From assembly GCA_964355945.1 (NCBI GenBank), contig CAYHGE010000001.1, positions 48,259-112,258 on the forward strand: a DNA stretch of 64,000 nt. The letters are read 5' to 3'. Position 1 is the stretch's first letter. Each line of letters starts with the position of its first letter. Source of the DNA: an uncultured Draconibacterium sp. (lineage in GTDB: Bacteria; Bacteroidota; Bacteroidia; Bacteroidales; FEN-979). The position numbers and the translations under genes were made by a program. Positions 1 through 64,000 of the stretch are shown one piece after another. The notes beneath the pieces are model-generated. The model did not search any database. It was not told the origin of the DNA and was given only the letters and a program-made list of their open reading frames with translations.

Positions 1-834
1 ATCCGCAGAAGCAATATCCTGTTTTGCCTGGGAGATCCTGCCTGCAGCTGTTGGAAATACGATCAGAAAAAGAATGAAGACCGCCACAGCGACTGCGCCG
101 AAACCCATTCCGGCGTGCCATCTTTTATATTTGAATATCAGTATGGCAATATAAAATCCAACGACGCTAAGCCACACCAGCAGGCCTGCTTTTGAACTGA
201 GCAGAACAACCATCAGGGTGAAAAACAGCAGGACGGCAATATGCATTGCCATATTGGGAAATCCATGCACGCTCTTACGGATAAAAACAAAATAGATGAT
301 GTTTGACAATGCAAACACCAGGTACATGGCATAATAGCTGGGATGAAAATTCCAGCCAAGAGAGGTGTAATAAAACGCTCCTGCCTCGTGAATGAAAATG
401 CTTTGATAAACTGCCCGCCCGATCAGGATCAGGCTTCCTGCAATGCACCCGGCACCGAAGGAGCGCAGGACAAGCCCGGTCTCTTTTGCACTGAATGCCG
501 GAATTTCCGAAGTGGCAAAAATTAAGGGGAAAATGAGCATGGACAATTTCAACTCCAGGTCTTCCCGCGCATATTGAAAATTCGTAGTATGAATGAGTCC
601 GATAAGGTACAGGAAGTAAAGAAATGAAAATGAGAATATTAAGGTCCGTTGTTTCTCCTTGAAAATCAAAGGGACTGTTTTGATATACTCTCCCGCAACA
701 AGCCAGTTCAGAACAAGCAGTATGATCATCAGCGGCAACAACTCTTTCCAGACAGGAATCGCAAATGCAATCGCCATGGAAAGCGAGAGAAATATGTTCC
801 TGTGGATCGATTTTGCTTTATCCCTTATGATCAC
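1..834 (-). CDS. O-antigen ligase/polymerase (Wzy_C/WaaL)-family membrane protein, N-terminal part; runs off the window edge
   Basis: Not in the ORF track because it is truncated. My translation from GTG at 834 (GTGA overlap with the GT2 stop) gives a hydrophobic protein with YLIGLIHTTN..DLELKLSMLIFPL, FHPSYYAMYLVF and VLLSSKAGLL motifs, typical of Bacteroidota O-antigen ligase-like proteins. Confidence 0.7.
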   Translation of the reverse strand, partial: MIIRDKAKSIHRNIFLSLSMAIAFAIPVWKELLPLMIILLVLNWLVAGEYIKTVPLIFKEKQRTLIFSFSFLYFLYLIGLIHTTNFQYAREDLELKLSMLIFPLIFATSEIPAFSAKETGLVLRSFGAGCIAGSLILIGRAVYQSIFIHEAGAFYYTSLGWNFHPSYYAMYLVFALSNIIYFVFIRKSVHGFPNMAMHIAVLLFFTLMVVLLSSKAGLLVWLSVVGFYIAILIFKYKRWHAGMGFGAVAVAVFILFLIVFPTAAGRISQAKQDIASAD

Positions 835-1859
835 CTTGTGTGTGCTATGGTTTTGATTTCCTGATGCAAGATAAGGAATTTGACAATACCGCGTAAATAG
901 CCCCAGCCATAAGCGAGATGGATCAGGAAAAATAGCCAGGGAAGAAACAGCAACAGGCCAAACCGTTTGGCATCGCGGGCCACTTTGAGAGAAAAGGATA
1001 GATCTGCAAGAATGTAGACACCCATGCCCAGGACAAAAAGTGCTGCGGCAACATTGCTGATCGTGGCCAATGGAATAAATGTAAGTAAAAACAGAACGAA
1101 AATAAACGGCACCAGTTGCCTGATGGTAGTCGGCTTCCCTATTTTCATGGATACAAAGGGTTTAAACAACCCATATTGGTAAAACATCTTCCTGATCGAT
1201 TTCACCGATCCCCGGGTGTAATAGGTGACAAAAATATCGGGGATGAGATAAATGGTTCCCCCGTTTTTCACCAGCCTCGCATTGAATTCATCATCCTGGT
1301 TGCGTAGCAACGTTTCATCGAACAGGCCGATCCGGTCAAAAACCGATCGTTTGTAGCATCCGAATGTAACGGTGTCCACCTGTTTGATTGTTTTTGAGCC
1401 AATCCGGAAATGTGCATTGCCCACGCCAAAAGAACAGGATAGCGCCTGTGATATGGCCAATGCCCTGAGCGACGCATCCGGTGGCCGGGATACAAGCAAT
1501 CCACCGACATTGTCGGCATCCAGCATTAATGTGGCTTTTATCAGGGAGGAGATGTAATCGGCAGGATATTCGGCATGCGAACCAAGTATGATGATGAATT
1601 TGCCTTTTGACTGCCGGATTCCCATGTTCAACGCGAAGGGAACATACTGTTTTTCATTATGCAGGAGCTGAATAAAAGGGTGGTTTGCAGCATATTTCCG
1701 AATGATTTCAGGTGTTTTGTCTTTGCTGTTTCCATCTGCGGCAAACACCTCCATCCTGTCGTGGGGATAGTCCTGTGCGATCAGGTTTTCCAGGATGGTT
1801 CCGATGAACTTCTCCTCGTTAAAACATGGGATTATTACAGTAACAAAAGGTTGTGTCAT
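831..1859 (-). CDS. GT2 family glycosyltransferase (succinoglycan ExoA-like)
   Basis: VTVIIPCFNEE, DGNSKD, VDTVTFGCY, FDETLLRNQDDEFNARL, QYG; C-terminal hydrophobic helices. Confidence 0.9.
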   Translation of the reverse strand: MTQPFVTVIIPCFNEEKFIGTILENLIAQDYPHDRMEVFAADGNSKDKTPEIIRKYAANHPFIQLLHNEKQYVPFALNMGIRQSKGKFIIILGSHAEYPADYISSLIKATLMLDADNVGGLLVSRPPDASLRALAISQALSCSFGVGNAHFRIGSKTIKQVDTVTFGCYKRSVFDRIGLFDETLLRNQDDEFNARLVKNGGTIYLIPDIFVTYYTRGSVKSIRKMFYQYGLFKPFVSMKIGKPTTIRQLVPFIFVLFLLTFIPLATISNVAAALFVLGMGVYILADLSFSLKVARDAKRFGLLLFLPWLFFLIHLAYGWGYLRGIVKFLILHQEIKTIAHTR

Positions 1860-2035
1860 GAAAAATGAATATGTTAAAACCCCCAGCTAATAAAATTTAA
1901 GATTCACCCTGTAAATTTATAACTTATTTTCAGACCCTTCCTGTCTGGTCAGATATTCAGACGACAACGCTTACCTGTATCAGGAAAAACCATGCTCAAT
2001 TTGATGCTGCAACCATGGCGGATAGTTTTTTTTCA

Positions 2036-2043
2036 TAAATTTG
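2036..2043 (+). promoter_or_regulatory. Bacteroidota housekeeping -7 promoter element (TAAATTTG) before the flippase operon
   Basis: Matches TAnnTTTG, 7 nt before the ATG at 2051. Confidence 0.5.
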
Positions 2044-2050
2044 ACTTTTT

Positions 2051-3337
2051 ATGAAAAGACCCATCTTAAAGAGATCCGAATTTCTTACCCATACTTTTCA
2101 ATTGCTCATCGGGACTTCGGTGGTCCAGGTGTTGGGTTTTCTCCTTCAACCGGTATTAAGCCGGCTATACACACCGGCTGACTATGCAGTTTATGGCGTT
2201 TTTATTACCCTGTTGAACTGGCTTGAGGTCGTCGCCACCGGCAGGTATGAACTGGCAACAGTGATCCCAAAACATGACAAGGATGCGATAAATCTCATAG
2301 CCGGAACAAGCCTGCTGTCATTACTCGTCGCCATACTCACGTTTGCCGCTGTTGTTTTTTTCGGACCAACGATCTGCGAATTATTCAAGGTGCCGGCACT
2401 CTTGCCCTATCTGTACCTTTTGCCCTTTACCCTGCTGGCATGGTCCGTGTCAAAAATGCTGAATAGCTGGCTTGTCAGAAAGGAGGCGTTTAAAGCGTTT
2501 TCCGTCAATAAGGTAGTTCAGAAAGGCAGCGAATTCAGCACCTCCATCACCTTTGGATTCGTATCGTTCCATAGCGGTTTGATCCTGGGTGATTTTATTG
2601 GCCGGACGATGCTGCTCCTTGTCTCGATCCGGCAAAGCATCCGTTACGGTGCCAGCTTATCCATGATCACTTCCCGGGAGATGTTGCAGGCACTGAAGCG
2701 ATTTAGCCGCTATCCATTGTATAATACGGTACCGGCCTTACTCAATACAACAGCCACCCTGCTGCCTGTATTTTACATGAGTTCCAGGTACCCTGGAGAT
2801 GCAGCAGGAAATTTTATTTTTTCCAGGATGATTCTTCTGGTTCCGATCTCCTTTTTATCATTCGCGATTTCACAGGTGCTCCTGCAGAAAGTTGCCAAGA
2901 ACAGAATCAACAACTTATCAGTGCTAACCGAAATAAAATTTCTGGTTAAATATCTTGGGTTGACCGGGCTGGCAATCATGGTTGTTTTTATGATTGGCGC
3001 TCCCTGGATATTTTCTTTCATTTTCGGGAAAAGCTGGCTGCTTGCAGGAGTGTTTTCACAGGTCATGGTGGTTTCTTATGCCATTCAGTTTCTCGTTTCT
3101 CCGATGAGCAGTGCATTGGCTGCGATGGAGAAAATAAAATTATACAGTATCTGGCAGACTTGTTACTTTTTAGCCATTGGCAGCCTTTTCTTTGTCAGGG
3201 ACATCACAGCGATCCGTTTCATTTTCCTCCTTACATTTGTGGAGGCATTGTCATACCTGGCTTATCTGGGACTCATTCTCTGGGGAGTGAGGAAATATGA
3301 ACATTCAATTAAAATAATGGCTCAGAACCATCCATGA
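2051..3337 (+). CDS. Oligosaccharide flippase (Wzx/MOP family)
   Basis: About 12 hydrophobic segments; PVLSRLYTPADYAVYG and TGRYELA motifs; first gene of a glycan operon. Confidence 0.85.
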   Translation: MKRPILKRSEFLTHTFQLLIGTSVVQVLGFLLQPVLSRLYTPADYAVYGVFITLLNWLEVVATGRYELATVIPKHDKDAINLIAGTSLLSLLVAILTFAAVVFFGPTICELFKVPALLPYLYLLPFTLLAWSVSKMLNSWLVRKEAFKAFSVNKVVQKGSEFSTSITFGFVSFHSGLILGDFIGRTMLLLVSIRQSIRYGASLSMITSREMLQALKRFSRYPLYNTVPALLNTTATLLPVFYMSSRYPGDAAGNFIFSRMILLVPISFLSFAISQVLLQKVAKNRINNLSVLTEIKFLVKYLGLTGLAIMVVFMIGAPWIFSFIFGKSWLLAGVFSQVMVVSYAIQFLVSPMSSALAAMEKIKLYSIWQTCYFLAIGSLFFVRDITAIRFIFLLTFVEALSYLAYLGLILWGVRKYEHSIKIMAQNHP

Positions 3338-4491
3338 TACCAAACATTGAACCCGGACATCCGATAAAAGTCTGTCATATTTCGACGGTTCATTCTGCCT
3401 TTGATGATCGCATTTTCTACAAGGAGTGCAGGTCACTGGCGGCAAATGGCTATGATGTGAGTCTGGTTGTTCAGCACGACCGCGATGAAGTTGTTGACGG
3501 GGTCCACATTCTGGCGCTTCCTCACGCCACCGGAAGAGTTCAGCGGTTGCTGATCAATTCGGTAAGGGCTTTTCTCAGGGGAATGAATTCGGGAGCCAGG
3601 CTAATCCATTTTCACGATCCCGAACTGATCCTGATCGGCCTTTTGTTCCGGATTTGTGGCAGGAAAGTCATTTATGACATTCATGAACTCGTTTATTACC
3701 ATTTTGATCAGAAAGAGTGGCTTCACCCTGTTGTTCGTTTTTTTGTGAAGATCGGCTATCGGTTCTTTGAAAGACTTGCAGTCATGTTCTTTAACAAGAT
3801 TATTTTAGTGGTTGATGATGATTCGTTCAGGGATTATTTTACCAGGAGTTATCCCTCGTGGCTTGGAAAATTCACCTACATCCACAATTTCTGCATGATT
3901 TCGATGATCGACCAGACTGTCCCTGCCGATTTTAACAAAGATGGCAAAGTGCTTATTTATGCTGGCGGATTAACACGGATCAGGGGAATCCGGGAGGTTA
4001 TTCAGGCCATCGACCGGATGAACAACCCGCCTTGTTTTCTGCTTTTTGGCCAATGGTCGGATGATGACTACCGGGAAACCTGTGTGGCAGAACCCGGCTG
4101 GCGAAATGTCAGGGAAATGGGATTTAAACGGCTGGAAGAGGTTTATCCATACATGAAAGTGGCCGACCTGGGAATTGCACTGCTTTACCCGATGAAAAAC
4201 TACCTGACCAGCCTGCCCGTCAAAGCGTTTGAATATATGGCCTGTTCACTGCCAATCCTGATGTCGGATTTCCCTTTCTGGCAAAGAACCTTTGAGGGAA
4301 GTTCCTGGTTTGCAGATCCTTATAGTGTAACGTCCATCCAGGCTGCACTGGAAGAGATACTTGCAGATGAGAAATCGATGGAAAAGAGGGGGAAAACAGG
4401 CCGTGAAATGGTTGAAGAGCGTTTCTCATGGGAGGCTGAAGCAAAACGACTCCTGGAATGTTACGGCAAGATATTAAATGGAACAATTTGA
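3334..4491 (+). CDS. GT4 family glycosyltransferase
   Basis: HISTVH..D.RIF.KEC.SLA, HFHDPEL, YDIHE, SLPVKAFEYMACSLP, FSWEAE. Confidence 0.9.
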   Translation: MIPNIEPGHPIKVCHISTVHSAFDDRIFYKECRSLAANGYDVSLVVQHDRDEVVDGVHILALPHATGRVQRLLINSVRAFLRGMNSGARLIHFHDPELILIGLLFRICGRKVIYDIHELVYYHFDQKEWLHPVVRFFVKIGYRFFERLAVMFFNKIILVVDDDSFRDYFTRSYPSWLGKFTYIHNFCMISMIDQTVPADFNKDGKVLIYAGGLTRIRGIREVIQAIDRMNNPPCFLLFGQWSDDDYRETCVAEPGWRNVREMGFKRLEEVYPYMKVADLGIALLYPMKNYLTSLPVKAFEYMACSLPILMSDFPFWQRTFEGSSWFADPYSVTSIQAALEEILADEKSMEKRGKTGREMVEERFSWEAEAKRLLECYGKILNGTI

Positions 4492-4494
4492 ATT

Positions 4495-5463
4495 ATGATG
4501 GAAGCCAGAGAACTATTGACCGGGGAGATCGCAACGTATCAACAGGTGTGGAGCCAGCATGGATCGTTGTTCGCCGATCCGGACTGGGCACAGTGTTTTG
4601 GCTCCGACATTAAACTGTGTGGGATTTTTAATGGCAATAACGACCTGATCGGCGGATTTCTTTTTTCAAAATCAGACATGAAAGGGTATCCCTACCATAC
4701 AAACGCACCATTTACCCCGTCAATTGCCTTATTTTATCATAATCCCGCCGAAAATCCCTCCAACCGGCTTGGCACTGACAAGGAAATTCTTGATGCGGTA
4801 GCTAGATTTTTCCGCCAATTCAGGTTACCGATTCAACGGTTTTGCCTCCCGGTCAAAGTAAAAGACATGCAACCGTTTAACTGGCTTGGTTTCAAGGTTA
4901 TTCCTCACCTTACCTATTGGATTGACCTCCAAAAACCAGAGACGGAACTTTATGCCAATCTTTCAGCAAAGCTTCGAAACAATATTAAAAAGGCAAAAAC
5001 AGACGGAGTTGTATTGAGACAAATATTAGATTATCAGCTATGTGAGCCAATGCTGATGAGTACCTACTCCCGCAATAAAATCGGGGTAGAACATGAATAT
5101 GTGAGGAATATACTTTTCAAATTTGCTCATCCCGGCAATAGCTTTGCTTTTGGCGCATTTAAGGATGAAGAGATGATCGCCATCTCCTTCTTCCTGTATG
5201 ATAAACATACCGCCTATTATATCTTCGGAGGCTTCAATGAGGCTTCAAAGCATGAGGGCGCCGGGGCCTGGTCGATTTGGGAAGGTATCTGTTATGCAAA
5301 ATCAAAGGGGTTGACCCTGTTTGACTTTGAAGGATCCATGATCCCCAGGATTGAAAAGTATTTCAGGGGATTTGGCGGAGAAATTGCAAACTATTTTACC
5401 ATAAACCGGGCTCCTTTCCTCATGGAGGTTATCCTGAAGTTATTTAAAAGAGGTCTGTTCTGA
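4495..5463 (+). CDS. GNAT/FemAB-like acyltransferase in a glycan locus
   Basis: LRNNIKKA, AYYIFGG, FDFEGSMIPRIEKYFRGFGG motifs of the FemAB-like GNAT family. Confidence 0.75.
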   Translation: MMEARELLTGEIATYQQVWSQHGSLFADPDWAQCFGSDIKLCGIFNGNNDLIGGFLFSKSDMKGYPYHTNAPFTPSIALFYHNPAENPSNRLGTDKEILDAVARFFRQFRLPIQRFCLPVKVKDMQPFNWLGFKVIPHLTYWIDLQKPETELYANLSAKLRNNIKKAKTDGVVLRQILDYQLCEPMLMSTYSRNKIGVEHEYVRNILFKFAHPGNSFAFGAFKDEEMIAISFFLYDKHTAYYIFGGFNEASKHEGAGAWSIWEGICYAKSKGLTLFDFEGSMIPRIEKYFRGFGGEIANYFTINRAPFLMEVILKLFKRGLF

Positions 5464-6938
5464 TGCTTTTTACATCCCTCACATTCATTTTTTTCTTTAC
5501 TGCGGTATTTGTCCTGTACTGGTTTGTGTTTAAGCGTAACCTGGCATGGCAGAATTTACTCATCCTGGGCGCCGGGTATGTGTTTTATGGATGGTGGGAT
5601 TGGCGGTTTTTGCTGCTTTTACTTTTTATCTCCCTGGCAAATTATTTCATTGCACTCCTGATTCAGAAAATCACGCACCTCTTGCTGCGCAAATGGCTGT
5701 TTCTGATGGGGTTGGCAATCAACATCGGCACATTGGCTTTCTTTAAATATTTTAATTTCTTTATGGAAGGTTTTGTTAACATGACATCCTCCATGGGATT
5801 GCATCTGAATCACTTCACCCTGGTGATCATCCTGCCAGTCGGGATTAGTTTTTACATTTTCATCTCCCTGAGTTATCTGGTCGATGTTTATCAGCATAAA
5901 CTCCGGGCTGCAGGCAACCTCATTGAAGCATTGCTTGCTTTCAGCTTTTTTCCGGTCATACTTGCCGGACCAATTCAGAGGCCGGTTTCTCTCTTGCCCC
6001 AGATCCAGAGCCTTCGTATTTTCGACAATGATTTAGCCGCCAATGGATTAAGACAGATACTTTGGGGCTTTTTCATGAAAATGGTGATTGCCGATAATTG
6101 CGTTCCTTATGTGGATGATATTTTCAACAACTACCTGCTATACCAGGGGAGCACCTTGATAGTTGGGGCGCTGCTGTTTACGGTCCAGATCTATGCCGAC
6201 TTTGCCGGCTACTCCAACATCGCCATCGGGCTCGGGAAACTATTGGGTTTCAGGATCATTCAAAACTTCGCCTTCCCGTATTTTTCACGGGATATCAAAT
6301 CCTTCTGGAAAAAATGGAATATTTCATTGACCACCTGGTTCAGGGATTATGTGTTTCTGCCCATTGCATATAATGTATCAGGGAAAATAAAAGCAGACCG
6401 GTTCTTCCATATTAAAACCGACTATATTATTTACATTGCAGGTATTTCTGTTACATGGGTGCTTACAGGGTTGTGGCATGGGGCAAATTATACGTTCATT
6501 ATATGGGGACTAATTCATGGATGTGCCCTTATTTTATATCATCTGACTTCAAAATCAAGAAAGATATTGCTTAAAAGGTTTGATTTGTCCAACGACAGTT
6601 TGGCCATCGTTATCCCTGAATCTATCTTCACCATGGGGATTGTGATTGGTTCATGGATATTCTTTCGTGCCGTTACGTTGACCGATGCACTCGGGTATAT
6701 TGGGGAGATTTTTTCTGCTTCAACCTTTTCATTACCAAAATCGGTTCCGAATGACATCCTCATCCTTACCATACTTTTTTTGGTAATCGAGTGGATGGGC
6801 AGAAAAGAGGAGTATGCAATCGCCGGATTTGCACTAAAATGGCCTAAAACAGTAAGATGGGCCTTCTATTACGGGATCGTGGCTGCCGTTTTTTATTTCT
6901 CCGGAACAGGGCAGAAATTTATTTACTTCCAGTTTTAA
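5463..6938 (+). CDS. MBOAT O-acyltransferase (AlgI/PatA/DltB-like)
   Basis: MLFTS, FKYFNFF, LPVGISFY, AGPI.R, QIYADFAGYS, NF..PYFS, FW..W.ISL..WFRDY, GLWHGA, C-terminal FIYFQF. Confidence 0.95.
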   Translation: MLFTSLTFIFFFTAVFVLYWFVFKRNLAWQNLLILGAGYVFYGWWDWRFLLLLLFISLANYFIALLIQKITHLLLRKWLFLMGLAINIGTLAFFKYFNFFMEGFVNMTSSMGLHLNHFTLVIILPVGISFYIFISLSYLVDVYQHKLRAAGNLIEALLAFSFFPVILAGPIQRPVSLLPQIQSLRIFDNDLAANGLRQILWGFFMKMVIADNCVPYVDDIFNNYLLYQGSTLIVGALLFTVQIYADFAGYSNIAIGLGKLLGFRIIQNFAFPYFSRDIKSFWKKWNISLTTWFRDYVFLPIAYNVSGKIKADRFFHIKTDYIIYIAGISVTWVLTGLWHGANYTFIIWGLIHGCALILYHLTSKSRKILLKRFDLSNDSLAIVIPESIFTMGIVIGSWIFFRAVTLTDALGYIGEIFSASTFSLPKSVPNDILILTILFLVIEWMGRKEEYAIAGFALKWPKTVRWAFYYGIVAAVFYFSGTGQKFIYFQF

Positions 6939-6948
6939 TGATTTGTGG

Positions 6949-7866
6949 ATGAGGGTTTTTGTTAAAAATATTTTCCTTTTTACCGGCATCATTTTATTTC
7001 CGCTGGTTCTTTACACCGGTTTTATTTATGTTGCAAATTCGATCCTTGTCGCAAATTATCGGGTAAATCCCGGGGTGAATACGATTGTCATTGGGGATTC
7101 TCATACCCAGAAGGCAATCAACGATCAATACTTTCCGAATGCCATAAATCTGTCTCAAAGCAGCGAAAGTTTTTTATATTCTTATGTTAAATTGAAGGAG
7201 ATATTAAAGCACAATCCAAATATTAAAACAGTACTTTTGGGATGCAGTTTTCACTCGTTCTCCGCGTATTACGACGAATTTGTATTTGGGAAATATTCGT
7301 CGGAAATTTCCGCGGGATACTTCTTTGCCATGCCGGTTGATCTTCAGTGGCAGTTTTTGTACAGGAACAATACGCTCACCGGGCAATATTATAGAAGTTT
7401 GTTACACAAGGGTTTTCTCAATCTTTTGGCGGATTCAGGCCGGTATTCATTCCTGGGTGGTTATGAACCCTATTTCACGAAGGTTAAAATGACAAGGGAG
7501 TCGGTAGGAAAACGGGTGAATACGCACTATTTCTGCGATGGGCAGTTGGTTGGATTCTCGTCAGTCAACATTGACTACCTTCATAAGATAGCCCGGTTAT
7601 GTCATGAGAAAAATGTCAGGCTGATATTGCTGAACACACCCCTGCATGAATGCTATCTTGAAAAGGTTCCGGATACATTCAGGGATCGGTTTTATTCTCT
7701 TGTGAATGTCAATAAATTTGAGTTGATCGAATTTGACGGATTGCACCTGAATGACAGTTGTTTTTTACCTGACGGAGACCATGTTACCGGTGAAGGTGCC
7801 CGGTTAACGACACAGTTTTTGGTGCGTTATTTACGCGCTGATTCTGTAAAAACAAGAAAGGAATAG
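6949..7866 (+). CDS. Membrane-anchored SGNH-like protein, putative MBOAT partner (PatB/DltD-like role)
   Basis: N-terminal TM; IVIGDSH (block I Ser) and DGDH (DxxH); directly after the MBOAT. The track starts at TTG 6943; ATG 6949 chosen. Confidence 0.7.
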   Translation: MRVFVKNIFLFTGIILFPLVLYTGFIYVANSILVANYRVNPGVNTIVIGDSHTQKAINDQYFPNAINLSQSSESFLYSYVKLKEILKHNPNIKTVLLGCSFHSFSAYYDEFVFGKYSSEISAGYFFAMPVDLQWQFLYRNNTLTGQYYRSLLHKGFLNLLADSGRYSFLGGYEPYFTKVKMTRESVGKRVNTHYFCDGQLVGFSSVNIDYLHKIARLCHEKNVRLILLNTPLHECYLEKVPDTFRDRFYSLVNVNKFELIEFDGLHLNDSCFLPDGDHVTGEGARLTTQFLVRYLRADSVKTRKE

Positions 7867-7870
7867 TTGT

Positions 7871-8680
7871 ATGAAAGTAATCGTGTCGCATGATGTGGAT
7901 CATATCACATTCTGGGAGCACCGGAAAGACCTGATCATTCCAAAGTTTTTTGTCAGAAATGCCATCGAATGTGCAACCGGGAACATCTCTTTTAGTGAAA
8001 TGATGCGGCGATTTGGTCCTGTGTGCAGCAACCGATGGCACCGGTTACCGGAGTTGATCGCCTTTGATCTTGCCGAAAAGATTCCATCCACCTTCTTTTT
8101 TGGGATGAACAATGGGTGCAACCTCAACTACTCCCTTCGCAATGCCTCATTTTGGATTCAATATGCTGCAGATCATGGCTTTGATGTGGGGGTTCATGGC
8201 ATCGGATATCACAATTCCGAAGAAATCAGGAAGGAATTTTCGTCATTTAAAACCATTTCGGGAAAAACCGGGTTTGGGATCCGCATGCACTACCTTCGGC
8301 AAACAATTGATACGCTCAAATATCTTTCTGAGGCGGGATATTCCTTTGACTCGACTGTAAGAACGCCGCTCTCTCCATATAAAATAGGGGAGATGTGGGA
8401 ATTTCCCCTGCATATTATGGATGGCGATATCATGCAGCACGGGAAACCTTATGGAAATAAATCGCTCAAACAAGCGCAACTCCTCACAAAATCTGTTATT
8501 GACCAGGTTTTTGAAAATCAGTCACCATACCTGACCGTTTTATTCCACGATCTCTACTTTGATCATAGCTTTTCTGTCTGGTACGACTGGTATCATTGGA
8601 TCATTGAATACCTGAAATCATCCGGGTTTGAATTTACAGGTTACCATCAGGCATTAAAGGATTTGGATGACAAAAGATAA
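7871..8680 (+). CDS. Polysaccharide deacetylase (CE4/NodB-like)
   Basis: VSHDVDH, STFFF, VGVHG, RMHYLR, FDST, WEFPLHIMD, VLFH. Confidence 0.8.
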   Translation: MKVIVSHDVDHITFWEHRKDLIIPKFFVRNAIECATGNISFSEMMRRFGPVCSNRWHRLPELIAFDLAEKIPSTFFFGMNNGCNLNYSLRNASFWIQYAADHGFDVGVHGIGYHNSEEIRKEFSSFKTISGKTGFGIRMHYLRQTIDTLKYLSEAGYSFDSTVRTPLSPYKIGEMWEFPLHIMDGDIMQHGKPYGNKSLKQAQLLTKSVIDQVFENQSPYLTVLFHDLYFDHSFSVWYDWYHWIIEYLKSSGFEFTGYHQALKDLDDKR

Positions 8681-8763
8681 TCCCGGTTTGATATATTTTC
8701 AAAATTTCAAGCAAGGGTTCAAACTAGTCCTACAAGTAACAAAAATCACTTTTAATGCCTTCA

Positions 8764-8911
8764 TTTATTGCAGTTGGCTTTAGCCAACTGTTTAAAGTTA
8801 ATACAACTTTTGGGCTTTAGCCACATAGATTGCTGTCCTTGTAAATGGGGCTAAAGCCCCTTCTAGGCAGAATTATCAATTTAGCAGTCAGCTGAAGCAG
8901 ACTGGAATAAA
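8764..8911. repeat. REPIN/MITE-like nested inverted-repeat element (148 bp)
   Basis: Outer arms 8764-8790 and 8885-8911 are imperfect inverted copies, and each is itself a hairpin. Inner arms GGGCTTTAGCCACAT (8812-8826) and ATGGGGCTAAAGCCC (8845-8859) match 14/15 as an inverted repeat. Confidence 0.75.
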
Positions 8912-9001
8912 TAGTTCTTCTTGTGCTTCCCGGATATAGCAACTAGGTAAAGGTTCCTGTTCAACCCTTGATTCACATTCATTAATAATGTTGGGATGAC
9001 A

Positions 9002-10447
9002 TTACCTGTATTTGTATAGGTCGTACTGACCTGTCTTAATGTCAACCTTTTGGTAGTCAGCCGGAACACTTAACTGCATGGTCCTGTCAATGATATAATA
9101 GGATTTCCTGTAAAATGGATCGAGGCTGATGTTAAAATACCTGACCAGGTAGCATTGCAGGGAAAAATCATTCCACATCGTGTCAGGGATGGAAACGGTT
9201 GTCTGCCTTGGAACAACCTTACCGATTAAATACACATCATGAAGAACCTGATTATCCCTGCTGGTTTTACCTTGCTGCATTACAGCGAATGCGGCAGTTC
9301 CCGCCAGCAACAAGGCCGATAGCAACAGCAGCAGTTTAAATGGGGTGGTATTTGTGATGATCCGGTCCGTCAGGTTCGAGATAATTGGGGCTGCCAGCAT
9401 GGATAACCCAACTGCAAAAAATGGGAGAGCCGGCACAAAGTAAAACCCTTTTTGAACCAGCGTAAGCATCAGCGGAGCCGAAGCGGATAACCCGACTGCA
9501 AGGAAAAACAGTGCTGTGCGTGTATGTTCCGGGAAATTCTGTTTGATTTTTTTTAATTTCCCGACAAGCCAGATGATGATGACAAACATGATCTGCGGCA
9601 GCAATTCGGTAAAAAGCCGGTAGAAAATCCAGAATCTGTTGTCAACAGTTGGCACCGCATTGATACGATGCAACGCCCTTTTGAATAGATAGGTTGACAA
9701 ACTATCCCGGCTTTCAGGAATGATAAACAGAATCCCATAAAGGATTACCGGCACTGCCAGGATAAGGACAGTTTGAATTGCTGTTTTTGAAAATGTGCTT
9801 TTTTTTGTTATGATCCAGTATAAAAATGGGACGGTAACCGGGAAGAATCCAGGCAATCCTTTGCTCAGGGTTGCCAGAAAAATGAAAATCCCGGCGGTAA
9901 TCCAGGCTAATGTCCGGGGTTTTTCTGACAAGGAGGCTTTGTACATTAAAACAACGGCACTCAGGGTAAATATCCCCATGGTGTTTTCGTGCATATTATT
10001 CGAAAAAGACCAGAAACAAACAGGAATGGTAATCCATAGCAGAACTGGCAGCCATCCGGGGCTTTTCAAACTTTTTTCCCTGTTGAAAATTTCATTCCAG
10101 AGGTGCAGTATCAACATGGCAGTGATGCACATCGCAAGAAAAGTGTAAAACCGTTCTACATACATGCTGTCGCCGAATATTTTGAAGAACACCGATTGAA
10201 TGCCAAAGACCAGGGGTGGTTGCTCATGAAATGAAGGCAGAGTGCCGACATTGTAAATGCTGAATTTCGGAAACCAGAAGGTCCCGATCCCCATGCTTAA
10301 ATTATGGGAAACACTGGTGTAGAGCATGGCATCCATAAACATCCCATCCTGAATCAGTGTTGGCAGTGTTAGTCCGATCATGGCACTGAATGTGATCAGC
10401 CAGAAGGGTGTTTGCGGATTAAGGAGCGCTTTTTTTAACATGTCCAT
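9002..10447 (-). CDS. ArnT/PMT-like GT-C glycosyltransferase (GT39-like)
   Basis: GMFMDAMLY, FHEQPPL and LSKG motifs; polytopic membrane protein. Start moved from 10543 to ATG 10447 to avoid overlap with the upstream gene. Confidence 0.8.
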   Translation of the reverse strand: MDMLKKALLNPQTPFWLITFSAMIGLTLPTLIQDGMFMDAMLYTSVSHNLSMGIGTFWFPKFSIYNVGTLPSFHEQPPLVFGIQSVFFKIFGDSMYVERFYTFLAMCITAMLILHLWNEIFNREKSLKSPGWLPVLLWITIPVCFWSFSNNMHENTMGIFTLSAVVLMYKASLSEKPRTLAWITAGIFIFLATLSKGLPGFFPVTVPFLYWIITKKSTFSKTAIQTVLILAVPVILYGILFIIPESRDSLSTYLFKRALHRINAVPTVDNRFWIFYRLFTELLPQIMFVIIIWLVGKLKKIKQNFPEHTRTALFFLAVGLSASAPLMLTLVQKGFYFVPALPFFAVGLSMLAAPIISNLTDRIITNTTPFKLLLLLSALLLAGTAAFAVMQQGKTSRDNQVLHDVYLIGKVVPRQTTVSIPDTMWNDFSLQCYLVRYFNISLDPFYRKSYYIIDRTMQLSVPADYQKVDIKTGQYDLYKYR

Positions 10448-10460
10448 GTTTAAAGTAACT

Positions 10461-12356
10461 TCACCGGGATTTAGCAGGTAACCGGTTGCCCGTTTCGCGG
10501 TAATCCTGAAACAGCAATTGCAGAAACGCTTTCCCTTCCTCATTAAGGAGCTCGATTTGTGAGGAATTCAATCGCTTGTCGTGCATGACTGTTTTTTTCA
10601 GGTTGTGATCATACACAACATAGCCGCCTGGTGTGATAAATCCGAATCCATGATCGAAGGCATACCATGCGAATTCAGGTGATGCAGCGTTGAGAATGTC
10701 TTTTCCCCAGATAAAATCACTGGTTTCAAGGCCCATCTGCGTAAAAAGCGTGTATGGTAAGTCATACTGGGAGCCGGTATGCGTCTCTTTCCTTCCCCTG
10801 AATTCAGGCTTCAGCACTTCTCCATACAGGATCAGCGGAATATGATATCTTCCGGGTTCATTATACTTGCGTTTGAGCGGATAGGAATGGGCATGATCAG
10901 CTACTAAAACAAACAACGTGTTTTTATACCATGGCTGCGTGCTGGCCATACGTAAATAGCCGGCAACACATTGATCAGTATAATGTGCCGTATTCCTGAA
11001 CCGGTCAACAGTGAGCTTTGAACGATAAACCCTGGGAACCTTCGCATCAAAATCCTCATGGTTGGTAATTGTCGAAAGTGCTGAAAAGAAGGGTTGGGGA
11101 AACGATGCGGCCAGTTTGATATGCTCTGCGAACAACTCTTCATCATAAGCGCCCCAGCTTGTCTTTTTTATGACGGCAAAATCATTGTGGTCCGCAAGTA
11201 ACCGGGTTTTTCCGGTTAGCATGTAACTGCGGGTGTTGGCGTAATCGAGATTCCCACCGATGATGTAGGATGTATGGTATCCGGCCTTTGTGAGGTTCCT
11301 GTTTATATGGGAAATGTTTTCAATACGGTCAAAATCCCGGATTATCGTCTCCTGCGGAATTGCCGGATATCCGCTGAAAAGGGCCAGCAATCCGTGGTCT
11401 GTTCTGGTTCCGGCAGCATAAATATTGGTGAAAAGCAACCCTTTGGCTGCAAGTGAATCCATCCCAGGGGTTATTCCTTTTTCACCGTTCAGGCAGGAGA
11501 ATACATCGGCTCCCATGCTTTCCATGATGATCAGCACAATGTTGGGATGCCTGATAGTCAGTACATTTTTTGTGCTGTCTGGAGGACGATGGAAAAGTTT
11601 TTGTTGAATTTCCGTCGCCTTTTCCAGGCTTAAAAATTGATACGGATTGGCTGGTTTATTCGGTTGGACAATGAGATCGGCCAGGTTCCAGTCTCCGTTC
11701 AATGCGGCATTGTTCAAAACCGGATTTGCCGAATAAAAAGCCCGGCTGCGGTCCAGCGGAAATTTTCCAAGGCCACCCCGGGCGGAAACCATCAGAATAG
11801 AGAAAAGCAAGAGGGTGATAGCGGTATGTGATTTCCAGGATGTGACAGTCAATGTTCTGTGAGTGAATATTTTATGATAAATATAAAGACACACAGACAA
11901 AAGAACACAAAAAGCGAGAAACAACAGGGTATTGGATGAAGTAAAGATCAGCGACGAAAACTCCGCAGAGGTATCGACATACGTCAATGCCATCGAATTC
12001 AGTTTGGTTCCCCACTGAAGCGAGAGTCCGATATCGATGAAGCCGATTAAAATACTGACTGACAGAAGGATGATGTTGATGGCATGAACGATTTTTATTG
12101 AATTTACCCGTTTTCGGATCGCGAGGGTCAGGGTGATGATGAAAAATGGGAGGGCTATCAGGTAGGCAGTTGCAGAAATATCATTGGAAAGTGCATGCCA
12201 GTTTGATAATAATACCTCTTGCCAGGGAAGGAGTTTTACCTCACCGATATTGAAGAGCAGAAATAGCTGGCGCTGGACAAAGAAAACACTCATCCAGAAG
12301 ATGAAAAGTGACATCAACCATAGGATGAGATGATATTCAGGTCTTTTTATCCGCAT
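10461..12356 (-). CDS. LTA synthase / phosphoglycerol transferase family (sulfatase-like)
   Basis: Five N-terminal TM helices, RGG, PNIVLIIMES, GTRTDHG (catalytic Thr region), NHEDF, YTD, ADHAH, SQYDLPYT. Confidence 0.85.
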   Translation of the reverse strand: MRIKRPEYHLILWLMSLFIFWMSVFFVQRQLFLLFNIGEVKLLPWQEVLLSNWHALSNDISATAYLIALPFFIITLTLAIRKRVNSIKIVHAINIILLSVSILIGFIDIGLSLQWGTKLNSMALTYVDTSAEFSSLIFTSSNTLLFLAFCVLLSVCLYIYHKIFTHRTLTVTSWKSHTAITLLLFSILMVSARGGLGKFPLDRSRAFYSANPVLNNAALNGDWNLADLIVQPNKPANPYQFLSLEKATEIQQKLFHRPPDSTKNVLTIRHPNIVLIIMESMGADVFSCLNGEKGITPGMDSLAAKGLLFTNIYAAGTRTDHGLLALFSGYPAIPQETIIRDFDRIENISHINRNLTKAGYHTSYIIGGNLDYANTRSYMLTGKTRLLADHNDFAVIKKTSWGAYDEELFAEHIKLAASFPQPFFSALSTITNHEDFDAKVPRVYRSKLTVDRFRNTAHYTDQCVAGYLRMASTQPWYKNTLFVLVADHAHSYPLKRKYNEPGRYHIPLILYGEVLKPEFRGRKETHTGSQYDLPYTLFTQMGLETSDFIWGKDILNAASPEFAWYAFDHGFGFITPGGYVVYDHNLKKTVMHDKRLNSSQIELLNEEGKAFLQLLFQDYRETGNRLPAKSR

Positions 12357-12425
12357 TGTTTCTGCTGAATCAGGGTGATTTCTGTAATCTGTCGTGTTGT
12401 AAGTTTAATAACCTCATCCCCTGCA

Positions 12426-12449
12426 CCCCTTCTCCTGAAGGAGAAGGGG
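12426..12449. repeat. GC-rich palindrome CCCCTTCTCC-TGAA-GGAGAAGGGG (REP-like)
   Basis: Perfect 10-bp stem with a 4-nt loop, preceded by ACCTCATCCCCTGCA; no U-tract on either side. Confidence 0.6.
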
Positions 12450-12467
12450 ACGGGAAAGGGAAAGATG

Positions 12468-12475
12468 CAAAAGTA
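12468..12475 (-). promoter_or_regulatory. -7 promoter element (TACTTTTG) for the LtaS-like operon
   Basis: TAnnTTTG match on the minus strand upstream of 12356. Confidence 0.5.
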
Positions 12476-12554
12476 ATTTTTTTGAAAACACCATCAGGTT
12501 TCATTCAGATTTTATTCTAATTTTACAGGTTGCTGAACTTAACCGGCATCACTA

Positions 12555-13871
12555 ATGGGTCAAGGTTTTTCCCGGCATCTCAAAACACCGGCATGCTTTT
12601 TTTTCATGTTGTTGTTACTGCTTTTTGGTTTCCGCCTGGTTTATGGATTGACCTCTGAATTCTGGTTCGAAGATGAAATTCAGATTTACCTGATCGGGTT
12701 GAAGTGTTATGCATCAGGTCACTGGCCCTGGTTCGGGCCTGATGTGGTGTATACGTCAAGCCAGATCCCCGGGGCATTGCAGGGATTGCTGGTGGGACTC
12801 CCATTTTACGTGCTGCCGGCTCCTGAGTCACCTTCTCTGGTTGCCAACCTCATTTCCTTCGCTTCGCTTAGTTTTCTTGCATGGTATATCCGGAGGATAC
12901 TCCCGGAAATCCCCTGGTGGTTTGTGTGGATCTGGGTGCTGACCTGTCCCTGGACGCTAAACTACTCCACGACTGTCCTGAATCCCTCTTATGCCCTGAC
13001 CGGGGGGATATTTTTCTTTATTGCCTTTCTTGAAACCGTTCCATCCCTGTCAAAGAATCTGCTCAATCGCAGTACCTCATTGTTTTTGATGGGATTTTCC
13101 CTGTTCTGGACCATGCAACTGCATATCTCCTGGATCATCATGATTCCGTATCTCATTTATAGCCTCATGCTTTCGGTCAGGGGTGGGAAAGTTCTTGTGA
13201 AGGATCTATGGTATTTTTGCCTTGGAGCCGCGATCCCGCTGGCATTGCTCATTCCCACCTTTGTGGAATTTGGCTTTGGTGCAGGAAGCGGAAATGCCGG
13301 GGCAAATGTTAAAATCAACTGGCAGAATGTGCAGGAGATCATCACCCTGATCTCACGCTACCTCTCGTTCGCCAGTTATGAACTTCCTCGTTTCCTGGGT
13401 TCCGACACCCCTTCGCGCATTGAGCTGGTGAAGCATTACTGGCCGTTGATGCCATTTTTCATCTATACCCTGCTGATTGGATTGGTGCAGCCCATCGTGC
13501 TGTTTGCCTATATTTTTATTCCGTCAAAAATTCCTGTTCCTTTCAGAATGTTAACGGGCCTCACCATGCTCATCCTGTGGATCAGTTTCTTCTTTTCAGT
13601 AAAAGGACCATCATCCCACACATTCTATATCACCTTTCCGCTGGCCATGATCTATTCCATGTTTGTGTGGAAGGAGCTTTTCATTCACCGGTGGTTCCGG
13701 CAGATGATGGCAGCAATGCTCATCTCCGGTATCCTTGTAAGCAGTGCCCTCATCCACGAACACTATTATTCCCGCTCACTATACAAAAACAGGGATGTTG
13801 TGCAGCAGGCGATCAGCGAAAAGGATTACCATTTGCTGGGTGAAAGAAGGAGTTATGACAGGAATGATTAG
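12555..13871 (+). CDS. Polytopic membrane protein, probable GT-C-fold glycosyltransferase
   Basis: Acidic pair after TM1 (WFEDE), WPWFGP, PGALQ, NPS, QLH; about 11 TM segments. Confidence 0.5.
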   Translation: MGQGFSRHLKTPACFFFMLLLLLFGFRLVYGLTSEFWFEDEIQIYLIGLKCYASGHWPWFGPDVVYTSSQIPGALQGLLVGLPFYVLPAPESPSLVANLISFASLSFLAWYIRRILPEIPWWFVWIWVLTCPWTLNYSTTVLNPSYALTGGIFFFIAFLETVPSLSKNLLNRSTSLFLMGFSLFWTMQLHISWIIMIPYLIYSLMLSVRGGKVLVKDLWYFCLGAAIPLALLIPTFVEFGFGAGSGNAGANVKINWQNVQEIITLISRYLSFASYELPRFLGSDTPSRIELVKHYWPLMPFFIYTLLIGLVQPIVLFAYIFIPSKIPVPFRMLTGLTMLILWISFFFSVKGPSSHTFYITFPLAMIYSMFVWKELFIHRWFRQMMAAMLISGILVSSALIHEHYYSRSLYKNRDVVQQAISEKDYHLLGERRSYDRND

Positions 13872-13883
13872 GGGTTGAGGTGG

Positions 13884-15236
13884 TTAAAACTCCTCAATAA
13901 TCCCTACATAATTCTCTGGTGTGATCGCCTTTAACTCATCCTTGATTTTTTTCGATACCTTCAACCCATTGATGAAGGTAATCAGTGAAGATTGGGTAAT
14001 GCCACCCTGCCCGCGGGTAAGTGCTTTCAGCGCTTCATACGGGTTGGGATAATTTTCACGGCGAAGGATGGTTTGAATGGCTTCAGATACCACCGCCCAG
14101 TTGTCGTCGAGATCCTTTTTTATCTTTGATTCGTTGATGATCAGCTTGTTCATTCCTTTTAACAGCGACTTGTAGGCGATTAAGGAGTGGGCAAATGGCA
14201 CTCCCAGGTTCCGGATCACCGTCGAGTCGGTGAGGTCGCGTTGCAGCCGCGAGACGGGCAGTTTTGCCGCCAGATGTTCAAAAATCGCATTGGCCATGCC
14301 AAGGTTGCCTTCTGAGTTTTCAAAGTCGATGGGGTTAACTTTGTGCGGCATCGTAGATGATCCGGTTTCTGTTGACTTGACTTTTTGTTTGAAATAATCC
14401 ATGGAGATATACGTCCAGATATCGCGGTCAAGATCAATCAGAATGGTGTTGATGCGCTTCAGGTTGTCGCAAAAAGCCGCCAGGTTGTCGTAATGTTCGA
14501 TTTGTGTGGTAGTCTGACAACGTTCCAGTACAAGTGTTTCATTGATGAATTTGTTGGCGAATTTAACCCAGTCGATACCCGGATATGCTACATGATGTGC
14601 GTTGAAATTTCCTGTGGCACCGCCGAATTTGGCGGAGATGGGAATGGTCTCCAGCAGGGCAATTTGCATCCCAAGCCTTTCAGCAAATACATAGAGTTCC
14701 TTGCCAACGGTGGTGGGTGATGCAGCCTGGCCATGGGTGCGGGCCAGCATGGGCACCCGGTTCCATTCCTGCGACCGTTTAAGGAGATCTCCGTAAATGG
14801 TCTCCAGCGCAGGCTCCAGGATGTCGCACCAGGCATCACGCATTGCCATTGGGAATGCTGTATTGTTGATGTCCTGCGAGGTAAGCCCGAAATGGATGAA
14901 CTCCTTGAACGGACTTAATCCCAACTGGTCGAATTTCTCTTTCAGGAAATACTCCACAGCCTTGACATCATGGTTGGTCTCCTTTTCAATCTCTTTGACA
15001 TGCTGTGCATCTTCCGGTTCGAACTTGTTGTAAATATCCCTGAGCTTCGGAAACATTTTTTTGTTAAACCCCTTCAGTTGTGGCAATGGAATCCGGCACA
15101 AGGCGATGAAATACTCAACTTCAACCAGCACACGGTACCGAATGATCGCACTTTCCGAGAAATAGGCGGTCAGCGGTTCTGTGACTTTACGGTAACGGCC
15201 ATCGACAGGGGAAACAGCATTCAGGGAGAGATCCAT
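13884..15236 (-). CDS. purB: Adenylosuccinate lyase
   Basis: SPVDGRY, TNHDVKAVEY, HFGLTSQDINN, RTHGQ, signature GSSTMPHKVNPIDFENSEGN, SRLQRDLTDS. Confidence 0.98.
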   Translation of the reverse strand: MDLSLNAVSPVDGRYRKVTEPLTAYFSESAIIRYRVLVEVEYFIALCRIPLPQLKGFNKKMFPKLRDIYNKFEPEDAQHVKEIEKETNHDVKAVEYFLKEKFDQLGLSPFKEFIHFGLTSQDINNTAFPMAMRDAWCDILEPALETIYGDLLKRSQEWNRVPMLARTHGQAASPTTVGKELYVFAERLGMQIALLETIPISAKFGGATGNFNAHHVAYPGIDWVKFANKFINETLVLERCQTTTQIEHYDNLAAFCDNLKRINTILIDLDRDIWTYISMDYFKQKVKSTETGSSTMPHKVNPIDFENSEGNLGMANAIFEHLAAKLPVSRLQRDLTDSTVIRNLGVPFAHSLIAYKSLLKGMNKLIINESKIKKDLDDNWAVVSEAIQTILRRENYPNPYEALKALTRGQGGITQSSLITFINGLKVSKKIKDELKAITPENYVGIIEEF

Positions 15237-15309
15237 GTGGAAAATAATTTGAAATTATTGTTTACAATCAGCCTCATGTGTTTGATCAGGCTTTTGTTCA
15301 TGTTATGAG

Positions 15310-15317
15310 CAAAGATA
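15310..15317 (-). promoter_or_regulatory. -7 promoter element (TATCTTTG) for purB
   Basis: TAnnTTTG match. Confidence 0.5.
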
Positions 15318-15414
15318 TGGATAATTCTGAACAGAACTTTTCACTTTTTTACCATGAAGCCAGGGAAAATCTTTCCGGACACGGGTTCCATTTCTTCATA
15401 TAAGGTATTATTTA

Positions 15415-15422
15415 TATATTTG
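15415..15422 (+). promoter_or_regulatory. -7 promoter element (TATATTTG) for the Omp28-like gene
   Basis: TAnnTTTG match 35 nt before the ATG. Confidence 0.5.
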
Positions 15423-15457
15423 TAGGTGAATATGTTTATCAACCAAAATAGAAAATC

Positions 15458-17560
15458 ATGAAAAAAATCTTTACCACCTTGTTGCTTTTCGCTGCCGGCC
15501 TCATTGCCGCACAATCGCAAACACTTGTAACCACCCAGCAACTCAATAAAAATGCAGTACTGGAGGAGTATACAGGTATTCACTGCCAGTATTGCCCGGA
15601 GGGACATGCCATTTCCGCTTCCATCTTAGCGAATAACCCGGGAAGGGCCGTCGTGATTGCCATTCACCAGGGTTCATTTGCGGTTCCAAGTGGCTCAGAA
15701 CCTGATTACCGTACACCTTTTGGAGATCCTCTGGCCGGGCAGACAGCATTGCAGGGTTACCCTGCCGGAACAGTAAACAGGCATGTTTTCAGCGGAAATG
15801 CAACGGCTTTAAATCGTGGAGACTGGACTACCAGTTCGGAAATTATCATGCAACAGCCTTCTCCGGTCAATGTCGGGGTTACCTCTGCTTTCAATGCTGC
15901 CACGCGTGAACTGACAGTACATGTTGAACTCTATTACACTGCAGCAAGCGCCGTTCCGACGAACTACATCAATGTGGCCCTTATCCAGAACCATGTCTTT
16001 GGCCCTCAAACAGGGGGTGGTGCCGGGAATAATTATGAACACATGGAGATGCTCCGTTACCTGATCACAGGGCAGTGGGGTGATGCAGTTACAACGACCA
16101 CACAGGGCTCGCTGGTTGAGAAAACATATACCTACATTGTTCCGGCAGCCTACAACAATATTCCATGCGTTGTTGAAAATTGTGAAGTGGCTGTTTTTGT
16201 GGCAGAAGGCCACCAGGAGATACTTACAGGTGATGTCGTGCCGGCAATTGATGGTACCAACCTTTATGTTGGCGACATCAGCACATCCGACAGCATAATG
16301 AAGCTGGGACAACCTTCTGTGACTGCAAGTTTCGACCTGATGGCAAACAGCAACATAGCCGGAACAGAGCCATTCAAGATTAAACTGGTTTCTGCACCTC
16401 CGGTTGGATGGTCATCAAATTTTGTGATCAATGGCCTCACTTTTACCGACAGCACCATTGTTGATCTTGTGAAGGGTACTCCCAAGCCGATCACACTGCA
16501 GGTTACTCCTGGTGACAGCGCCTCCTTTGAAGATTTTACCTTCGCGCTCTCTTCAATGAATAATCCCAATGCTCCGGTTAAGTACTTCACGGTGCATTTA
16601 ATCTCCAATGTCACCACATTGTTGGTTAATGCTGCAGGTGATAACAACGCCACCCTGCATTCCGGTGTTTACCTTGCAGGCCTGAAAGCCGCCGGATGTG
16701 ATCAACTGGCCATGATGAAATCAAGCCTTTTTGTCCAGGCAAAAAATGCCGGAATTCTCACAGAAATACTCAATATTTTCTATAATTGTGCATGGACATT
16801 CCCGGCTTTCACCGACCCGGAAGCCATTGCTGTAAAATCATTCGTGGATAATGGAGGGAAACTTCTGGTTGCCGGTCAGGATGTTGGCTGGGACATCATG
16901 AGTGGTGCTGCTGGTAACCATGGAACCGTTGTTACAAAGGATCTGTACACAAACTATCTCAAGGCTTCATACATCGATGATGGGAGTGCTTCAAGCAATA
17001 AACTGGTTGCCAATACGGCCGATCCGATTTATGGTACTGTCGCAACGTCAAATATTGTCGATGTTTATGGCGGAAATATGTACCCGGATCAGATCGGTCC
17101 GCTGCAAAATGCGACAGCAACTTTCTACTATAACACAACACTGACCAAAATTGGTGCAGTTAAATCGACCAAGGATCAGGCCAAGGTTGTCTATTTTGGA
17201 GTTGGTCTTGAAATGGTTCAGAACGTAGCTGTGAGGAATGACATCCTTCTGAAAACCTACAACTGGTTCATGGATGGAGTGGGTATTAACGAAAGCCCGG
17301 TAAAACATACTGCCACACTTGGTCAGAATTTTCCAAACCCGGCCAAAGATGAAACCACAATCCTGCTGAATTCCATTGACACAGATATGATGCTGGAAGT
17401 TACCGACATTACCGGAAGGGTTTTAGCATCTCAACCTGTAAAAGCAGGTTCTGATAAAATCAACATATCGACTTCAAACCTGAGCAACGGAATTTACCTC
17501 TATCTCCTTCGCAGCACCACAAAGGTTGTCGACACCAAAAAGTTTACCGTTCAGCACTAA
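15458..17560 (+). CDS. Omp28-related protein with T9SS type A C-terminal sorting domain
   Basis: Signal peptide; LEEYTGIHCQYCP (CxxC), GYP.G.VNR, H..MLR; C-terminal QNFPNP...LSNGIYLY...KKFTV. Confidence 0.85.
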   Translation: MKKIFTTLLLFAAGLIAAQSQTLVTTQQLNKNAVLEEYTGIHCQYCPEGHAISASILANNPGRAVVIAIHQGSFAVPSGSEPDYRTPFGDPLAGQTALQGYPAGTVNRHVFSGNATALNRGDWTTSSEIIMQQPSPVNVGVTSAFNAATRELTVHVELYYTAASAVPTNYINVALIQNHVFGPQTGGGAGNNYEHMEMLRYLITGQWGDAVTTTTQGSLVEKTYTYIVPAAYNNIPCVVENCEVAVFVAEGHQEILTGDVVPAIDGTNLYVGDISTSDSIMKLGQPSVTASFDLMANSNIAGTEPFKIKLVSAPPVGWSSNFVINGLTFTDSTIVDLVKGTPKPITLQVTPGDSASFEDFTFALSSMNNPNAPVKYFTVHLISNVTTLLVNAAGDNNATLHSGVYLAGLKAAGCDQLAMMKSSLFVQAKNAGILTEILNIFYNCAWTFPAFTDPEAIAVKSFVDNGGKLLVAGQDVGWDIMSGAAGNHGTVVTKDLYTNYLKASYIDDGSASSNKLVANTADPIYGTVATSNIVDVYGGNMYPDQIGPLQNATATFYYNTTLTKIGAVKSTKDQAKVVYFGVGLEMVQNVAVRNDILLKTYNWFMDGVGINESPVKHTATLGQNFPNPAKDETTILLNSIDTDMMLEVTDITGRVLASQPVKAGSDKINISTSNLSNGIYLYLLRSTTKVVDTKKFTVQH

Positions 17561-17572
17561 TTCGTTACCTTA

Positions 17573-19015
17573 TTACTTTACAACATTCTTCAGAAGCCAT
17601 TTCCCTGTCAGCTCCAGAGCTGCCGGGGAGATGGTTTCTTCAATTTTGGCGTATTCCGACGGGCTGCCGGTTTTGGCGGTTTGAAAGAGGTGATTCAACC
17701 CGGGTAACTCCTCGATAACATAACTTGAATTTCCGCCAAAAATCAGCGCTTTTTCAATAGCTTCGAGATTCTCTTTCGACGGAACCTGAAGGTCAAGACT
17801 TCCATTGATTGCAAGCAGCGGACAGGTAACTTTTGAAAGGTACACTTCAGGGTTAAGTGTAAGAAAGCAACGGAACCAGGGCGAAGTGAGGCTTTCTATC
17901 TGGGCATTAATATCTTTTTTCGACATCGGGTGGTAGCTTGTATCTTTTGCATTCCTTTTGTCAAGATCTGCAAAAAGCAATCTGATCTTTTCGGCGGCTC
18001 TTGTGTTGTCGCGGTTTTTCTTCAGGACGCTGTAAATGTCCTTACTGAGCTTTTCATTAATTTTAATGCTGCTTTCATCTGCCCCCTCACTTTTCGAAAT
18101 AAGTGCCGATTGAAGGAGAAGAATTTGTTCTCCTGTAAGACCTGGTCCGGCCATAAGGATGATAAACGCCACATCTTTTCGGTAGGATGCTACGATCGGA
18201 GCCAGAATGCCGCCTTCGCTGTGCCCGATGAATCCGATTCTGTTGGTGTCAATTTCAGGATGATGCTTCAAAAAATCAAGCGCAGCTTCAGCATCAGTGG
18301 CAAAATCGAATGAAGTGGCTGATTTGAAATCACCTTTCGACATGGCGACACCACGGTCATCATACCGTAGTACTGCAATTCCAAGGCGGGTGAGGTAATC
18401 GGCCAGCAGCAGGAAAGGTTTGTGACCCACAAGTTCTTCATTACGGTTTTGAGGTCCTGATCCGGAGAGAAGGATGGCGACAGGATAATGGCCTTTGTTT
18501 TCAGGAAGTGTCAACGTCCCGGCAAGATCAAACTCCCCTTTGGTACCGGGAAAAGTAACATCTTCAATCCGGTAAGGGAATGGAGGCTTCGGCTCCTGGG
18601 GCCTGTTGAGTGTGACTCGTTTTCCTTCCCGAACCAGAACGATCGGGAATGCCATTCCACCCTGTTTCCAGGATCCGGTTATCGAATCGATACCGTCGTT
18701 GACTTTTCCATCAAAACTGCCTCCGATTGCATCGGCTGAGACATCCAAAGATCTGCCATCCAACACAACTTTACTGGTTGGAAGATCAAGTACCCCCTGG
18801 TCAGGGCTGTCGAAGGTAACGATCAGGCTGTCGGTTTCACTGAACATGACATTCATGACAAGGCGGAGTTGTTTGCCTTGAATTTTCAGGGCTCCGGACC
18901 AGGTCCCTTTAAGTTCTTTCATCGAAAGACTATCCTGTGCAGAGGTAATTAGTGGGCTGATCATAGCAAATACAATGATTGGAATGATCATGGTAATTAA
19001 AATATTTTTTTTCAT
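17573..19015 (-). CDS. Secreted alpha/beta hydrolase (S9/S15/S33-like)
   Basis: Signal peptide; SGSGPQNRNE, LRYDDRG, GHSEGG nucleophile, GSLDLQV, NHLFQ. Confidence 0.9.
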   Translation of the reverse strand: MKKNILITMIIPIIVFAMISPLITSAQDSLSMKELKGTWSGALKIQGKQLRLVMNVMFSETDSLIVTFDSPDQGVLDLPTSKVVLDGRSLDVSADAIGGSFDGKVNDGIDSITGSWKQGGMAFPIVLVREGKRVTLNRPQEPKPPFPYRIEDVTFPGTKGEFDLAGTLTLPENKGHYPVAILLSGSGPQNRNEELVGHKPFLLLADYLTRLGIAVLRYDDRGVAMSKGDFKSATSFDFATDAEAALDFLKHHPEIDTNRIGFIGHSEGGILAPIVASYRKDVAFIILMAGPGLTGEQILLLQSALISKSEGADESSIKINEKLSKDIYSVLKKNRDNTRAAEKIRLLFADLDKRNAKDTSYHPMSKKDINAQIESLTSPWFRCFLTLNPEVYLSKVTCPLLAINGSLDLQVPSKENLEAIEKALIFGGNSSYVIEELPGLNHLFQTAKTGSPSEYAKIEETISPAALELTGKWLLKNVVK

Positions 19016-19170
19016 GGTTGAAGATATACAGGTTGTTTCATTGGTTCAACCCGCAAAGTAACAAAGAAATCTGATACAGTTCTTTTTTGAGTGTGGGTGA
19101 ATTAATGTAATCAGACCCTTCGACATGAAAATTGTTTTTCAGGTTTGTAGATGTTTATATCTATTTTAAG

Positions 19171-19178
19171 TAAGTTTG
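19171..19178 (+). promoter_or_regulatory. -7 promoter element (TAAGTTTG) for the trans-sulfuration/thrC operon
   Basis: TAnnTTTG match 41 nt before the ATG at 19220. Confidence 0.5.
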
Positions 19179-19219
19179 TGATGTGAAATTGCTCATTCTA
19201 AACTATTCATTCGTAAAAA

Positions 19220-20467
19220 ATGGAGGTCCTTATGCCAAACCGTGGATTTAACACAAAAGCCATTCATGCCGGGAAAACAGAATTTCATCCAGATTCAATG
19301 TCAGTCCCGATCTATCAATCTGTAGCCTATCCCTACCTTGATGCCCAGGAGGCTGCCGCGATTTTTTCAGGAGAAAAACCCGGTTTTACTTATGGCCGGT
19401 GGGACAATCCAACGGTTCAGGTGTTTGAAAACCGCATGGCTGCCCTGGAAAACACAGAAGGCGCAATTGCTGCGGCTTCCGGAATGTCGGCCATCTTTTT
19501 ACTGGCTCACCACCTGTTGAACCCCGGAGACGATGTTGTTTCTTCAAATCGGGTATATGGCGGTACGTTTGGCTTGTTTAATGTTGGACTACCCAAAATG
19601 GGTGCAAAGGTAAACTGGGTTACGAACCCTGATTCAATCGATGCCTGGGCCGAGGCTATCACGCCCAAAACTAAATTCTTATTTGTAGAGAGTCCGAGCA
19701 ATCCTTCACTGTTTATTGCCGACATCCCGGCCCTGGCAGTACTGGCCAAATCAAGAAATCTGCCACTGGTTGTCGATAATACGATTACCACACCAGCATT
19801 ACAGCAACCAATTCTACTTGGTGCCGATGTTATTGTGCACTCTACCACCAAGTATATTTGCGGCAACGCAACCAGCCTGGGAGGTATCATTTGCGGAACC
19901 AAAGCGCTTGTTGAAGGTATCCGGCAAAGCAGCCTCAGGTATCTGGGGCCAGCCATGGCACCGTTTAATGCCTGGCTTAGTCTGAATGGGCTTGAAACAC
20001 TCTCCCTGAGAATGGAGAGGCATTGTGCAAACGCACTGGGCGTAGCAACCTATCTTGAAGCACATCCCAGGGTGAAGAATGTTAACTACCCCGGGCTGGT
20101 GTCCAATCCATACCACAAGATGATCAAGGCACAAATGAAAGGGTGCAGTTCGCTGATGTCATTTGAATTGGACGGAACATACCAACAGGCAACCCGCTTC
20201 ATAGATGCACTCAGGGTTTTCACTCACGCAACGCACCTTGGCACATGCCGGTCGATTGTGACACATCCTGCCTCAACCACGCATTCTGCCATGGGTGAGG
20301 TGGAGATGCGCAAAGCAGGGATCTCCCCATCGATGATACGCTTCTCCGTTGGCATCGAGGATGAAAAAGATCTGATCGATGATTTGTCGCAGGCCTTTGA
20401 AAAGATTGACAGTGAGCCAATAGTAAAGGAGGATTTTAAAACTGGAAAATATCCGCAGGCATATTAA
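19220..20467 (+). CDS. PLP-dependent trans-sulfuration enzyme (MetZ/MetY/MetB-like sulfhydrylase)
   Basis: PIYQS, YGR..NPT, ASGMSA, YGGT, ESPSNP, VVDNT, HSTTKY (PLP Lys), HPASTTHS, IRFSVGIE. Confidence 0.85.
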   Translation: MEVLMPNRGFNTKAIHAGKTEFHPDSMSVPIYQSVAYPYLDAQEAAAIFSGEKPGFTYGRWDNPTVQVFENRMAALENTEGAIAAASGMSAIFLLAHHLLNPGDDVVSSNRVYGGTFGLFNVGLPKMGAKVNWVTNPDSIDAWAEAITPKTKFLFVESPSNPSLFIADIPALAVLAKSRNLPLVVDNTITTPALQQPILLGADVIVHSTTKYICGNATSLGGIICGTKALVEGIRQSSLRYLGPAMAPFNAWLSLNGLETLSLRMERHCANALGVATYLEAHPRVKNVNYPGLVSNPYHKMIKAQMKGCSSLMSFELDGTYQQATRFIDALRVFTHATHLGTCRSIVTHPASTTHSAMGEVEMRKAGISPSMIRFSVGIEDEKDLIDDLSQAFEKIDSEPIVKEDFKTGKYPQAY

Positions 20468-20468
20468 A

Positions 20469-21839
20469 ATGGAACAGGCACTTCTTTATTACTCAACCAA
20501 CCTGAAAGCCGGGGCAGTCCCCTTTAGCAAAGCGTTGCTGAAGGGCCTGGCTCCAGACAAGGGACTCTATCTGCCACGATCAATCCCCCAGTTAACCAGG
20601 GAAGAAGTTGATAATTATTCCCGGATGCCTTATTTTGAAATAGCATTCGATATCATTCGCAGGTATTTGGTTGGGGAAATCGGGGATAGAGACTTGCTGG
20701 CACTTGTTCAGGATGCCTATAATTTTCCGGTACCACTTGAAAAAGTGTATGACAGGAAATATATTATGCATCTGGACCAGGGACCAACTGCCTCCTTCAA
20801 GGATTTTGCTGCCCGGATGATGGGACGGCTGATGCAGCATTATCTGAAGCAAAACGGGAATAAACTGCTGATCCTTACTGCAACCTCTGGCGACACAGGC
20901 AGTGCAGTTGCCAATGCTTTTTACGGTCTTGAAAATATTCAGGTAGTCGTGCTCTTTCCAAGGACAGAGGTAACTGAACGTCAACGCAAACAGATGACCA
21001 CACTGGGGAAAAATATCCATGTGCTGGCGCTGGATGCCAAGTTCGACGATTGCCAGGCTCTCGTAAAGCAGGCATTTTCCGACCCCGGGCTGGACCACCT
21101 GAGCCTTTCATCTGCCAATTCCATCAACATAGGCCGGCTGATCCCGCAAATCGTCTATTATTTCTATGCATTCTCTCGCCTGAGGACAGAAAATAGTGCC
21201 GAAAGCATCATCTTTTCTGTTCCTTCCGGTAATTTCGGCGATATGATGGGTGGTATAATGGCGATGAAAATGGGACTTCCTGTCAGCAAATTCATCATCG
21301 CCACCAATGCAAATGATGAGTTTCCTCATTACCTCGCAACAGGGTTGTATCATAAAATCGAGCCGTCACGAAATTGTATCTCCAGCGCGATGAATGTCGG
21401 TCACCCAAGCAACCTGGCCAGGCTTGTTGCGCTTTATGGTGGAGTAATGGATGAACAAGGCAGGATTCATGAGCCCGCAGATATGGATCTGATGAGAAAA
21501 GAGATTTTCGCTGTCAGTGTTTCAGACCAGATGACCAGGGAGACCATCCGGGAAATCTATTCAAAAAGGGGAGTCTTGCTTGAACCACACGGAGCGGTGG
21601 GCTGGGCCGGGTTGATCGAATATCTTAAAATCAATCCCGATGATCCTGGACCTGAACAGCTGTGTGTTTCGCTGGAAACCGCCCATCCTGCAAAATTTCC
21701 TGAGGAAATACACCGGCTGATCGGTTTGGATCCACCTTTGCCTGAAAGCCTCAAAGGACTTGAGGATAAACCGGAATTCGATTCGGTTTTGCCTGCTGAT
21801 TACCAGGATTTTAAGAAATTTCTTTTGGAAAATTTTTAA
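20469..21839 (+). CDS. thrC: Threonine synthase
   Basis: GLAPDKGLY, GPTASFKDF (PLP Lys), ATSGDTG, SANSINIGRL, VPSGNFG, ETAHPAKF. Confidence 0.97.
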   Translation: MEQALLYYSTNLKAGAVPFSKALLKGLAPDKGLYLPRSIPQLTREEVDNYSRMPYFEIAFDIIRRYLVGEIGDRDLLALVQDAYNFPVPLEKVYDRKYIMHLDQGPTASFKDFAARMMGRLMQHYLKQNGNKLLILTATSGDTGSAVANAFYGLENIQVVVLFPRTEVTERQRKQMTTLGKNIHVLALDAKFDDCQALVKQAFSDPGLDHLSLSSANSINIGRLIPQIVYYFYAFSRLRTENSAESIIFSVPSGNFGDMMGGIMAMKMGLPVSKFIIATNANDEFPHYLATGLYHKIEPSRNCISSAMNVGHPSNLARLVALYGGVMDEQGRIHEPADMDLMRKEIFAVSVSDQMTRETIREIYSKRGVLLEPHGAVGWAGLIEYLKINPDDPGPEQLCVSLETAHPAKFPEEIHRLIGLDPPLPESLKGLEDKPEFDSVLPADYQDFKKFLLENF

Positions 21840-21951
21840 TTCAAAGTTCAAAATGCAAAGTCAAATGTCATAGTATTTGAGCTATTAATCCTGATTAAAG
21901 CATAGTTACCCCCAATTTTAACATTTGCCTTTGCTATCTGCATTTTGAATT
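21838..21951. repeat. 114-bp element with 31-bp imperfect inverted arms built from heptamer units
   Basis: 21838-21868 against the reverse complement of 21921-21951 matches 25/31 by my count; units TTCAAAG/TTCAAAA/TGCAAAG. Confidence 0.65.
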
Positions 21952-21985
21952 ATTTATAAAACCATTTATGCAAAAATCAACCCCC

Positions 21986-22588
21986 ATGTATATACTCTGC
22001 TCTGATCTCGAAGGTGTTTTTGTTCCTGAAGTATGGATCAATGTAGCCGATAAAACCGGTATAAATGAACTCCGCCGCACCACCCGCGACGAACCCGATT
22101 ACAATCTGCTGATGCGAAGCAGGATGAAAATTCTGGACCAGCATGGTTTGAAGCTTCACGACATTCAGAATGTTATTGCCCAAATCAGGCCCTTGCCCGG
22201 TGCAAATGAGTTCATTGAATGGGTGAAGGAACGCACGCAATTGATCGTGGTATCCGACACTTTTATTCAGTTTGCTGATCCCCTGATGAAACAACTGGGC
22301 CGCCCGACCCTGTTCTGCCACACACTCGTCATGGACGAAACAAACCGGATCATCGATTACAAGCTCAGACAGCCTGATCCGAAACGTAAAACTGTTGAAG
22401 CATTGCAGGGACTGACATACCAGGTAATCGCAATGGGCGATTCCTATAACGACATCAGCATGCTCAAACAGGCTGATGTCGGAATTCTTTTCCGGCCACC
22501 GCAGAATGTGGTCGATGATTACCCGGAGTTTCCTGTGGTCACGGAGTACAACGAGGTAAAGACGATTCTGGAACGTATTCTACTTTAA
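21986..22588 (+). CDS. thrH: Bifunctional phosphoserine phosphatase / homoserine phosphotransferase (HAD family)
   Basis: DLEGV..PE.W, TTRDEPDY..LM, SDTF..FA.PLM.QLG.PTLFCH, GDSYND. Alternative start at 21968. Confidence 0.92.
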   Translation: MYILCSDLEGVFVPEVWINVADKTGINELRRTTRDEPDYNLLMRSRMKILDQHGLKLHDIQNVIAQIRPLPGANEFIEWVKERTQLIVVSDTFIQFADPLMKQLGRPTLFCHTLVMDETNRIIDYKLRQPDPKRKTVEALQGLTYQVIAMGDSYNDISMLKQADVGILFRPPQNVVDDYPEFPVVTEYNEVKTILERILL

Positions 22589-25500
22589 AACAACCTTCAC
22601 CATCCGGGTCTCATTTCCTGTGATTACCCTGACAAGGTAAACCCCTTTGGGATGCAATGCCAGTGACAGTTCGTAACTCTTCTGCGGAGGGTATTTTTCG
22701 CTGAGGATTTTATCACCCATCATCCCATAAACTTCAACTGTTGCTGAAGAAATTTCCTGCTGATTTGTCAACTCAAGAAAAATCGATCCTGTTGTTGGAT
22801 TCGGGTATGCCCGCAGGGTTTTTCCGATCGATACCTCTGTGAATGTGTTTTCTGGTTCAGTCTCAGTCCCTGTCATCACAGGAAGGCGGGGACAGAACTG
22901 GCCTGTTGTGCTGATATAGCCATGCATATAGCATCCGGCAATGGCTGAAGTGCCTGGCATATAAATGATCTTTTGGCCGGCGATCATTGTTGCACTGGCA
23001 CCTGGATTCACGGTAAAGGTTGTGCCGCTACCCGCAACCACAATTACATTGTTGGCATCATAGCACAGGATCTGCCCGGCTGTGACACTGATGTTTTGCA
23101 AGTAGAGTGTATCAACGATCCAGGAAGTGATTTCGAATGCCAGGTCGGTGTATTTTACCATCGATCCGGGTGTTGGCCAGGTTATGGTTTGCCACACACC
23201 GGTTCCATTGGTTGCAGCTCCGCACAAAATAGGGTAAAACCAGCGGTTTGCCTCCTGCCAGCGCCATGAAGGCGGATTCACCGGATTATTTGACATCGCC
23301 TGCACCGAGAACCAGTATGTTGTATCCTTTACCTGGATAAATGGCTCCGGAAGCAGGAAGTCATATTTATAGATTGGTGACCCTTCATTGTTTATCAAAC
23401 CAGTGTTGATCTCCAGCAGTGGGTTAAACGGGACAATATAACTCTTGATTGGATTGGCAGGCAGGCAATTGGAATTGGCGTAAATCTTCAAGATGAAATG
23501 ATTAATTCCTGCTCCCCTTTTTTCCAATCCCTGGGCGCTCATTTCATAATTACCCCACCAGTGCAGGTCGGTTACAACCTCACCATTGCATTTCCAGTCA
23601 TCGGCAAGTAAGCTCATGTCAGTTGCATGCAGGCCCGGGAAAAGCGGGTCGGCTGGCTGGCTCCATTTTAAATCTCCATACACAGTTGTCAGGATTTTGT
23701 AATCTTCCACTTCACCATCAGAGGCTGGTCCGGTGTAGGAGAGTGCAGGTTGATGGCTGAAACGGCACCGGGCATAAGTTGAACCTGCAACCACATTTCC
23801 AGGGGTAATGAAGGTGAGGTAATTATCCCCAGCTACCAGGTTTATATCCATGAATACCTGTTCATTGGCATCTGCCCAATCTCCATCGGCATTAAAATCG
23901 ATCCAGCAGTTGAACAGTGCATTTCCAACTGAAGCAGTTACTTTAATCTTACATGGATTTCCCTTCGCAACAGGCCACATGAATACAACCCCGTCCTCAT
24001 CGTCAAGGTTGGCAATGTCATCACCATCAGCTGCAAGGGTTTGTTGACCATCCGGTTCACCATCTATCTGTAAACCCAGGTATGTGATTCCATCAATGAT
24101 GTGGCTTGCCCCGCCATTTACATTCAGGGTCGGATAGGTAGGATCGGGAGCGTCACCCCAGTCCAATTGATCTGGTTGTGGTTCAATATTTACCGCATAA
24201 TCCTCTACTTCGCCATTTGGTGCCGGCCCCAGGAATCCCAGCCCCTGCAGCGTGCAAAACCTGAACCTCGCAAATTTGGAACCGACGGTAGTGTTTCCAG
24301 GTACATTAAATGTCAGCATGTTAGGCCCGGGAATAAGCATTACATCAATAAAGACCTGGTCGCCCGGGTCAGCCCATGATCCATTACCGTTAAAGTCTAC
24401 CCAAACATTCAGGAACCCCTGCACCGAAGCCAATACATTGAGACTCGCCGGTTGATTTGGGATCCATGGATTCATGAAAAACACACCATCTTCATCATCA
24501 TTGGGGGGAGGAAACATGATGTCCATGTCATCACCCAATGCCATGGGGTCGGGCTGCCCGTCGGGTTCACCATCAACCTGGGGGCCGAGGTAGGTTACCT
24601 GGTCAATTGTATGTCGCGCACCATTGCTGGCAAGTAAGGTCGGATATAGCGGATCCGGAGCGTCACCGAAATCCAGTTCAGGTTGTGGTGCCAGCTCAAT
24701 CATGACCTGGTAATCTTCAACCTCGCCATTGGGAGCATAACCGAAAAACTGCAGGCCACCTTGTCCGCTCACTCTGAACCTGGCAAATGTGACAAATGGC
24801 ATGGCGTTGGCAGGTACCAGGAAGGATAAAAGGTTCATGCCCCCTGTTAATGGAACACTAACAAAAATTTGTTCACCCGGATCAGCCCAGGCATTCATCT
24901 TGTTAAAATCGACCCATGCATCCAGAATACATGGCATATTTACCATAACCTGCACGGTGGCAAGTTGCCCGGGAGTGAGCAAACTGGTAAACATGACTCC
25001 GTCTTCGTCGTCACCAATTGCCGGGTTAATGTCATCCCCGGTTGCAGTGCCGTTTGGCTGGCCGTTAAATTCAACATCAATCAATGGTCCAAGGCTCAGC
25101 CCCGTATTGGTATGCCTTGCACCATTCGATGCCATCAATGTCGGGTATGGGCCGTCAGGTGCATCACCAAAGTCCATGGTGGCAACGACGAAACTTTGCA
25201 TGGTAGCCTTGATATCGGGTCTTGGGCCTATATTGCCCACAGGGGGAGTTATCTGTGCCGTGCCATAGGTGGCCAGCCAGGTACGCATATTAGCTGGCGT
25301 AGGCGGGGTGGCCGATACATTCGCAAAGTAATACCCTTCAACACAGGCAAGAGCACCTGCCACGATGGGTGAAGCACTCGAAGTTCCATTGAAATCAGCC
25401 CTGTAATAGTAATTAGGTCCTTGGGCGTTGTAATATGTTCCGTACCCGGTGGTGAAGACATTTTCACCCCATCCTTGTAAATCAAACCGTGGTCCGTAAC

Positions 25501-26644
25501 TGGAAAACGAGAGCCGCTGCAGATTCCCTTCAATATATGTACCACCTGTATAGACTCCGCCAGCTCCGACAATGATTGCTCCCGAATTTCCATACCATGC
25601 CATGTTCCCGGTGTTGATGTTGCCATTTCCTCCTGCCTCTACCACATGAATTCCGTTGGCTATGGCATTAACAATGGCAGCATACACCGCGTTGTTGGTC
25701 TGGGCATTTGGGGTAGTATTGGTGTACCATTCCAATGGCACATATCCTCCTGATCCGGTATAGTCCCATTGCTGCTCCAGGAGTATTACATCCCCGGCAT
25801 AAAGGCTTGAAATTGCATAGTATATGGCGCCTGCCGGATTCCATGTGCCTCCCCAGTAAGTGCCGCAGGTTTTCAAACCTGCTCCATAACAGATACCTGT
25901 GGTTCCCCATCCGTTGTTGTCAGATACCAGTTCCCCAAGAACTGCCGTACCATGATTGTTGTCATTGAACGGATCGGTGATGGTATTCGGGTTTATTTGT
26001 GATCCGAGCGCTTTGGTAATATCAGCATGGTTGTAATTCCAGCTGTACTCCACATCGCAAATGGTAACACCGGTTCCTGTTCCCCCTGTTTGTGTCCATG
26101 CATAGAGCGCATCAACACCGGTTGGATTATTTGCGGCAGGATTCAGATAGCCTTGCTGGGACTGGTAATTTCCGGGGTTCGGCAATGGCACTGGTTTCGG
26201 AACAGGTTTTGCGAGGTAAATCCCTGGCAGGGCCTCAAGCCTTTCAGCGATCTTCCAGGTGTCATTTCCTTTTGGAATCTTTAACCGGTAGATGTTATTC
26301 AGATTATAAATGTCTTCGCCTGTGTTGCGTTCACCGTTTGTTTCCCAGTTATCGATTGTTGTTTCCGGCAAATCGGTCAGTCGCTGCCATGTGTGCCACT
26401 GCAATTCATTCAGGATATCATCAACCCCGAGCAATGCCCGTGTTGTGAGATCCGTTAAATTTCCGTTACGAATCCTCACTTTTGATTCACCTGAGAACAT
26501 CACCTCTATCCATTCCTCTTCGAATGCATAAGGATAATTGCTGTACGGTTTTGAGTTTTTTTCCGGATTCTGTGAAAATGATTCTGAAATTGCGTATCCA
26601 CAAAAGAAAAAACCCAGGACTGAAAGTAAAAAGATCTTTTTCAT
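22580..26644 (-). CDS. S8 subtilase with three GEVED domains and T9SS type A sorting domain
   Basis: Signal peptide; catalytic triad DVEYSW / HGTAVLG / GTSSASP; three D(F/W)GDAP...GEVEDY repeats; C-terminal YPNP...GVYLV...KVVLK. Confidence 0.9.
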   Translation of the reverse strand: MKKIFLLSVLGFFFCGYAISESFSQNPEKNSKPYSNYPYAFEEEWIEVMFSGESKVRIRNGNLTDLTTRALLGVDDILNELQWHTWQRLTDLPETTIDNWETNGERNTGEDIYNLNNIYRLKIPKGNDTWKIAERLEALPGIYLAKPVPKPVPLPNPGNYQSQQGYLNPAANNPTGVDALYAWTQTGGTGTGVTICDVEYSWNYNHADITKALGSQINPNTITDPFNDNNHGTAVLGELVSDNNGWGTTGICYGAGLKTCGTYWGGTWNPAGAIYYAISSLYAGDVILLEQQWDYTGSGGYVPLEWYTNTTPNAQTNNAVYAAIVNAIANGIHVVEAGGNGNINTGNMAWYGNSGAIIVGAGGVYTGGTYIEGNLQRLSFSSYGPRFDLQGWGENVFTTGYGTYYNAQGPNYYYRADFNGTSSASPIVAGALACVEGYYFANVSATPPTPANMRTWLATYGTAQITPPVGNIGPRPDIKATMQSFVVATMDFGDAPDGPYPTLMASNGARHTNTGLSLGPLIDVEFNGQPNGTATGDDINPAIGDDEDGVMFTSLLTPGQLATVQVMVNMPCILDAWVDFNKMNAWADPGEQIFVSVPLTGGMNLLSFLVPANAMPFVTFARFRVSGQGGLQFFGYAPNGEVEDYQVMIELAPQPELDFGDAPDPLYPTLLASNGARHTIDQVTYLGPQVDGEPDGQPDPMALGDDMDIMFPPPNDDEDGVFFMNPWIPNQPASLNVLASVQGFLNVWVDFNGNGSWADPGDQVFIDVMLIPGPNMLTFNVPGNTTVGSKFARFRFCTLQGLGFLGPAPNGEVEDYAVNIEPQPDQLDWGDAPDPTYPTLNVNGGASHIIDGITYLGLQIDGEPDGQQTLAADGDDIANLDDEDGVVFMWPVAKGNPCKIKVTASVGNALFNCWIDFNADGDWADANEQVFMDINLVAGDNYLTFITPGNVVAGSTYARCRFSHQPALSYTGPASDGEVEDYKILTTVYGDLKWSQPADPLFPGLHATDMSLLADDWKCNGEVVTDLHWWGNYEMSAQGLEKRGAGINHFILKIYANSNCLPANPIKSYIVPFNPLLEINTGLINNEGSPIYKYDFLLPEPFIQVKDTTYWFSVQAMSNNPVNPPSWRWQEANRWFYPILCGAATNGTGVWQTITWPTPGSMVKYTDLAFEITSWIVDTLYLQNISVTAGQILCYDANNVIVVAGSGTTFTVNPGASATMIAGQKIIYMPGTSAIAGCYMHGYISTTGQFCPRLPVMTGTETEPENTFTEVSIGKTLRAYPNPTTGSIFLELTNQQEISSATVEVYGMMGDKILSEKYPPQKSYELSLALHPKGVYLVRVITGNETRMVKVVLK
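23695..25177 (-). repeat. Three tandem GEVED-domain coding repeats (about 500 bp each)
   Basis: Repeated DFGDAP..YPTL...GA.H, DDEDGV, W.DFN, ARFR and GEVEDY blocks; boundaries approximate. Confidence 0.85.
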
Positions 26645-26944
26645 GTCGGTTTGTTTTTGAATTTCTACTTAGGTGACTAAAAATTACCAGTTTAGTTATA
26701 TCGGGGATATATTCAAAATATATTTCACAACACAGTTCCGCTATTTCAGGAAATAGCCATGAATTATTTAAATAGTCGGTAATCAGGTAGTTGTGGTGTA
26801 CGGAGAGATGTGTAGCAGGTTGATGGTGGGATAAAGATTTTAGCTGATCAACAATACCCTGTGCCGGCCTTTACATTTAACCCATAAATATACATTAGAA
26901 TGGTGCGATTTCCAAGAAAAAAGGGTAAAATGTTACAATATTTG

Positions 26945-26952
26945 TAAATTTG
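26945..26952 (+). promoter_or_regulatory. -7 promoter element (TAAATTTG)
   Basis: TAnnTTTG match 22 nt before the ATG at 26975. Confidence 0.5.
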
Positions 26953-26974
26953 CCACAACTAAATTATCTATGTC

Positions 26975-28165
26975 ATGCAAAACGACCCCTCAACTAAAAT
27001 CTACGACCTTCTTCAATTTGGCGAATATGGAGATGTAAATCCTTCAGTTTGCGATTCTGCTACCTTTACCTTTATGCAGGCCAAAACCATGCTTGACACC
27101 TTCCAGGGAGATTCTGAAGGGTGTTTCCTGTATTCGCGTCACTGGAACCCAAGCAATAAATATCTGGCCGATGCGCTCTCAGCCATGGAGGGAACCGAAT
27201 CATCATGGGTTACGGCCTCAGGAATGGCTGCCATTACCTGTTCCATCCTTCAGATTTGTAACAGTGGAGATCACATCGTTTGCAGCCTGACAACGTATGG
27301 CGGAACCTTTGCTTTCCTCTTTAACTACGTGAAAAAGTTTAACATCGATGTCACCTTTGTTGATATTACAAACCTCGACCTGGTTGAGCAGGCCATCCGC
27401 CCTAACACCAGGATAATTTATACAGAATCGATGACGAACCCTTTGCTGCAGATATCCGACATCCCTGCCCTGGCAAAGATAGCCAACGATCACAATATCA
27501 AGATGGTGGTTGATAATACCTTCACCCCAATGATCATTGCTCCGTTTCAGTTGGGTGCCCATGTGGTGGTTTACAGCATGACCAAGTTCATCAACGGGAA
27601 AAATGACTGTGTGGCAGGTGCAATCTGTGCTTCTGCGGAGTTCATCAATTCACTCAGCGATGTAAATGCCGGAACCGCCATGTTGCTTGGCCCGGCTTTA
27701 GACCCGCTTCGTTCATCCAGTATCCTGAAAAACATGCACACATTGCATATCCGTATGAAGCAGCACAGCAAAAATGCCATGTACCTTGCAGGAAAATTTA
27801 AAGAATATGGACTAAAGATCAACTATCCCGGCCTCCCTGAAAATAAGGGCCATAAAATCATGAAAACCATGATGAATCCTGAGTTCGGGTTTGGAGGACT
27901 GATCGCAATCGACATGGTAACCGCCGACCGGGCAGCAAAGCTGATGGAAATGATGGAGATTGCCGGTGTCGGATATCTGGCCGTTAGTCTTGGCTATTTC
28001 AAAACACTCTTCAGTAACTCCGGAAAGAGTACTTCCTCAGAAGTTCCTGAGGAGATTCAGCGGGAAATGGGATTGTCTGAAGGACTTGTCCGGTTTTCTG
28101 TTGGTTTGGATAATGATATTGAACATACCTGGCAAAAAATTAAAGGTTGCCTCGCCCAAATGTAA
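26975..28165 (+). CDS. Cys/Met metabolism PLP enzyme, methionine gamma-lyase-like (plant-type subfamily)
   Basis: FGEYGDVNPS, ATFT, YSRHWNP, YGGT, DNTFTP, SMTKFING, AVSLGY..TL, GLVRFSVG. Confidence 0.8.
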   Translation: MQNDPSTKIYDLLQFGEYGDVNPSVCDSATFTFMQAKTMLDTFQGDSEGCFLYSRHWNPSNKYLADALSAMEGTESSWVTASGMAAITCSILQICNSGDHIVCSLTTYGGTFAFLFNYVKKFNIDVTFVDITNLDLVEQAIRPNTRIIYTESMTNPLLQISDIPALAKIANDHNIKMVVDNTFTPMIIAPFQLGAHVVVYSMTKFINGKNDCVAGAICASAEFINSLSDVNAGTAMLLGPALDPLRSSSILKNMHTLHIRMKQHSKNAMYLAGKFKEYGLKINYPGLPENKGHKIMKTMMNPEFGFGGLIAIDMVTADRAAKLMEMMEIAGVGYLAVSLGYFKTLFSNSGKSTSSEVPEEIQREMGLSEGLVRFSVGLDNDIEHTWQKIKGCLAQM

Positions 28166-28171
28166 CTGCTC

Positions 28172-29113
28172 ATGTTAATCGATCCCAAAGCCAAAGCGCT
28201 GCTGACAGCAATTGAAGCGGCAGGACAGATCGATTTCGATGCCGTACCGCTTGAATTCGCCCGTGAACAGGTTGAAGCAGGTTATTCACGCATGAAAATA
28301 CCTGTCAAACAGGTTGGTTCGGTACGCGACCTTTCTTTTCCAGGTCCTGAGACAGATATTCCAGTCAGAATATATACACCTGAAGGTGACGGCCCTTTTC
28401 CGGTCATCGTTTTCTTTCATGGAGGTGGCTGGGTGTTTTTTCGTCTGGATGCTTATGATCCTATATGCAGCCATTTGTGTACGATCGCTAAATGTATCGT
28501 GGTCTCCGTCGATTACAGATTGTCACCCGAAAGTAAATTCCCTGCAGCAACAGAAGATTGCCTGCAAGCCGCCATTTATATTTCAAAACATTGCAGGGAT
28601 TGGAACGGGAATCCCGAAAGAATTTTTCTTGCCGGTGATAGTGCCGGCGGAAACCTTGCTGCAGTAACAGCCCTGAGGTTGCGGGATGAGTACACTCAGT
28701 CGCCCATACCCATCATGGGGCAAATTCTTATTTACCCGGTTACAGATTATTATAAGCCGGAAAAGCCCTCATATGTTGAATTTGCAGATGGCTATGGACT
28801 TACTTGTGGTGCAATGGCTTGGTTCTGGGATAAATACCTTGGCAATGAGCATGATTCGACAAATTACCTGGCAGCGCCATTGCTCGCCTCCAATTTGTTC
28901 CGTCTTCCACGGGCACTGGTCATCGTATCCGGCTGCGATCCGTTGAGGGATGAAGGTATTGCCTACGCAAACCGACTGTCAGGGGCGGGGGTAACCGTTA
29001 CCCTGTCTGTTTATGACGACATGATCCATGGTTTCCTCAGTTACCTGGGAATTCTGAAGCAGGCAAAGTCAGCCATTGAGGAAATTGCCCGGTGGCTGAG
29101 TCATTACCGGTAA
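28172..29113 (+). CDS. HSL-family (family IV) esterase/lipase
   Basis: HGGG oxyanion motif, VDYRLSPE..FPA, GDSAGG, DPLRDEG, HGF. Confidence 0.92.
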   Translation: MLIDPKAKALLTAIEAAGQIDFDAVPLEFAREQVEAGYSRMKIPVKQVGSVRDLSFPGPETDIPVRIYTPEGDGPFPVIVFFHGGGWVFFRLDAYDPICSHLCTIAKCIVVSVDYRLSPESKFPAATEDCLQAAIYISKHCRDWNGNPERIFLAGDSAGGNLAAVTALRLRDEYTQSPIPIMGQILIYPVTDYYKPEKPSYVEFADGYGLTCGAMAWFWDKYLGNEHDSTNYLAAPLLASNLFRLPRALVIVSGCDPLRDEGIAYANRLSGAGVTVTLSVYDDMIHGFLSYLGILKQAKSAIEEIARWLSHYR

Positions 29114-29167
29114 GTCAACCTGAAAGACACTTTCCTGTTTTTGCCCAAAGGTTATCTCAAGAAAGCT

Positions 29168-32026
29168 CTAACAGGAACATTGCAGGTTTCGATCCCCGAA
29201 GGCATCATCAATCCTTGTCACAGTCGGCCAGTATTTATCTTCCTTCAGTGAATCCACAGGGAATGCAGCTTTCTGCCGTGAATAGGGCAGGTTCCATTCA
29301 TCAGCAGACACCATCTGAGCGGTATGAGGCGCCTTCATGATGACATTGATGGCCTTGTCAGCCTGTCCGGAAGCGATCTCGTCAATTTCGCCCTTGATGG
29401 CAACCATTGCTTCCAGGAAGCGGTTCAGCTCTGAATAGGGTTCACTCTCGGTTGGCTCAACCATCAGGGTGCCGTGAACAGGAAAGGCCACGGTCGGGGC
29501 ATGGAAACCATAATCCATCAGGCGTTTGGCGATGTCGATGGCACCGATGCCTGTCTGGCGGCTGATGCCGTTGCAGTCAACGATCATTTCGTGGGCACAC
29601 CGGCCGTTCTTGCCTGAATACAGGATGGGATAATGCGGCTCCAGGCATGATTTTAAATAGTTTGCATTCAGGATAGCCATTTTTGTTGCTTCAGTCAGAC
29701 CTGCTCCGCCCATCAGTTTGATGTAGGCATACGAGATCGTTAGGACAAGTGCACTTCCATAAGGGGCTGATGCCACTGCAGAGATGCCTTCACTGCCTCC
29801 TGTTTCAACCACAACGTGTTTAGGCATGAACGGTGTAAGGTGCCGGGCAACGGCAATTGGTCCCTCACCGGGACCGCCGCCACCATGTGGAATCGCAAAT
29901 GTCTTATGAAGGTTGAGGTGGCAAACGTCGGCCTTGATAATTCCCGGATTTGTCAGCCCTACCTGAGCATTCATGTTCGCGCCATCCATGTAAACCTGTC
30001 CGCCGTTTTCATGAATGATGGCTATAATATCAAGGATCTCCTCTTCGAAAACCCCATGCGTGGATGGATAGGTAACCATCAGGGCAGAGAGTGTATCTTT
30101 GTACTGGATAGCCTTTTCACGGAGATCTGACACATCAATGTTCCCCTTCTCATCGCATTTGACAACTACAACCTTCATGCCTGCCATCGCAGCACTTGCT
30201 GGATTGGTGCCATGTGCAGAGGACGGGATGATGCAAACATCCCTGTGTCCATCCCCCCTGGCAATATGGTACTGACGGATAACCATCAAACCTGCATATT
30301 CTCCGGCAGCACCTGAATTTGGCATGAAGGAAACTGAATCAAACCCTGTGATTGTTGCGAGGTCTTTGGCAAGTTCTGAGATCAGGAACTGGTATCCTTC
30401 GGCCTGGTCTTTCGGCACAAACGGATGTATTCCGCCGAATTCCGGGTAGCTGAGCGCAAACAATTCCGATGCTGCATTGAGTTTCATGGTGCAGGAACCC
30501 AGAGGGATCATCGAACGGTTCAATGCCAGATCCTTGATTTCAAGCTTTTTGATATATCGCATCATCTCCGTTTCGGAATGATAACTGTTAAAAACTTTAT
30601 GTTCAAGGTACCCTGATGTTCTGGTAAGTTGCTGGGGAATAGTTGTAATCAGTTCACATTCCTGAGGATTGCAAACAAATTCGGTATATGTCTTCCCATT
30701 GGCCTTTGCAAAAATTCCGACGAGGATGTTGATGTCGGAAAGCGAGGTGGTTTCATCGATGCTGACGCCCACATGACGTTCATCGATGTAGCGAAGGTTA
30801 AATTTATTCTCCAATGAAGCTTTTTTAATGACCTCCATTGCAACACCTTCCGGTAGCTGGATTCTAACGGTGTCAAAGAAAAAATCGTTTAACTGGGCAT
30901 AGCCATATTTTTTCACCTCCTGGGCAAGCACCCCTGTGAGGATATTAATATGGCGGGCAATCTGGCGTAGTCCTTTCGGGCCGTGATAAACTGTATACAT
31001 TCCTGCCATAACTGCCAGTAAAACCTGGGATGTGCAGATGTTGGAGGTCGCTTTTTCCCGTTTGATGTGCTGTTCCCGGGTTTGAAGTGCCATCCGCAGT
31101 GCACGGTTTCCATTTGCATCAACGGAAACCCCGATGATACGGCCTGGCATCTGTCGCTTGTACTCATCCCGTGTGGCAAAATAGGCGGCATGCGGACCAC
31201 CATAGCCCATCGGAATACCAAAACGCTGGGTGGAACCAAAAACAACATCAGCACCCCATTCTCCCGGAGGGGTGAGCAGGGTAAGACTGAGCAGGTCAGC
31301 TGCAACAGCTACCATCGCCCCAGCGGCGTGTGCTTTTTCAACGATGCCGGAGAAATCACAAACCGAACCATGCTGATTTGGGTACTGTAAAACACAGCCG
31401 AACATTAATTCGTTAAATTCGATATCCTGCTGTTTGTCAACAATGAGTTCAATGCCCAGGGGGATGGCCCGCGTTCTGATTACATCGATCGATTGCGGGA
31501 AAAGGTTTTTAGAAACGAAGAACTGGTTGGCGCCGCGTTTAACAGCGTCTCTTGAACGACTGTTGAAAAGCATGATCATGGCTTCAGAAGCTGCGGTACC
31601 TTCATCAAGCAAAGATGCATTTGCAATGGGCATTGCAGTGAGGTCGCATACCATTGTCTGAAAATTCAGCAAGGCCTCAAGTCTTCCCTGGGATATTTCT
31701 GCCTGGTAAGGAGTATAAGCAGTGTACCATCCCGGGTTTTCCAGGATATTTCTTAAAATAACGGCGGGAACAATGGTGTCGTAATACCCCATGCCGATAA
31801 AGCTTTTGTAAAGTTTGTTTTTTGCACCGATTGACCGGATGTGGGTCAGGTACTGATGCTCATTCATCCCGGTTGGAAGGTCGAGGGGTGCCTTCATCCG
31901 GATTGAGGATGGAACAGTTTGATCTATAAGCTGATCAATAGAGGCAACTCCAATTTTTTCAAGCATGAGGTTGATTTCATCGCCGAAAGGTCCGTTGTGT
32001 CGTCTTGCAAAGTTATTGTTGATCAT
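29168..32026 (-). CDS. gcvP: Glycine dehydrogenase (decarboxylating), P protein
   Basis: [70 protein letters not shown]. Start set to ATG 32026, just downstream of a promoter motif. Confidence 0.98.
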
Positions 32027-32058
32027 GTGGAAGTTTTTTTGAGATTTTGAATGCAGCG

Positions 32059-32066
32059 CAAAAGTA
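32059..32066 (-). promoter_or_regulatory. -7 promoter element (TACTTTTG) for gcvP
   Basis: TAnnTTTG match 32 nt before the ATG. Confidence 0.55.
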
Positions 32067-32099
32067 CCAAAAGTTTGTGAAATGATAAACAATTAAAAC

Positions 32100-32130
32100 A
32101 CCCTGACGGGGTCCATAACCCTGTCAGGGT
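32100..32130. repeat. REP-like palindrome ACCCTGACGGGGT-N5-ACCCTGTCAGGGT
   Basis: 13-bp stem with one mismatch (G.U in RNA); separate from the adjacent terminator. Confidence 0.6.
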
Positions 32131-32135
32131 CCATG

Positions 32136-32168
32136 AAAAAACGCCGCCCCTGCAAGGAACGGCGTTTT
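32136..32168 (-). terminator. Rho-independent terminator of the PKD/T9SS gene
   Basis: Minus strand AAAACGCCG-N13-CGGCGTTTTTT, 21 nt after the stop at 32190. Confidence 0.8.
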
Positions 32169-32189
32169 CAAAATGATTACTGAACAGAT

Positions 32190-34424
32190 CTATTTTGTCT
32201 TAACAAGTTTGGTGGTTAAAATCACACCGTTTTGGGTGAAAATCCGCAAGGTGTAGATGCCATCAGGCAGAGAGGCTACGCTCACTTTAACAGTGTTATT
32301 GCCTGCTGTAAGAGTTATCTGACTGCTCTCAACCAGTTGCCCTGTAAGATTATAAACTGAAATTCCGGCTTTAGTTCCTTGTTTCATGTCAATGTTTACC
32401 GTCAGATTGTCAATAACAGGATTCGGGTAAGCAATCCACTGGTTTGCAAGAGTGACCTCATCCCGGGTTCCCTGAATGGTATTCCCGCTGAAGGTCATCA
32501 CCACATCGATGTGAGGATTTTCCGGTGTAAGTATGATCTTAACCATGTCACTTGTAACACCGGGCATTTCAGCATGCAGGAAATAGGTTCCGTAGGCAAG
32601 GGTTGGAAAACTGAAGGCACCGGCACCGGTAACCCGGGTAAAACCAATTGCATTGCCCTGCTCATTCAGCAGGATCATATTGATCTTATCCATCATCGAG
32701 CTGTACATATCACCCAGGTTGATCTGGCCATTGGTTGACCCCGGGCCGGGAGTCATCTGGTCAGATGGAACAAGGCTAATGTTGTAAGGATTGTTTTCTG
32801 CTCCCAGGTTTATAAGTGTCGCTTGCTCCCAGCTGATGGTGTTGCCGTAATAGGTTGGCAGATATCCGTTTGAATCAAAGGGAATCGCCATGATGTAATA
32901 GTTGCCGTCAGGGACCAGTGTGAAATAGTAAACCCCGTTTGAATCTATCGGGCATACCGCAACAAATGGCTGGTAGTTAGCATTTGTGTCAACAGAGAAG
33001 ATCATCGCCATTCCGAGTGGAAGAGGGAAATTGCCTTCAAATACCTGTCCGTAAATCTGATGATAATTGACACTGTCCTGGATGACAACAATCTGACAGA
33101 AAGTACTTGTACAGTTATTCCCTGCGATGGTGAGGCATACATTATATGAACCGGGTGACGTGTAATTGTGAATTGGGTTTTGCATTGTTCCTGATGTGCC
33201 GTCACCAAAACTCCATAACCATGATGTCGGATTTCCGGTGGAAAGGTCAGTAAAGGAAACCGTGCTATACCCGGAGGCGGGAGCAGTGGCATACGAGAAA
33301 TAGGCCTGGCAACCACCGCCTGAGCCAACGGTAACCGTATCTGAAGTAACATCATAGCATGTTTGGTTCGGGCTTCCGATGGTAAGGGTCACCTGGTAGT
33401 AGCCACTTGTTGCATAGGTATGTACAGGATTCTGCTCAAAAGAGGAGTTGCCGTCTCCGAAATTCCAGTTCCAGGATGCGATATTACCGGTCGACAGGTC
33501 GATGAAGTGAAGGGTGTTGCCTGAATTCAGCGAATCACCATAATAGGTAAAGGCCGCATGACAGGCAGGTGGTCCACCAACTGCAAGGGTGTCGCAGGTC
33601 ATGTCGTAGCAGGTGCTGTCTGCTCCCTGGATGGTCAGGCAGACCCCGTAGATGCCTGATTGAGCATAGGTGTGTATGGGATTTTGCAGATTGGAGGTCA
33701 TTCCATCACCGAAATTCCATGTCCAGGAAACAATATTTCCTGCTGACTGATCGATGAAATGATAGGTGTTAAGTGTGTTTGAGCTGTCAGGAACTATGGT
33801 AAATGCAGCCTGACAATCACCGCCATTGATGGAATCCCAGGCATAAACTGTTTGGGTAATGGTGTTGTAGCATGTCGTTCCAAGTGCCCCTATGGTAAGA
33901 GACACGTCATAATAACCAGCCTGAGTGTACGTATGAACCGGATTTATCGAATTCGAATAGGTTCCGTCGCCAAATGACCATTGGCGGATATCGAATCCTC
34001 CCACTGAGAAGTCATAGAAATTAAAAACAAGAGGCTGCTGCTGTTGGCTTGTGAATGCAGCCTGACAGGGATTGTTATTATAACAGATTGCAAATATAGC
34101 TGTAAAGCTGGTATTGGCCGGGCTATAAACGAATGATTGTATGTTAAGATAATTCTGACAATCAACAGTCCCAACATATAGATTTCCCTGGGTTCCGCCA
34201 TTTTGAATGATGATTGTATCAGAGTAAAAACCGCTGTTGTTGGTATAAACAGTGTGATAAAAATACCATCCTGCATTAGAATCGTTGTGTATGATTACGG
34301 CCTGATTTGGTATCGGATTGCCGTTAGACAGGTCCGTAACTGTTCCGTTGACAAGCAAAAATCCTTGAGACATGGCTGGAATCACCAGCAGCAGAAACAA
34401 AATCGGAAGAAGTAGTTTTTTCAT
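32190..34424 (-). CDS. Secreted PKD-repeat protein with T9SS type A sorting domain
   Basis: Signal peptide; four C.A.F...F.D.S...W.FGDG....NP.H.Y...G.Y.V.LTI repeats; carboxypeptidase-regulatory-like beta domains; YPNP...GIYTL...KLVK. No catalytic domain recognised. Confidence 0.9.
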   Translation of the reverse strand: MKKLLLPILFLLLVIPAMSQGFLLVNGTVTDLSNGNPIPNQAVIIHNDSNAGWYFYHTVYTNNSGFYSDTIIIQNGGTQGNLYVGTVDCQNYLNIQSFVYSPANTSFTAIFAICYNNNPCQAAFTSQQQQPLVFNFYDFSVGGFDIRQWSFGDGTYSNSINPVHTYTQAGYYDVSLTIGALGTTCYNTITQTVYAWDSINGGDCQAAFTIVPDSSNTLNTYHFIDQSAGNIVSWTWNFGDGMTSNLQNPIHTYAQSGIYGVCLTIQGADSTCYDMTCDTLAVGGPPACHAAFTYYGDSLNSGNTLHFIDLSTGNIASWNWNFGDGNSSFEQNPVHTYATSGYYQVTLTIGSPNQTCYDVTSDTVTVGSGGGCQAYFSYATAPASGYSTVSFTDLSTGNPTSWLWSFGDGTSGTMQNPIHNYTSPGSYNVCLTIAGNNCTSTFCQIVVIQDSVNYHQIYGQVFEGNFPLPLGMAMIFSVDTNANYQPFVAVCPIDSNGVYYFTLVPDGNYYIMAIPFDSNGYLPTYYGNTISWEQATLINLGAENNPYNISLVPSDQMTPGPGSTNGQINLGDMYSSMMDKINMILLNEQGNAIGFTRVTGAGAFSFPTLAYGTYFLHAEMPGVTSDMVKIILTPENPHIDVVMTFSGNTIQGTRDEVTLANQWIAYPNPVIDNLTVNIDMKQGTKAGISVYNLTGQLVESSQITLTAGNNTVKVSVASLPDGIYTLRIFTQNGVILTTKLVKTK

Positions 34425-34502
34425 GGTAAATTTGTTTTAATGGTTTGTGTATTTATTGAGTTGTGATTTTTTAAGAACCTGGTTCCGGAGGTTTATGATG
34501 TT

Positions 34503-34530
34503 ATAACCCGACAGAAGAAAAAGGTTGCCT
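34503..34530 (-). promoter_or_regulatory. Putative ECF sigma promoter AGGCAACCTTT-N12-GTTAT upstream of the PKD gene
   Basis: Identical 11-nt -35 block and 5-nt -10 block, with the same spacing as the motif at 36573-36600. Confidence 0.7.
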
Positions 34531-34549
34531 GTGCCCCGGGACCTTTATT

Positions 34550-35977
34550 TCAAAAATGGATGACAAAAGCTGCGCGAACCCCTGCAGACCATGGTTTAGT
34601 ATTGTTAACCGGTTTTTCGTAAACAGAATTAAAATAGTACCTGACATTTGGCTCGAGTTCAAAAAACAACGCCTCCGACAATTTAAAAGCGGTGTTGATG
34701 CCTCCCATTACCTGCCAGTTCAGGCTTACCTGCTCCGGGGCAATGTCATTCACACTGATAATGCGTTTTGTCCCGGGATCATATTCGTCAGAGAGTTGCT
34801 TTGAAACCAGCAGGACTGACAACACCGGTCCCACCCTGAACCCCATTGAAATCCGCTCTGTTTGCCAGAAATCATATCCTATGATCATTGGGATCTGAAG
34901 GTACGTGTAGCGTTTTACCACTTTGGCATAATCGAGTTTCATCAGGCTGTCCCATACATCCTTTTTTGACAGGTACATACTCGGTACGTAACTATGTGTT
35001 GGATCATCCCATTTGAAATTCATGGAATCCAGGTGGTTATAGGCACCCAGGAAATCATTGTACTCCACCACAACTTCATTGGTCCCTTTGCCAATTGACA
35101 CCCCTGCACCGGTACGTATTGAAAATTTCCCGAAATGAAATGTTCCCTCAACTCCGAAATTGTTCACAAATTTTGTGCCTTCCAGGGTGTTAAACATCCA
35201 CTCAGGAGTGTAATAAACGCCAATGGCAGGGATCCATTTACTGCTGTTTCCGGCTGCTTCGGAAGATTTATTTTTAATCGCTGGAGCAGGAATTTGGACA
35301 GAGTCGCTTGTTTGTGGCAAGGTTGAATCAGGAGCAGACACATCAGGCATTATCACAGAGGCAGGTAAGTTGATCTCTGCTTCCATTGTGCTATCGGGTT
35401 TTTTAACATCGTTCCCCGGAGTTGAAACATTGCCTGGATTTGCAACGGCAAGCCCCCCCCCAGAAATTGCTGACAAAGAAGATGATTTTGTCATCTCATT
35501 TTTCTTATCGGGCATTATCGGATTGGCTGACGGCTTTTGTTTTTCTGAGTTTTTCCCAAAGGCAGGGACTGGGTTCGAAAACTGCGTTGACTCACCTGTA
35601 ACAGGCTGTTGGTTTGATATGGGTACAGAAGAATTAAGGGTCTTGTTTTGTTTGGAGATACCAGTGGATTGGGTTTGGTTTAATGGGTGATGCGTATTCA
35701 GCCCTGCTGAATGAACTTGCCTGGTAGCAGGAGTTACTTTCTTACCGGCATTTGAAGAGAACTTTTCTGAAGTGATGGCCCATATCAATAATCCTGCACT
35801 GATAAGAACAAAAATACCAGAGAGCAGGATCAGGCCTGTTCTTCCCTTCTTCTCAGGTTGCGAAATCTGCATCGCATCCTGCAGGAAAGCCTTTTTGGCT
35901 GCCTCAGAGGGCTTCATCTGATGATCTTTCAGGGTCTCCCTGAAGAGATCATCGATCGGATGATTATACTTTTTCAT
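34550..35977 (-). CDS. Putative dual-membrane-spanning anti-sigma factor: N-terminal cytoplasmic segment, TM helix, disordered linker, C-terminal PorT-like beta-barrel
   Basis: aa1-47 IDDLFRETL..H..KPS; TM aa48-68; S/T/P/N/Q/K-rich linker of about 175 aa; amphipathic strands (YTYLQIP, GFRVGP, ELEPNVRYY); terminal Phe. Overlaps the ECF sigma stop by 14 bp. Confidence 0.75.
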   Translation of the reverse strand: MKKYNHPIDDLFRETLKDHQMKPSEAAKKAFLQDAMQISQPEKKGRTGLILLSGIFVLISAGLLIWAITSEKFSSNAGKKVTPATRQVHSAGLNTHHPLNQTQSTGISKQNKTLNSSVPISNQQPVTGESTQFSNPVPAFGKNSEKQKPSANPIMPDKKNEMTKSSSLSAISGGGLAVANPGNVSTPGNDVKKPDSTMEAEINLPASVIMPDVSAPDSTLPQTSDSVQIPAPAIKNKSSEAAGNSSKWIPAIGVYYTPEWMFNTLEGTKFVNNFGVEGTFHFGKFSIRTGAGVSIGKGTNEVVVEYNDFLGAYNHLDSMNFKWDDPTHSYVPSMYLSKKDVWDSLMKLDYAKVVKRYTYLQIPMIIGYDFWQTERISMGFRVGPVLSVLLVSKQLSDEYDPGTKRIISVNDIAPEQVSLNWQVMGGINTAFKLSEALFFELEPNVRYYFNSVYEKPVNNTKPWSAGVRAAFVIHF

Positions 35978-36548
35978 AGGTCGGTGATGGTTTAATGTTG
36001 ACCAGCTGATCCATTTTTTTTCTTAATAAAGCGCGGGCTTTTGAAAGCTGCGATTTGGATGTGTTTTCTGAGCATAAGAGCATTTCGGCAATCTCCTTGT
36101 GCCCGTATTGTTCAAAAACGAAGAGGTTGAAAACGGTCCGGTACCCGGCCGGCAGTTCACAGATCAACTGCATAATCTGCTCCTTGTCGATATTAAGATA
36201 TACCTCTTCCGGATCTGCCTCTTCTTCGTTGTGAAGATCGATTTTATCCAGGATCGGGTCAATGTCAATGAAATATTTCTCTTTCTGGCGGCTGCGTAAA
36301 AAGTTCAACGCAGTATTGACCATGATCCTTCTCATCCAGGCTTCCAGGCTTCCATCGGAACGGATTCTGAACGTGTGGATTTTCTGGATGATTTTAATAA
36401 ACCCGTCGTGAAGAATGTCTTCCGCATCATTCCTGTTCCCTGAATAGCGGAAACAGACGCTCAACATTGAAGGTGCATGGCTGTCATACAACGCTTCAAT
36501 GGCGCCTGCATCCCTGGTTATCGCTTTTTTTATAAGATGTTCCTCCAC
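35964..36548 (-). CDS. ECF (sigma-70 group 4) RNA polymerase sigma factor
   Basis: DAEDILHDGFIKI, W.RRI.VNTALN (region 2); LPAGYRTVFNL...GHKEIA......NTSKSQLSKAR (region 4); GTG start. Confidence 0.95.
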   Translation of the reverse strand: MEEHLIKKAITRDAGAIEALYDSHAPSMLSVCFRYSGNRNDAEDILHDGFIKIIQKIHTFRIRSDGSLEAWMRRIMVNTALNFLRSRQKEKYFIDIDPILDKIDLHNEEEADPEEVYLNIDKEQIMQLICELPAGYRTVFNLFVFEQYGHKEIAEMLLCSENTSKSQLSKARALLRKKMDQLVNIKPSPTYEKV

Positions 36549-36572
36549 GGGTTTACTCTATCCTGCATAAAG

Positions 36573-36600
36573 ATAACACAACACTATCCAAAGGTTGCCT
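36573..36600 (-). promoter_or_regulatory. Putative autoregulatory ECF promoter AGGCAACCTTT-N12-GTTAT
   Basis: Lies between the hppA terminator and the sigma start; duplicated at 34503-34530. Confidence 0.7.
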
Positions 36601-36610
36601 TAAAAATATG

Positions 36611-36652
36611 AAAAAAAGAGGCTGCCAGAAATATTCCGACAGCCTCTATTTT
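36611..36652 (-). terminator. Rho-independent terminator of hppA
   Basis: Minus strand AGAGGCTGTCGGAA..TTCTGGCAGCCTCT followed by a T-run. Confidence 0.8.
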
Positions 36653-36667
36653 GCAAGTAGTTGAAAG

Positions 36668-39088
36668 TTAATCTTTAATACGCATTTTGTAAAATGAACG
36701 GTAAACAAAATATAAAGCAACCGCAAAAAATGCCATTCCGATATAATGGGCGAATGGCCTGAAGTGAACGGACAGGGCTATTTCCATAGCCAGCAATCCA
36801 AACAGGGTGGTGAATTTAATAATGGGATTCATAGCAACGGATGAAGTATCTTTAAAAGGATCACCTACTGTATCGCCCACAACGGATGCAGCATGGAGAT
36901 CAGTGCCTTTTTCCTTCATATCCACTTCAATCACCTTTTTTGCATTGTCCCACGCACCGCCCGCATTGGCCATGAAAATTGCCTGGTACAAACCAAAGAA
37001 TGCAATGGAAATCAGGTAACTTACGAAAAGCGAAACCGGTAAAGCGTAGTTTAGTTTTTCAGCACCGGTCATCGATTCAGTCAAACCGGTAGGAGAGGAT
37101 AAAAATGCAAAGGCCAGCGCAAAAGAGAAAATGGCGATGAAGATATTCAACATCCCTTTTTGGGCATAAACCGTGCAAATTTTTACAACTTCTTTCGATT
37201 TGGCTGTATCTGCTTTTTTCGGGGCATTCGGATCGAGGTTGATGTTTTCCTTGATATAGGCTACTGCCCGGCTTGCACCTGTTGTTACCGCCTGAATTGA
37301 AGCTCCGCTAAACCAGTAGATTACCGCTCCACCTAAAAGGAATCCTAAAATTGTATATGGATTAAGGAGGTTAAGGATCTGTTCAGGTTCGATACCCAGC
37401 GATTTTTTAATAACCAGGATCAGTGAAAAAATCATCGTGGTGGCACCTACAACTGCGGTGCCAATCAACACCGGTTTGGCAGTGGCTTTAAAGGTGTTTC
37501 CTGCACCATCATTGGCCTCAAGATAATGTTTGGATTTTGCGAAATCAGGTTTAAAACCAAAATCGCGTTCAATTTCAGCGGAAATACCGGGAATTTCTTC
37601 AATCAGCGAAAGCTCATAAATGGATTGGGCATTGTCGGTTACAGGGCCATAGCTGTCAACCGCAATGGTAACAGGACCCATGCCCAGCATACCAAAAGCC
37701 ACAAGGCCGAAGGCAAAGATCGATGGATAGATCATCACATTGCTGAGTCCGAAATTGCTTGCATAATAGGCAACAAACATAAGCAGGAAAAAGACCATTC
37801 CCTGCCAGAAAGCGCTGAAATTTCCGGCAACAAGCCCGGAAAGGATGTTGAGAGAAGCGCCGCCTTCCTGTGATGCAACCACAACTTCGTTCACATGCGT
37901 CGATTTCGGACTGGTGAAAAGTTTTGTAAACTCAGGGATCAGGGCGGCTCCTAATGTTCCTGCACTGATGATTACTGACAAAGTTATCCATAAATCATTC
38001 GCCAGGTCGCCTATGGTCAGGTAACTGATCACAAATGTTACAACGATAGAAAGGATTGAGGTTATCCATACCAGTGAGGTCAGAGGTTTCTCAAAATCAA
38101 GGTCGTCAGCATTGCTGTACTTGGCTTTGCTGATGGCTCCATTGATCCAGAAAGCCACGATGGAGGTGATGATCATGAAAATTCTCATTACGAAGATCCA
38201 GGTGAGCAACTGAACCTGAAGTACAGGGTCGGCAACTGCGAGAACGATGAAAGAAATCAATGCAACGCCGGTTACACCATAAGTTTCAAAACCGTCAGCC
38301 GTCGGGCCAACACTGTCGCCGGCATTATCGCCAACACAGTCGGCAATGGTTCCCGGATTTCTGGGGTCATCTTCACCGATTTTAAAGATCACCTTCATCA
38401 GGTCAGATCCAATGTCGGCAATTTTGGTAAAAATACCTCCCGCAATTCTCAACGCGGAAGCGCCCAGCGATTCGCCAATTGCAAATCCGATAAAGCTTGC
38501 ACCTGCATATTCTCCTGGAACAAACATCAGGATGACCAGCATCATAATCAGTTCCAGGGAGATAAGGACAACACCGATACTCATTCCTGCATTCAGCGGG
38601 ATATTGAGCAACTTGATAGGTTTCCTTTCCAGAGAAGCAAATGCCATCCGGGCATTGGCGAGCGTATTCATCCTGATTCCAAACCATGCAACGCTGTATG
38701 AACCAAGGATGCCAATAATGGTCCATCCCAGGATCATTAAAACACCACCGATTCCAAAACTGGCATCCGAGAGCCATCCGAAATAAAATGCCACGGCAGA
38801 ACCGATAAAAACAAAAAGAATTACTAAAAATTTCCCCTGCTGAATGAGATAGGTTTTTGAGGTTTCAAAAATCACTTGTGCAACATCCAGCATGGACTTA
38901 TGTGCACCGATTTTTTTTACTTTAAGAAATTGGTACAACCCGAACATAAAACCTGCCAGTGTGATCAAAAATCCCCAGTAAAGGATAGATTGATTTCGTA
39001 TATCTGCAGGAATTACAAGGTTTGCCTCGCCAGCCATTGTCAGAAATGGCAATAGCAAAGCCGTGAAAAAGGTAATGGCTCTTTTCAT
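36668..39088 (-). CDS. hppA: Membrane-bound cation-translocating pyrophosphatase (long, divergent type)
   Basis: GGIFTKIADIGSDL, EDDPRNP..IADCVGDNAGD, DSYGPVTDNA, GNTFKA, GGAWDNAKK, GDTVGDPFKDT; 806 aa. Confidence 0.95.
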   Translation of the reverse strand: MKRAITFFTALLLPFLTMAGEANLVIPADIRNQSILYWGFLITLAGFMFGLYQFLKVKKIGAHKSMLDVAQVIFETSKTYLIQQGKFLVILFVFIGSAVAFYFGWLSDASFGIGGVLMILGWTIIGILGSYSVAWFGIRMNTLANARMAFASLERKPIKLLNIPLNAGMSIGVVLISLELIMMLVILMFVPGEYAGASFIGFAIGESLGASALRIAGGIFTKIADIGSDLMKVIFKIGEDDPRNPGTIADCVGDNAGDSVGPTADGFETYGVTGVALISFIVLAVADPVLQVQLLTWIFVMRIFMIITSIVAFWINGAISKAKYSNADDLDFEKPLTSLVWITSILSIVVTFVISYLTIGDLANDLWITLSVIISAGTLGAALIPEFTKLFTSPKSTHVNEVVVASQEGGASLNILSGLVAGNFSAFWQGMVFFLLMFVAYYASNFGLSNVMIYPSIFAFGLVAFGMLGMGPVTIAVDSYGPVTDNAQSIYELSLIEEIPGISAEIERDFGFKPDFAKSKHYLEANDGAGNTFKATAKPVLIGTAVVGATTMIFSLILVIKKSLGIEPEQILNLLNPYTILGFLLGGAVIYWFSGASIQAVTTGASRAVAYIKENINLDPNAPKKADTAKSKEVVKICTVYAQKGMLNIFIAIFSFALAFAFLSSPTGLTESMTGAEKLNYALPVSLFVSYLISIAFFGLYQAIFMANAGGAWDNAKKVIEVDMKEKGTDLHAASVVGDTVGDPFKDTSSVAMNPIIKFTTLFGLLAMEIALSVHFRPFAHYIGMAFFAVALYFVYRSFYKMRIKD

Positions 39089-39221
39089 ATTTACTTATTT
39101 ATTAGTTGAACTGTTCACAAAAATAGAAAGAATTTCGAGAAAACATAGAATTTTCGAACAACTTTTGTCTGTTAGGGAAAATTCCCGTAGGTTTGTAATT
39201 GGTAAACTTTGATAGGGTAAG

Positions 39222-39809
39222 ATGGAAAAAATCAGGCTGGATATCATCGGAATGTCTTACAGTCAGTCGCAAAGCGGAGCATACGCACTTATTTTGGGTG
39301 AGCGCAACGGCAACCGGCGATTGCCAATAATCATCGGCGGATTCGAAGCCCAATCCATCGCCATTGAACTTGAAAAAATACGCACTCCCCGCCCCTTGAC
39401 GCATGATCTTTTTAAATCATTCGCTGATGTTTACAACATTGAAATATCCGAAGTTGTCATCAGCAAATTCAGCGAAGGGGTTTTCTATGCCAAATTAATC
39501 TGTTCCGACGGCAAAAATGTACATGAGGTTGATTCACGCACATCCGATGCAATTGCCCTGGCACTGCGATTCAGCTGTCCTGTATATACGTACGAAAGTA
39601 TCATGACTGCTGCGGGAATACTGATGGAAGAGGAGGCAGAACTGCTCAAACAACATGAGGAGCCTGCTCCGGATGAGATACCTGAAGCACCGGTTTCATT
39701 TTCAGAGGCGACCATCCTGGAGTTAAAGGAGATGCTTCAAAGTGCCATCGAAAATGAAGAGTATGAGAAAGCATCCAACATCCGGGATGAAATCAACAAA
39801 CGCAAATAA
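39222..39809 (+). CDS. Bifunctional nuclease (DUF151) with C-terminal UVR domain
   Basis: LPIIIGGFEAQSIA, RPLTHDL, DSRTSDAIALA, E.YEKAS.IRDEI. Confidence 0.92.
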   Translation: MEKIRLDIIGMSYSQSQSGAYALILGERNGNRRLPIIIGGFEAQSIAIELEKIRTPRPLTHDLFKSFADVYNIEISEVVISKFSEGVFYAKLICSDGKNVHEVDSRTSDAIALALRFSCPVYTYESIMTAAGILMEEEAELLKQHEEPAPDEIPEAPVSFSEATILELKEMLQSAIENEEYEKASNIRDEINKRK

Positions 39810-39851
39810 ATTTTCTGAACCTGACTTATTAACACTTAAAAGAAAATCCTG

Positions 39852-41105
39852 ATGGGAATAAAACTTCGTTTAATACTGATGAATTTTTTCCAGTTCTTTG
39901 TATGGGGAGCCTGGCTCATAACCATTGGAACCTATTGTTTTAATGCCAAAGGTTGGACAGGGGCTCAGTTTGGGGCAATATTTTCAACACTCGCAATTGC
40001 CTCTATTTTCATGCCGGCGCTTACCGGAATTATTGCAGACAAATGGATAAATACCGAAAAACTCTATGGTGCACTGCACATTTTGTATGGATGTGTGCTG
40101 TTCTTTGTGCCACAAGTCAATGATCCGGATACCCTGTACTACGTGATATTATTGGCCATGATTTTTTATATGCCAACCATTTCTCTTTCCAACTCTATTT
40201 CCTATTCAATTTTAAAAAGCAACAATTTTGAAGTTGTGAAGGCGTACCCACCGATACGGGTTTGGGGGACCATCGGCTTCATTGTCGCCATGTGGTGCAC
40301 CAATTTATCCGGCAGTAAGGCCAATGCCAATCAGTTCATCATTGGAGCGGTTGCAGCCATTGTTTTAGGCATCTATTCATTTACTCTTCCAAAATGTCTG
40401 CCGCAGAAATCAATAGCTAAAGACGCTTCCATGATGGAACAATTGGGCTTAAATGCATTCAAGCTTTTTTTGAATTATAAAATGGCGTTATTCTTTATTT
40501 TCGCCATGTTCCTGGGTGCCGCATTGCAACTGACAAATATGTATGGTGATTCTTTCCTTGATGATTTCAGGAATGTTCCGGAATATGCCAATTCATTTGT
40601 TGTAAAATATTCTACGATTATCATGTCGATTTCCCAGATGTCAGAGACCCTGTTTATTCTCACAATACCTTTCTTCCTGCGGCGCTTTGGAATTAAGAAG
40701 GTTATGCTTTTCAGCATGATCGCCTGGGTTCTTCGGTTTGGATTATTCTCGTTTGGAGATCCTGCCGGCGGTTTATGGATGATAATTTTGTCTTGTATTG
40801 TTTATGGAATGGCATTCGATTTTTTCAACATCTCCGGTTCCTTATTTGTTGAAACCACGACCGATTCTAAAATAAGATCGAGTGCACAAGGTCTGTTTAT
40901 GATGATGACCAATGGTTTTGGCGCATACTCTGGCAGCAAAATAAGTGGATTCATTATTGATAAATATTATACAAACGCTCAGGGTAAGGATTGGCATGGA
41001 ATCTGGCTTGCTTTTGCAATCTATGCCTTGATTGTGACAGTTGCATTTGCCTTTCTCTTTAAACATAAACACGACCCCAAGGCAATACCAGTTACCTCTC
41101 ATTAA
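39852..41105 (+). CDS. Nucleoside:H+ symporter (NupG/XapB family, MFS)
   Basis: [52 protein letters not shown]. Confidence 0.92.
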
Positions 41106-41143
41106 TTTACCTGTATTTATTATTCCTGCATTCAAAATCCTTA

Positions 41144-41938
41144 ATGAAGCAATACCTCTCCCTCCTCAACCATGTCCTTGCCAACGGCATCGAAAAATCT
41201 GACCGCACTGGCACCGGTACCATCAGCGCGTTCGGATACCAGATGCGGTTCGACCTGAGGAATGATTTTCCGATGCTCACGACGAAAAAACTGCACCTGC
41301 GGTCAATCATTCATGAACTGCTCTGGTTTCTTCAAGGATCAACCAATGTTAAATATCTCAAAGACAACAACGTGTCGATCTGGAACGAATGGGCTGATAG
41401 CGAAGGCAACCTCGGGCCGGTTTATGGCTGCCAGTGGCGATCCTGGCCAAAACCTGATGGCTCCCATGTTGATCAGATAAAACAGGTTGTTGATTCAATC
41501 CGGAAAAACCCCGACTCCCGGCGGCATATTGTAAGTGCCTGGAATGTTGGCGACCTTGAGAAAATGGCTTTGCCTCCCTGTCACCTGCTTTTTCAATTCT
41601 ACGTTGCAAATGGAGAACTCTCATGCCAGATGTACCAGCGTAGCTGTGATATATTCCTTGGAGTCCCTTTCAACATCGCTTCCTATGCCTTGCTTACCCT
41701 GATGGTGGCACAGGTAACAGGATTGAGACCCGGAGAATTCATCCATACACTTGGCGATGCTCATATTTATATGAATCACCTCGACCAGGTTCGGCTTCAG
41801 CTGACCCGCGACCCCTTGCCTCAGCCACAATTGATTCTTAACCCCGGGGTGAAAAATATTGATGATTTCCGATTCGACGATTTCCAATTGATTAACTACC
41901 AGTCACACCCTCATATCAAAGGTGATATCGCCGTTTAG
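41144..41938 (+). CDS. thyA: Thymidylate synthase
   Basis: [52 protein letters not shown]. Confidence 0.99.
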
Positions 41939-41943
41939 TAACG

Positions 41944-41980
41944 CTTTGCATTTTAACTTTGCATTTTCCACTTTGAACTT
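41944..41980 (-). repeat. Heptamer tandem repeat between thyA and folA
   Basis: Minus strand TTCAAAG TGGAAAA TGCAAAG TTAAAA TGCAAAG; same unit family as 21838-21951. Confidence 0.6.
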
Positions 41981-41985
41981 CATAT

Positions 41986-42474
41986 ATGATATCAATCATA
42001 GTCGCCATTGCCGAAAATAGGGCCATCGGAAAAAATAATGATCTGTTGTGGCACATCCCGGCCGATCTGAAAAGATTTAAACTCATCACCAGCGGGCACC
42101 CGGTGATCATGGGAAAGCGAACCTGGGAGTCCCTTCCAAGGCGACCTTTGCCCAATCGCAGGAATATTGTGATTACCGATATTCCGGGTGAAGTGATTGA
42201 TGGTTGTGAAATGGCTTATTCAATCACTGAAGCCGTTGCAAAATGCAACCCCGGGGAGGAGAATTTTATCATTGGAGGCGCCTCGGTATACCGGCAATTT
42301 TTACCCCTAGCCAACAGGCTGTACCTCACATTTGTTAAGAAGTCATTTGAAGCAGATGTCTTTTTCCCGGAAATCGATTTTTCTCAGTGGATTCTTGTTT
42401 CAAAAGAGGAGTTTCAACCGGATGAGGTTAATGATTTTTCCTATACAAATGAAACATATAATCGGATCCTGTGA
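41986..42474 (+). CDS. folA: Dihydrofolate reductase
   Basis: AIG.NN.L.WH.P.D...FK..T, MGKRTWES, PLPNR.N, IIGG..VY, D.FFP; follows thyA. Confidence 0.98.
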   Translation: MISIIVAIAENRAIGKNNDLLWHIPADLKRFKLITSGHPVIMGKRTWESLPRRPLPNRRNIVITDIPGEVIDGCEMAYSITEAVAKCNPGEENFIIGGASVYRQFLPLANRLYLTFVKKSFEADVFFPEIDFSQWILVSKEEFQPDEVNDFSYTNETYNRIL

Positions 42475-43755
42475 TCAGGTTTTACGTTTTTGCTTTTTAG
42501 CGGCAGGAAAGAGAATGTTGTTCAAAATCAGGCGGTAACCCGGTGAGTTGGGGTGAAGGTTCAAATCTGTTTGTGGATCTCCAACCAGATGCTGATAGTC
42601 TTCCGGATCATGCCCCCCAAGAAATGTCCATGTTCCTTTTCCAAAATCCCCATGAATGTAACGGGCCTCGTTCAACGATTTGGTTTCACCCAGCAGGATC
42701 ACATTCGATTTGACATATTTTTTGTTGAAGGCGGTGGTTTGTCCCATGAATCCATGAATAATGGTTTCATGATCCTGACAAAGCATACTGGGTACCGGGT
42801 CCCATTTGGCTGAGAAATCAAACAATGTGAAAAAATCATTCAGCTTTGTAATGGTCTTAGGACGTGTCTCTGTAACATCAATCGACGAAATTTCATATTG
42901 GTAAGGATTTGTTACCAGGCTGAAATTTTCAAAGGCAAAGCAATTCCTGAAGTTTAATTTTGACTGAGCACCGGGGTCAGGCGGATCTTCATCGAACATC
43001 ACATCACAGATGTCAATGCCTTCTGCTGATAAAGCGACGTCGTAACTGTCAGGCGCCGAGCACATGGCAAAAAGATAACCGCCGCCAGCAACAAAATCGC
43101 GAATTTTTTTTGTAACACTTAGTTTCATCTGCGAAACTTTTGAGAACCCCAGCTTTTTTGCATTCTCCTCCTGTGAATTCACATCCTCCTGGTACCATGG
43201 AAATCCCTTGTAAGCTGCCCAAAACTTTCCATACTGGCCGGTGAAATCCTCATGGTGCAGGTGCAGCCAGTCATACATTGGCAATAATTCCGAGGTAATC
43301 TCTTCATCATAAAGTACATCATAAGGAATCTCTGCATAAGTCAACACAAGTGTAACCGCATCATCCCATGGAAGTTTATTTTTAGGTGAGTAAACAGCGA
43401 TCCTGGGTGGTTTATGCAGTTTGATATTTTCCATATTTACCTGTGGATCAGATATTTCATCCAGAATTGCTGCGGCCTGAGCATCTGCGATAATCTGGCA
43501 GGTAACTCCACGGATTGTGCACTCCCCTTCAATGGATTTGGCATACTGGAACATGAAACTTCCTCCACGGTAGTTTAGCAGCCAGCTAACCTCAACATCT
43601 TTTTTAAGCACCCAATAGGCTATTCCATAAGCTTTCAGATGGTTTTTTTGTGATTCATCCATGGGTAAAAGAATGTATGCTCCCAGGGCAGGACGGAACA
43701 TGCAAAGCACAAAGAAAACGATTAGTATCGCGGATAAATTAAAACGGCGCATCAT
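42475..43755 (-). CDS. Conserved Bacteroidota exported protein (often labelled 'asparagine synthetase B'), function unknown
   Basis: QKNHLKAYG, WLLNYRGGSF, PWDDAVTLVLTYAEIPYD, WLHLHHEDFTGQYGKFW, GGHDPEDYQH, SPGYRLILNN; signal-peptide-like N-terminus. Start uncertain (43752-43770). Confidence 0.75.
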   Translation of the reverse strand: MMRRFNLSAILIVFFVLCMFRPALGAYILLPMDESQKNHLKAYGIAYWVLKKDVEVSWLLNYRGGSFMFQYAKSIEGECTIRGVTCQIIADAQAAAILDEISDPQVNMENIKLHKPPRIAVYSPKNKLPWDDAVTLVLTYAEIPYDVLYDEEITSELLPMYDWLHLHHEDFTGQYGKFWAAYKGFPWYQEDVNSQEENAKKLGFSKVSQMKLSVTKKIRDFVAGGGYLFAMCSAPDSYDVALSAEGIDICDVMFDEDPPDPGAQSKLNFRNCFAFENFSLVTNPYQYEISSIDVTETRPKTITKLNDFFTLFDFSAKWDPVPSMLCQDHETIIHGFMGQTTAFNKKYVKSNVILLGETKSLNEARYIHGDFGKGTWTFLGGHDPEDYQHLVGDPQTDLNLHPNSPGYRLILNNILFPAAKKQKRKT

Positions 43756-45250
43756 GGTGCTCATCATCATTCATTTTTGACATCACGGTTCGTGTCCGCG
43801 TGGTACTTTCAAACGCTGTATTGGGATTAATATTATTGACAGGATGATAGTCCATTTCAGCATCAACAAATTTTGCATACTTGGATACAAACCTGATGCG
43901 TATATCCATTAGGGGACCGTTCCTGTTCTTTGCAATAATGATATCTGCGACCCCGGCAGTGGAATCACCGCGTTCATCCACATCAATTTTGTAATATTCA
44001 GGACGATAGATAAACATGACCATGTCGGCATCCTGTTCAATGGAGCCTGATTCGCGTAAATCTGAAAGAATTGGTTTCGCCGCTGCAGATCGTTTTTCAG
44101 AAGCCCGGCTCAACTGAGACAAGGCAATTACCGGCACATCAAGCTCTTTCGCCAGGGTTTTCAGTGCCCTTGAAATACTGCTGATCTCCTGCTCACGGTT
44201 GCCCCGTGTATCTTGACTGCCCTGCATCAGCTGAAGGTAGTCAACAATGATCATCTGAATGTCGTGATGGGCTTTTAATCTGCGGCACTTGGCACGGAGG
44301 TCAAAGATTGATAAAGCAGCGGTGTCGTCAATAAAAAGGGGTGCTTCGATGAGTGGAGTGATCCTGGCATTCAGCTGCGCCCACTCATGGTCTTCCATGG
44401 TTCCCTTGCGAAGTTTTTCCTGGGGAATCTCTGTTTCACTCGACATAAGTCGCGTAACCAGCTGGATGGATGACATTTCCAGGGAGAATACAGCAATAGG
44501 CTTCTTGAAATCAACAGCGGCATTGCGTGCCATGGTGAGTGCAAATGCGGTCTTGCCCATACCCGGGCGTGAAGCAATGATAATCAGGTCGGATTTTTGC
44601 CAGCCGGATGTGACCCGGTCCAGTTCGGTAAATCCCGAACCGACCCCTCGCAGTTTTCCCTCCTGGTGCCGTCCGGCATTGATCTCCTTGATGGCCTCCG
44701 TGATGATGGATTGCATGTCCATGTATGATTTTCCGATGCTGCCTTCGCTGATGGAAAAAAGCCCGCTTTCGGCTTTATCCAGAAGATCGAAAACATCTGT
44801 CGTATCCTCGTAGGCATCTTTGATGATTTCTGAAGAGACCCTGATCAGTTCACGCTGGATAAATTTCTGAAGGATGATGCGTGCGTGAAATTCAATGTTG
44901 GCTGTTGATGCAATGCGGTTGGTAAGCATCGTGATGAAATAAGGGCCGCCTGCCACTTCAAGTTCTCCCGTTTTACGCAGTTCTTCCGTTACTGTCAGAA
45001 TGTCAACAGGCTCATTCTGTGCGAAAAGGCGCATGATGGCAGAAAAGATGGTCTGATGACTCTCTTTATAAAACGCTTCCGGTTTAAGCACCTCGATGAC
45101 TTCGGCCAGCCTGTTGCTTTCCAGCATCATTGCACCAAGTACCGCCTCTTCGAGGTCAAGCGCCTGTGGCGGGATCTTGCCATGTTCGAATACCACTTCA
45201 TTTATCCCGGGCTTTCTGGTGGTACGCCGCTTGAAATTCTTATCTTCCAT
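43739..45250 (-). CDS. dnaB: Replicative DNA helicase
   Basis: PPQA..LEEAVLGA, Walker A SRPGMGKT, FSLEM, IVDYLQL, SQLSR, DLRESGSIEQDAD, KNRNG; no intein. Confidence 0.99.
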   Translation of the reverse strand: MEDKNFKRRTTRKPGINEVVFEHGKIPPQALDLEEAVLGAMMLESNRLAEVIEVLKPEAFYKESHQTIFSAIMRLFAQNEPVDILTVTEELRKTGELEVAGGPYFITMLTNRIASTANIEFHARIILQKFIQRELIRVSSEIIKDAYEDTTDVFDLLDKAESGLFSISEGSIGKSYMDMQSIITEAIKEINAGRHQEGKLRGVGSGFTELDRVTSGWQKSDLIIIASRPGMGKTAFALTMARNAAVDFKKPIAVFSLEMSSIQLVTRLMSSETEIPQEKLRKGTMEDHEWAQLNARITPLIEAPLFIDDTAALSIFDLRAKCRRLKAHHDIQMIIVDYLQLMQGSQDTRGNREQEISSISRALKTLAKELDVPVIALSQLSRASEKRSAAAKPILSDLRESGSIEQDADMVMFIYRPEYYKIDVDERGDSTAGVADIIIAKNRNGPLMDIRIRFVSKYAKFVDAEMDYHPVNNINPNTAFESTTRTRTVMSKMNDDEHHDAPF

Positions 45251-45254
45251 GAGG

Positions 45255-45262
45255 CAAAAATA
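45255..45262 (-). promoter_or_regulatory. -7 promoter element (TATTTTTG) directly before dnaB
   Basis: TAnnTTTG only 4 nt from the ATG, implying a near-leaderless mRNA if real. Confidence 0.45.
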
Positions 45263-45313
45263 GGGCTATTCCGGCTTGGTTTTTCGGACAAAGCCCACAA
45301 TAGTTTTCAACAA

Positions 45314-46615
45314 TCAAAGACTGAAGGCAAGGGCAAAATGCATCCATTTGTGCCACCAGCCATTATGGAATTCAGGGCTTAAGATAACTTGCTCCACATC
45401 GATCCTGATCCCGTTGTACGATAAGGTGACCCCTCCGCTTGTCTGAAATACCGCATGCGAAATGTAATCGGACGTGAGGGTGTATATACTTGACTTGTTG
45501 AACATACCACCCTGCAGCGTTGCGTCATAACCAACCAGTTTGCCTGATCCTTGAACAAATAGAAAAACCTGAACTTTTCGTAATCCTGAATGAGTAAGTG
45601 CATCTTTTTTTCCGAGGCCAAGGTTGGAAAAGTAAGGGTTCAGCCAGCCGGCCCTGATCTGACCACCCCCCGACACGTTTGTATAAAGGGTACCCAAATT
45701 CCCGGTTGCAAAGAGGACAATGTCAATGTTTTTTTGGCATACAATACCTTGTTCAAACGATACCATGAAATTAAGAACAAGGTCGTTTTGTACCTGGTAT
45801 TGCCATCCAAGCGGCTCGTTGTTGGTTGGAACGGCATTGTGAAACGACCGCTGAACCCATTCTCCATAAGAGTTTGGTCCGATAATTCCGGCGTCCAGCT
45901 CACTGGTTTGCCTGAAATTGTGCGCAGTATCATTGGTGATTTTAAAAGTTCCGACATAAAGATATGCGGAATATGGCCGGTCTCCATATAAAACACCTCC
46001 CAGCTTTGTGGTTGAAGGGGTAAACATGTTTTGAACCAGCGACAACCCGTAATAGTTTGTTCCCGAACGCCAGTAAGGCAACATAAGTCTGCTTACCGGG
46101 TTCATCTGCAACCCGGGGGAGATGAACTCAATCTTGATGCCGTTGGTGTAAAAGCGGTCGGTGTAGTCAAGTATGTCATTGTCGAAATTTACCTTTAAAT
46201 AGGATTCCCTGCTCAAGGTGATCATCGATTGAAATTTCCGGTTGTCAACAGGAGTAAAAATATAATTTTTGGTCACTGGCTCATTCAGGTCTGGATCAAT
46301 TCCGTTGGATTGCAGATATTTCAGATGTGTGATGAATAAGGTGTCGACCGGTCTGGCAGGGATTTTTGCCAAATTTTTGTCAGGAGCAACAGTTCTGAAT
46401 TTTCTTTTTTTGAGATGCTTTCTCTTTATGTTTTCAGGTCCTTTAGTCAATGAAGGTTGACTCCCCGGGGTTTCGGGGTGGCTTCCCCCTGCCAAATTTG
46501 TTGAGTTGCTTTTAGTTTGTCCTGCCTCAGGTACGATATTCAGTGTTGTATCGTCCACACGAATACAATGGCAGGAAAATAAAAGTAAAATAAACAGGAT
46601 CAGGCTCTTTCTCAT
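45314..46615 (-). CDS. Lipid A deacylase LpxR-family (DUF2219) outer-membrane barrel with long N-terminal extension
   Basis: ND....DRFYTNG, QNMFTP, DRPYSAYL, GIIGP.S.GE.VQ..FH, GW..Q. Start set to ATG 46615, with TACCTTTG at 46624-46631. Confidence 0.8.
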   Translation of the reverse strand: MRKSLILFILLLFSCHCIRVDDTTLNIVPEAGQTKSNSTNLAGGSHPETPGSQPSLTKGPENIKRKHLKKRKFRTVAPDKNLAKIPARPVDTLFITHLKYLQSNGIDPDLNEPVTKNYIFTPVDNRKFQSMITLSRESYLKVNFDNDILDYTDRFYTNGIKIEFISPGLQMNPVSRLMLPYWRSGTNYYGLSLVQNMFTPSTTKLGGVLYGDRPYSAYLYVGTFKITNDTAHNFRQTSELDAGIIGPNSYGEWVQRSFHNAVPTNNEPLGWQYQVQNDLVLNFMVSFEQGIVCQKNIDIVLFATGNLGTLYTNVSGGGQIRAGWLNPYFSNLGLGKKDALTHSGLRKVQVFLFVQGSGKLVGYDATLQGGMFNKSSIYTLTSDYISHAVFQTSGGVTLSYNGIRIDVEQVILSPEFHNGWWHKWMHFALAFSL

Positions 46616-46677
46616 GCAGACCACAAAGGTAATCAATAACTCTTTTTTTTCTTAACTTTACAGTTCTGTTTTCTGCC

Positions 46678-47166
46678 ATGAAAAATATCCTGGTTTTATT
46701 GGCCTTTTGCTTTGCTGCAAATCTTGGTTTTACCCAAAAGACTTTGCTGATTGAGAAAATAGGCTCCTCCCGGAAGTACTTTTATCACACTGGTGACTAT
46801 ATGAAATTACGGGTTTCAAAACAGGATACCATGTTAAAGGGAAAACTCTGGTCAATTCAGGATAGCATGATCTCTGTTTCAGAACTCAGACCATTCGATG
46901 TTCAGTTGAAGGATATCAATTCTGTGTATAAACAATTTCGTTTCCCGAAAAAATTTGGAAAGTATATGTGCATTGGTGGAGGCGTGCTTTTTGCCATCGT
47001 CGGCATCAACCATTTGATAAACAATGAACAGGTCTTCACAAATGACATGTTTATTATCTCCGGTTCCATGGTGGGAGCGGGGCTGATTTCAATCTCTCTC
47101 AGCCAAAAACGGTGTAATACCAACAAAGGATGGAAAATCAAGGTACTGGATATCAATATTAATTAA
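46678..47166 (+). CDS. Hypothetical exported/membrane protein
   Basis: Signal peptide, basic beta-rich domain, two C-terminal hydrophobic segments. Confidence 0.7.
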   Translation: MKNILVLLAFCFAANLGFTQKTLLIEKIGSSRKYFYHTGDYMKLRVSKQDTMLKGKLWSIQDSMISVSELRPFDVQLKDINSVYKQFRFPKKFGKYMCIGGGVLFAIVGINHLINNEQVFTNDMFIISGSMVGAGLISISLSQKRCNTNKGWKIKVLDININ

Positions 47167-47172
47167 CCTGAA

Positions 47173-47982
47173 TCAGCCTTCAATCATCTCCTTGATGATG
47201 CGGGTCATGATGGGTTCCACCTTGCTGGCTGCATCAATCACGTGTTTATGTGTGATTTCAACGATCTTTCCGGGAACCCCAAGGTCAGAAATGATTGAAA
47301 CTGCGAAGCACTTCAATCCCATGTGTCGCGCTGCAATTACTTCAGGAACGGTTGACATTCCTACTGCATCTGCACCAATGGTACGGATGTACCGGTACTC
47401 TGCAGGCGTTTCATACGTTGGACCTGAAACAGCTGCATAAACTCCCTTCTGCAATTTTATTCCATGTTTCCCGGCAATTCCAAAGGCTTTTTCGATAAGA
47501 GCAGGATCGTAAGCATTGCCCATGTCAGGAAAACGAGTACCTACCTCATCTTCATTTTTTCCGATTAATGGATTATCTTTCATGAGGTTGATATGATCTT
47601 CGATCACCATGATGTCGCCAACTTCAAAGTCGGGATTCACCCCACCGCTGGCATTGGAAAGTACCAGGAGCTGAATGCCCAGAAATTTCATGACCACCAC
47701 CGGAAAGGATATCTCCTGCATGGTGTAGCCTTCGTAATAATGAAAACGGCCTTGCATGGCGATGATGTTTTTCCCGCCCATGGTTCCGAAAATCAACTGG
47801 CCATGGTGACCGGCAACCGTTGAAACAGGGAAGTTGGGAATCAATTCATAAGGAATGGTATGCTGAATGTCGATTTCGTTGACCAAGCCCCCCAAACCCG
47901 TACCAAGAATGATACCCACTTCGGGCTTTTGGGAAATCCTGCCTTCAAGATACTCGACTGTTTCTTTGATTTTGTTTAACAT
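47173..47982 (-). CDS. Purine-nucleoside phosphorylase (trimeric, PunA/XapA type)
   Basis: GIILGTGLG, STVAGH.G, QGRFHYYEG, NASGG, DHIN, GPTYETPAE, GMSTVPE. Start set to ATG 47982. Confidence 0.95.
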   Translation of the reverse strand: MLNKIKETVEYLEGRISQKPEVGIILGTGLGGLVNEIDIQHTIPYELIPNFPVSTVAGHHGQLIFGTMGGKNIIAMQGRFHYYEGYTMQEISFPVVVMKFLGIQLLVLSNASGGVNPDFEVGDIMVIEDHINLMKDNPLIGKNEDEVGTRFPDMGNAYDPALIEKAFGIAGKHGIKLQKGVYAAVSGPTYETPAEYRYIRTIGADAVGMSTVPEVIAARHMGLKCFAVSIISDLGVPGKIVEITHKHVIDAASKVEPIMTRIIKEMIEG

Positions 47983-49021
47983 AGCGTAAAATCTCGTTAT
48001 CAAATTTTTCTTTATCGGTGCCATGAAAATCGATCTCCATGGAAACGCAAAATAACGGTAAATTTTTCAAATAAGTACCAAGTTCCGGAGTTTTCAGCCT
48101 CATTACATCCTTTTCGGTAGTTATAATGAGCTTCTTCTGCGTTGGCAGGTCATGGTAGGTACGTGTGATTGCCTCAAGATCTTTCACAGTATATGGGTGA
48201 TGATCAGCAAATTTCATCACAACCAGTTCACTGCACATCCGTTCAAGATGTTCCCTGAGGGGATAATCATTTGCAATCCCGGTAAAAAGCAGGATATTGG
48301 TCAATTTTGCCGGAAATTCAGGGTTCAGGGTGTCAAAAACAGAAACAGGATCCTGGTATTTTATATAGGAGAAGTAGATATGCTGATGGTTGTGTGGTTT
48401 TAACTCTTCAATGATCCTCCTTCGGGTGATCGGGGAGAAGATTCTGGGCGTTTTGGTCACCACGATAATGTCGGCACGCCCTGAGCCTGAGCGGAATTCA
48501 CGCAACGTTCCGGATGGAAGAACCCAGTCTTCTGAATAAAGTCGATGATAATCTGTTAAAAGGATTGACAAACCGGGTTTTACATACCTATGCTGAAATG
48601 CATCATCCAGCAGTATTACGTCAATATCCGGATGCTTTTCAAGCAGGAGACGAACACCACGGCTCCGCTTTTCATCCACGGCAACTTTTACCTCCTCAAA
48701 TTTTTTCAAAACCTGTAAGGATTCATCTCCGATATATTTAACACTCGATCGTTTGGATGCAAGGATAAATCCACTGCTTTTCCGGCCATATCCCCTGCTC
48801 AGGGTGGCAACTATATTCCTGGATGACAGGAGCCTGATCAGGTATTCGATATGGGGTGTTTTTCCTGTGCCGCCAAATGTGAGATTACCGACTGAAACAA
48901 TGGGCCTGTCAAATGTTTTGGACGGCAGGAGGTGAAGATCAAACAGGAAATTCCTGATCATCATGGCCAAACCATAGCACAATGAAACAGGAAGTATAAT
49001 AACCTGGAGGATTCGTGTCAT
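47945..49021 (-). CDS. lpxK: Tetraacyldisaccharide 4'-kinase
   Basis: SVGNL..GGTGKTP, LSRGYGR, GDE, LDDAFQHR, LPSG.LRE, F.DHH, TTEKD. Confidence 0.97.
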   Translation of the reverse strand: MTRILQVIILPVSLCYGLAMMIRNFLFDLHLLPSKTFDRPIVSVGNLTFGGTGKTPHIEYLIRLLSSRNIVATLSRGYGRKSSGFILASKRSSVKYIGDESLQVLKKFEEVKVAVDEKRSRGVRLLLEKHPDIDVILLDDAFQHRYVKPGLSILLTDYHRLYSEDWVLPSGTLREFRSGSGRADIIVVTKTPRIFSPITRRRIIEELKPHNHQHIYFSYIKYQDPVSVFDTLNPEFPAKLTNILLFTGIANDYPLREHLERMCSELVVMKFADHHPYTVKDLEAITRTYHDLPTQKKLIITTEKDVMRLKTPELGTYLKNLPLFCVSMEIDFHGTDKEKFDNEILRYVKQNQRNSRVS

Positions 49022-49047
49022 AATTGAAGCTCCTAAGTTAGGAAAAA

Positions 49048-49467
49048 TTATTGCACGTTGAATATGGTTTTTTCTCTGGCGAGAAAATCAATATTTTTTA
49101 AAAGTTCCGTAATACCCTCCTCAGGAGTATGGGTTTTTACAATACAATCGCATGCACCAGCCTCCAGCAGTTTTCCCGGAAGTTCCTGCTCCTCAAATTT
49201 GTCGAAGAAAATAACCCGGGCAGACGAGGAAAAGTCATTAATGTTTTTTAAAAAATCAAATCCTGAATGATTTCCTGTGAAAAAGCTGGTGATAATGAAA
49301 TCAGGATGAGGATTTTTTTTTAACCGGTATAAACACTCCTCCCCTGAAGGAAAGGATTCAACAGTTGACCGCTTTTTGCTCTCGAGATAAAACCTGATCA
49401 TATTCCGGTGAATAGGGTTCTTATCCACAATAAATACCAAAGAATTTTTCATACGTGGTGTTGACAT
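49048..49467 (-). CDS. Stand-alone receiver (REC)-fold protein with degenerate phosphorylation site
   Basis: VFIVDKN, F.SGEECL, PDFIITSF, SGFDFL, GA.D.IVK; Ser sits where the phosphoacceptor Asp is expected. Confidence 0.75.
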   Translation of the reverse strand: MSTPRMKNSLVFIVDKNPIHRNMIRFYLESKKRSTVESFPSGEECLYRLKKNPHPDFIITSFFTGNHSGFDFLKNINDFSSSARVIFFDKFEEQELPGKLLEAGACDCIVKTHTPEEGITELLKNIDFLAREKTIFNVQ

Positions 49468-49648
49468 CGAATTCGTTCACAAAAATTGTAATTTTAATCT
49501 CATTAAAATGCCCCGGCCAGGTAAACTTTTAACAATGTTATGAACAGGATTCAGGCAGAAACAAATTGTTATTGAATACCTCTCAACATTGTCATGGTCA
49601 ATTTCTGTTTGAAATTGTCTACCTTTGATTTTTGAAAAGTCCCTGACG

Positions 49649-50743
49649 ATGAAAATTGCTGAAATTTTACAGTATCTTGAATCACGAGCTCCGATTTCGT
49701 TGCAGGAAGATTATGATAATTGCGGTTTACTTCTGGGTGATAGTGAGTCCGAATTCAGAAAAGCGCTCCTGTGTCTCGACATAACGGATGCTGTGATTGC
49801 CGAAGCTGTGAGCAAAGATTGCAACCTCGTAATCTCACACCATCCTTTTATTTTTAAGGGCCTGAAAAAGATAACCAAAGGCCAGCCGGAAACTTCGATA
49901 ATTACCGCTGCGATCCTTGCTGACATTGCCCTGTATGCCATTCATACCAATCTGGATAATACGCTGCATGGATTAAATGCTTTCGCCCTTTCTAAATTGG
50001 GAATCTCCAGCTACCGGATATTGATGCCTAAATCAGACTTTTTATCTAAAATAGCAGTTTTTTGCCCGATTGACCATGCTGAACCTGTCCGGATGGCACT
50101 TTTTAATGCGGGCGCAGGCCATATAGGTAACTATGATTGCTGTAGTTACAATATTGAAGGACAAGGAACTTTCCGGGCTTCTGATCAGGCTGATCCTTTT
50201 GTAGGTGAGAAAAACATCCTTCATCTGGAGAAGGAGGTGCGTATTGAGGTGATTTTTCCGCGATACCTTGAAAAACAGATTGTCACGGCTTTGATTGCAG
50301 CGCACCCTTATGAGGAAGTGGCTTACGATCTTTATCCTCTTCAAAACCAGATGAGACAGGCTGGCGCCGGCTTGATAGGTGAATTTGACGAACCATATGA
50401 TGAAAAAGATTTTCTCGAACTGGTCAGGAAGAGTTTTGACATCCCGGTGGTCAGACATTCTCCTTTTCTTTCAAAACCGGTTAAGTCGGTTGCATTGTGC
50501 ACAGGTTCAGGTAGTTTTTTAATCCGTGAGGCGATGAAGGCAAAAGCAGACGCATACCTGACGGCAGATTTGAAATACCACGATTTTTTTGGACTTGAGA
50601 ACAGGTTGCTACTGGCTGATATTGGCCACTATGAAAGCGAGATTGGGGTAAAAGAATGGCTTTATGCTGCTCTTATTGAAAAATTTCCTAATTTTGCATT
50701 CCTTATTTCAGAAGTAAATACGAATCCCGTTCATTATTTTTAA
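49649..50743 (+). CDS. Nif3-like dinuclear metal centre protein with PII-like insertion
   Basis: QEDYDNCGL, HHP, HTNLD, GAGHIGNY, HPYEE, GSGS, GHYESE. TACCTTTG at 49620-49627 supports the start at 49649. Confidence 0.93.
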   Translation: MKIAEILQYLESRAPISLQEDYDNCGLLLGDSESEFRKALLCLDITDAVIAEAVSKDCNLVISHHPFIFKGLKKITKGQPETSIITAAILADIALYAIHTNLDNTLHGLNAFALSKLGISSYRILMPKSDFLSKIAVFCPIDHAEPVRMALFNAGAGHIGNYDCCSYNIEGQGTFRASDQADPFVGEKNILHLEKEVRIEVIFPRYLEKQIVTALIAAHPYEEVAYDLYPLQNQMRQAGAGLIGEFDEPYDEKDFLELVRKSFDIPVVRHSPFLSKPVKSVALCTGSGSFLIREAMKAKADAYLTADLKYHDFFGLENRLLLADIGHYESEIGVKEWLYAALIEKFPNFAFLISEVNTNPVHYF

Positions 50744-50753
50744 AAAAGTTTAT

Positions 50754-51671
50754 ATGGCAAAAACAACAAGCAATCCAATCGCTACCTCCAAGCCATCAAA
50801 ATTAGCAAAGAAAACTGTTGCTAAGGAGATTGTTCCGGCTATTTCGGATGTTGCAGCAATTGAAGAGGTGATCGAAGAAAATATTGTTGAAAAGGTTGCT
50901 CCTAAGGCCAAAGCAGAGGTTAATGAGGAAAAAGGCGAAATCACGATAGAGAAGAAATTAATTGCACTTTACACTCTGCAACAGGTAGATTCTCAGGTAG
51001 ATAAAATTCGTATCATCCGTGGCGAACTTCCATTGGAAGTACAGGATCTCGAAGATGAAATAGCAGGGCTCGAAACCCGTGTCGACAATCACATTCAGGA
51101 AACCCTTGTGATGGAGAAAGCTGTTACGGAAAAGAAAACCGCCGTTAAAGATGCTCTTGCCCTGATAAAAAAGTATGAAGATCAGCAAATGAACGTGCGT
51201 AACAACAGGGAGTACGATTCATTAACGAAGGAAATCGAATACCAGAACCTGGAAATTCAATTATCGGAAAAAAGGGCCAGGGAGTTTCAGGCCAGCCTTG
51301 ATTTAAAAAAAGAGGAGATTGAAAATTATCAGAAATTGCTTCAGGATCGCAAAAATGACCTCGAGATCAAACGGAGTGAACTCGACGACATCATTGCCGA
51401 AACCGAGAAGGAAGAAAACGACCTGATGGTTACTTCCGAAAATAACAAACAATTTATTGAGGATCGGTTACTTACTGCCTATTCCCGGATCAGGAAAAAT
51501 GCCCGCAACGGACTTGCAGTTGTTCAGATTGAACGCGATGCATGTGGCGGTTGCTTTAATAAAATACCTCCGCAACATCAGCTCGACATCAGGATGCACA
51601 AGAAAATTATTGTTTGCGAATATTGCGGCCGGATTTTGGTTGACGATGGAATCGTGAATGCAATGCATTGA
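50754..51671 (+). CDS. Coiled-coil protein with C4 zinc ribbon (DUF164/CT398-like)
   Basis: LQ.VDS......RGELP.EV.DLEDE, RNNREY, CGGC...CEYCGRIL; follows nif3. Confidence 0.9.
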   Translation: MAKTTSNPIATSKPSKLAKKTVAKEIVPAISDVAAIEEVIEENIVEKVAPKAKAEVNEEKGEITIEKKLIALYTLQQVDSQVDKIRIIRGELPLEVQDLEDEIAGLETRVDNHIQETLVMEKAVTEKKTAVKDALALIKKYEDQQMNVRNNREYDSLTKEIEYQNLEIQLSEKRAREFQASLDLKKEEIENYQKLLQDRKNDLEIKRSELDDIIAETEKEENDLMVTSENNKQFIEDRLLTAYSRIRKNARNGLAVVQIERDACGGCFNKIPPQHQLDIRMHKKIIVCEYCGRILVDDGIVNAMH

Positions 51672-53221
51672 TGGCCACGAAAATACCAGCGCGGAAGGCA
51701 CCGTGTATCAGGATTCTTCTGATCATGGGTGCCTTTCTGCTTTTTATCCCGCCATCACATTCACAATTTGACTTTAACCAAAACTGCCAGCAAGCATACC
51801 AGGCGGTTTTTTCATTGAATTTCCCTCAAGCGCAAAAAATTATCTCAATCGAGAAAAGAGAATCACCTGATAACCTGATTCCAGTCTATCTGGAAAACTA
51901 TATCGATTTTCTGACACTGATTATTGGGGAAGAACAAGCTGTTTACGATCAGCTGAAGAACCGAATGGATGGCAGGATTACGCTGCTGGAAAAAGGCCGT
52001 AAAGACTCCCCCTATTATAATTTCTGTTTGGGACAGGTTTATCTGCAGTGGGCTTTCGCAAGACTTAAATTCGGGGATTATACCACTGCTGCATTCGAAA
52101 TTCATAAGGCTTATGATCTCTTCGGGGCGAATGAAAAAAAATACCCTGATTTTTTAATCAATAGGACCGGCATGGGGGTGCTTCATGTGGTGGTGAGCCT
52201 TATTCCCGACAATTACAGGTGGGTCAGTTCACTGATTGGCATCAGCGGGTCAATGGAATCAGGTTTGAAAGAGATCAGGCAGGTTGCAGATTATTCCGGC
52301 AGTGACCATATAACCATGATGTATAAGCAGGAAGCGGCTTTCTTTCTGGCATTTTTGGTGCTGAATGTGCAAAGAGATAAAGCCCGGGCGATGCAAATGC
52401 TCGATTTGATGAAGAATCAGGAAGGAGATGACCCTCTTTCTCCAAGTCCGCTGATGATTTTTGCCAGAGCAACAATCCTTATGAAAAACGGGCTTAATGA
52501 TCAGGCGATAAATGTTTTGCATGAAAGAACTTCAGGTGTGCAAACATTTGGTTTTTGCTATCTCGATTATCTCGAAGGCGTTGCAAGGCTTAATAAACTT
52601 GACCATGGAGCTTCCCGGTTTTTTGAACAGTTTATTTCAGGCTTCAGGGGACGGAACTACATTCGCTCCGCATACCAAAAGCTTGCCTGGATTTCATTAT
52701 TGCAGGGAGATTCTCTTGCCTATCGCAAACAGATCAACCTCGTCTTGACCAAAGGAGCATCCATGGTTGATGAAGATAAACAGGCAGAAAATGAGGCGAG
52801 GCAGGGTGTGCCACCGAATGTTGTATTGCTGCGTGCCCGCTTGTTGTTTGATGGAGGGTACTACGATATGGCAGTCAATGAACTGCTGAATAATTCTGTT
52901 AAAATTGCGGTCAAATCAAAGCGTGACCTTCTGGAATACACCTATCGTCTTGGCAGAATTTACCATGAAACCGGAAATCTTGCCAAAGCCCTTGAGAATT
53001 ACCGTCAAACTGTTATCAGGGGTAAGACTGAACCGTACTATTTTGCGGTAAGCGCTGCTTACCAGATGGGATTACTGTATGAGAGCAAGGAGGCTTATGC
53101 GAAAGCCGACAGCGCTTATCGTCTTTGTCTGTCGATAAAATCTCCTGAATATAAAACCAGTCTTCACCAAAAGGCAAAGGCTGGTCTGAACAGGCTGAAG
53201 AAAGTCAATCCTAAAACCTGA
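51668..53221 (+). CDS. Exported tetratricopeptide-repeat protein
   Basis: Signal-like N-terminus; LLRARLLFDGGYY, YRLGRIY, TPR-like helices, HQKAKAGL. Confidence 0.75.
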   Translation: MMATKIPARKAPCIRILLIMGAFLLFIPPSHSQFDFNQNCQQAYQAVFSLNFPQAQKIISIEKRESPDNLIPVYLENYIDFLTLIIGEEQAVYDQLKNRMDGRITLLEKGRKDSPYYNFCLGQVYLQWAFARLKFGDYTTAAFEIHKAYDLFGANEKKYPDFLINRTGMGVLHVVVSLIPDNYRWVSSLIGISGSMESGLKEIRQVADYSGSDHITMMYKQEAAFFLAFLVLNVQRDKARAMQMLDLMKNQEGDDPLSPSPLMIFARATILMKNGLNDQAINVLHERTSGVQTFGFCYLDYLEGVARLNKLDHGASRFFEQFISGFRGRNYIRSAYQKLAWISLLQGDSLAYRKQINLVLTKGASMVDEDKQAENEARQGVPPNVVLLRARLLFDGGYYDMAVNELLNNSVKIAVKSKRDLLEYTYRLGRIYHETGNLAKALENYRQTVIRGKTEPYYFAVSAAYQMGLLYESKEAYAKADSAYRLCLSIKSPEYKTSLHQKAKAGLNRLKKVNPKT

Positions 53222-54674
53222 AACCAATCGTAGTGGATACTGTATTGGTATAGTTGCTGATGGCTGCAGGATTCACCATTCTTGCATCATAGAGGTAGTA
53301 ATCCTGGTCCATCTTTGACCATACATAAGTTACATCGGCAAAAAAATGTTTTACCCGGTATCCGAAGCCACCCGAAGCCTGGAACCGTTCACTGTTGTTC
53401 GTCCCGCCGGAATAGGGATTGCTGAAATATCCAAAACCTCCACGGATCAGGAAATCGGAGATCCTCCACTCTGTTCCAAGACGAATATTGCCCCATGACT
53501 GGTAATCTGATTGGATCTCATGGTTGACGTTGTCATAACTGTCATATTCAGAGTTAAAACGGGCCTGGGAATAGTTTACGTATTCATAATCAGCGCTTAT
53601 CAGTCCGAATTGTCCGATAATAAATGCCATACTGCCCATTGCGCGGAACGGAGTGGTCAACCGGTAATCATAATTGCCCAAAGGAGAGACCTGGGTGTCG
53701 TTCCATGAAGGATTTGTAAAGTTTGATTGCATGGAGGCCGACCATTGGTCGCGCATCAACGGATACCACGTTGGCGTGTGAATGCTTGCTCCTAATCTCA
53801 CCCATGCAACCGGTTTGTATATAAGACCCATTTTGAAATTCATGCCGGTACCCCGCGTATGCAGATCATAATGGTATATAAGTGAAATGAAATTGGGAAT
53901 TGTATCACTCGTGCGGGTTTCAGTATAAATGCTGCTCTCGTAGTAGTTAATGGATGACACTCCAAAGGTCATACCTACAAATAACTTGTCGGAAAAATTG
54001 GCTCCGAACGAAAAATCAAATTCGTTCATCGACCCGTAAGTGGTGATTTGTTTGTTCTGAAGGACTCCGCCAAATTCAGCATCGCAGGCATATTTTCGTC
54101 TGATGGAGTCATAATATACCAGGTTGGTTCCATACGCAAGTCCGATATCAAAAGGATAGTCATACTGAATGCTATTCTCGGGTGTTTGTGCAGAATTAAG
54201 GGTGTTTACATAGCTTTGCATCAAGGAGTTCTTCGTATTGATTCCGTTTATCAAAACACTGTTGTTGAAATCGTTTAGCCTGTTAAAACCAAATCCTATG
54301 TTGAAATTTTTTAGTTCTCCTGACTTGTTTTTAGGATACGGTTTGATGTTGAATACCACCCCGAAATTTCCGATGCCAAAATTTAACCGGTAGTCTGTAG
54401 AGGTGATACCGTTGTAGGTACTGGATGCATAAGCATCAGTAGGGGCAATGGTGAACGTCATTTCCGATTTTTTATATAATCCGATTCCTGCAGGATTTGT
54501 AGCAAGGGTTGAGAAATCAGCACCAACAGCGCCAAAGGCACCACTGAGCCCGTTAAACCTGGCTGTACCACTGTAGAAGATACGGGAAAATCGCAGGGCA
54601 TCTTCCGCTGACTGGGAAAAGGTATCTGAGACGAATAAGGTAAATATAACGATGATCAAGGATGCTTTTCGCAT
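53211..54674 (-). CDS. Outer-membrane beta-barrel, FadL/OmpP1-like
   Basis: Signal peptide; DALRFS, GTARF..LSGAFGA.GAD, NPAG hatch motif, HTPTW, C-terminal IGFRF. Confidence 0.85.
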   Translation of the reverse strand: MRKASLIIVIFTLFVSDTFSQSAEDALRFSRIFYSGTARFNGLSGAFGAVGADFSTLATNPAGIGLYKKSEMTFTIAPTDAYASSTYNGITSTDYRLNFGIGNFGVVFNIKPYPKNKSGELKNFNIGFGFNRLNDFNNSVLINGINTKNSLMQSYVNTLNSAQTPENSIQYDYPFDIGLAYGTNLVYYDSIRRKYACDAEFGGVLQNKQITTYGSMNEFDFSFGANFSDKLFVGMTFGVSSINYYESSIYTETRTSDTIPNFISLIYHYDLHTRGTGMNFKMGLIYKPVAWVRLGASIHTPTWYPLMRDQWSASMQSNFTNPSWNDTQVSPLGNYDYRLTTPFRAMGSMAFIIGQFGLISADYEYVNYSQARFNSEYDSYDNVNHEIQSDYQSWGNIRLGTEWRISDFLIRGGFGYFSNPYSGGTNNSERFQASGGFGYRVKHFFADVTYVWSKMDQDYYLYDARMVNPAAISNYTNTVSTTIGFRF

Positions 54675-54703
54675 GGCTGTTAAAATTGAAAGTTACGAAA
54701 TGA

Positions 54704-56134
54704 TTATCTGCGTCTTCCGCCGCCACCGCTGCTACCGCTACCTGAAGAACCGTTGTTCCCTCCGCCTCCTGACGACCTGGTAGGGGCAGAATAGCTTCCA
54801 CCGCTGTTCGAATTCGAAGGAGGAGAATACGACCGGCTGTTTCCTGATCTTGCTGGTTCTGTAACAGTTTGTGTGTTACCTGATCTGGTGGGTGCGGTGT
54901 AATTACTATTTGTTCTTACAGGTGTGGAGGAACCTGATGAACCTGACCTCACCGTGGTGCTGTTTGTTCTGTTATTGTTGATGGGAGTTGCATTCTGGCG
55001 GGTACCGGTATTGTATGAACCAGAACCTTCCCTTGAACCTGAATTTTGACCGGTAGTTCTTGTGGATCCCGGGTTTTGCGCCCTGGGTGCAAGGTACTCC
55101 TGACTTGATTTAGGCTGCCTGTAAACCGGTGGTGAGTAACTTTGAGCATCTCCGGTACGCCGGGCAGAATTTGCATTTTCAGGTCTTGTATATTTCGGAG
55201 CTGCCTGCTGGCGTGAATTCTGGTTTTGAGCCTGGCTGCTGCTCCTTTCGTTTGTATTGCGCTGATAACCTGCCTGCCTGTCATTTGATGGACGGCTATA
55301 CCTGTATTTTTCCTGACGTGCCGGTGTGGTGCGTCCTGTCGGATCAGCAGCCACACGCGGGGATGAAGTTACACGCGGGGAAGAAGTTATTCGCGGGGAT
55401 GGAGTTACGCTCCTTTCATTACGGCTGTATGTATTGTTTTCAGGCACTACCGTATTCCTTGAATTGGGTGTTCCAGTGCCCAGGTCTGTCCTGTACAATG
55501 ATTGCCTGCTTCCGTAATAATAACCGGAATTTGAATACGAAGGGTAATATTCGTTGTACCCGTAGCAATAGCAGCAGTTATTGTAATATGGGGAGTACCA
55601 GGGGCTATATCCTCCATAATAATAGGGATATCCCCCCCAACCATAATATCCGCCATAATACGGGTAGCCCCAGCCATAATCCCAACCCCAGGAAGAATAA
55701 GGATAACCCCAACTCATGCCATAAGAATAAGATGGCCCGTAATAACCACCATACCCGCCACCGGTGCCAAGATAAATATTCACATTGGGGTCACTGTCCT
55801 GATTGCCGCTTGAATAACCACCGGAATTTGATTCAGTAAAATAACTTACCGTTGTATCCTTATTGCTGAAGCGATTGATCCGGTCGGAATAGGAATAATC
55901 ATTGTAATCACTCTCAAATGTTGACGAGGCAGGTTTTTTAGCCGCGGCTTTGTCTGGCGAAGTAATTACCTGAGCTCCCTGGCTTGTTGAAGTTGCAGGT
56001 GTAACTTTCACCCGTTCATCAATGGAGGAGGAGTTGTAAACATCATCATTTACATAAGAAGTGGCTTGCTTTTGGGAGGTACATGCGCTGATTGTCAGCG
56101 TAATCATCGCGATAATCCATGTTAATTTTTTCAT
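54704..56134 (-). CDS. Lipoprotein with Tyr/Gly/Trp-rich centre and Ser/Arg/Gly/Asn-rich disordered tail
   Basis: Lipobox ISAC, DDVY motif, low-complexity composition, GGGGRRR end. Start set to ATG 56134. Confidence 0.8.
   Translation of the reverse strand: MKKLTWIIAMITLTISACTSQKQATSYVNDDVYNSSSIDERVKVTPATSTSQGAQVITSPDKAAAKKPASSTFESDYNDYSYSDRINRFSNKDTTVSYFTESNSGGYSSGNQDSDPNVNIYLGTGGGYGGYYGPSYSYGMSWGYPYSSWGWDYGWGYPYYGGYYGWGGYPYYYGGYSPWYSPYYNNCCYCYGYNEYYPSYSNSGYYYGSRQSLYRTDLGTGTPNSRNTVVPENNTYSRNERSVTPSPRITSSPRVTSSPRVAADPTGRTTPARQEKYRYSRPSNDRQAGYQRNTNERSSSQAQNQNSRQQAAPKYTRPENANSARRTGDAQSYSPPVYRQPKSSQEYLAPRAQNPGSTRTTGQNSGSREGSGSYNTGTRQNATPINNNRTNSTTVRSGSSGSSTPVRTNSNYTAPTRSGNTQTVTEPARSGNSRSYSPPSNSNSGGSYSAPTRSSGGGGNNGSSGSGSSGGGGRRR
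55353..55406. repeat. Three imperfect 18-bp tandem repeats encoding (V/I)T(P/S)SPR
   Basis: ACACGCGGGGATGAAGTT / ACACGCGGGGAAGAAGTT / ATTCGCGGGGATGGAGTT. Confidence 0.8.
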
Positions 56135-56194
56135 AAGGCGGTCTTTTTTAATATCTTGGTCTTGTTTGCATCTGAGGGATCGGGATAATTTTCG

Positions 56195-56202
56195 TATTTT
56201 TG
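56195..56202 (+). promoter_or_regulatory. -7 promoter element (TATTTTTG) for proS
   Basis: TAnnTTTG match. Confidence 0.5.
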
Positions 56203-56254
56203 CCCAAGTAAAATGCGAGCGATAATTTAACAACATTCATACCAAACTGATAAG

Positions 56255-57730
56255 ATGGCTAAAGATTTTCCAACAAGAGCAGAAAATTATTCCCAGTGGT
56301 ACAACGACCTGGTTATTAAAGCTGATTTAGCTGAAAATTCAGCTGTACGCGGATGTATGGTAATCAAGCCTTATGGATATGCAATATGGGAGCGGGTTCA
56401 GGCAGTGCTGGATAAGAAGTTCAAGGATACCGGACATTCAAATGCTTACTTCCCGATATTCATTCCAAAATCATTTTTCAGCAAGGAGGCGAGCCACGTG
56501 GAAGGGTTTGCTAAGGAGTGCGCTGTTGTTACACATTACAGGTTGAAGAACTCCCCCGATGGTAAAGGAATTGTTGTTGACGAAGATGCTAAACTTGAGG
56601 AGGAGCTGATTGTGCGGCCGACCTCTGAAACCATCATCTGGGATACCTACAGGACGTGGATTAAATCTTACCGCGACCTTCCCCTCCTTATTAATCAGTG
56701 GGCAAATGTTGTGCGCTGGGAGATGCGAACGCGTTTATTTCTAAGAACCACAGAGTTCCTCTGGCAGGAAGGGCATACTGCCCACGCCACCAGGGAGGAA
56801 GCCATTTGTGAGGCTGAAACGATGCTGAATGTTTATGCCGATTTTGCCGAAAACTGGATGGCCATTCCTGTAATTAAGGGAACAAAATCGCCAGCTGAGC
56901 GTTTTGCCGGTGCGATTGAGACATATGCTATTGAAGCGTTGATGCAGGATGGGAAAGCACTCCAGGCCGGTACATCCCATTTTTTAGGACAGAATTTCGC
57001 GAAAGCATTTGATGTAAAATATCTGAATCGTGAAAATCAGCTTGACTTTGTGTGGGCAACTTCCTGGGGTGTATCCACCAGGTTGATGGGTGCACTGATC
57101 ATGACACATTCCGATGACCATGGCCTGGTTCTTCCGCCAAAATTGGCCCCGATACAGGTTGCAATCGTCCCGGTATTCAAAACGGCCGAACAACTTGCAC
57201 AGATCTCTGAAACAGTGCTCCCCATAAAGGCTGCACTCGAAGCCAAAGGAGTCACGGTAAAATATGATGACCGTGATACGCAGAAGCCGGGCTGGAAATT
57301 TTCGGAATATGAATTTAAAGGGGTGCCTGTGCGTCTCACCATCGGCCCCAGGGATATTGAGCAGGGTACAGTTGAAGTTGCCCGTCGTGATACCCTTGAG
57401 AAAGAGACACTGCAGATTACAGATATTGAGAATAAAATCGTTCATCTGCTTGACCAGATTCAGAAGAATTTATACGACCGTGCGTTCTCATTCCGTGAAA
57501 ACAATACATTCAGGGTTGACAGCTGGGATGAGTTCAAAAAGGTGCTTGATGAGAAAGGGGGCTTTATCTCTGCACACTGGGATGGTACGGCTGAGACTGA
57601 GGAGAAGATCAAAGAGGAGACAAAAGCCACCATCAGGGTGATTCCTCTTGACAATCCCATGGAAGATGGGAAATGTGTTTATTCAGGAAATCCTTCAAAG
57701 CAGAGAGTCCTTTTTGCTAGGGCTTACTAA
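56255..57730 (+). CDS. proS: Proline--tRNA ligase (archaeal/eukaryote-like type)
   Basis: [49 protein letters not shown]-terminal FARAY. Confidence 0.99.
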
Positions 57731-57742
57731 ACTCAAAACGAG

Positions 57743-58486
57743 TCATTCGGGAATTACTTTACCGGTACCGGTAATGGTTGTTTTTATCGCCTTTGGGTTG
57801 CCGGAGTAGTAAATGTTGCCGATGGAGGTAATCGTTGCCCCTAATTCATGACTGGCATTCACATAGCAGTTGTTTGAGCCACTGTTGGTTGCAAAGGTAT
57901 AGCCGGTTTTCAGTTCCTTGAGATTCAGCAGCCCAAAATCGCCTGAGAAGACACTGCTCACGTTACAAACCCCTTTAAGGATCATGGTTGCCGTTCCCAT
58001 GCGTTGAATGAAATAGCCATCGTAAACCCTGACTTTCAGGTCAATGGTTCCACATCCTCCCCAGAGGTCAATTTTCAGATATCCTGACCTGATTGTGTCG
58101 GTGCAGGTAATATCCCCGGCAGATTCATAATGAATTTTCATTAAGTTTTTTACAGAAACGTAAACATTCAGCGGGGTTGAGTAACTTCTCAGCCAGTTGC
58201 AGCTATTGTTGTTATGCAGGACGAGTTCTCGTTCTGTGACCGTGGCAACAATGCCCCCGATCAGGTTTTCACCAGCTTCTACGGTCACCTTGTTAACGGA
58301 ATCCTGGGTTAGAATTACATTCAGATTGTCATAGACCCTGATGCTGTCAAAATCAGAGATAAGACGAACCTGCCGGGTGACCGGTCCGGTGGTTGAAATG
58401 CACTTGCCGCCGTTTTTACCGCAAGAACCGAGGAATATTCCAAGCAGGCAAACCCAAAGTATAACAGAATAACGAAATTGTTTCAT
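57743..58486 (-). CDS. DUF2807 (head GIN domain) lipoprotein
   Basis: Lipobox LGSC; F..I.V.DN.NV.L.Q, NN.CNW.RSY, beta-solenoid repeats, GNIYY.GNP. Start at 58486 gives an ATGA overlap with the upstream gene. Confidence 0.8.
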   Translation of the reverse strand: MKQFRYSVILWVCLLGIFLGSCGKNGGKCISTTGPVTRQVRLISDFDSIRVYDNLNVILTQDSVNKVTVEAGENLIGGIVATVTERELVLHNNNSCNWLRSYSTPLNVYVSVKNLMKIHYESAGDITCTDTIRSGYLKIDLWGGCGTIDLKVRVYDGYFIQRMGTATMILKGVCNVSSVFSGDFGLLNLKELKTGYTFATNSGSNNCYVNASHELGATITSIGNIYYSGNPKAIKTTITGTGKVIPE

Positions 58487-59682
58487 TTGACAGTTTTTTT
58501 TCCATACAAAACATCGAACCTGTAGCCAAGGCCCCATCCGATATAATCGGCCCTTCCCCAATGAACTTTAATCATCACCGAGGCATAAAGATTTTTCGTG
58601 AAGCCATACTGAACGGATATTTTCTCATACAGCGGGCCGTTGCTTTTTTCTTTTCCACCAAGATAATATCCCAGGTTGAAAATAAACGCCAGGCGCGACA
58701 TGACCAATTGGTACGCTCCGTTGATGCCGGGCCGGATGATACTCATCTTGTTGTTCACCGGGATCCCGTGTAATTCCAGCCATTTGATTTGAGAAGGGTC
58801 GTAAGAGCAGTCAATTCCGATTCCGAATTTGCTCTTCGGACTGACCTGAAGAAACGAGGTTCCATAAAAATGTGATACCCAATAGCTTTTTCCATAAACA
58901 GCCTGCATGTTTTTATACCCGGCATATCCGCCAATATTTACTTCAATGGTTTTTCTGATAATGGCTGAGAAAGGCTTGGTGGGTGCATAAAACCGGTCGT
59001 CGATATTTTGATTTTCCTTGAATGGACGATAGGCGATTCCAACATGCATCAGCATGGCATTAATTCCGTAATTTGGTTGTTTCAGGGAACCATTCGAGAA
59101 GTGCTGAAGGCCCAATCCTGCCGTGGCAGAAAGGAAATAGTTGATCCGATAGCGCACCTCCGCCATCAGGTTTACAGCTGCGTTGAGGTGTGATCCGATT
59201 GCAAGGTTTTTGTAATTGGTGATCCGGTCGAAAGGATGTGTGATATAGCCAAGACCCAGTGCGAACCGGAACCCTGCAGTGAAGGTTTTGGTTTTATACA
59301 ATGGGAAATTTATATAAGGCATCATGGCCAATCCGCTTCCCAGGGAAGCATTGTTGCCAAGACCTGAATAAAGCAGGGCAATCCCGATGATCGGATAGTT
59401 GTAATCGCGTTCCCACTGGCGCTTTCCATAAGTAAGCTGCTGAATGTCAAGTTCGAATACCGGGAAGTGAGCATTGAAATATTCCAGCTCAAGGTGTTGT
59501 GCATAGAGAAAACCATAATGTACTTTACCTTCAACGATCAGATTCGAAGAAAACAGCTTATGTTCGAATTGTGCAGAAGCAAGGCTCACTTTGATCGTGA
59601 TGATCAGTATAATACCAATAGACCTGAGCAGTGCAGAAGTTTTAATAATATTTGGGTCCAAAAACAGGGTGCTGTGAAACAA
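58483..59682 (-). CDS. Acyloxyacyl hydrolase / PagL-like outer-membrane barrel
   Basis: W...YNYP..G, LGLGY...FD...N..N.AIGSH.N, QHFSNG (HxSN), PNYGIN, H...AD...GLGY. Start codon uncertain. Confidence 0.75.
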   Translation of the reverse strand: MFHSTLFLDPNIIKTSALLRSIGIILIITIKVSLASAQFEHKLFSSNLIVEGKVHYGFLYAQHLELEYFNAHFPVFELDIQQLTYGKRQWERDYNYPIIGIALLYSGLGNNASLGSGLAMMPYINFPLYKTKTFTAGFRFALGLGYITHPFDRITNYKNLAIGSHLNAAVNLMAEVRYRINYFLSATAGLGLQHFSNGSLKQPNYGINAMLMHVGIAYRPFKENQNIDDRFYAPTKPFSAIIRKTIEVNIGGYAGYKNMQAVYGKSYWVSHFYGTSFLQVSPKSKFGIGIDCSYDPSQIKWLELHGIPVNNKMSIIRPGINGAYQLVMSRLAFIFNLGYYLGGKEKSNGPLYEKISVQYGFTKNLYASVMIKVHWGRADYIGWGLGYRFDVLYGKKTVK

Positions 59683-59791
59683 AAGGCAAATTTATGTTGA
59701 ATTGTTCGGTTTCTTGCATAATCGGTATCCAATTCCGTTAATTAATAACGTGGCAGATTTGAAATGCTTATTTTTGTGAAAAATATATTTC

Positions 59792-60565
59792 ATGGAGGAG
59801 AAAGCAGCAGCATTTACGAGATTATTGGAAATCATGGATGAACTTCGGGCCAAGTGTCCGTGGGATAAAAAGCAGACCATTGCATCTTTAAGATATCTGA
59901 CCATAGAAGAGACTTACGAACTCTCAGAATCAATTTTACAGAATGACATGGAGTCATTGAAAAAGGAACTGGGAGATCTGATGCTTCATCTGGTTTTTTA
60001 TTCAAAAATTGCTTCTGAAAAGAACTCATTTGATATCAAAGATGTGTTGGAGAGCATCACTGAAAAATTAATTCACCGGCATCCGCATATTTTTGGCGAT
60101 GTTGTTGTGAAGGATGCCAAGGAGGTTCACGATAACTGGGAGCGCATCAAACTTAAGGAGAAAGGAAACAAGTCGGTACTTTCAGGTGTTCCAACCGGTC
60201 TGCCGGCCATGGTAAAGGCTTACCGCATCCAGGAGAAGGCAAGCGGAGTCGGTTTCGACTGGGAAAAACCTGAACAGGTATGGGATAAGGTGATGGAAGA
60301 GTTGGGCGAGTTAAAGGAGATGGTTGAAGAAGGGGCCGGGCAAAAAAGAAAAGAGGACGAACTTGGCGATCTTTTGTTTGCGGTTGTCAATTATGCCAGG
60401 TTTATCGATGTCAATCCGGAAGATGCACTTGAGAGTACGAACCGGAAATTTATTAAACGGTTTAAACATCTTGAAGAGTCTGCACGGGCAATCAACAAGC
60501 CTTTACATGAGATGACACTTGCAGAGATGGATGTATTCTGGAATGAAGCAAAAAAAATCGGTTAA
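59792..60565 (+). CDS. mazG: Nucleoside triphosphate pyrophosphohydrolase
   Basis: LR..CPWD.KQT, EETYE, ELGD, KLIHRHPHIF, GFDW, ELGDLLF, KF.KRF. TATTTTTG at 59769-59776. Confidence 0.97.
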   Translation: MEEKAAAFTRLLEIMDELRAKCPWDKKQTIASLRYLTIEETYELSESILQNDMESLKKELGDLMLHLVFYSKIASEKNSFDIKDVLESITEKLIHRHPHIFGDVVVKDAKEVHDNWERIKLKEKGNKSVLSGVPTGLPAMVKAYRIQEKASGVGFDWEKPEQVWDKVMEELGELKEMVEEGAGQKRKEDELGDLLFAVVNYARFIDVNPEDALESTNRKFIKRFKHLEESARAINKPLHEMTLAEMDVFWNEAKKIG

Positions 60566-61509
60566 GGTTTCTGCATCGGCTCATCAAGATCCATTCTGAT
60601 CTGTTTTGTTACCCAGTGCGAGAGTTTTCCGGCTCCGGCATGATTCAAATGGTTCTCATCGAACCAGTTATCCTTATCATTGAAAATTTCCCCGGGAGGA
60701 ATCAACACGTTGCCAAACTTCTGGTAGGTGACCATTTCCAATGGCTCTCTCTCAGGCGAACCATACTGCGGGATATAGAGAAAATTCAAAAGGATATGAT
60801 TTTTCATGCACAACTCTGATAATTCTTTAAGGTAGCTGCGCGGATAGGTCATATAGAAGGAGCGTTCAAGGCTATTAAGGCCCTTCCTTGGCTTCTTTTG
60901 TCCCAGGTCGATCTTTTCAAGGTATGCTTTTGAGGCGGTATCTGCTGACCCCATGAAACCGAAATCATTGGTTCTGACTGGCACCAGTGAGTCCTTGGTG
61001 AAGTATTCCGCCTTTATTATTTTCAGACGAAAAAGAAAAGAGTCGAAGTAGTCTCTTCCCAGGTCGCGGTTAAAGAAAGGCGATGCAAGGAATATGTCGC
61101 TGGCATCGGCAAGATATGGGAAAACCGGATGGCTGTAGCGGCTTTCATCTTCACGCACTTCAAGAAACAGGATTTTGGGTTTTTTATTCCGAAGGATCTC
61201 CTTCAGTAATACAGGATAGATGTTCACCCCATACCGGCAATACCCCAGATTTACAACATGTAACGTGGAAGTATTTAGTTGATTTTGAATATATTCATCC
61301 ATGATTCCGTTGATGCTGTGGGATGATCCAAAAAATGCAACATCAACAGGCTGGGGATTCAGGTGAATCCGGTCGTAAAACCATATGCCATGGTATGAGC
61401 AATCTTCCTTTAACTGAATGAATCGTTGTCTTCTGTCGACAGGAATAAGATATACCACTAAAACCAGGATGAGGGTAAAGAGAAAGATGTTAATCACAAG
61501 TCGTTTCAT
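60562..61509 (-). CDS. Membrane-anchored SGNH-like protein, putative MBOAT partner
   Basis: N-terminal TM; FFGSSH, NLG, FDENHLN (DxxH); follows the MBOAT. Start set to ATG 61509. Confidence 0.7.
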   Translation of the reverse strand: MKRLVINIFLFTLILVLVVYLIPVDRRQRFIQLKEDCSYHGIWFYDRIHLNPQPVDVAFFGSSHSINGIMDEYIQNQLNTSTLHVVNLGYCRYGVNIYPVLLKEILRNKKPKILFLEVREDESRYSHPVFPYLADASDIFLASPFFNRDLGRDYFDSFLFRLKIIKAEYFTKDSLVPVRTNDFGFMGSADTASKAYLEKIDLGQKKPRKGLNSLERSFYMTYPRSYLKELSELCMKNHILLNFLYIPQYGSPEREPLEMVTYQKFGNVLIPPGEIFNDKDNWFDENHLNHAGAGKLSHWVTKQIRMDLDEPMQKP

Positions 61510-61531
61510 TAATTCCCTGGTCTGATGAAGA

Positions 61532-63043
61532 TTAAAACTGAAAATAGACAAATGAATTGGTTTCGGCTATTCCAAAATAGCAGATCATTAGAACGAGCAG
61601 ATAATACGTCAGCCACCTCACGGGCAGAGGCAGGACTGAAAATTTTAGTCTGGTTGCATCCTCCTGAAAAAAGGATTCAATAACGATGACAGAGGGTATG
61701 AACAGCAGAAGGATTCCCGCTTCGGGCAAGCTCAGGTGCTGCTGATTTAACAATCCCAGTATTGTTGAAATGGCTCCCCCCATTGTGTAACTGTTCCATC
61801 CGGACGGAAGTTTACATATGATCTCCATGGCGGTTCCGAGATCGGGTGCACGAAAGAAGATCCAGGCGAAACAGACGAGGATGAATGTGATTGAAACCTG
61901 GATTGCATTGAATGCTATTTTGAAATTGGAGAACCCGGTTTTTTTGTAGAATCGTTTTTTAGGTTTTTCGAGCAGTGAGCCTGTGACAAGGTATATTGCA
62001 TAGATGCCACCCCATGCAATAAAATTCCAGCCTATACCATGCCAGAGGCCGCACAGCAGAAATGTTACGGAAATTGCAATGGTATAAATATATTTGTCAA
62101 CCCTGATACCGGCATAGGCTTCTTTTTTCAATTTGGCCGAGACATAATAAGCCACGGGAAGAAAAAGGTAGTCCCTTAACCATTGGGATAATGTAATATG
62201 CCAGCGGTTCCAGAATTCTTTAATGGATTTTGCGAGGTAGGGGCTGTTGAAATTCCTTGATAAACTGAAGCCAAGGATTCTTGCGGCTCCCCTTGCAATG
62301 TCGATATAGCCGGAAAAATCCATGTAGATCTGAAATGCATAGAGGATTGTTGAAAATACGAGCAGAGGCCCATGCCAGTTTTCCCGGTTGTCATATACGC
62401 CATTCACCATCAGGGAAAGGTGATCGGCGATGACCAGCTTTTTGAAAAAGCCCCAGAGCATCAGGCGTATTCCGCTTGTTACTTCCTGATAATCAAATTC
62501 GTGAACGTTCCGAAGCTGGGGGATAAAATGCTGAGGTCTTTCAATCGGTCCCTGGATCAGCTTTGGGAAAAAGGAGATGTAGCAGGCGAAATACCCAAGA
62601 TGATTTTCTGCCTCGATATTTTTTCTTTTTATTTCAACCAGGTAGCTGATGTTGGTGAAGGTATAGAAGGAGATTCCAAGCGGGAGAATAATATTTTGGA
62701 GGATGGGTTCTCCGGACCCTGCATTTGCTGAGATGCCGGTGAAAAAACCGAACAAAGCATTGGCATATCTGAAGAGGGCGAGCAGCAAAATATTGATGAG
62801 AATACCTGTCGTCAATGCCCGCTTCCTGGCGGGATTGTTTGTGCAGCTGCTGATCCGGATTCCCAGAATATAATTTGTAACAATGCTGAAAATAAGCACC
62901 AGTGCATAAACCGGAATTGAGAAAAGATAGAAAACCAATGAAGCAGCCAGGAGCAAAATCCATCGATTCCGGGATGGCATCCAGTAGTATACAATGGTCG
63001 AGATCGCAAAGAAAACGAGAAAATTCAGCGAGGTGAAGAGCAT
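61532..63043 (-). CDS. MBOAT O-acyltransferase (AlgI/PatA/DltB-like)
   Basis: MLFTS, LPLGISFYTF, QGPIER, QIYMDFSGY.DIA, FWNRWHITLSQWLRDY, GLWHG, terminal FVYFQF. TAAATTTG at 63067-63074. Confidence 0.95.
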   Translation of the reverse strand: MLFTSLNFLVFFAISTIVYYWMPSRNRWILLLAASLVFYLFSIPVYALVLIFSIVTNYILGIRISSCTNNPARKRALTTGILINILLLALFRYANALFGFFTGISANAGSGEPILQNIILPLGISFYTFTNISYLVEIKRKNIEAENHLGYFACYISFFPKLIQGPIERPQHFIPQLRNVHEFDYQEVTSGIRLMLWGFFKKLVIADHLSLMVNGVYDNRENWHGPLLVFSTILYAFQIYMDFSGYIDIARGAARILGFSLSRNFNSPYLAKSIKEFWNRWHITLSQWLRDYLFLPVAYYVSAKLKKEAYAGIRVDKYIYTIAISVTFLLCGLWHGIGWNFIAWGGIYAIYLVTGSLLEKPKKRFYKKTGFSNFKIAFNAIQVSITFILVCFAWIFFRAPDLGTAMEIICKLPSGWNSYTMGGAISTILGLLNQQHLSLPEAGILLLFIPSVIVIESFFQEDATRLKFSVLPLPVRWLTYYLLVLMICYFGIAETNSFVYFQF

Positions 63044-63089
63044 TGTGTAAAGCGATAAATGGCAATCAAATTTAGATTATTTTTCGGTC

Positions 63090-63123
63090 AAAAAAAAGGC
63101 CGTTTCGCAATTGCGGAACGGCC
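63090..63123 (-). terminator. Rho-independent terminator of ahpC
   Basis: Minus strand GGCCGTTCCGC-AATT-GCGAAACGGCC followed by T8. Confidence 0.85.
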
Positions 63124-63144
63124 ATGATTCGCTGAAGCGAAATC

Positions 63145-63777
63145 TTAGTGTTTACCAAGGTAGTCTGCAACACCTTCTGCAGTTGCTTTCATTCCGGCAT
63201 CACCTTTGTGCCAGTTTGCGGGGCAAACTTCGCCATTTTCTTCAAAGAACTGAAGTGCATCAACCATGCGGAGTGCTTCGTCAACGCTTCTGCCAAGCGG
63301 CAGATCGTTCACAACCTGATGGCGTACAACACCTGTCTTGTCGATCAGGAAAAGACCACGGTATGCAACAGGTCCACCCACGAATTCAAGGTTGCCATCT
63401 TCGTTGTAATCGTAATCGCCTGCCAGCACATCGAAGTTTGCTGAAATGGTCTTGGAAAGATCTGATACAATTGGGAATTTGACGCCTTTGATCCCGCCAT
63501 TTTTGAGTTCGGTATTCAGCCAGGCCCAATGAGAAAATTTGGAGTCAACGGAACATCCGACAACTGCAACATTTCTTGCTTCGAATTCTGCGAGTTTATC
63601 CTGGAATGCAACGATTTCCGTGGGACAAACAAAGGTAAAGTCGAGCGGATAAAAGAAGAAAACCACATGTTTTTTGCCAATGTACTGGGCAAGTGAGAAC
63701 TTGTCAACAAATTCACCGCCATTGATAACGGCTTCTGCTTCAAACAAAGGAGCTTTTTTTCCAACTAATACTGCCAT
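63145..63777 (-). CDS. ahpC: Typical 2-Cys peroxiredoxin (AhpC/Prx1)
   Basis: FYPLDFTFVCPTE, GEVCPANW, NDLPLGRS. Confidence 0.95.
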   Translation of the reverse strand: MAVLVGKKAPLFEAEAVINGGEFVDKFSLAQYIGKKHVVFFFYPLDFTFVCPTEIVAFQDKLAEFEARNVAVVGCSVDSKFSHWAWLNTELKNGGIKGVKFPIVSDLSKTISANFDVLAGDYDYNEDGNLEFVGGPVAYRGLFLIDKTGVVRHQVVNDLPLGRSVDEALRMVDALQFFEENGEVCPANWHKGDAGMKATAEGVADYLGKH

Positions 63778-63812
63778 AAATATACGTTTTAGATTAAGAT
63801 TTTTCTTTGGTG

Positions 63813-63820
63813 CAAAGATA
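63813..63820 (-). promoter_or_regulatory. -7 promoter element (TATCTTTG) for ahpC
   Basis: TAnnTTTG match 35 nt before the ATG. Confidence 0.5.
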
Positions 63821-64000
63821 GGGATTATTAAGAAACAGTTTTAATAGGATTAAGAAAAAAATAATTATTTAAAATCACTGAGATCAAAGGGTAGTGGAGA
63901 ATTCGTTATAAAATCAAACAGGGTCAATTTGCGAATTTCAAAATAGGTTCTCCAGAATGTTTGCAGGGCTGCATAATAGTTTTTTTCAGAATCATCTCTG

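Follow-up and report, generated by a model that had tools for sequence, protein, structure and literature searches.

A sigma/anti-sigma pair of predicted Dma-type architecture shares a duplicated promoter motif with an adjoining gene for a T9SS-secreted PKD protein

What does an ECF sigma factor control when its inhibitor seems to reach from the cytoplasm to the cell surface, and when the next gene codes for a secreted protein? This question is raised by a locus of an uncultured lake Bacteroidales, where three co-directional genes, for an ECF sigma factor, an anti-sigma factor and a PKD protein with a T9SS sorting domain (the cargo), lie between two strong terminators (Table 1). The window, which is the whole stretch of 64,000 nucleotides that was analysed, had been given a preliminary description with three genes bracketed by two terminators and a middle gene overlapping the sigma stop by 14 bp, and the ORFs, the folded hairpins and the overlap of 14 nt (35964-35977) agree with this. 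The locus is probably a Dma-type switch, in which the ECF sigma factor is likely held by an anti-sigma factor predicted to span two membranes and would drive its own operon together with the adjacent T9SS PKD gene.

Table 1. Features of the three-gene module, in window coordinates; functions of parts and signals are predictions.
Feature	Position	Strand	Description
Upstream intrinsic terminator	36617-36647	(-)	14-bp stem, then T7; -24.8 kcal/mol, z -6.8
Predicted ECF-type promoter of the sigma/anti-sigma operon	36573-36599	(-)	GGCAAC (-35), 16 nt, GTTAT (-10); PWM 31.5 bits
ECF sigma gene	35964-36548	(-)	ORF, 194 aa, GTG start
Anti-sigma (middle) gene	34550-35977	(-)	ORF, 475 aa
Anti-sigma residues 1-45	35843-35977	(-)	Conserved, predicted cytoplasmic; modelled helices 9-15 and 25-36; presumed sigma-binding part
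Anti-sigma residues 46-72	35762-35842	(-)	Single predicted TM helix, pLDDT ~80; KKGR before it
Anti-sigma residues 73-243	35249-35761	(-)	Low-complexity linker, predicted disordered; would cross the periplasm
Anti-sigma residues 244-475 and stop	34550-35248	(-)	Predicted eight-stranded outer-membrane-type beta-barrel; last residue Phe
Second copy of the same predicted promoter motif	34503-34529	(-)	78 nt before the PKD start codon; PWM 34.2 bits, best in the genome
Palindrome AACCTCCGGAACCAGGTT	34475-34493	(-)	In the predicted 5' leader of the PKD mRNA
PKD cargo gene	32190-34424	(-)	ORF, 744 aa
Downstream intrinsic terminator after the PKD gene	~32137-32169	(-)	15-bp stem, U6 tail; -24.3 kcal/mol, z -3.8

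The upstream terminator is predicted to end a H+-pyrophosphatase-like gene, and it would shield the module from upstream transcription. The downstream terminator is absent from the list given by the consensus terminator scan. An Rfam scan of 31900-36800 gave two sub-threshold chance matches and nothing else.

The sigma protein matched the Pfam families Sigma70_r2 and Sigma70_r4_2, its only NCBIfam match above the cut-off was to the sigma70-ECF superfamily, and it is 37% identical to the sigma factor of a Dma-like pair in another family. The AlphaFold model of the middle protein, made from 40 sequences, returned short helices, a transmembrane helix, a linker and a barrel, which is the Dma/Reo-type layout that had been proposed earlier. 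The transmembrane helix, placed before at residues 48-68, appears as a long helix at 46-72, the linker of about 175 residues corresponds to a stretch of about 170 residues with pLDDT below 50 (75-243), and the C-terminal beta domain said to end in Phe consists of eight long strands within 249-474 and has this final residue. The column identity is 0.61 on average for residues 1-45 as compared to 0.21 for the poorly conserved linker. The top Foldseek matches for the barrel are all eight-stranded, the OmpA transmembrane domain, NspA, Ail, OmpX and OmpW, with E-values from 4e-7 to 1e-4 and a TM-score by target of about 0.63. The match to OMP_b-brl_2 (PF13568) is marginal: it scores 25.9 bits where the cut-off is 27, and reaches 27.6 when neighbouring matches in the frame are included. 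No NCBIfam family was matched by the anti-sigma protein.

Homology to proteins of other Bacteroidia families points in the same direction. Of 400 other Bacteroidota genomes that were sampled, 11 gave weak matches to the anti-sigma profile, all limited to its N-terminal part; six were retrieved, and every one of these is encoded immediately downstream of an ECF sigma gene. A C-terminal OMP_b-brl_2 barrel is also present in two of the six, and one such barrel aligns to the barrel family of the module with a hhalign probability of 96.5%. Together with the models, this supports a Dma-type architecture for the middle protein, which is predicted to span both membranes.

The long loops of the barrel (305-350, 395-418 and 449-462) are predicted to face outwards, and with identities of 0.71, 0.72 and 0.79 they are as conserved as the strands (0.63-0.80). 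Such conservation of outward loops is unusual in outer-membrane proteins, and it makes a specific surface ligand likelier than non-specific damage. The first of these loops belongs to what had been described as a long insert, GTNEVVV...LDYAKVVK, and possible surface sensor. The insert is real and corresponds to strand 3 and the loop between strands 3 and 4 (305-350), predicted to be outward, but it is not peculiar to this protein since it is present and well conserved in the whole family. The loop was modelled at low confidence (pLDDT 41-50), and as a conserved, outward-facing loop it would be compatible with a sensor role.

The cargo has a signal peptide, a CarboxypepD_reg-like domain, four PKD domains, two further beta-sandwich domains and a C-terminal sorting domain of type A (Por_Secre_tail at 666-740), which matched PF18962 with 49.4 bits and TIGR04183 with 45.2 bits; the type C model stayed below its cut-off. 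In the AlphaFold model a signal helix at 5-18 is followed by an all-beta structure. The domain search matched no catalytic family, and the earlier picture of a catalytically silent, four-PKD T9SS cargo is borne out by the domain content. The genome has the T9SS component SprA (2580 bits) and at least 150 Por_Secre_tail matches. Searches for TonB-dependent receptor and FecR families gave no match in any of the three proteins.

Direct cis-regulatory evidence on what the sigma factor controls comes from the promoter motif. The exact motif GGCAAC-N16-GTTAT (15 specified bases) occurs twice in the window, where 0.17 occurrences are expected when up to two mismatches are allowed, and the two sites of the module are its only exact matches in the 3.7-Mb genome. 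The promoter is predicted from the duplication and the conservation of the motif, and not from mapping of transcription starts. A looser form for the relatives, [GA]CAAC-N15-17-[GA]TT, is found upstream of the sigma gene in 66 of 73 related loci and between the anti-sigma and PKD genes in 62 of the 64 intergenic regions of at least 45 nt. Each of the two sets, sigma leaders and intergenic regions, comprises 67 sites, of which 65 have a spacing of 16 nt. In eight distant loci the gap between the anti-sigma and cargo genes is just 3-12 nt, so that the cargo gene is there fused into the operon.

The palindrome in the predicted leader of the PKD mRNA was also considered as an RNA hairpin, and was rejected as weak (-3.3 kcal/mol, z -0.3); 71.6% of its cells are paired as compared to 62.9% in shuffles, with modest covariation.

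A PWM built from 127 promoter sites was scanned across the 3.7-Mb genome, which is 89% complete, with a cut-off of 14 bits. The two module sites scored 34.2 and 31.5 bits and the next best site 19.8 bits. All of the 10 other sites above 14 bits sit within long open frames, and the scan gave no further intergenic site. One of them, on contig C23, seemed to lie 16 nt before a start codon, but is really about 250 nt inside a gene of 847 aa. One-mismatch matches on contigs C2 and C66 are within genes and were discarded, and a match with one mismatch in the window, at 28125-28151(-), lies near the end of the plus-strand ORF 26975-28165 with no gene downstream and is therefore taken as chance. The best reading of these sequences is that the whole predicted regulon consists of the sigma factor's own operon and one T9SS surface protein. 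As the genome is 89% complete, the assembly may lack further target sites, and sites that score below the cut-off can also serve a sigma factor.

The preliminary description had called the module self-contained, with the T9SS PKD protein as its output. For the predicted regulon this holds, because the motif stands before both the operon and the PKD gene, is conserved, and has nothing of comparable strength elsewhere in the genome. The link of the Dma/Reo systems to NigD-like lipoproteins, which had been mentioned at the same time, does not apply here: NigD_N (PF12667) was not found in the genome (89% complete), and the control, Bacteroides thetaiotaomicron, was matched.

The gene order is kept among the relatives. 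The anti-sigma gene has a PKD/CTD homologue after it in 77 of the 80 related loci, all of them in metagenome-assembled genomes, the three exceptions being at a contig edge, and the sigma gene precedes it in 76 of 80, where the other four loci begin inside the anti-sigma gene. The trio has been duplicated as a unit, and several genomes hold a second, divergent copy; the 80 loci include six assemblies with two loci each. In the genome studied here a second trio is found on contig C14, and its sigma, anti-sigma and cargo proteins are 43%, 23% and 31% identical to those of the module. The pairwise distances of barrels and cargos are correlated (r 0.79), and in the two-locus genomes that were tested a barrel and its own cargo mostly had the same nearest relative in another genome.

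Contigs from lake metatranscriptomes of two studies contain pieces of the cargo and sigma genes with 100% identity, and those of one study also pieces of the anti-sigma gene, one of which runs across the sigma/anti-sigma junction. These are assembled contigs, in which starts and strands are invisible, and RNA libraries can contain DNA. Regions such as 34410-34991 and 31694-32081 are not covered by them.

By analogy with Dma1/Das1 and Reo/EcfO (PMC10927553, PMC13114119), the N-terminal 45 residues of the anti-sigma factor would bind the sigma factor in the cytoplasm, and the outer membrane would house the barrel. Once a disturbance is sensed at or within that membrane, the anti-sigma factor would be proteolysed. 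The sigma factor set free in this way would act on two copies of the same promoter, one for its own operon and one for the PKD gene. The output would be a single surface protein delivered by the T9SS, with beta-sandwich domains only, and it would replace the NigD surface lipoproteins of gut Bacteroides, which are not known to have a T9SS. The full-length anti-sigma family was not found among the 400 other sampled Bacteroidota genomes and is therefore a lineage-restricted branch, which makes the transfer of function from the Bacteroides systems a long extrapolation.

Could the PKD protein also be the input? The exported cargo, or its sorting domain in transit, would in that case bind the conserved loops of the barrel, or else the anti-sigma factor in its periplasmic part, and give feedback on display or secretion. 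The conserved, predicted outward loops would suit such a role, and so would the fact that each divergent barrel copy keeps its own cargo gene and that the predicted regulon has no members outside the module; there is also a precedent for a T9SS cargo as a regulatory ligand, as the PorA sorting domain is reported to bind PorY in Porphyromonas gingivalis (PMC12152298, PMC7712824). Correlated distances and conserved adjacency are, however, expected of any co-inherited operon, and the adjacent NigD gene in the Dma/Reo systems is an output for which the available text holds no evidence of a ligand role (PMC10927553, PMC13114119). We therefore consider an input function of the cargo rather unlikely. 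We also find it doubtful that the trios are cargo-specific checkpoints for surface display, where the loops bind their own PKD protein, the anti-sigma factor reports its presence across both membranes and the sigma factor adjusts its synthesis. If this were true, a genome with paralogous trios would have several channels that do not interfere, since cargo and promoter variant would differ from one trio to the next. Feedback from the cargo on the barrel would make this the first anti-sigma factor known to sense directly, through two membranes, what state a secreted protein is in.

That the PKD gene is a mere conserved neighbour, with the motif serving another regulator or sigma factor and the encoded sigma factor controlling genes elsewhere, is very improbable. 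With its AAC-N16-GTT layout the motif resembles ECF promoters, it precedes the sigma gene as in autoregulated ECF operons, and the constant spacing in both sets of sites, the fusion of the cargo gene to the operon in the distant loci and the lack of another intergenic site in the genome scan all argue for a common control. These points outweigh, in our opinion, that the promoters are predicted from a motif with no mapped start, that the genome is incomplete, and that the -10 element GTTAT differs from the CGT-type element found in many ECF promoters. It is conceivable as well that the middle protein is not an anti-sigma factor but an outer-membrane anchor or export helper for the cargo, with an incidental N-terminal membrane segment, since cargo genes are described to adjoin those of dedicated outer-membrane barrels, PorP-like proteins, for sorting domains of type B (PMC9143113). 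The sorting domain here is of type A, however, as the TIGR04183 score indicates, and the barrel resembles the eight-stranded barrels of the OmpA/OmpX type. Moreover, the conserved N-terminal 45 residues are the very part shared with proteins encoded after ECF sigma genes in other families, and the start codon overlaps the stop codon of the sigma gene, which makes an anchor or helper extremely improbable. A Dma-type switch with the PKD protein as its output is thus the reading that we prefer.

Inhibitors of the dual-membrane type are known and were published in 2024, and a constant link between such an inhibitor and a secreted protein seems to be unpublished; titles and abstracts gave no description of a trio of ECF sigma factor, anti-sigma factor and T9SS PKD protein. 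The two Dma papers make no mention of T9SS, type IX or PKD (PMC10927553, PMC13088901), and the available part of the ECF re-classification paper has nothing on ECF21 context or T9SS links (PMC7826278). New here are the duplicated promoter motif, its conservation, the conserved gene order with the PKD/T9SS gene, and the lack of a NigD match in this genome. With one operon and one secreted protein predicted, and a clear promoter that could be used as a reporter, the module is a simpler case than the NigD-linked systems. It may also suggest a general rule, that each Dma-type switch governs dedicated surface proteins. Gut Bacteroides would deliver these through lipoprotein export, and lineages with a T9SS would use that system.

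Among the closest known systems are Dma1 and Reo, and the likeness to them rests on architecture and on homology to barrel proteins without a name that are linked to ECF sigma genes in other families of the Bacteroidia. Dma1/Das1 are BT_4721/BT_4720 of Bacteroides thetaiotaomicron, with Dma2/Das2 as a second pair, and the gene of the surface protein NigD2 (BT_4719) adjoins Dma1/Das1 and belongs to the regulon (PMC10927553, PMC13088901); fractionation of a doubly tagged protein is reported there to place Dma1 across both the inner and the outer membrane (PMC10927553). In both cases a surface-protein gene lies beside the sigma/anti-sigma pair and in its regulon, which here is predicted. The predicted output differs, as it is a T9SS-secreted PKD protein instead of NigD lipoproteins. 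NigD_N gave no match in the genome, the predicted regulon is confined to the module, and the barrel has long conserved loops.

Reo of Bacteroides fragilis and Phocaeicola vulgatus is described to reach from the cytoplasm to the cell surface and is proposed to be a sensor of outer-membrane stress; the Reo/EcfO operon is autoregulated, its regulon consists of three nigD paralogues, one of them encoded beside the pair, and it is known to be induced by oxygen, by antibacterial toxins and in the gut environment (PMC10927553, PMC13114119). The few surface-protein targets, one adjoining the pair, are common to both, as is autoregulation of the operon, and both are predictions in our case. Unlike the hosts of Reo/EcfO, the bacterium that carries the module comes from fresh water, is uncultured and has a very large T9SS secretome.

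A T9SS cargo is also tied to an ECF sigma pathway in the PorA/PorXY/SigP system of Porphyromonas gingivalis, where the sorting domain is reported to act as a regulatory ligand (PMC12152298, PMC7712824). The module would share the tie to an ECF sigma factor. The differences are that the sensor of PorA/PorXY/SigP is a two-component system and its targets are the T9SS machinery genes, and that it has neither a dual-membrane anti-sigma factor nor a cargo gene in the sigma operon. Trios of the FecA/FecR/FecI type, and those of SusC-like protein, anti-sigma factor and ECF sigma factor, are three-gene systems that have multiplied as paralogues. They couple an ECF sigma factor with a component of the outer membrane, and the regulated gene adjoins the pair. 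The module is similarly a three-gene unit, present as paralogues, with the predicted target gene beside the pair. In contrast to the FecA/FecR/FecI type it has no TonB-dependent transducer, the anti-sigma factor itself being predicted to reach the outer membrane, and its third protein is a secreted beta-sandwich protein.

The three genes of the module encode an ECF sigma factor, an anti-sigma factor and a PKD protein with a T9SS sorting domain (the cargo). They were found at the positions given in the preliminary description, and the two terminators said to bracket them are both present as hairpins with T or U tails, folding far better than shuffled sequence (z -6.8 upstream, -3.8 downstream). 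The sigma protein matches Sigma70_r2 and r4_2 in the Pfam/NCBIfam search. The sigma/anti-sigma/cargo synteny, for which a survey had been proposed, is kept: in 77 of 80 related loci a PKD/T9SS homologue lies 3' of the anti-sigma gene (in L059 1.5 kb downstream), and in 76 the sigma gene lies 5' of it. In the three loci with no cargo gene (L023, L028 and L071) the sequence runs no further than about 260 nt beyond the anti-sigma gene, and the four with no sigma gene start inside it. A second PKD-like gene was observed further downstream in eight loci.

Features of the module and its borders in the window
Feature	Position	Strand	Description
Upstream terminator	36647-36617		14-bp hairpin, T7 tail; closes the upstream H+-pyrophosphatase-like gene
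Promoter motif, copy 1	36573-36599		22 nt before sigma start codon; exact match
Sigma gene	35964-36548	(-)	194 aa, GTG start
Anti-sigma gene	34550-35977	(-)	475 aa; 14-nt overlap between its start and the sigma stop
Promoter motif, copy 2	34503-34529		78 nt before PKD start codon; exact match
Cargo-leader palindrome	34475-34493		CCGGAACCAGGTTC; 3' of the -10 element of the cargo promoter, at a constant spacing
PKD (cargo) gene	32190-34424	(-)	744 aa
Downstream terminator	about 32169-32137		15-bp hairpin, U6 tail; 3' of the PKD gene
Palindromic repeat	32100-32135		two adjacent copies of a 15-nt unit (GGACCCYGWCAGGGT), between PKD terminator and glycine dehydrogenase start

The repeat unit beyond the downstream terminator looks like a REP-like dispersed intergenic repeat. 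Its pattern has 64 matches in the genome with one mismatch allowed, as compared to 2 for the reversed control, and the copies are often arrayed with an 18-nt period.

The sigma and PKD leaders have a 10-mer in common, followed 12 nt on by the same 5-mer, GGCAACCTTT-N12-GTTAT, which can be written as GGCAAC, 16 nt, GTTAT. Judged from its sequence, this motif has the layout of ECF promoters, AAC-N16-GT. The exact motif occurs twice in the window, where the expected number is 0.17 even allowing up to two mismatches, and the rest of the 3.7-Mb genome has no further exact match; one-mismatch matches were rejected as promoters owing to their positions inside genes. A loose form is present upstream of sigma in 66 of the 73 loci with at least 120 nt of upstream sequence, and in 62 of the 64 anti-sigma/PKD intergenic regions of at least 45 nt, and in each of these two sets the spacing is 16 nt in 65 of 67 sites. 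The gap is shorter in 13 loci. In eight it is only 3–12 nt, and the cargo gene therefore continues the operon there; in the other five (27–38 nt) the motif is still present in all, and the cargo start codon has probably been called too early. With a weight matrix (127 sites, 27 bits) the sites of the module reached 34.2 and 31.5 bits and the next best site in the genome 19.8, and the ten other sites above 14 bits were rejected, all being inside long open frames. As no other strong site lies outside open frames, the predicted regulon is the module itself, in a genome that is 89% complete and with a search in which weak sites would be missed.

It was also possible to observe symmetric and repeated sequences in the leaders. 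At the position of the cargo-leader palindrome, related loci (e.g. L006, L011, L016, L017, L058 and L066) have variants such as GGAAACAGTTTC, GCTTCCGGAAGC and TCATTGCAATGA, so that the sequence changes and the symmetry is kept. As an RNA hairpin the palindrome is weak (-3.3 kcal/mol), so that it may rather serve as an operator or a 5'-end structure. Short tandem repeats of 7–8 nt, for instance GGGTGAAC/GGGTAAAC, GACGAATGAC and CAATGCAAA/CAATGCAGG, were seen in the leaders of L007, L009, L010, L015, L017, L019, L020, L024, L058 and L066, and in L098 (6960-7130), on contig C14 of the window's own genome. In many related loci they are placed just 5' of the sigma promoter or within the cargo leader; the window's own trio has none of them.

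The middle protein has a marginal OMP_b-brl_2 match in Pfam (25.9 bits, cut-off 27) and matched no family in NCBIfam. Among 5.8 billion proteins searched it has 315 relatives, nearly all full-length (420–510 aa) and from uncultured Bacteroidales or Bacteroidota, and when its profile was run against 1.84 billion cluster representatives, 270 matched at E<=1e-30 and, with the limit at E<=1e-10, 646. In an alignment of 40 sequences the N-terminus is conserved and leads into a hydrophobic segment; a low-complexity stretch of variable sequence comes next, and the 230 C-terminal residues are well conserved. The AlphaFold model built on this alignment predicts helices at residues 9–15 and 25–36, a 27-residue helix at 46–72, no confident structure at 75–243, and eight long strands within 249–474. 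In Foldseek the model's matches are outer-membrane barrels of eight strands (OmpA transmembrane domain, NspA, Ail, OmpX and OmpW; best E 4e-7, TM-score by target about 0.63). The same architecture is published for Dma1, in which helices at the N-terminus are joined by a disordered linker to an eight-stranded barrel with the annotation OMP_b-brl_2 (PMC10927553), and the Dma/Reo-type layout proposed earlier thus agrees with the prediction; the likeness drawn here is at the level of predicted architecture.

In the model, strand connections 1-2, 2-3, 4-5 and 6-7 of the barrel have 2–4 residues each, and the long loops (305–350, 395–418 and 449–462) are all opposite the entry point of the linker, on the side that would be the cell surface. 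Column identity in these loops is 0.71, 0.72 and 0.79, equal to that of the strands (0.63–0.80); in the linker it is 0.21. The long insert noted earlier in the barrel is present, as strand 3 plus loop 305–350, modelled at low confidence, but it is a family-wide feature and not a special insert.

The cargo has the features of a T9SS protein, with four PKD stretches, CarboxypepD_reg and a type A sorting domain, and it matched no catalytic family in Pfam or NCBIfam. Its model (mean pLDDT 78.7) is all-beta after the signal helix: a CarboxypepD_reg-like domain at the N-terminus is followed by the four PKD domains, another two beta-sandwich domains and finally the sorting domain. SprA is encoded in the genome (2580 bits), and the predicted T9SS secretome is unusually large. 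T9SS cargo genes are common, as there are at least 150 type A sorting-domain matches in the 3.7-Mb, 89%-complete genome, yet only the cargo gene of the module is predicted to have this promoter. Pieces of the cargo and sigma genes occur at 100% identity in contigs assembled from lake-water metatranscriptome libraries of two studies, and one library also has anti-sigma pieces, of which one extends across the sigma/anti-sigma junction. Such contigs reveal neither starts nor strands nor levels, and DNA may be present in RNA libraries, so that the result goes no further than placing the locus in RNA libraries of its habitat.

Six assemblies contributed two loci each to the 80, and the window's genome has a second trio, with overlapping genes, on contig C14. 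Its identity to the window's trio is 43% for sigma, 23% for anti-sigma (E 6e-29) and 31% for the cargo (E 7e-84). Its leader has GGCAAC, 16 nt and then CGTC instead of GTTAT, a single observation; this difference could keep the two channels apart. Pairwise distances correlate between barrel and cargo core (r 0.79) and between sigma and barrel (0.81), and in the four testable two-locus assemblies a barrel and its cargo mostly have the same nearest relative in another genome, so that the trios were duplicated and inherited as units.

When the family profile was searched against 400 other Bacteroidota genomes, none of them gave a full-length match; the window's own genome, with two, was the only one to do so. 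Weak matches limited to the N-terminal part of the profile occurred in 11 genomes, and an ECF sigma gene directly precedes the matching gene in all six loci inspected. In two of these the proteins (516 and 547 aa) have an OMP_b-brl_2 match at the C-terminus and no PKD neighbour, two (470 and 440 aa) have no Pfam match and no informative neighbour, and the other two are the variants L102 and L105 described below. The 516-aa protein aligns with the family barrel (hhalign probability 96.5%), and the sigma encoded before it shares 37% identity with that of the window. Together, the N-terminal matches after ECF sigma genes, the barrel alignment and the sigma identity place the middle protein in a wider ECF-linked, barrel-ended set of anti-sigma factors, as a lineage-restricted branch.

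L102 (G083:C1:886500-895500) and L105 (G175:C3:433000-441000) are variant arrangements in other Bacteroidia families. One has, in this order, an ECF sigma gene, a 592-aa anti-sigma-like protein with no Pfam match and a CarboxypepD_reg protein that also carries a T9SS sorting domain; the other splits the anti-sigma part (263 aa) and an OMP_b-brl_2 barrel (348 aa) between two adjoining genes. In the window's own genome, L099 (contig C4, 654-8234) encodes a 450-aa protein that matches OMP_b-brl_2 below the cut-off and has no adjoining sigma gene. On one side of it is a C25 (gingipain-like) peptidase that has PKD domains as well as a T9SS sorting domain, and on the other an 813-aa protein with a weak TssR-like match.

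By analogy with the anti-sigma/sigma pairs Dma1/Das1 and Reo/EcfO, residues 1–45 would keep the sigma factor at the inner membrane, with the linker crossing the periplasm and the barrel sitting in the outer membrane, where an event would lead to proteolysis and free the sigma factor. Once free, the sigma factor would transcribe both the operon that encodes it and the cargo gene. The cargo protein, built as a chain of beta-sandwich domains, would leave via the T9SS and end up attached to the cell surface, as type A cargo does. It is conceivable that this cargo is itself the signal for the barrel. Such feedback is attractive because the outward loops are conserved, the predicted regulon holds one cargo and each barrel is faithful to its own cargo, although the correlated barrel and cargo distances are what co-inheritance predicts and not in themselves a sign of binding. 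A precedent is PorA, whose sorting domain binds the sensor PorY (available text of PMC12152298).

Our literature search, judged by titles and abstracts, found no description of this trio, and the available text of the two Dma papers (PMC10927553 and PMC13088901) has no mention of T9SS, type IX or PKD. NigD_N is the hallmark of the known Dma1/Reo regulons, as far as the available text describes them (PMC10927553, PMC13114119), whereas it had no match in the window's genome (89% complete) in a search where the B. thetaiotaomicron control matched. The Dma family anti-sigma type was published in 2024 (PMC10927553, available text), and to it are added here the duplicated promoter, a regulon predicted over the whole genome, counts across the family, the conserved loops and the lack of a NigD match.

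Follow-up and report, generated by a model that had tools for sequence, protein, structure and literature searches.

We found two copies of one promoter-like motif, P1 and P2, in a window of 64,000 nucleotides (the whole stretch of DNA that we analysed). They are very probably the cognate promoters of an ECF21-like sigma factor, SigA, whose targets would be its own operon and one T9SS cargo gene, with a predicted dual-membrane anti-sigma factor restraining SigA until a signal reaches the outer membrane. This reading draws on a motif that is conserved with fixed spacing, on the arrangement of the genes and their flanking hairpins, on the domain families and on the absence of further strong sites. 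Along the minus strand lie, in turn, hppA, a terminator, P1, the SigA gene, the anti-sigma gene, P2, the PKD (cargo) gene, a second terminator and gcvP (Table 1), and the start of the anti-sigma gene overlaps the sigma stop by 14 nt.

Table 1 Parts of the predicted module and its flanking features in the window.
Feature	Position	Strand	Basis or detail
hppA, membrane H+-pyrophosphatase	36668..39088	-	PF03030; upstream neighbour, outside the module
Intrinsic terminator of hppA, insulates the cassette	36610..36647	-	14-bp stem and T run, -22.4 kcal/mol
P1, predicted ECF promoter	36574..36600	-	-35 GGCAACCTTT 36599-36590, 10-nt spacer, -10 GTGTTA 36579-36574
ECF sigma factor SigA, 194 aa, GTG start, ECF21-like	35964..36548	-	PF04542, PF08281, TIGR02937
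Predicted Dma-type anti-sigma factor, 475 aa	34550..35977	-	PF13568 (sub-cut-off), hydropathy, AlphaFold model, Foldseek, regional conservation
P2, predicted ECF promoter	34504..34530	-	-35 GGCAACCTTT 34529-34520, 10-nt spacer, -10 GGGTTA 34509-34504
T9SS type A cargo (PKD gene), 744 aa	32190..34424	-	PF18911 x4, PF13620, PF18962, TIGR04183, model
Intrinsic terminator at the end of the cassette, behind the PKD gene	32135..32169	-	-21.7 kcal/mol hairpin, then T run
Housekeeping-type -7 box TACTTTTG of gcvP, outside the module	32059..32066	-	TAnnTTTG match

ECF promoters typically carry AAC in the -35 element and a GT-containing -10 element, and ECF genes are often autoregulated. A first-pass annotation of this DNA had read two such strings, ahead of the sigma and PKD genes, as the cognate promoter of the sigma factor. 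Both strings are present on the minus strand and, as also reported, neither intergenic region holds the motif TAnnTTTG, of which the next gene, gcvP, has a copy. Exact matches to GCAACC-N15-GTTAT numbered two in the 64-kb window against 0.03 expected, and none of 100 shuffles reached two, for a pattern that was picked after the sites had been seen. In the 3.7-Mb genome, the longer string GCAACCTTT-N12-GTTAT was found twice, and none of the 12 other spacings tried gave a match.

To follow conservation, we used as loci the top 30 anti-sigma matches from 61 genomes searched, 41 of which gave a match. P1 was present ahead of the sigma gene in all 29 loci with upstream sequence, and P2 lay downstream of the anti-sigma stop within 200 nt in 28 of the 30 loci and within 260 nt in 29. 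Two missing sites, the P1 of G004 and the P2 of G033, were recovered on other contigs, and four further genomes have both sites, bringing the total to 34 of 34 cassette-bearing genomes, which are kin of one genus and therefore do not count as independent events. Nineteen extra loci, possibly from the same genomes, were left out of the counts.

The conserved motif is RGGCAACCWTT-N10-G(T/G)GTTA. GCAACC or a one-base variant was found at 57 of 57 sites, always 15 nt from GTT, and GTGTTA or GGGTTA forms the -10 box at 50 of them, with a preference for GTGTTA at P1 (23/29) and for GGGTTA at P2 (22/28). The -10 box had previously been read as GTTAT; its GTTA is conserved, but the box begins two bases earlier and the last T is variable. 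The spacers had been described as equal in length and divergent in sequence, and this extends to the relatives, in which the distance is fixed; inside one genome, the P1 and P2 spacers share an identity of 0.26. Pairwise identity between genomes is 0.90–0.94 in the boxes versus 0.34–0.39 in the spacer. That the two blocks are identical is partly particular to this genome: of 27 genomes, it and one relative have the exact blocks of the first-pass annotation at both sites. Judging from a conserved A, transcription from P1 may start near 36568; candidate starts for P2 are 34499 or 34496.

A hairpin below -10 kcal/mol occurs in 21 of 22 gaps between hppA and P1 and ahead of P2 in 1 of 29 loci, which suggests that the sigma gene is insulated from hppA and that the cargo gene can be reached from P1; with no terminator ahead of P2, the PKD gene is probably also transcribed by read-through from P1. 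The sigma-70 consensus scan is ill-suited to Bacteroidota and was applied to terminators only, of which it missed the one at 32135..32169. In two relatives without the cassette (G032 and G017), hppA is followed directly by gcvP; the cassette, with its three genes and two sites, is thus present or missing as a unit. Because both sites lie inside this cassette, their co-occurrence with the sigma gene is partly linkage. In G033, a transposase-like stretch (recognized by eye) lies upstream, and P2 remains with the PKD gene.

To define the regulon, we built a matrix from 55 sites of relatives, excluding this genome. P1 scored 36.2 and P2 34.7, and the next site in the genome scored 20.8. All 16 other genome matches scoring at least 12 sit within long ORFs, and ten column-permuted matrices gave no match of 24 or more. 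Among 2,249 ORFs of at least 200 codons, a cut-off that the sigma gene falls below, the PKD gene alone has an upstream score of at least 12; the genome encodes at least 150 T9SS sorting domains, and one of these cargo genes carries a strong site. A genome scan for GCAACC-N15-GTTAT, which the first-pass annotation had proposed, showed no enrichment (five matches at N15 versus one to nine at other spacings), and a genome-wide regulon, sought by pattern and matrix scans, was not found. Across 40 genomes of the genus, 63 of 67 pattern matches fell at the cassette and 4 elsewhere, with 9 for a reversed control, and 150 other genomes of the order gave one match, within an ORF. With the strong sites of the assembly confined to P1 and P2 and the relatives' matches concentrated at the cassette, the regulon would consist of the sigma/anti-sigma pair and one cargo gene, as judged from strong sites in an assembly that is 89% complete and from which further targets may be missing. 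The candidate regulon put forward earlier thus stands for the sigma and PKD genes, is limited to two promoters and takes in the Dma-type anti-sigma gene between the sites, which had gone unmentioned. Local regulons of this kind are described in the available sections of PMC7776599.

Some relatives depart from this arrangement. G039, from another family, has the same gene order and a P1-like site scoring 19.3, and no P2 was found where its PKD gene follows the anti-sigma gene after 33 nt (best score, -14.7); P2 is therefore not universal. Two divergent second copies have weaker P2-like sites, with scores of 12.3 and 17.0. No SigA-type anti-sigma match was obtained in G006 (81% complete), G022 or G036; the last two also gave no match for a SigA orthologue or for hppA, so that loss is indistinguishable from assembly gaps there. 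G008, which has a PKD gene and no visible P2 or SigA, is uninformative, as both of its contigs end in repeats shortly before the expected places.

SigA has the composition of an ECF sigma factor, with regions 2 and 4 only in about 200 aa and all three family matches over cut-off. It is not alone in the genome: there are 11 SigA-related matches, and contig C14 carries a paralogous unit of sigma B (SigB), a second Dma, a second PKD cargo, sigma C (SigC) and a small anti-sigma factor. P1 and P2 could then be read mainly by another ECF factor that shares GCAAC, such as SigB, which would make the cassette a downstream tier of a cascade and not an autoregulated unit. SigA and SigB do have a common -35 box and a similar region 4.2 (ENTSKSQL versus ENTSKTQL), and in relatives SigB-type sites stand ahead of many secreted-protein genes. 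We nevertheless regard this alternative as improbable, because promoter type tracks sigma clade. The site upstream of sigma B is GCAACY-N16-GTCT here and in 20 of 20 relatives fetched, with (C/T)GTCT as the -10 box in all 20, and the -10 box of SigA lies one base nearer the -35 box than this GTCT. A quick tree of 82 sigma factors placed N15-GTT before 36 of 36 members of the SigA clade and N16-GTCT before 21 of 21 SigB proteins (support of 91 and 99), and 16 SigC proteins had neither promoter type; the labels were assigned by a regular expression that missed GTCT before the distant L055 and L056 and mislabelled L060. Median scores across models were about 1 and -11 bits, versus about 31 and 28 on each model's own sites, which include training sites; the SigB model, specifically, gave P1 and P2 a median of about 1 bit versus 27.7 on its own promoters. 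At the A-type spacing, GTCT was no more frequent than background (7 matches in 40 genomes), and genomes with SigB and without SigA (G036) have no A-type site. The match between clade and promoter and the cross-scores, which are correlative, are the main evidence that SigA rather than a paralogue probably reads P1 and P2. A two-residue loop insertion in SigA was considered as the sole cause of the -10 switch and rejected, as three SigA-clade proteins without the insertion keep GTT; among the sigma factors of the tree, no single residue cleanly accounted for the switch.

More improbable still is a reading in which the housekeeping sigma factor transcribes both genes and the motif acts as an RNA element or as the operator of a transcription factor other than a sigma factor. 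A second, partly conserved element in the PKD leader, CCGGR (21 of 29 loci), leaves room for this reading; against it, the motif is asymmetric and always on the coding strand, its two boxes keep a fixed distance, it starts 53 nt upstream of the end of the sigma start codon in 22 of 29 loci, and its -35 box is that of the published ECF21 prediction. TAnnTTTG was seen close to P1 in 1 of 29 loci, and 3 of 29 have it in the gap between the anti-sigma and PKD genes. A chance match or a passive, functionless relic of local duplication, for which the rarity of exact block identity and the lack of genome-wide enrichment of the short pattern might speak, is scarcely credible given that the boxes are conserved while spacers and flanks have diverged, between genomes as well as between P1 and P2, and that box conservation spans sigma factors down to 52–59% identity. 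The earlier proposal of a cognate ECF promoter providing autoregulation and direct control of the PKD gene is thus supported computationally, by conservation at orthologous loci, spacing, position and coupling to sigma lineage.

The middle gene is predicted to encode a Dma-type anti-sigma factor that combines a putative N-terminal sigma-binding region and a barrel in one polypeptide. Its layout comprises helices at residues 7–36, a transmembrane segment at about 47–68, a disordered tether at about 75–245 and a predicted 8-stranded barrel at 249–474. PF13568 matched with 25.9 bits, just below its cut-off of 27. In the AlphaFold model, the strands at 249–474 have high confidence, the count of eight being our reading of the model, and the top Foldseek matches for the barrel were OmpA, NspA and Ail. 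A long conserved hairpin extends over residues 297–358, approximately. The tether has a pLDDT below 50 over most of 75–245, is rich in S, P, N and K, and ranges in length from 118 to 214 aa among 115 homologues, and residues 1–36 are helical, with an identity of 0.60 versus 0.10 in the tether.

The PKD protein has a signal peptide, a carboxypeptidase-regulatory-like domain, four PKD repeats, two beta-sandwiches (455–553 and 558–652) and a C-terminal sorting domain, on which TIGR04183 scored 45.2 bits against a cut-off of 23. The signal peptide, the sorting domain and the presence of SprA in the genome identify it as a T9SS type A cargo. Its N-terminus is hydrophobic and its model all-beta, and neither a domain search nor a fold search with the model returned a catalytic family; the top matches to the whole cargo were generic Ig-like chains, GhpA among them. 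The protein most likely has an adhesin-like or structural role at the surface. PKD repeat number varies among cargo proteins. Downstream of each of the two Dma paralogues lies a related PKD cargo gene, and one domain of the cargo reappears in a third anti-sigma factor, as its periplasmic part. Metatranscriptome contigs from four runs cover parts of hppA and of the sigma, anti-sigma and PKD genes, from which strand, start and level are not readable; among the RNA pieces listed, none bridges P1 or P2. Cover of the anti-sigma gene is thin, and no weight was put on this.

Drawing on ECF biology and on the Dma1 and Reo work, we infer sigma binding, sequestration, topology and release by proteolysis. 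The anti-sigma factor may span both membranes, and its N-terminal helices would keep SigA bound there, on the inner-membrane side. A signal at the barrel, most likely a surface or outer-membrane perturbation, would lead to processing of the anti-sigma factor, as proposed for Dma1, and to free SigA. Free SigA would fire P1, with positive feedback on the sigma factor and, through the overlapping gene, on its own brake, and P2 would add a separate and probably higher output of the cargo to what read-through from P1 supplies. The GTTA -10 box and the one-base-shorter spacer would keep paralogues that share a -35 box from cross-firing.

The secreted PKD protein might itself be the ligand of the barrel in its own anti-sigma factor, closing a loop that senses whether the product has reached or left the surface. 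We hold this to be possible though rather unlikely. It is suggested by a cofold, by the repeated pairing of Dma and cargo, by the precedent of PorA, by the long conserved barrel hairpin and by the cargo domain in the third anti-sigma factor. Cofolding the barrel (245–475) with the mature cargo (21–744) gave a weak signal of 0.55 versus 0.00 for the best control; separate runs had at least 58% of their contacts in common, the partner pLDDT was at least 74, and no interface is given. Of 157 solved complexes, 116 reach the mark used, as do 2 of 215 mismatches; with a score of 0.60 or less, it is reached by 18 of the solved complexes and by the two mismatches.

Outside gut Bacteroides, little is known of the signals, promoters and targets of Dma/ECF21 systems. 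The locus offers a sharply defined promoter whose one-gene output makes a clean reporter. The genome also holds two natural paralogues with a common -35 box and different -10 boxes and spacers, which makes promoter insulation among ECF21-like sigma factors testable. The locus further suggests that Dma signalling in free-living Bacteroidales has T9SS cargo as an output, and perhaps takes it as an input too. A closed loop, if true, would give Dma sensors a first candidate signal and would have a reporter of T9SS export or surface damage built in, with paralogous loops kept apart by -10 boxes and spacer lengths.

Compared with described systems, the architecture and the -35 box are already known and an autoregulated ECF promoter is in itself ordinary; for the -10 variant, the insulation of paralogues and the T9SS cargo as a target, we found no paper. 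Our literature search found no paper joining an ECF sigma factor, an anti-sigma factor, a PKD domain and type IX secretion, and among the matches listed no title or abstract opening ties Dma to T9SS cargo. It also returned no paper on GCAACC with ECF factors in Bacteroid hosts; the supplement of PMC7826278 does have the motif, so this search was not exhaustive.

The available part of that supplement gives ECF21 a predicted -35 box of GCAACC, CGTCT as the most common -10 box and a +1 anti-sigma factor with one transmembrane segment and a barrel. The module here is alike in its Bacteroidetes host (whose own genome encodes SprA and CTD proteins), in a +1 gene predicted to have one inner-membrane helix and an outer-membrane barrel, and in GCAACC. 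It differs in the -10 box, which at P1 and P2 is G(T/G)GTTA instead of CGTCT and stands one base nearer the -35 box than the sister's GTCT; for this reason, we file SigA as ECF21-like and not as a formal member. The neighbourhoods listed for ECF21 in the same part of the supplement are without a PKD or T9SS cargo gene, unlike here.

Das1/Dma1 and Das2/Dma2 of Bacteroides thetaiotaomicron, in the sections available of PMC10927553 and PMC13088901, have the same predicted layout, including a cytoplasmic N-terminus and PF13568, and a sigma operon. The first 40 residues of Dma1 mediate its binding to Das1, and the protein undergoes processing (PMC10927553, in part). The regulon of Das1, with three strongly induced genes, is very small, as is the one proposed here; Das1 acts on NigD lipoproteins and BT_1287 and is linked to a vesiculation phenotype, whereas the predicted target here is one T9SS type A PKD cargo. 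Those sections contain no promoter motif, and the Dma and EcfO supplements may define some. EcfO/Reo of Bacteroides fragilis and Phocaeicola vulgatus, as portrayed in portions of PMC9308784 and PMC13114119, has a sigma gene that itself responds to envelope stress, as P1 would predict, and a small regulon; its targets in these gut species are nigD and LPS genes, and those portions mention no T9SS cargo. In P. vulgatus, envelope stress raises expression of the related sigma factor 33-fold, and about 15 genes are under its control (PMC9308784, same portion), which fits the proposed feedback logic. PorA with PorXY-SigP in Porphyromonas gingivalis (PMC7712824, in its available part) runs through a two-component system to T9SS machinery genes rather than through a barrel anti-sigma factor to one cargo; there, a CTD-bearing T9SS protein has a part in signalling to an ECF sigma factor, which provides a precedent for the loop.

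The paralogous unit on contig C14 of the genome under study (G000) combines two sigma factors, SigB and SigC, with a second Dma-type anti-sigma (dmaB) and a second PKD cargo gene (pkdB), which overlaps the Dma stop codon. SigB has a promoter of the canonical ECF21 type, GCAACT-N15-CGTCT; upstream of sigC, neither a B-type nor an A-type site was seen. In 4 of 20 paralogous loci (L032-L034 and L042), sigC and its anti-sigma are replaced by a third PKD/T9SS gene.

Across 40 genus genomes, the SigB-type motif RGGCAACYW-N14-YGTCT gave 89 matches versus 19 for controls. All 20 off-locus matches that we fetched, a hand-picked rather than random set, were intergenic, and most of these hand-picked sites were followed by genes for signal-peptide proteins, several of which end in T9SS-like tails. 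SigB or a similar ECF sigma may, in contrast to SigA, run a broad cargo regulon.

Positions of the loci and sequence elements discussed
Feature	Location	Strand	Remarks
sigB-dmaB-pkdB-sigC-anti-sigma C unit	L031:1907-6930		G000 contig C14
Anti-sigma C	L031:1907-2482		
SigB-type motif sites	C44:6216-6243; C49:13312-13339		G000
Off-locus SigB-type motif loci	L107-L126		
Second, divergent cassette copies	L061 and L062		genomes G021 and G002
Sigma gene, Dma-like gene and a pair of T9SS-tail genes	L055		G041, another family
PKD cargo gene	window 32190-34424	minus	
Second, partly conserved element of PKD leader	window 34470-34485	minus	
Short tandem repeats (6-20 nt)	L031:6960-7125; gaps in L005, L018, L022, L028		
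1354-aa T9SS-type protein	window 22580-26644	minus	subtilase domain, three GEVED domains, DUF7901

The periplasmic part of anti-sigma C is homologous to domain 455-553 of the PKD cargo of the SigA cassette. Profile comparison supported this match at 96% (E 4e-9), and a single sequence at only 21%.

In the divergent cassette copies, region 4.2 of the sigmas reads SRSQ in place of SKSQ, and both promoters of each copy have a base other than C at position six of GCAACC; these copies represent two related sequences only. The anti-sigma orthologues of G031 and G035 (L015 and L063) are split by a stop or frameshift; either the assembly is wrong there or the sensor is truncated.

The PKD leader carries CCGGR in 21 of 29 loci, often as CCGGAACCAGGTTC. 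Short tandem repeats have expanded in PKD leaders and in intergenic gaps upstream of the predicted ECF promoters, leaving the promoter motif intact, and contig ends often coincide with them.

A related arrangement was found outside the family, in G041, where ATGCAACCATTTT...TCTTGTCTTA lies upstream of the sigma gene and occurs twice upstream of the second cargo gene. This locus repeats the logic of the cassette, but with a canonical -10 element.
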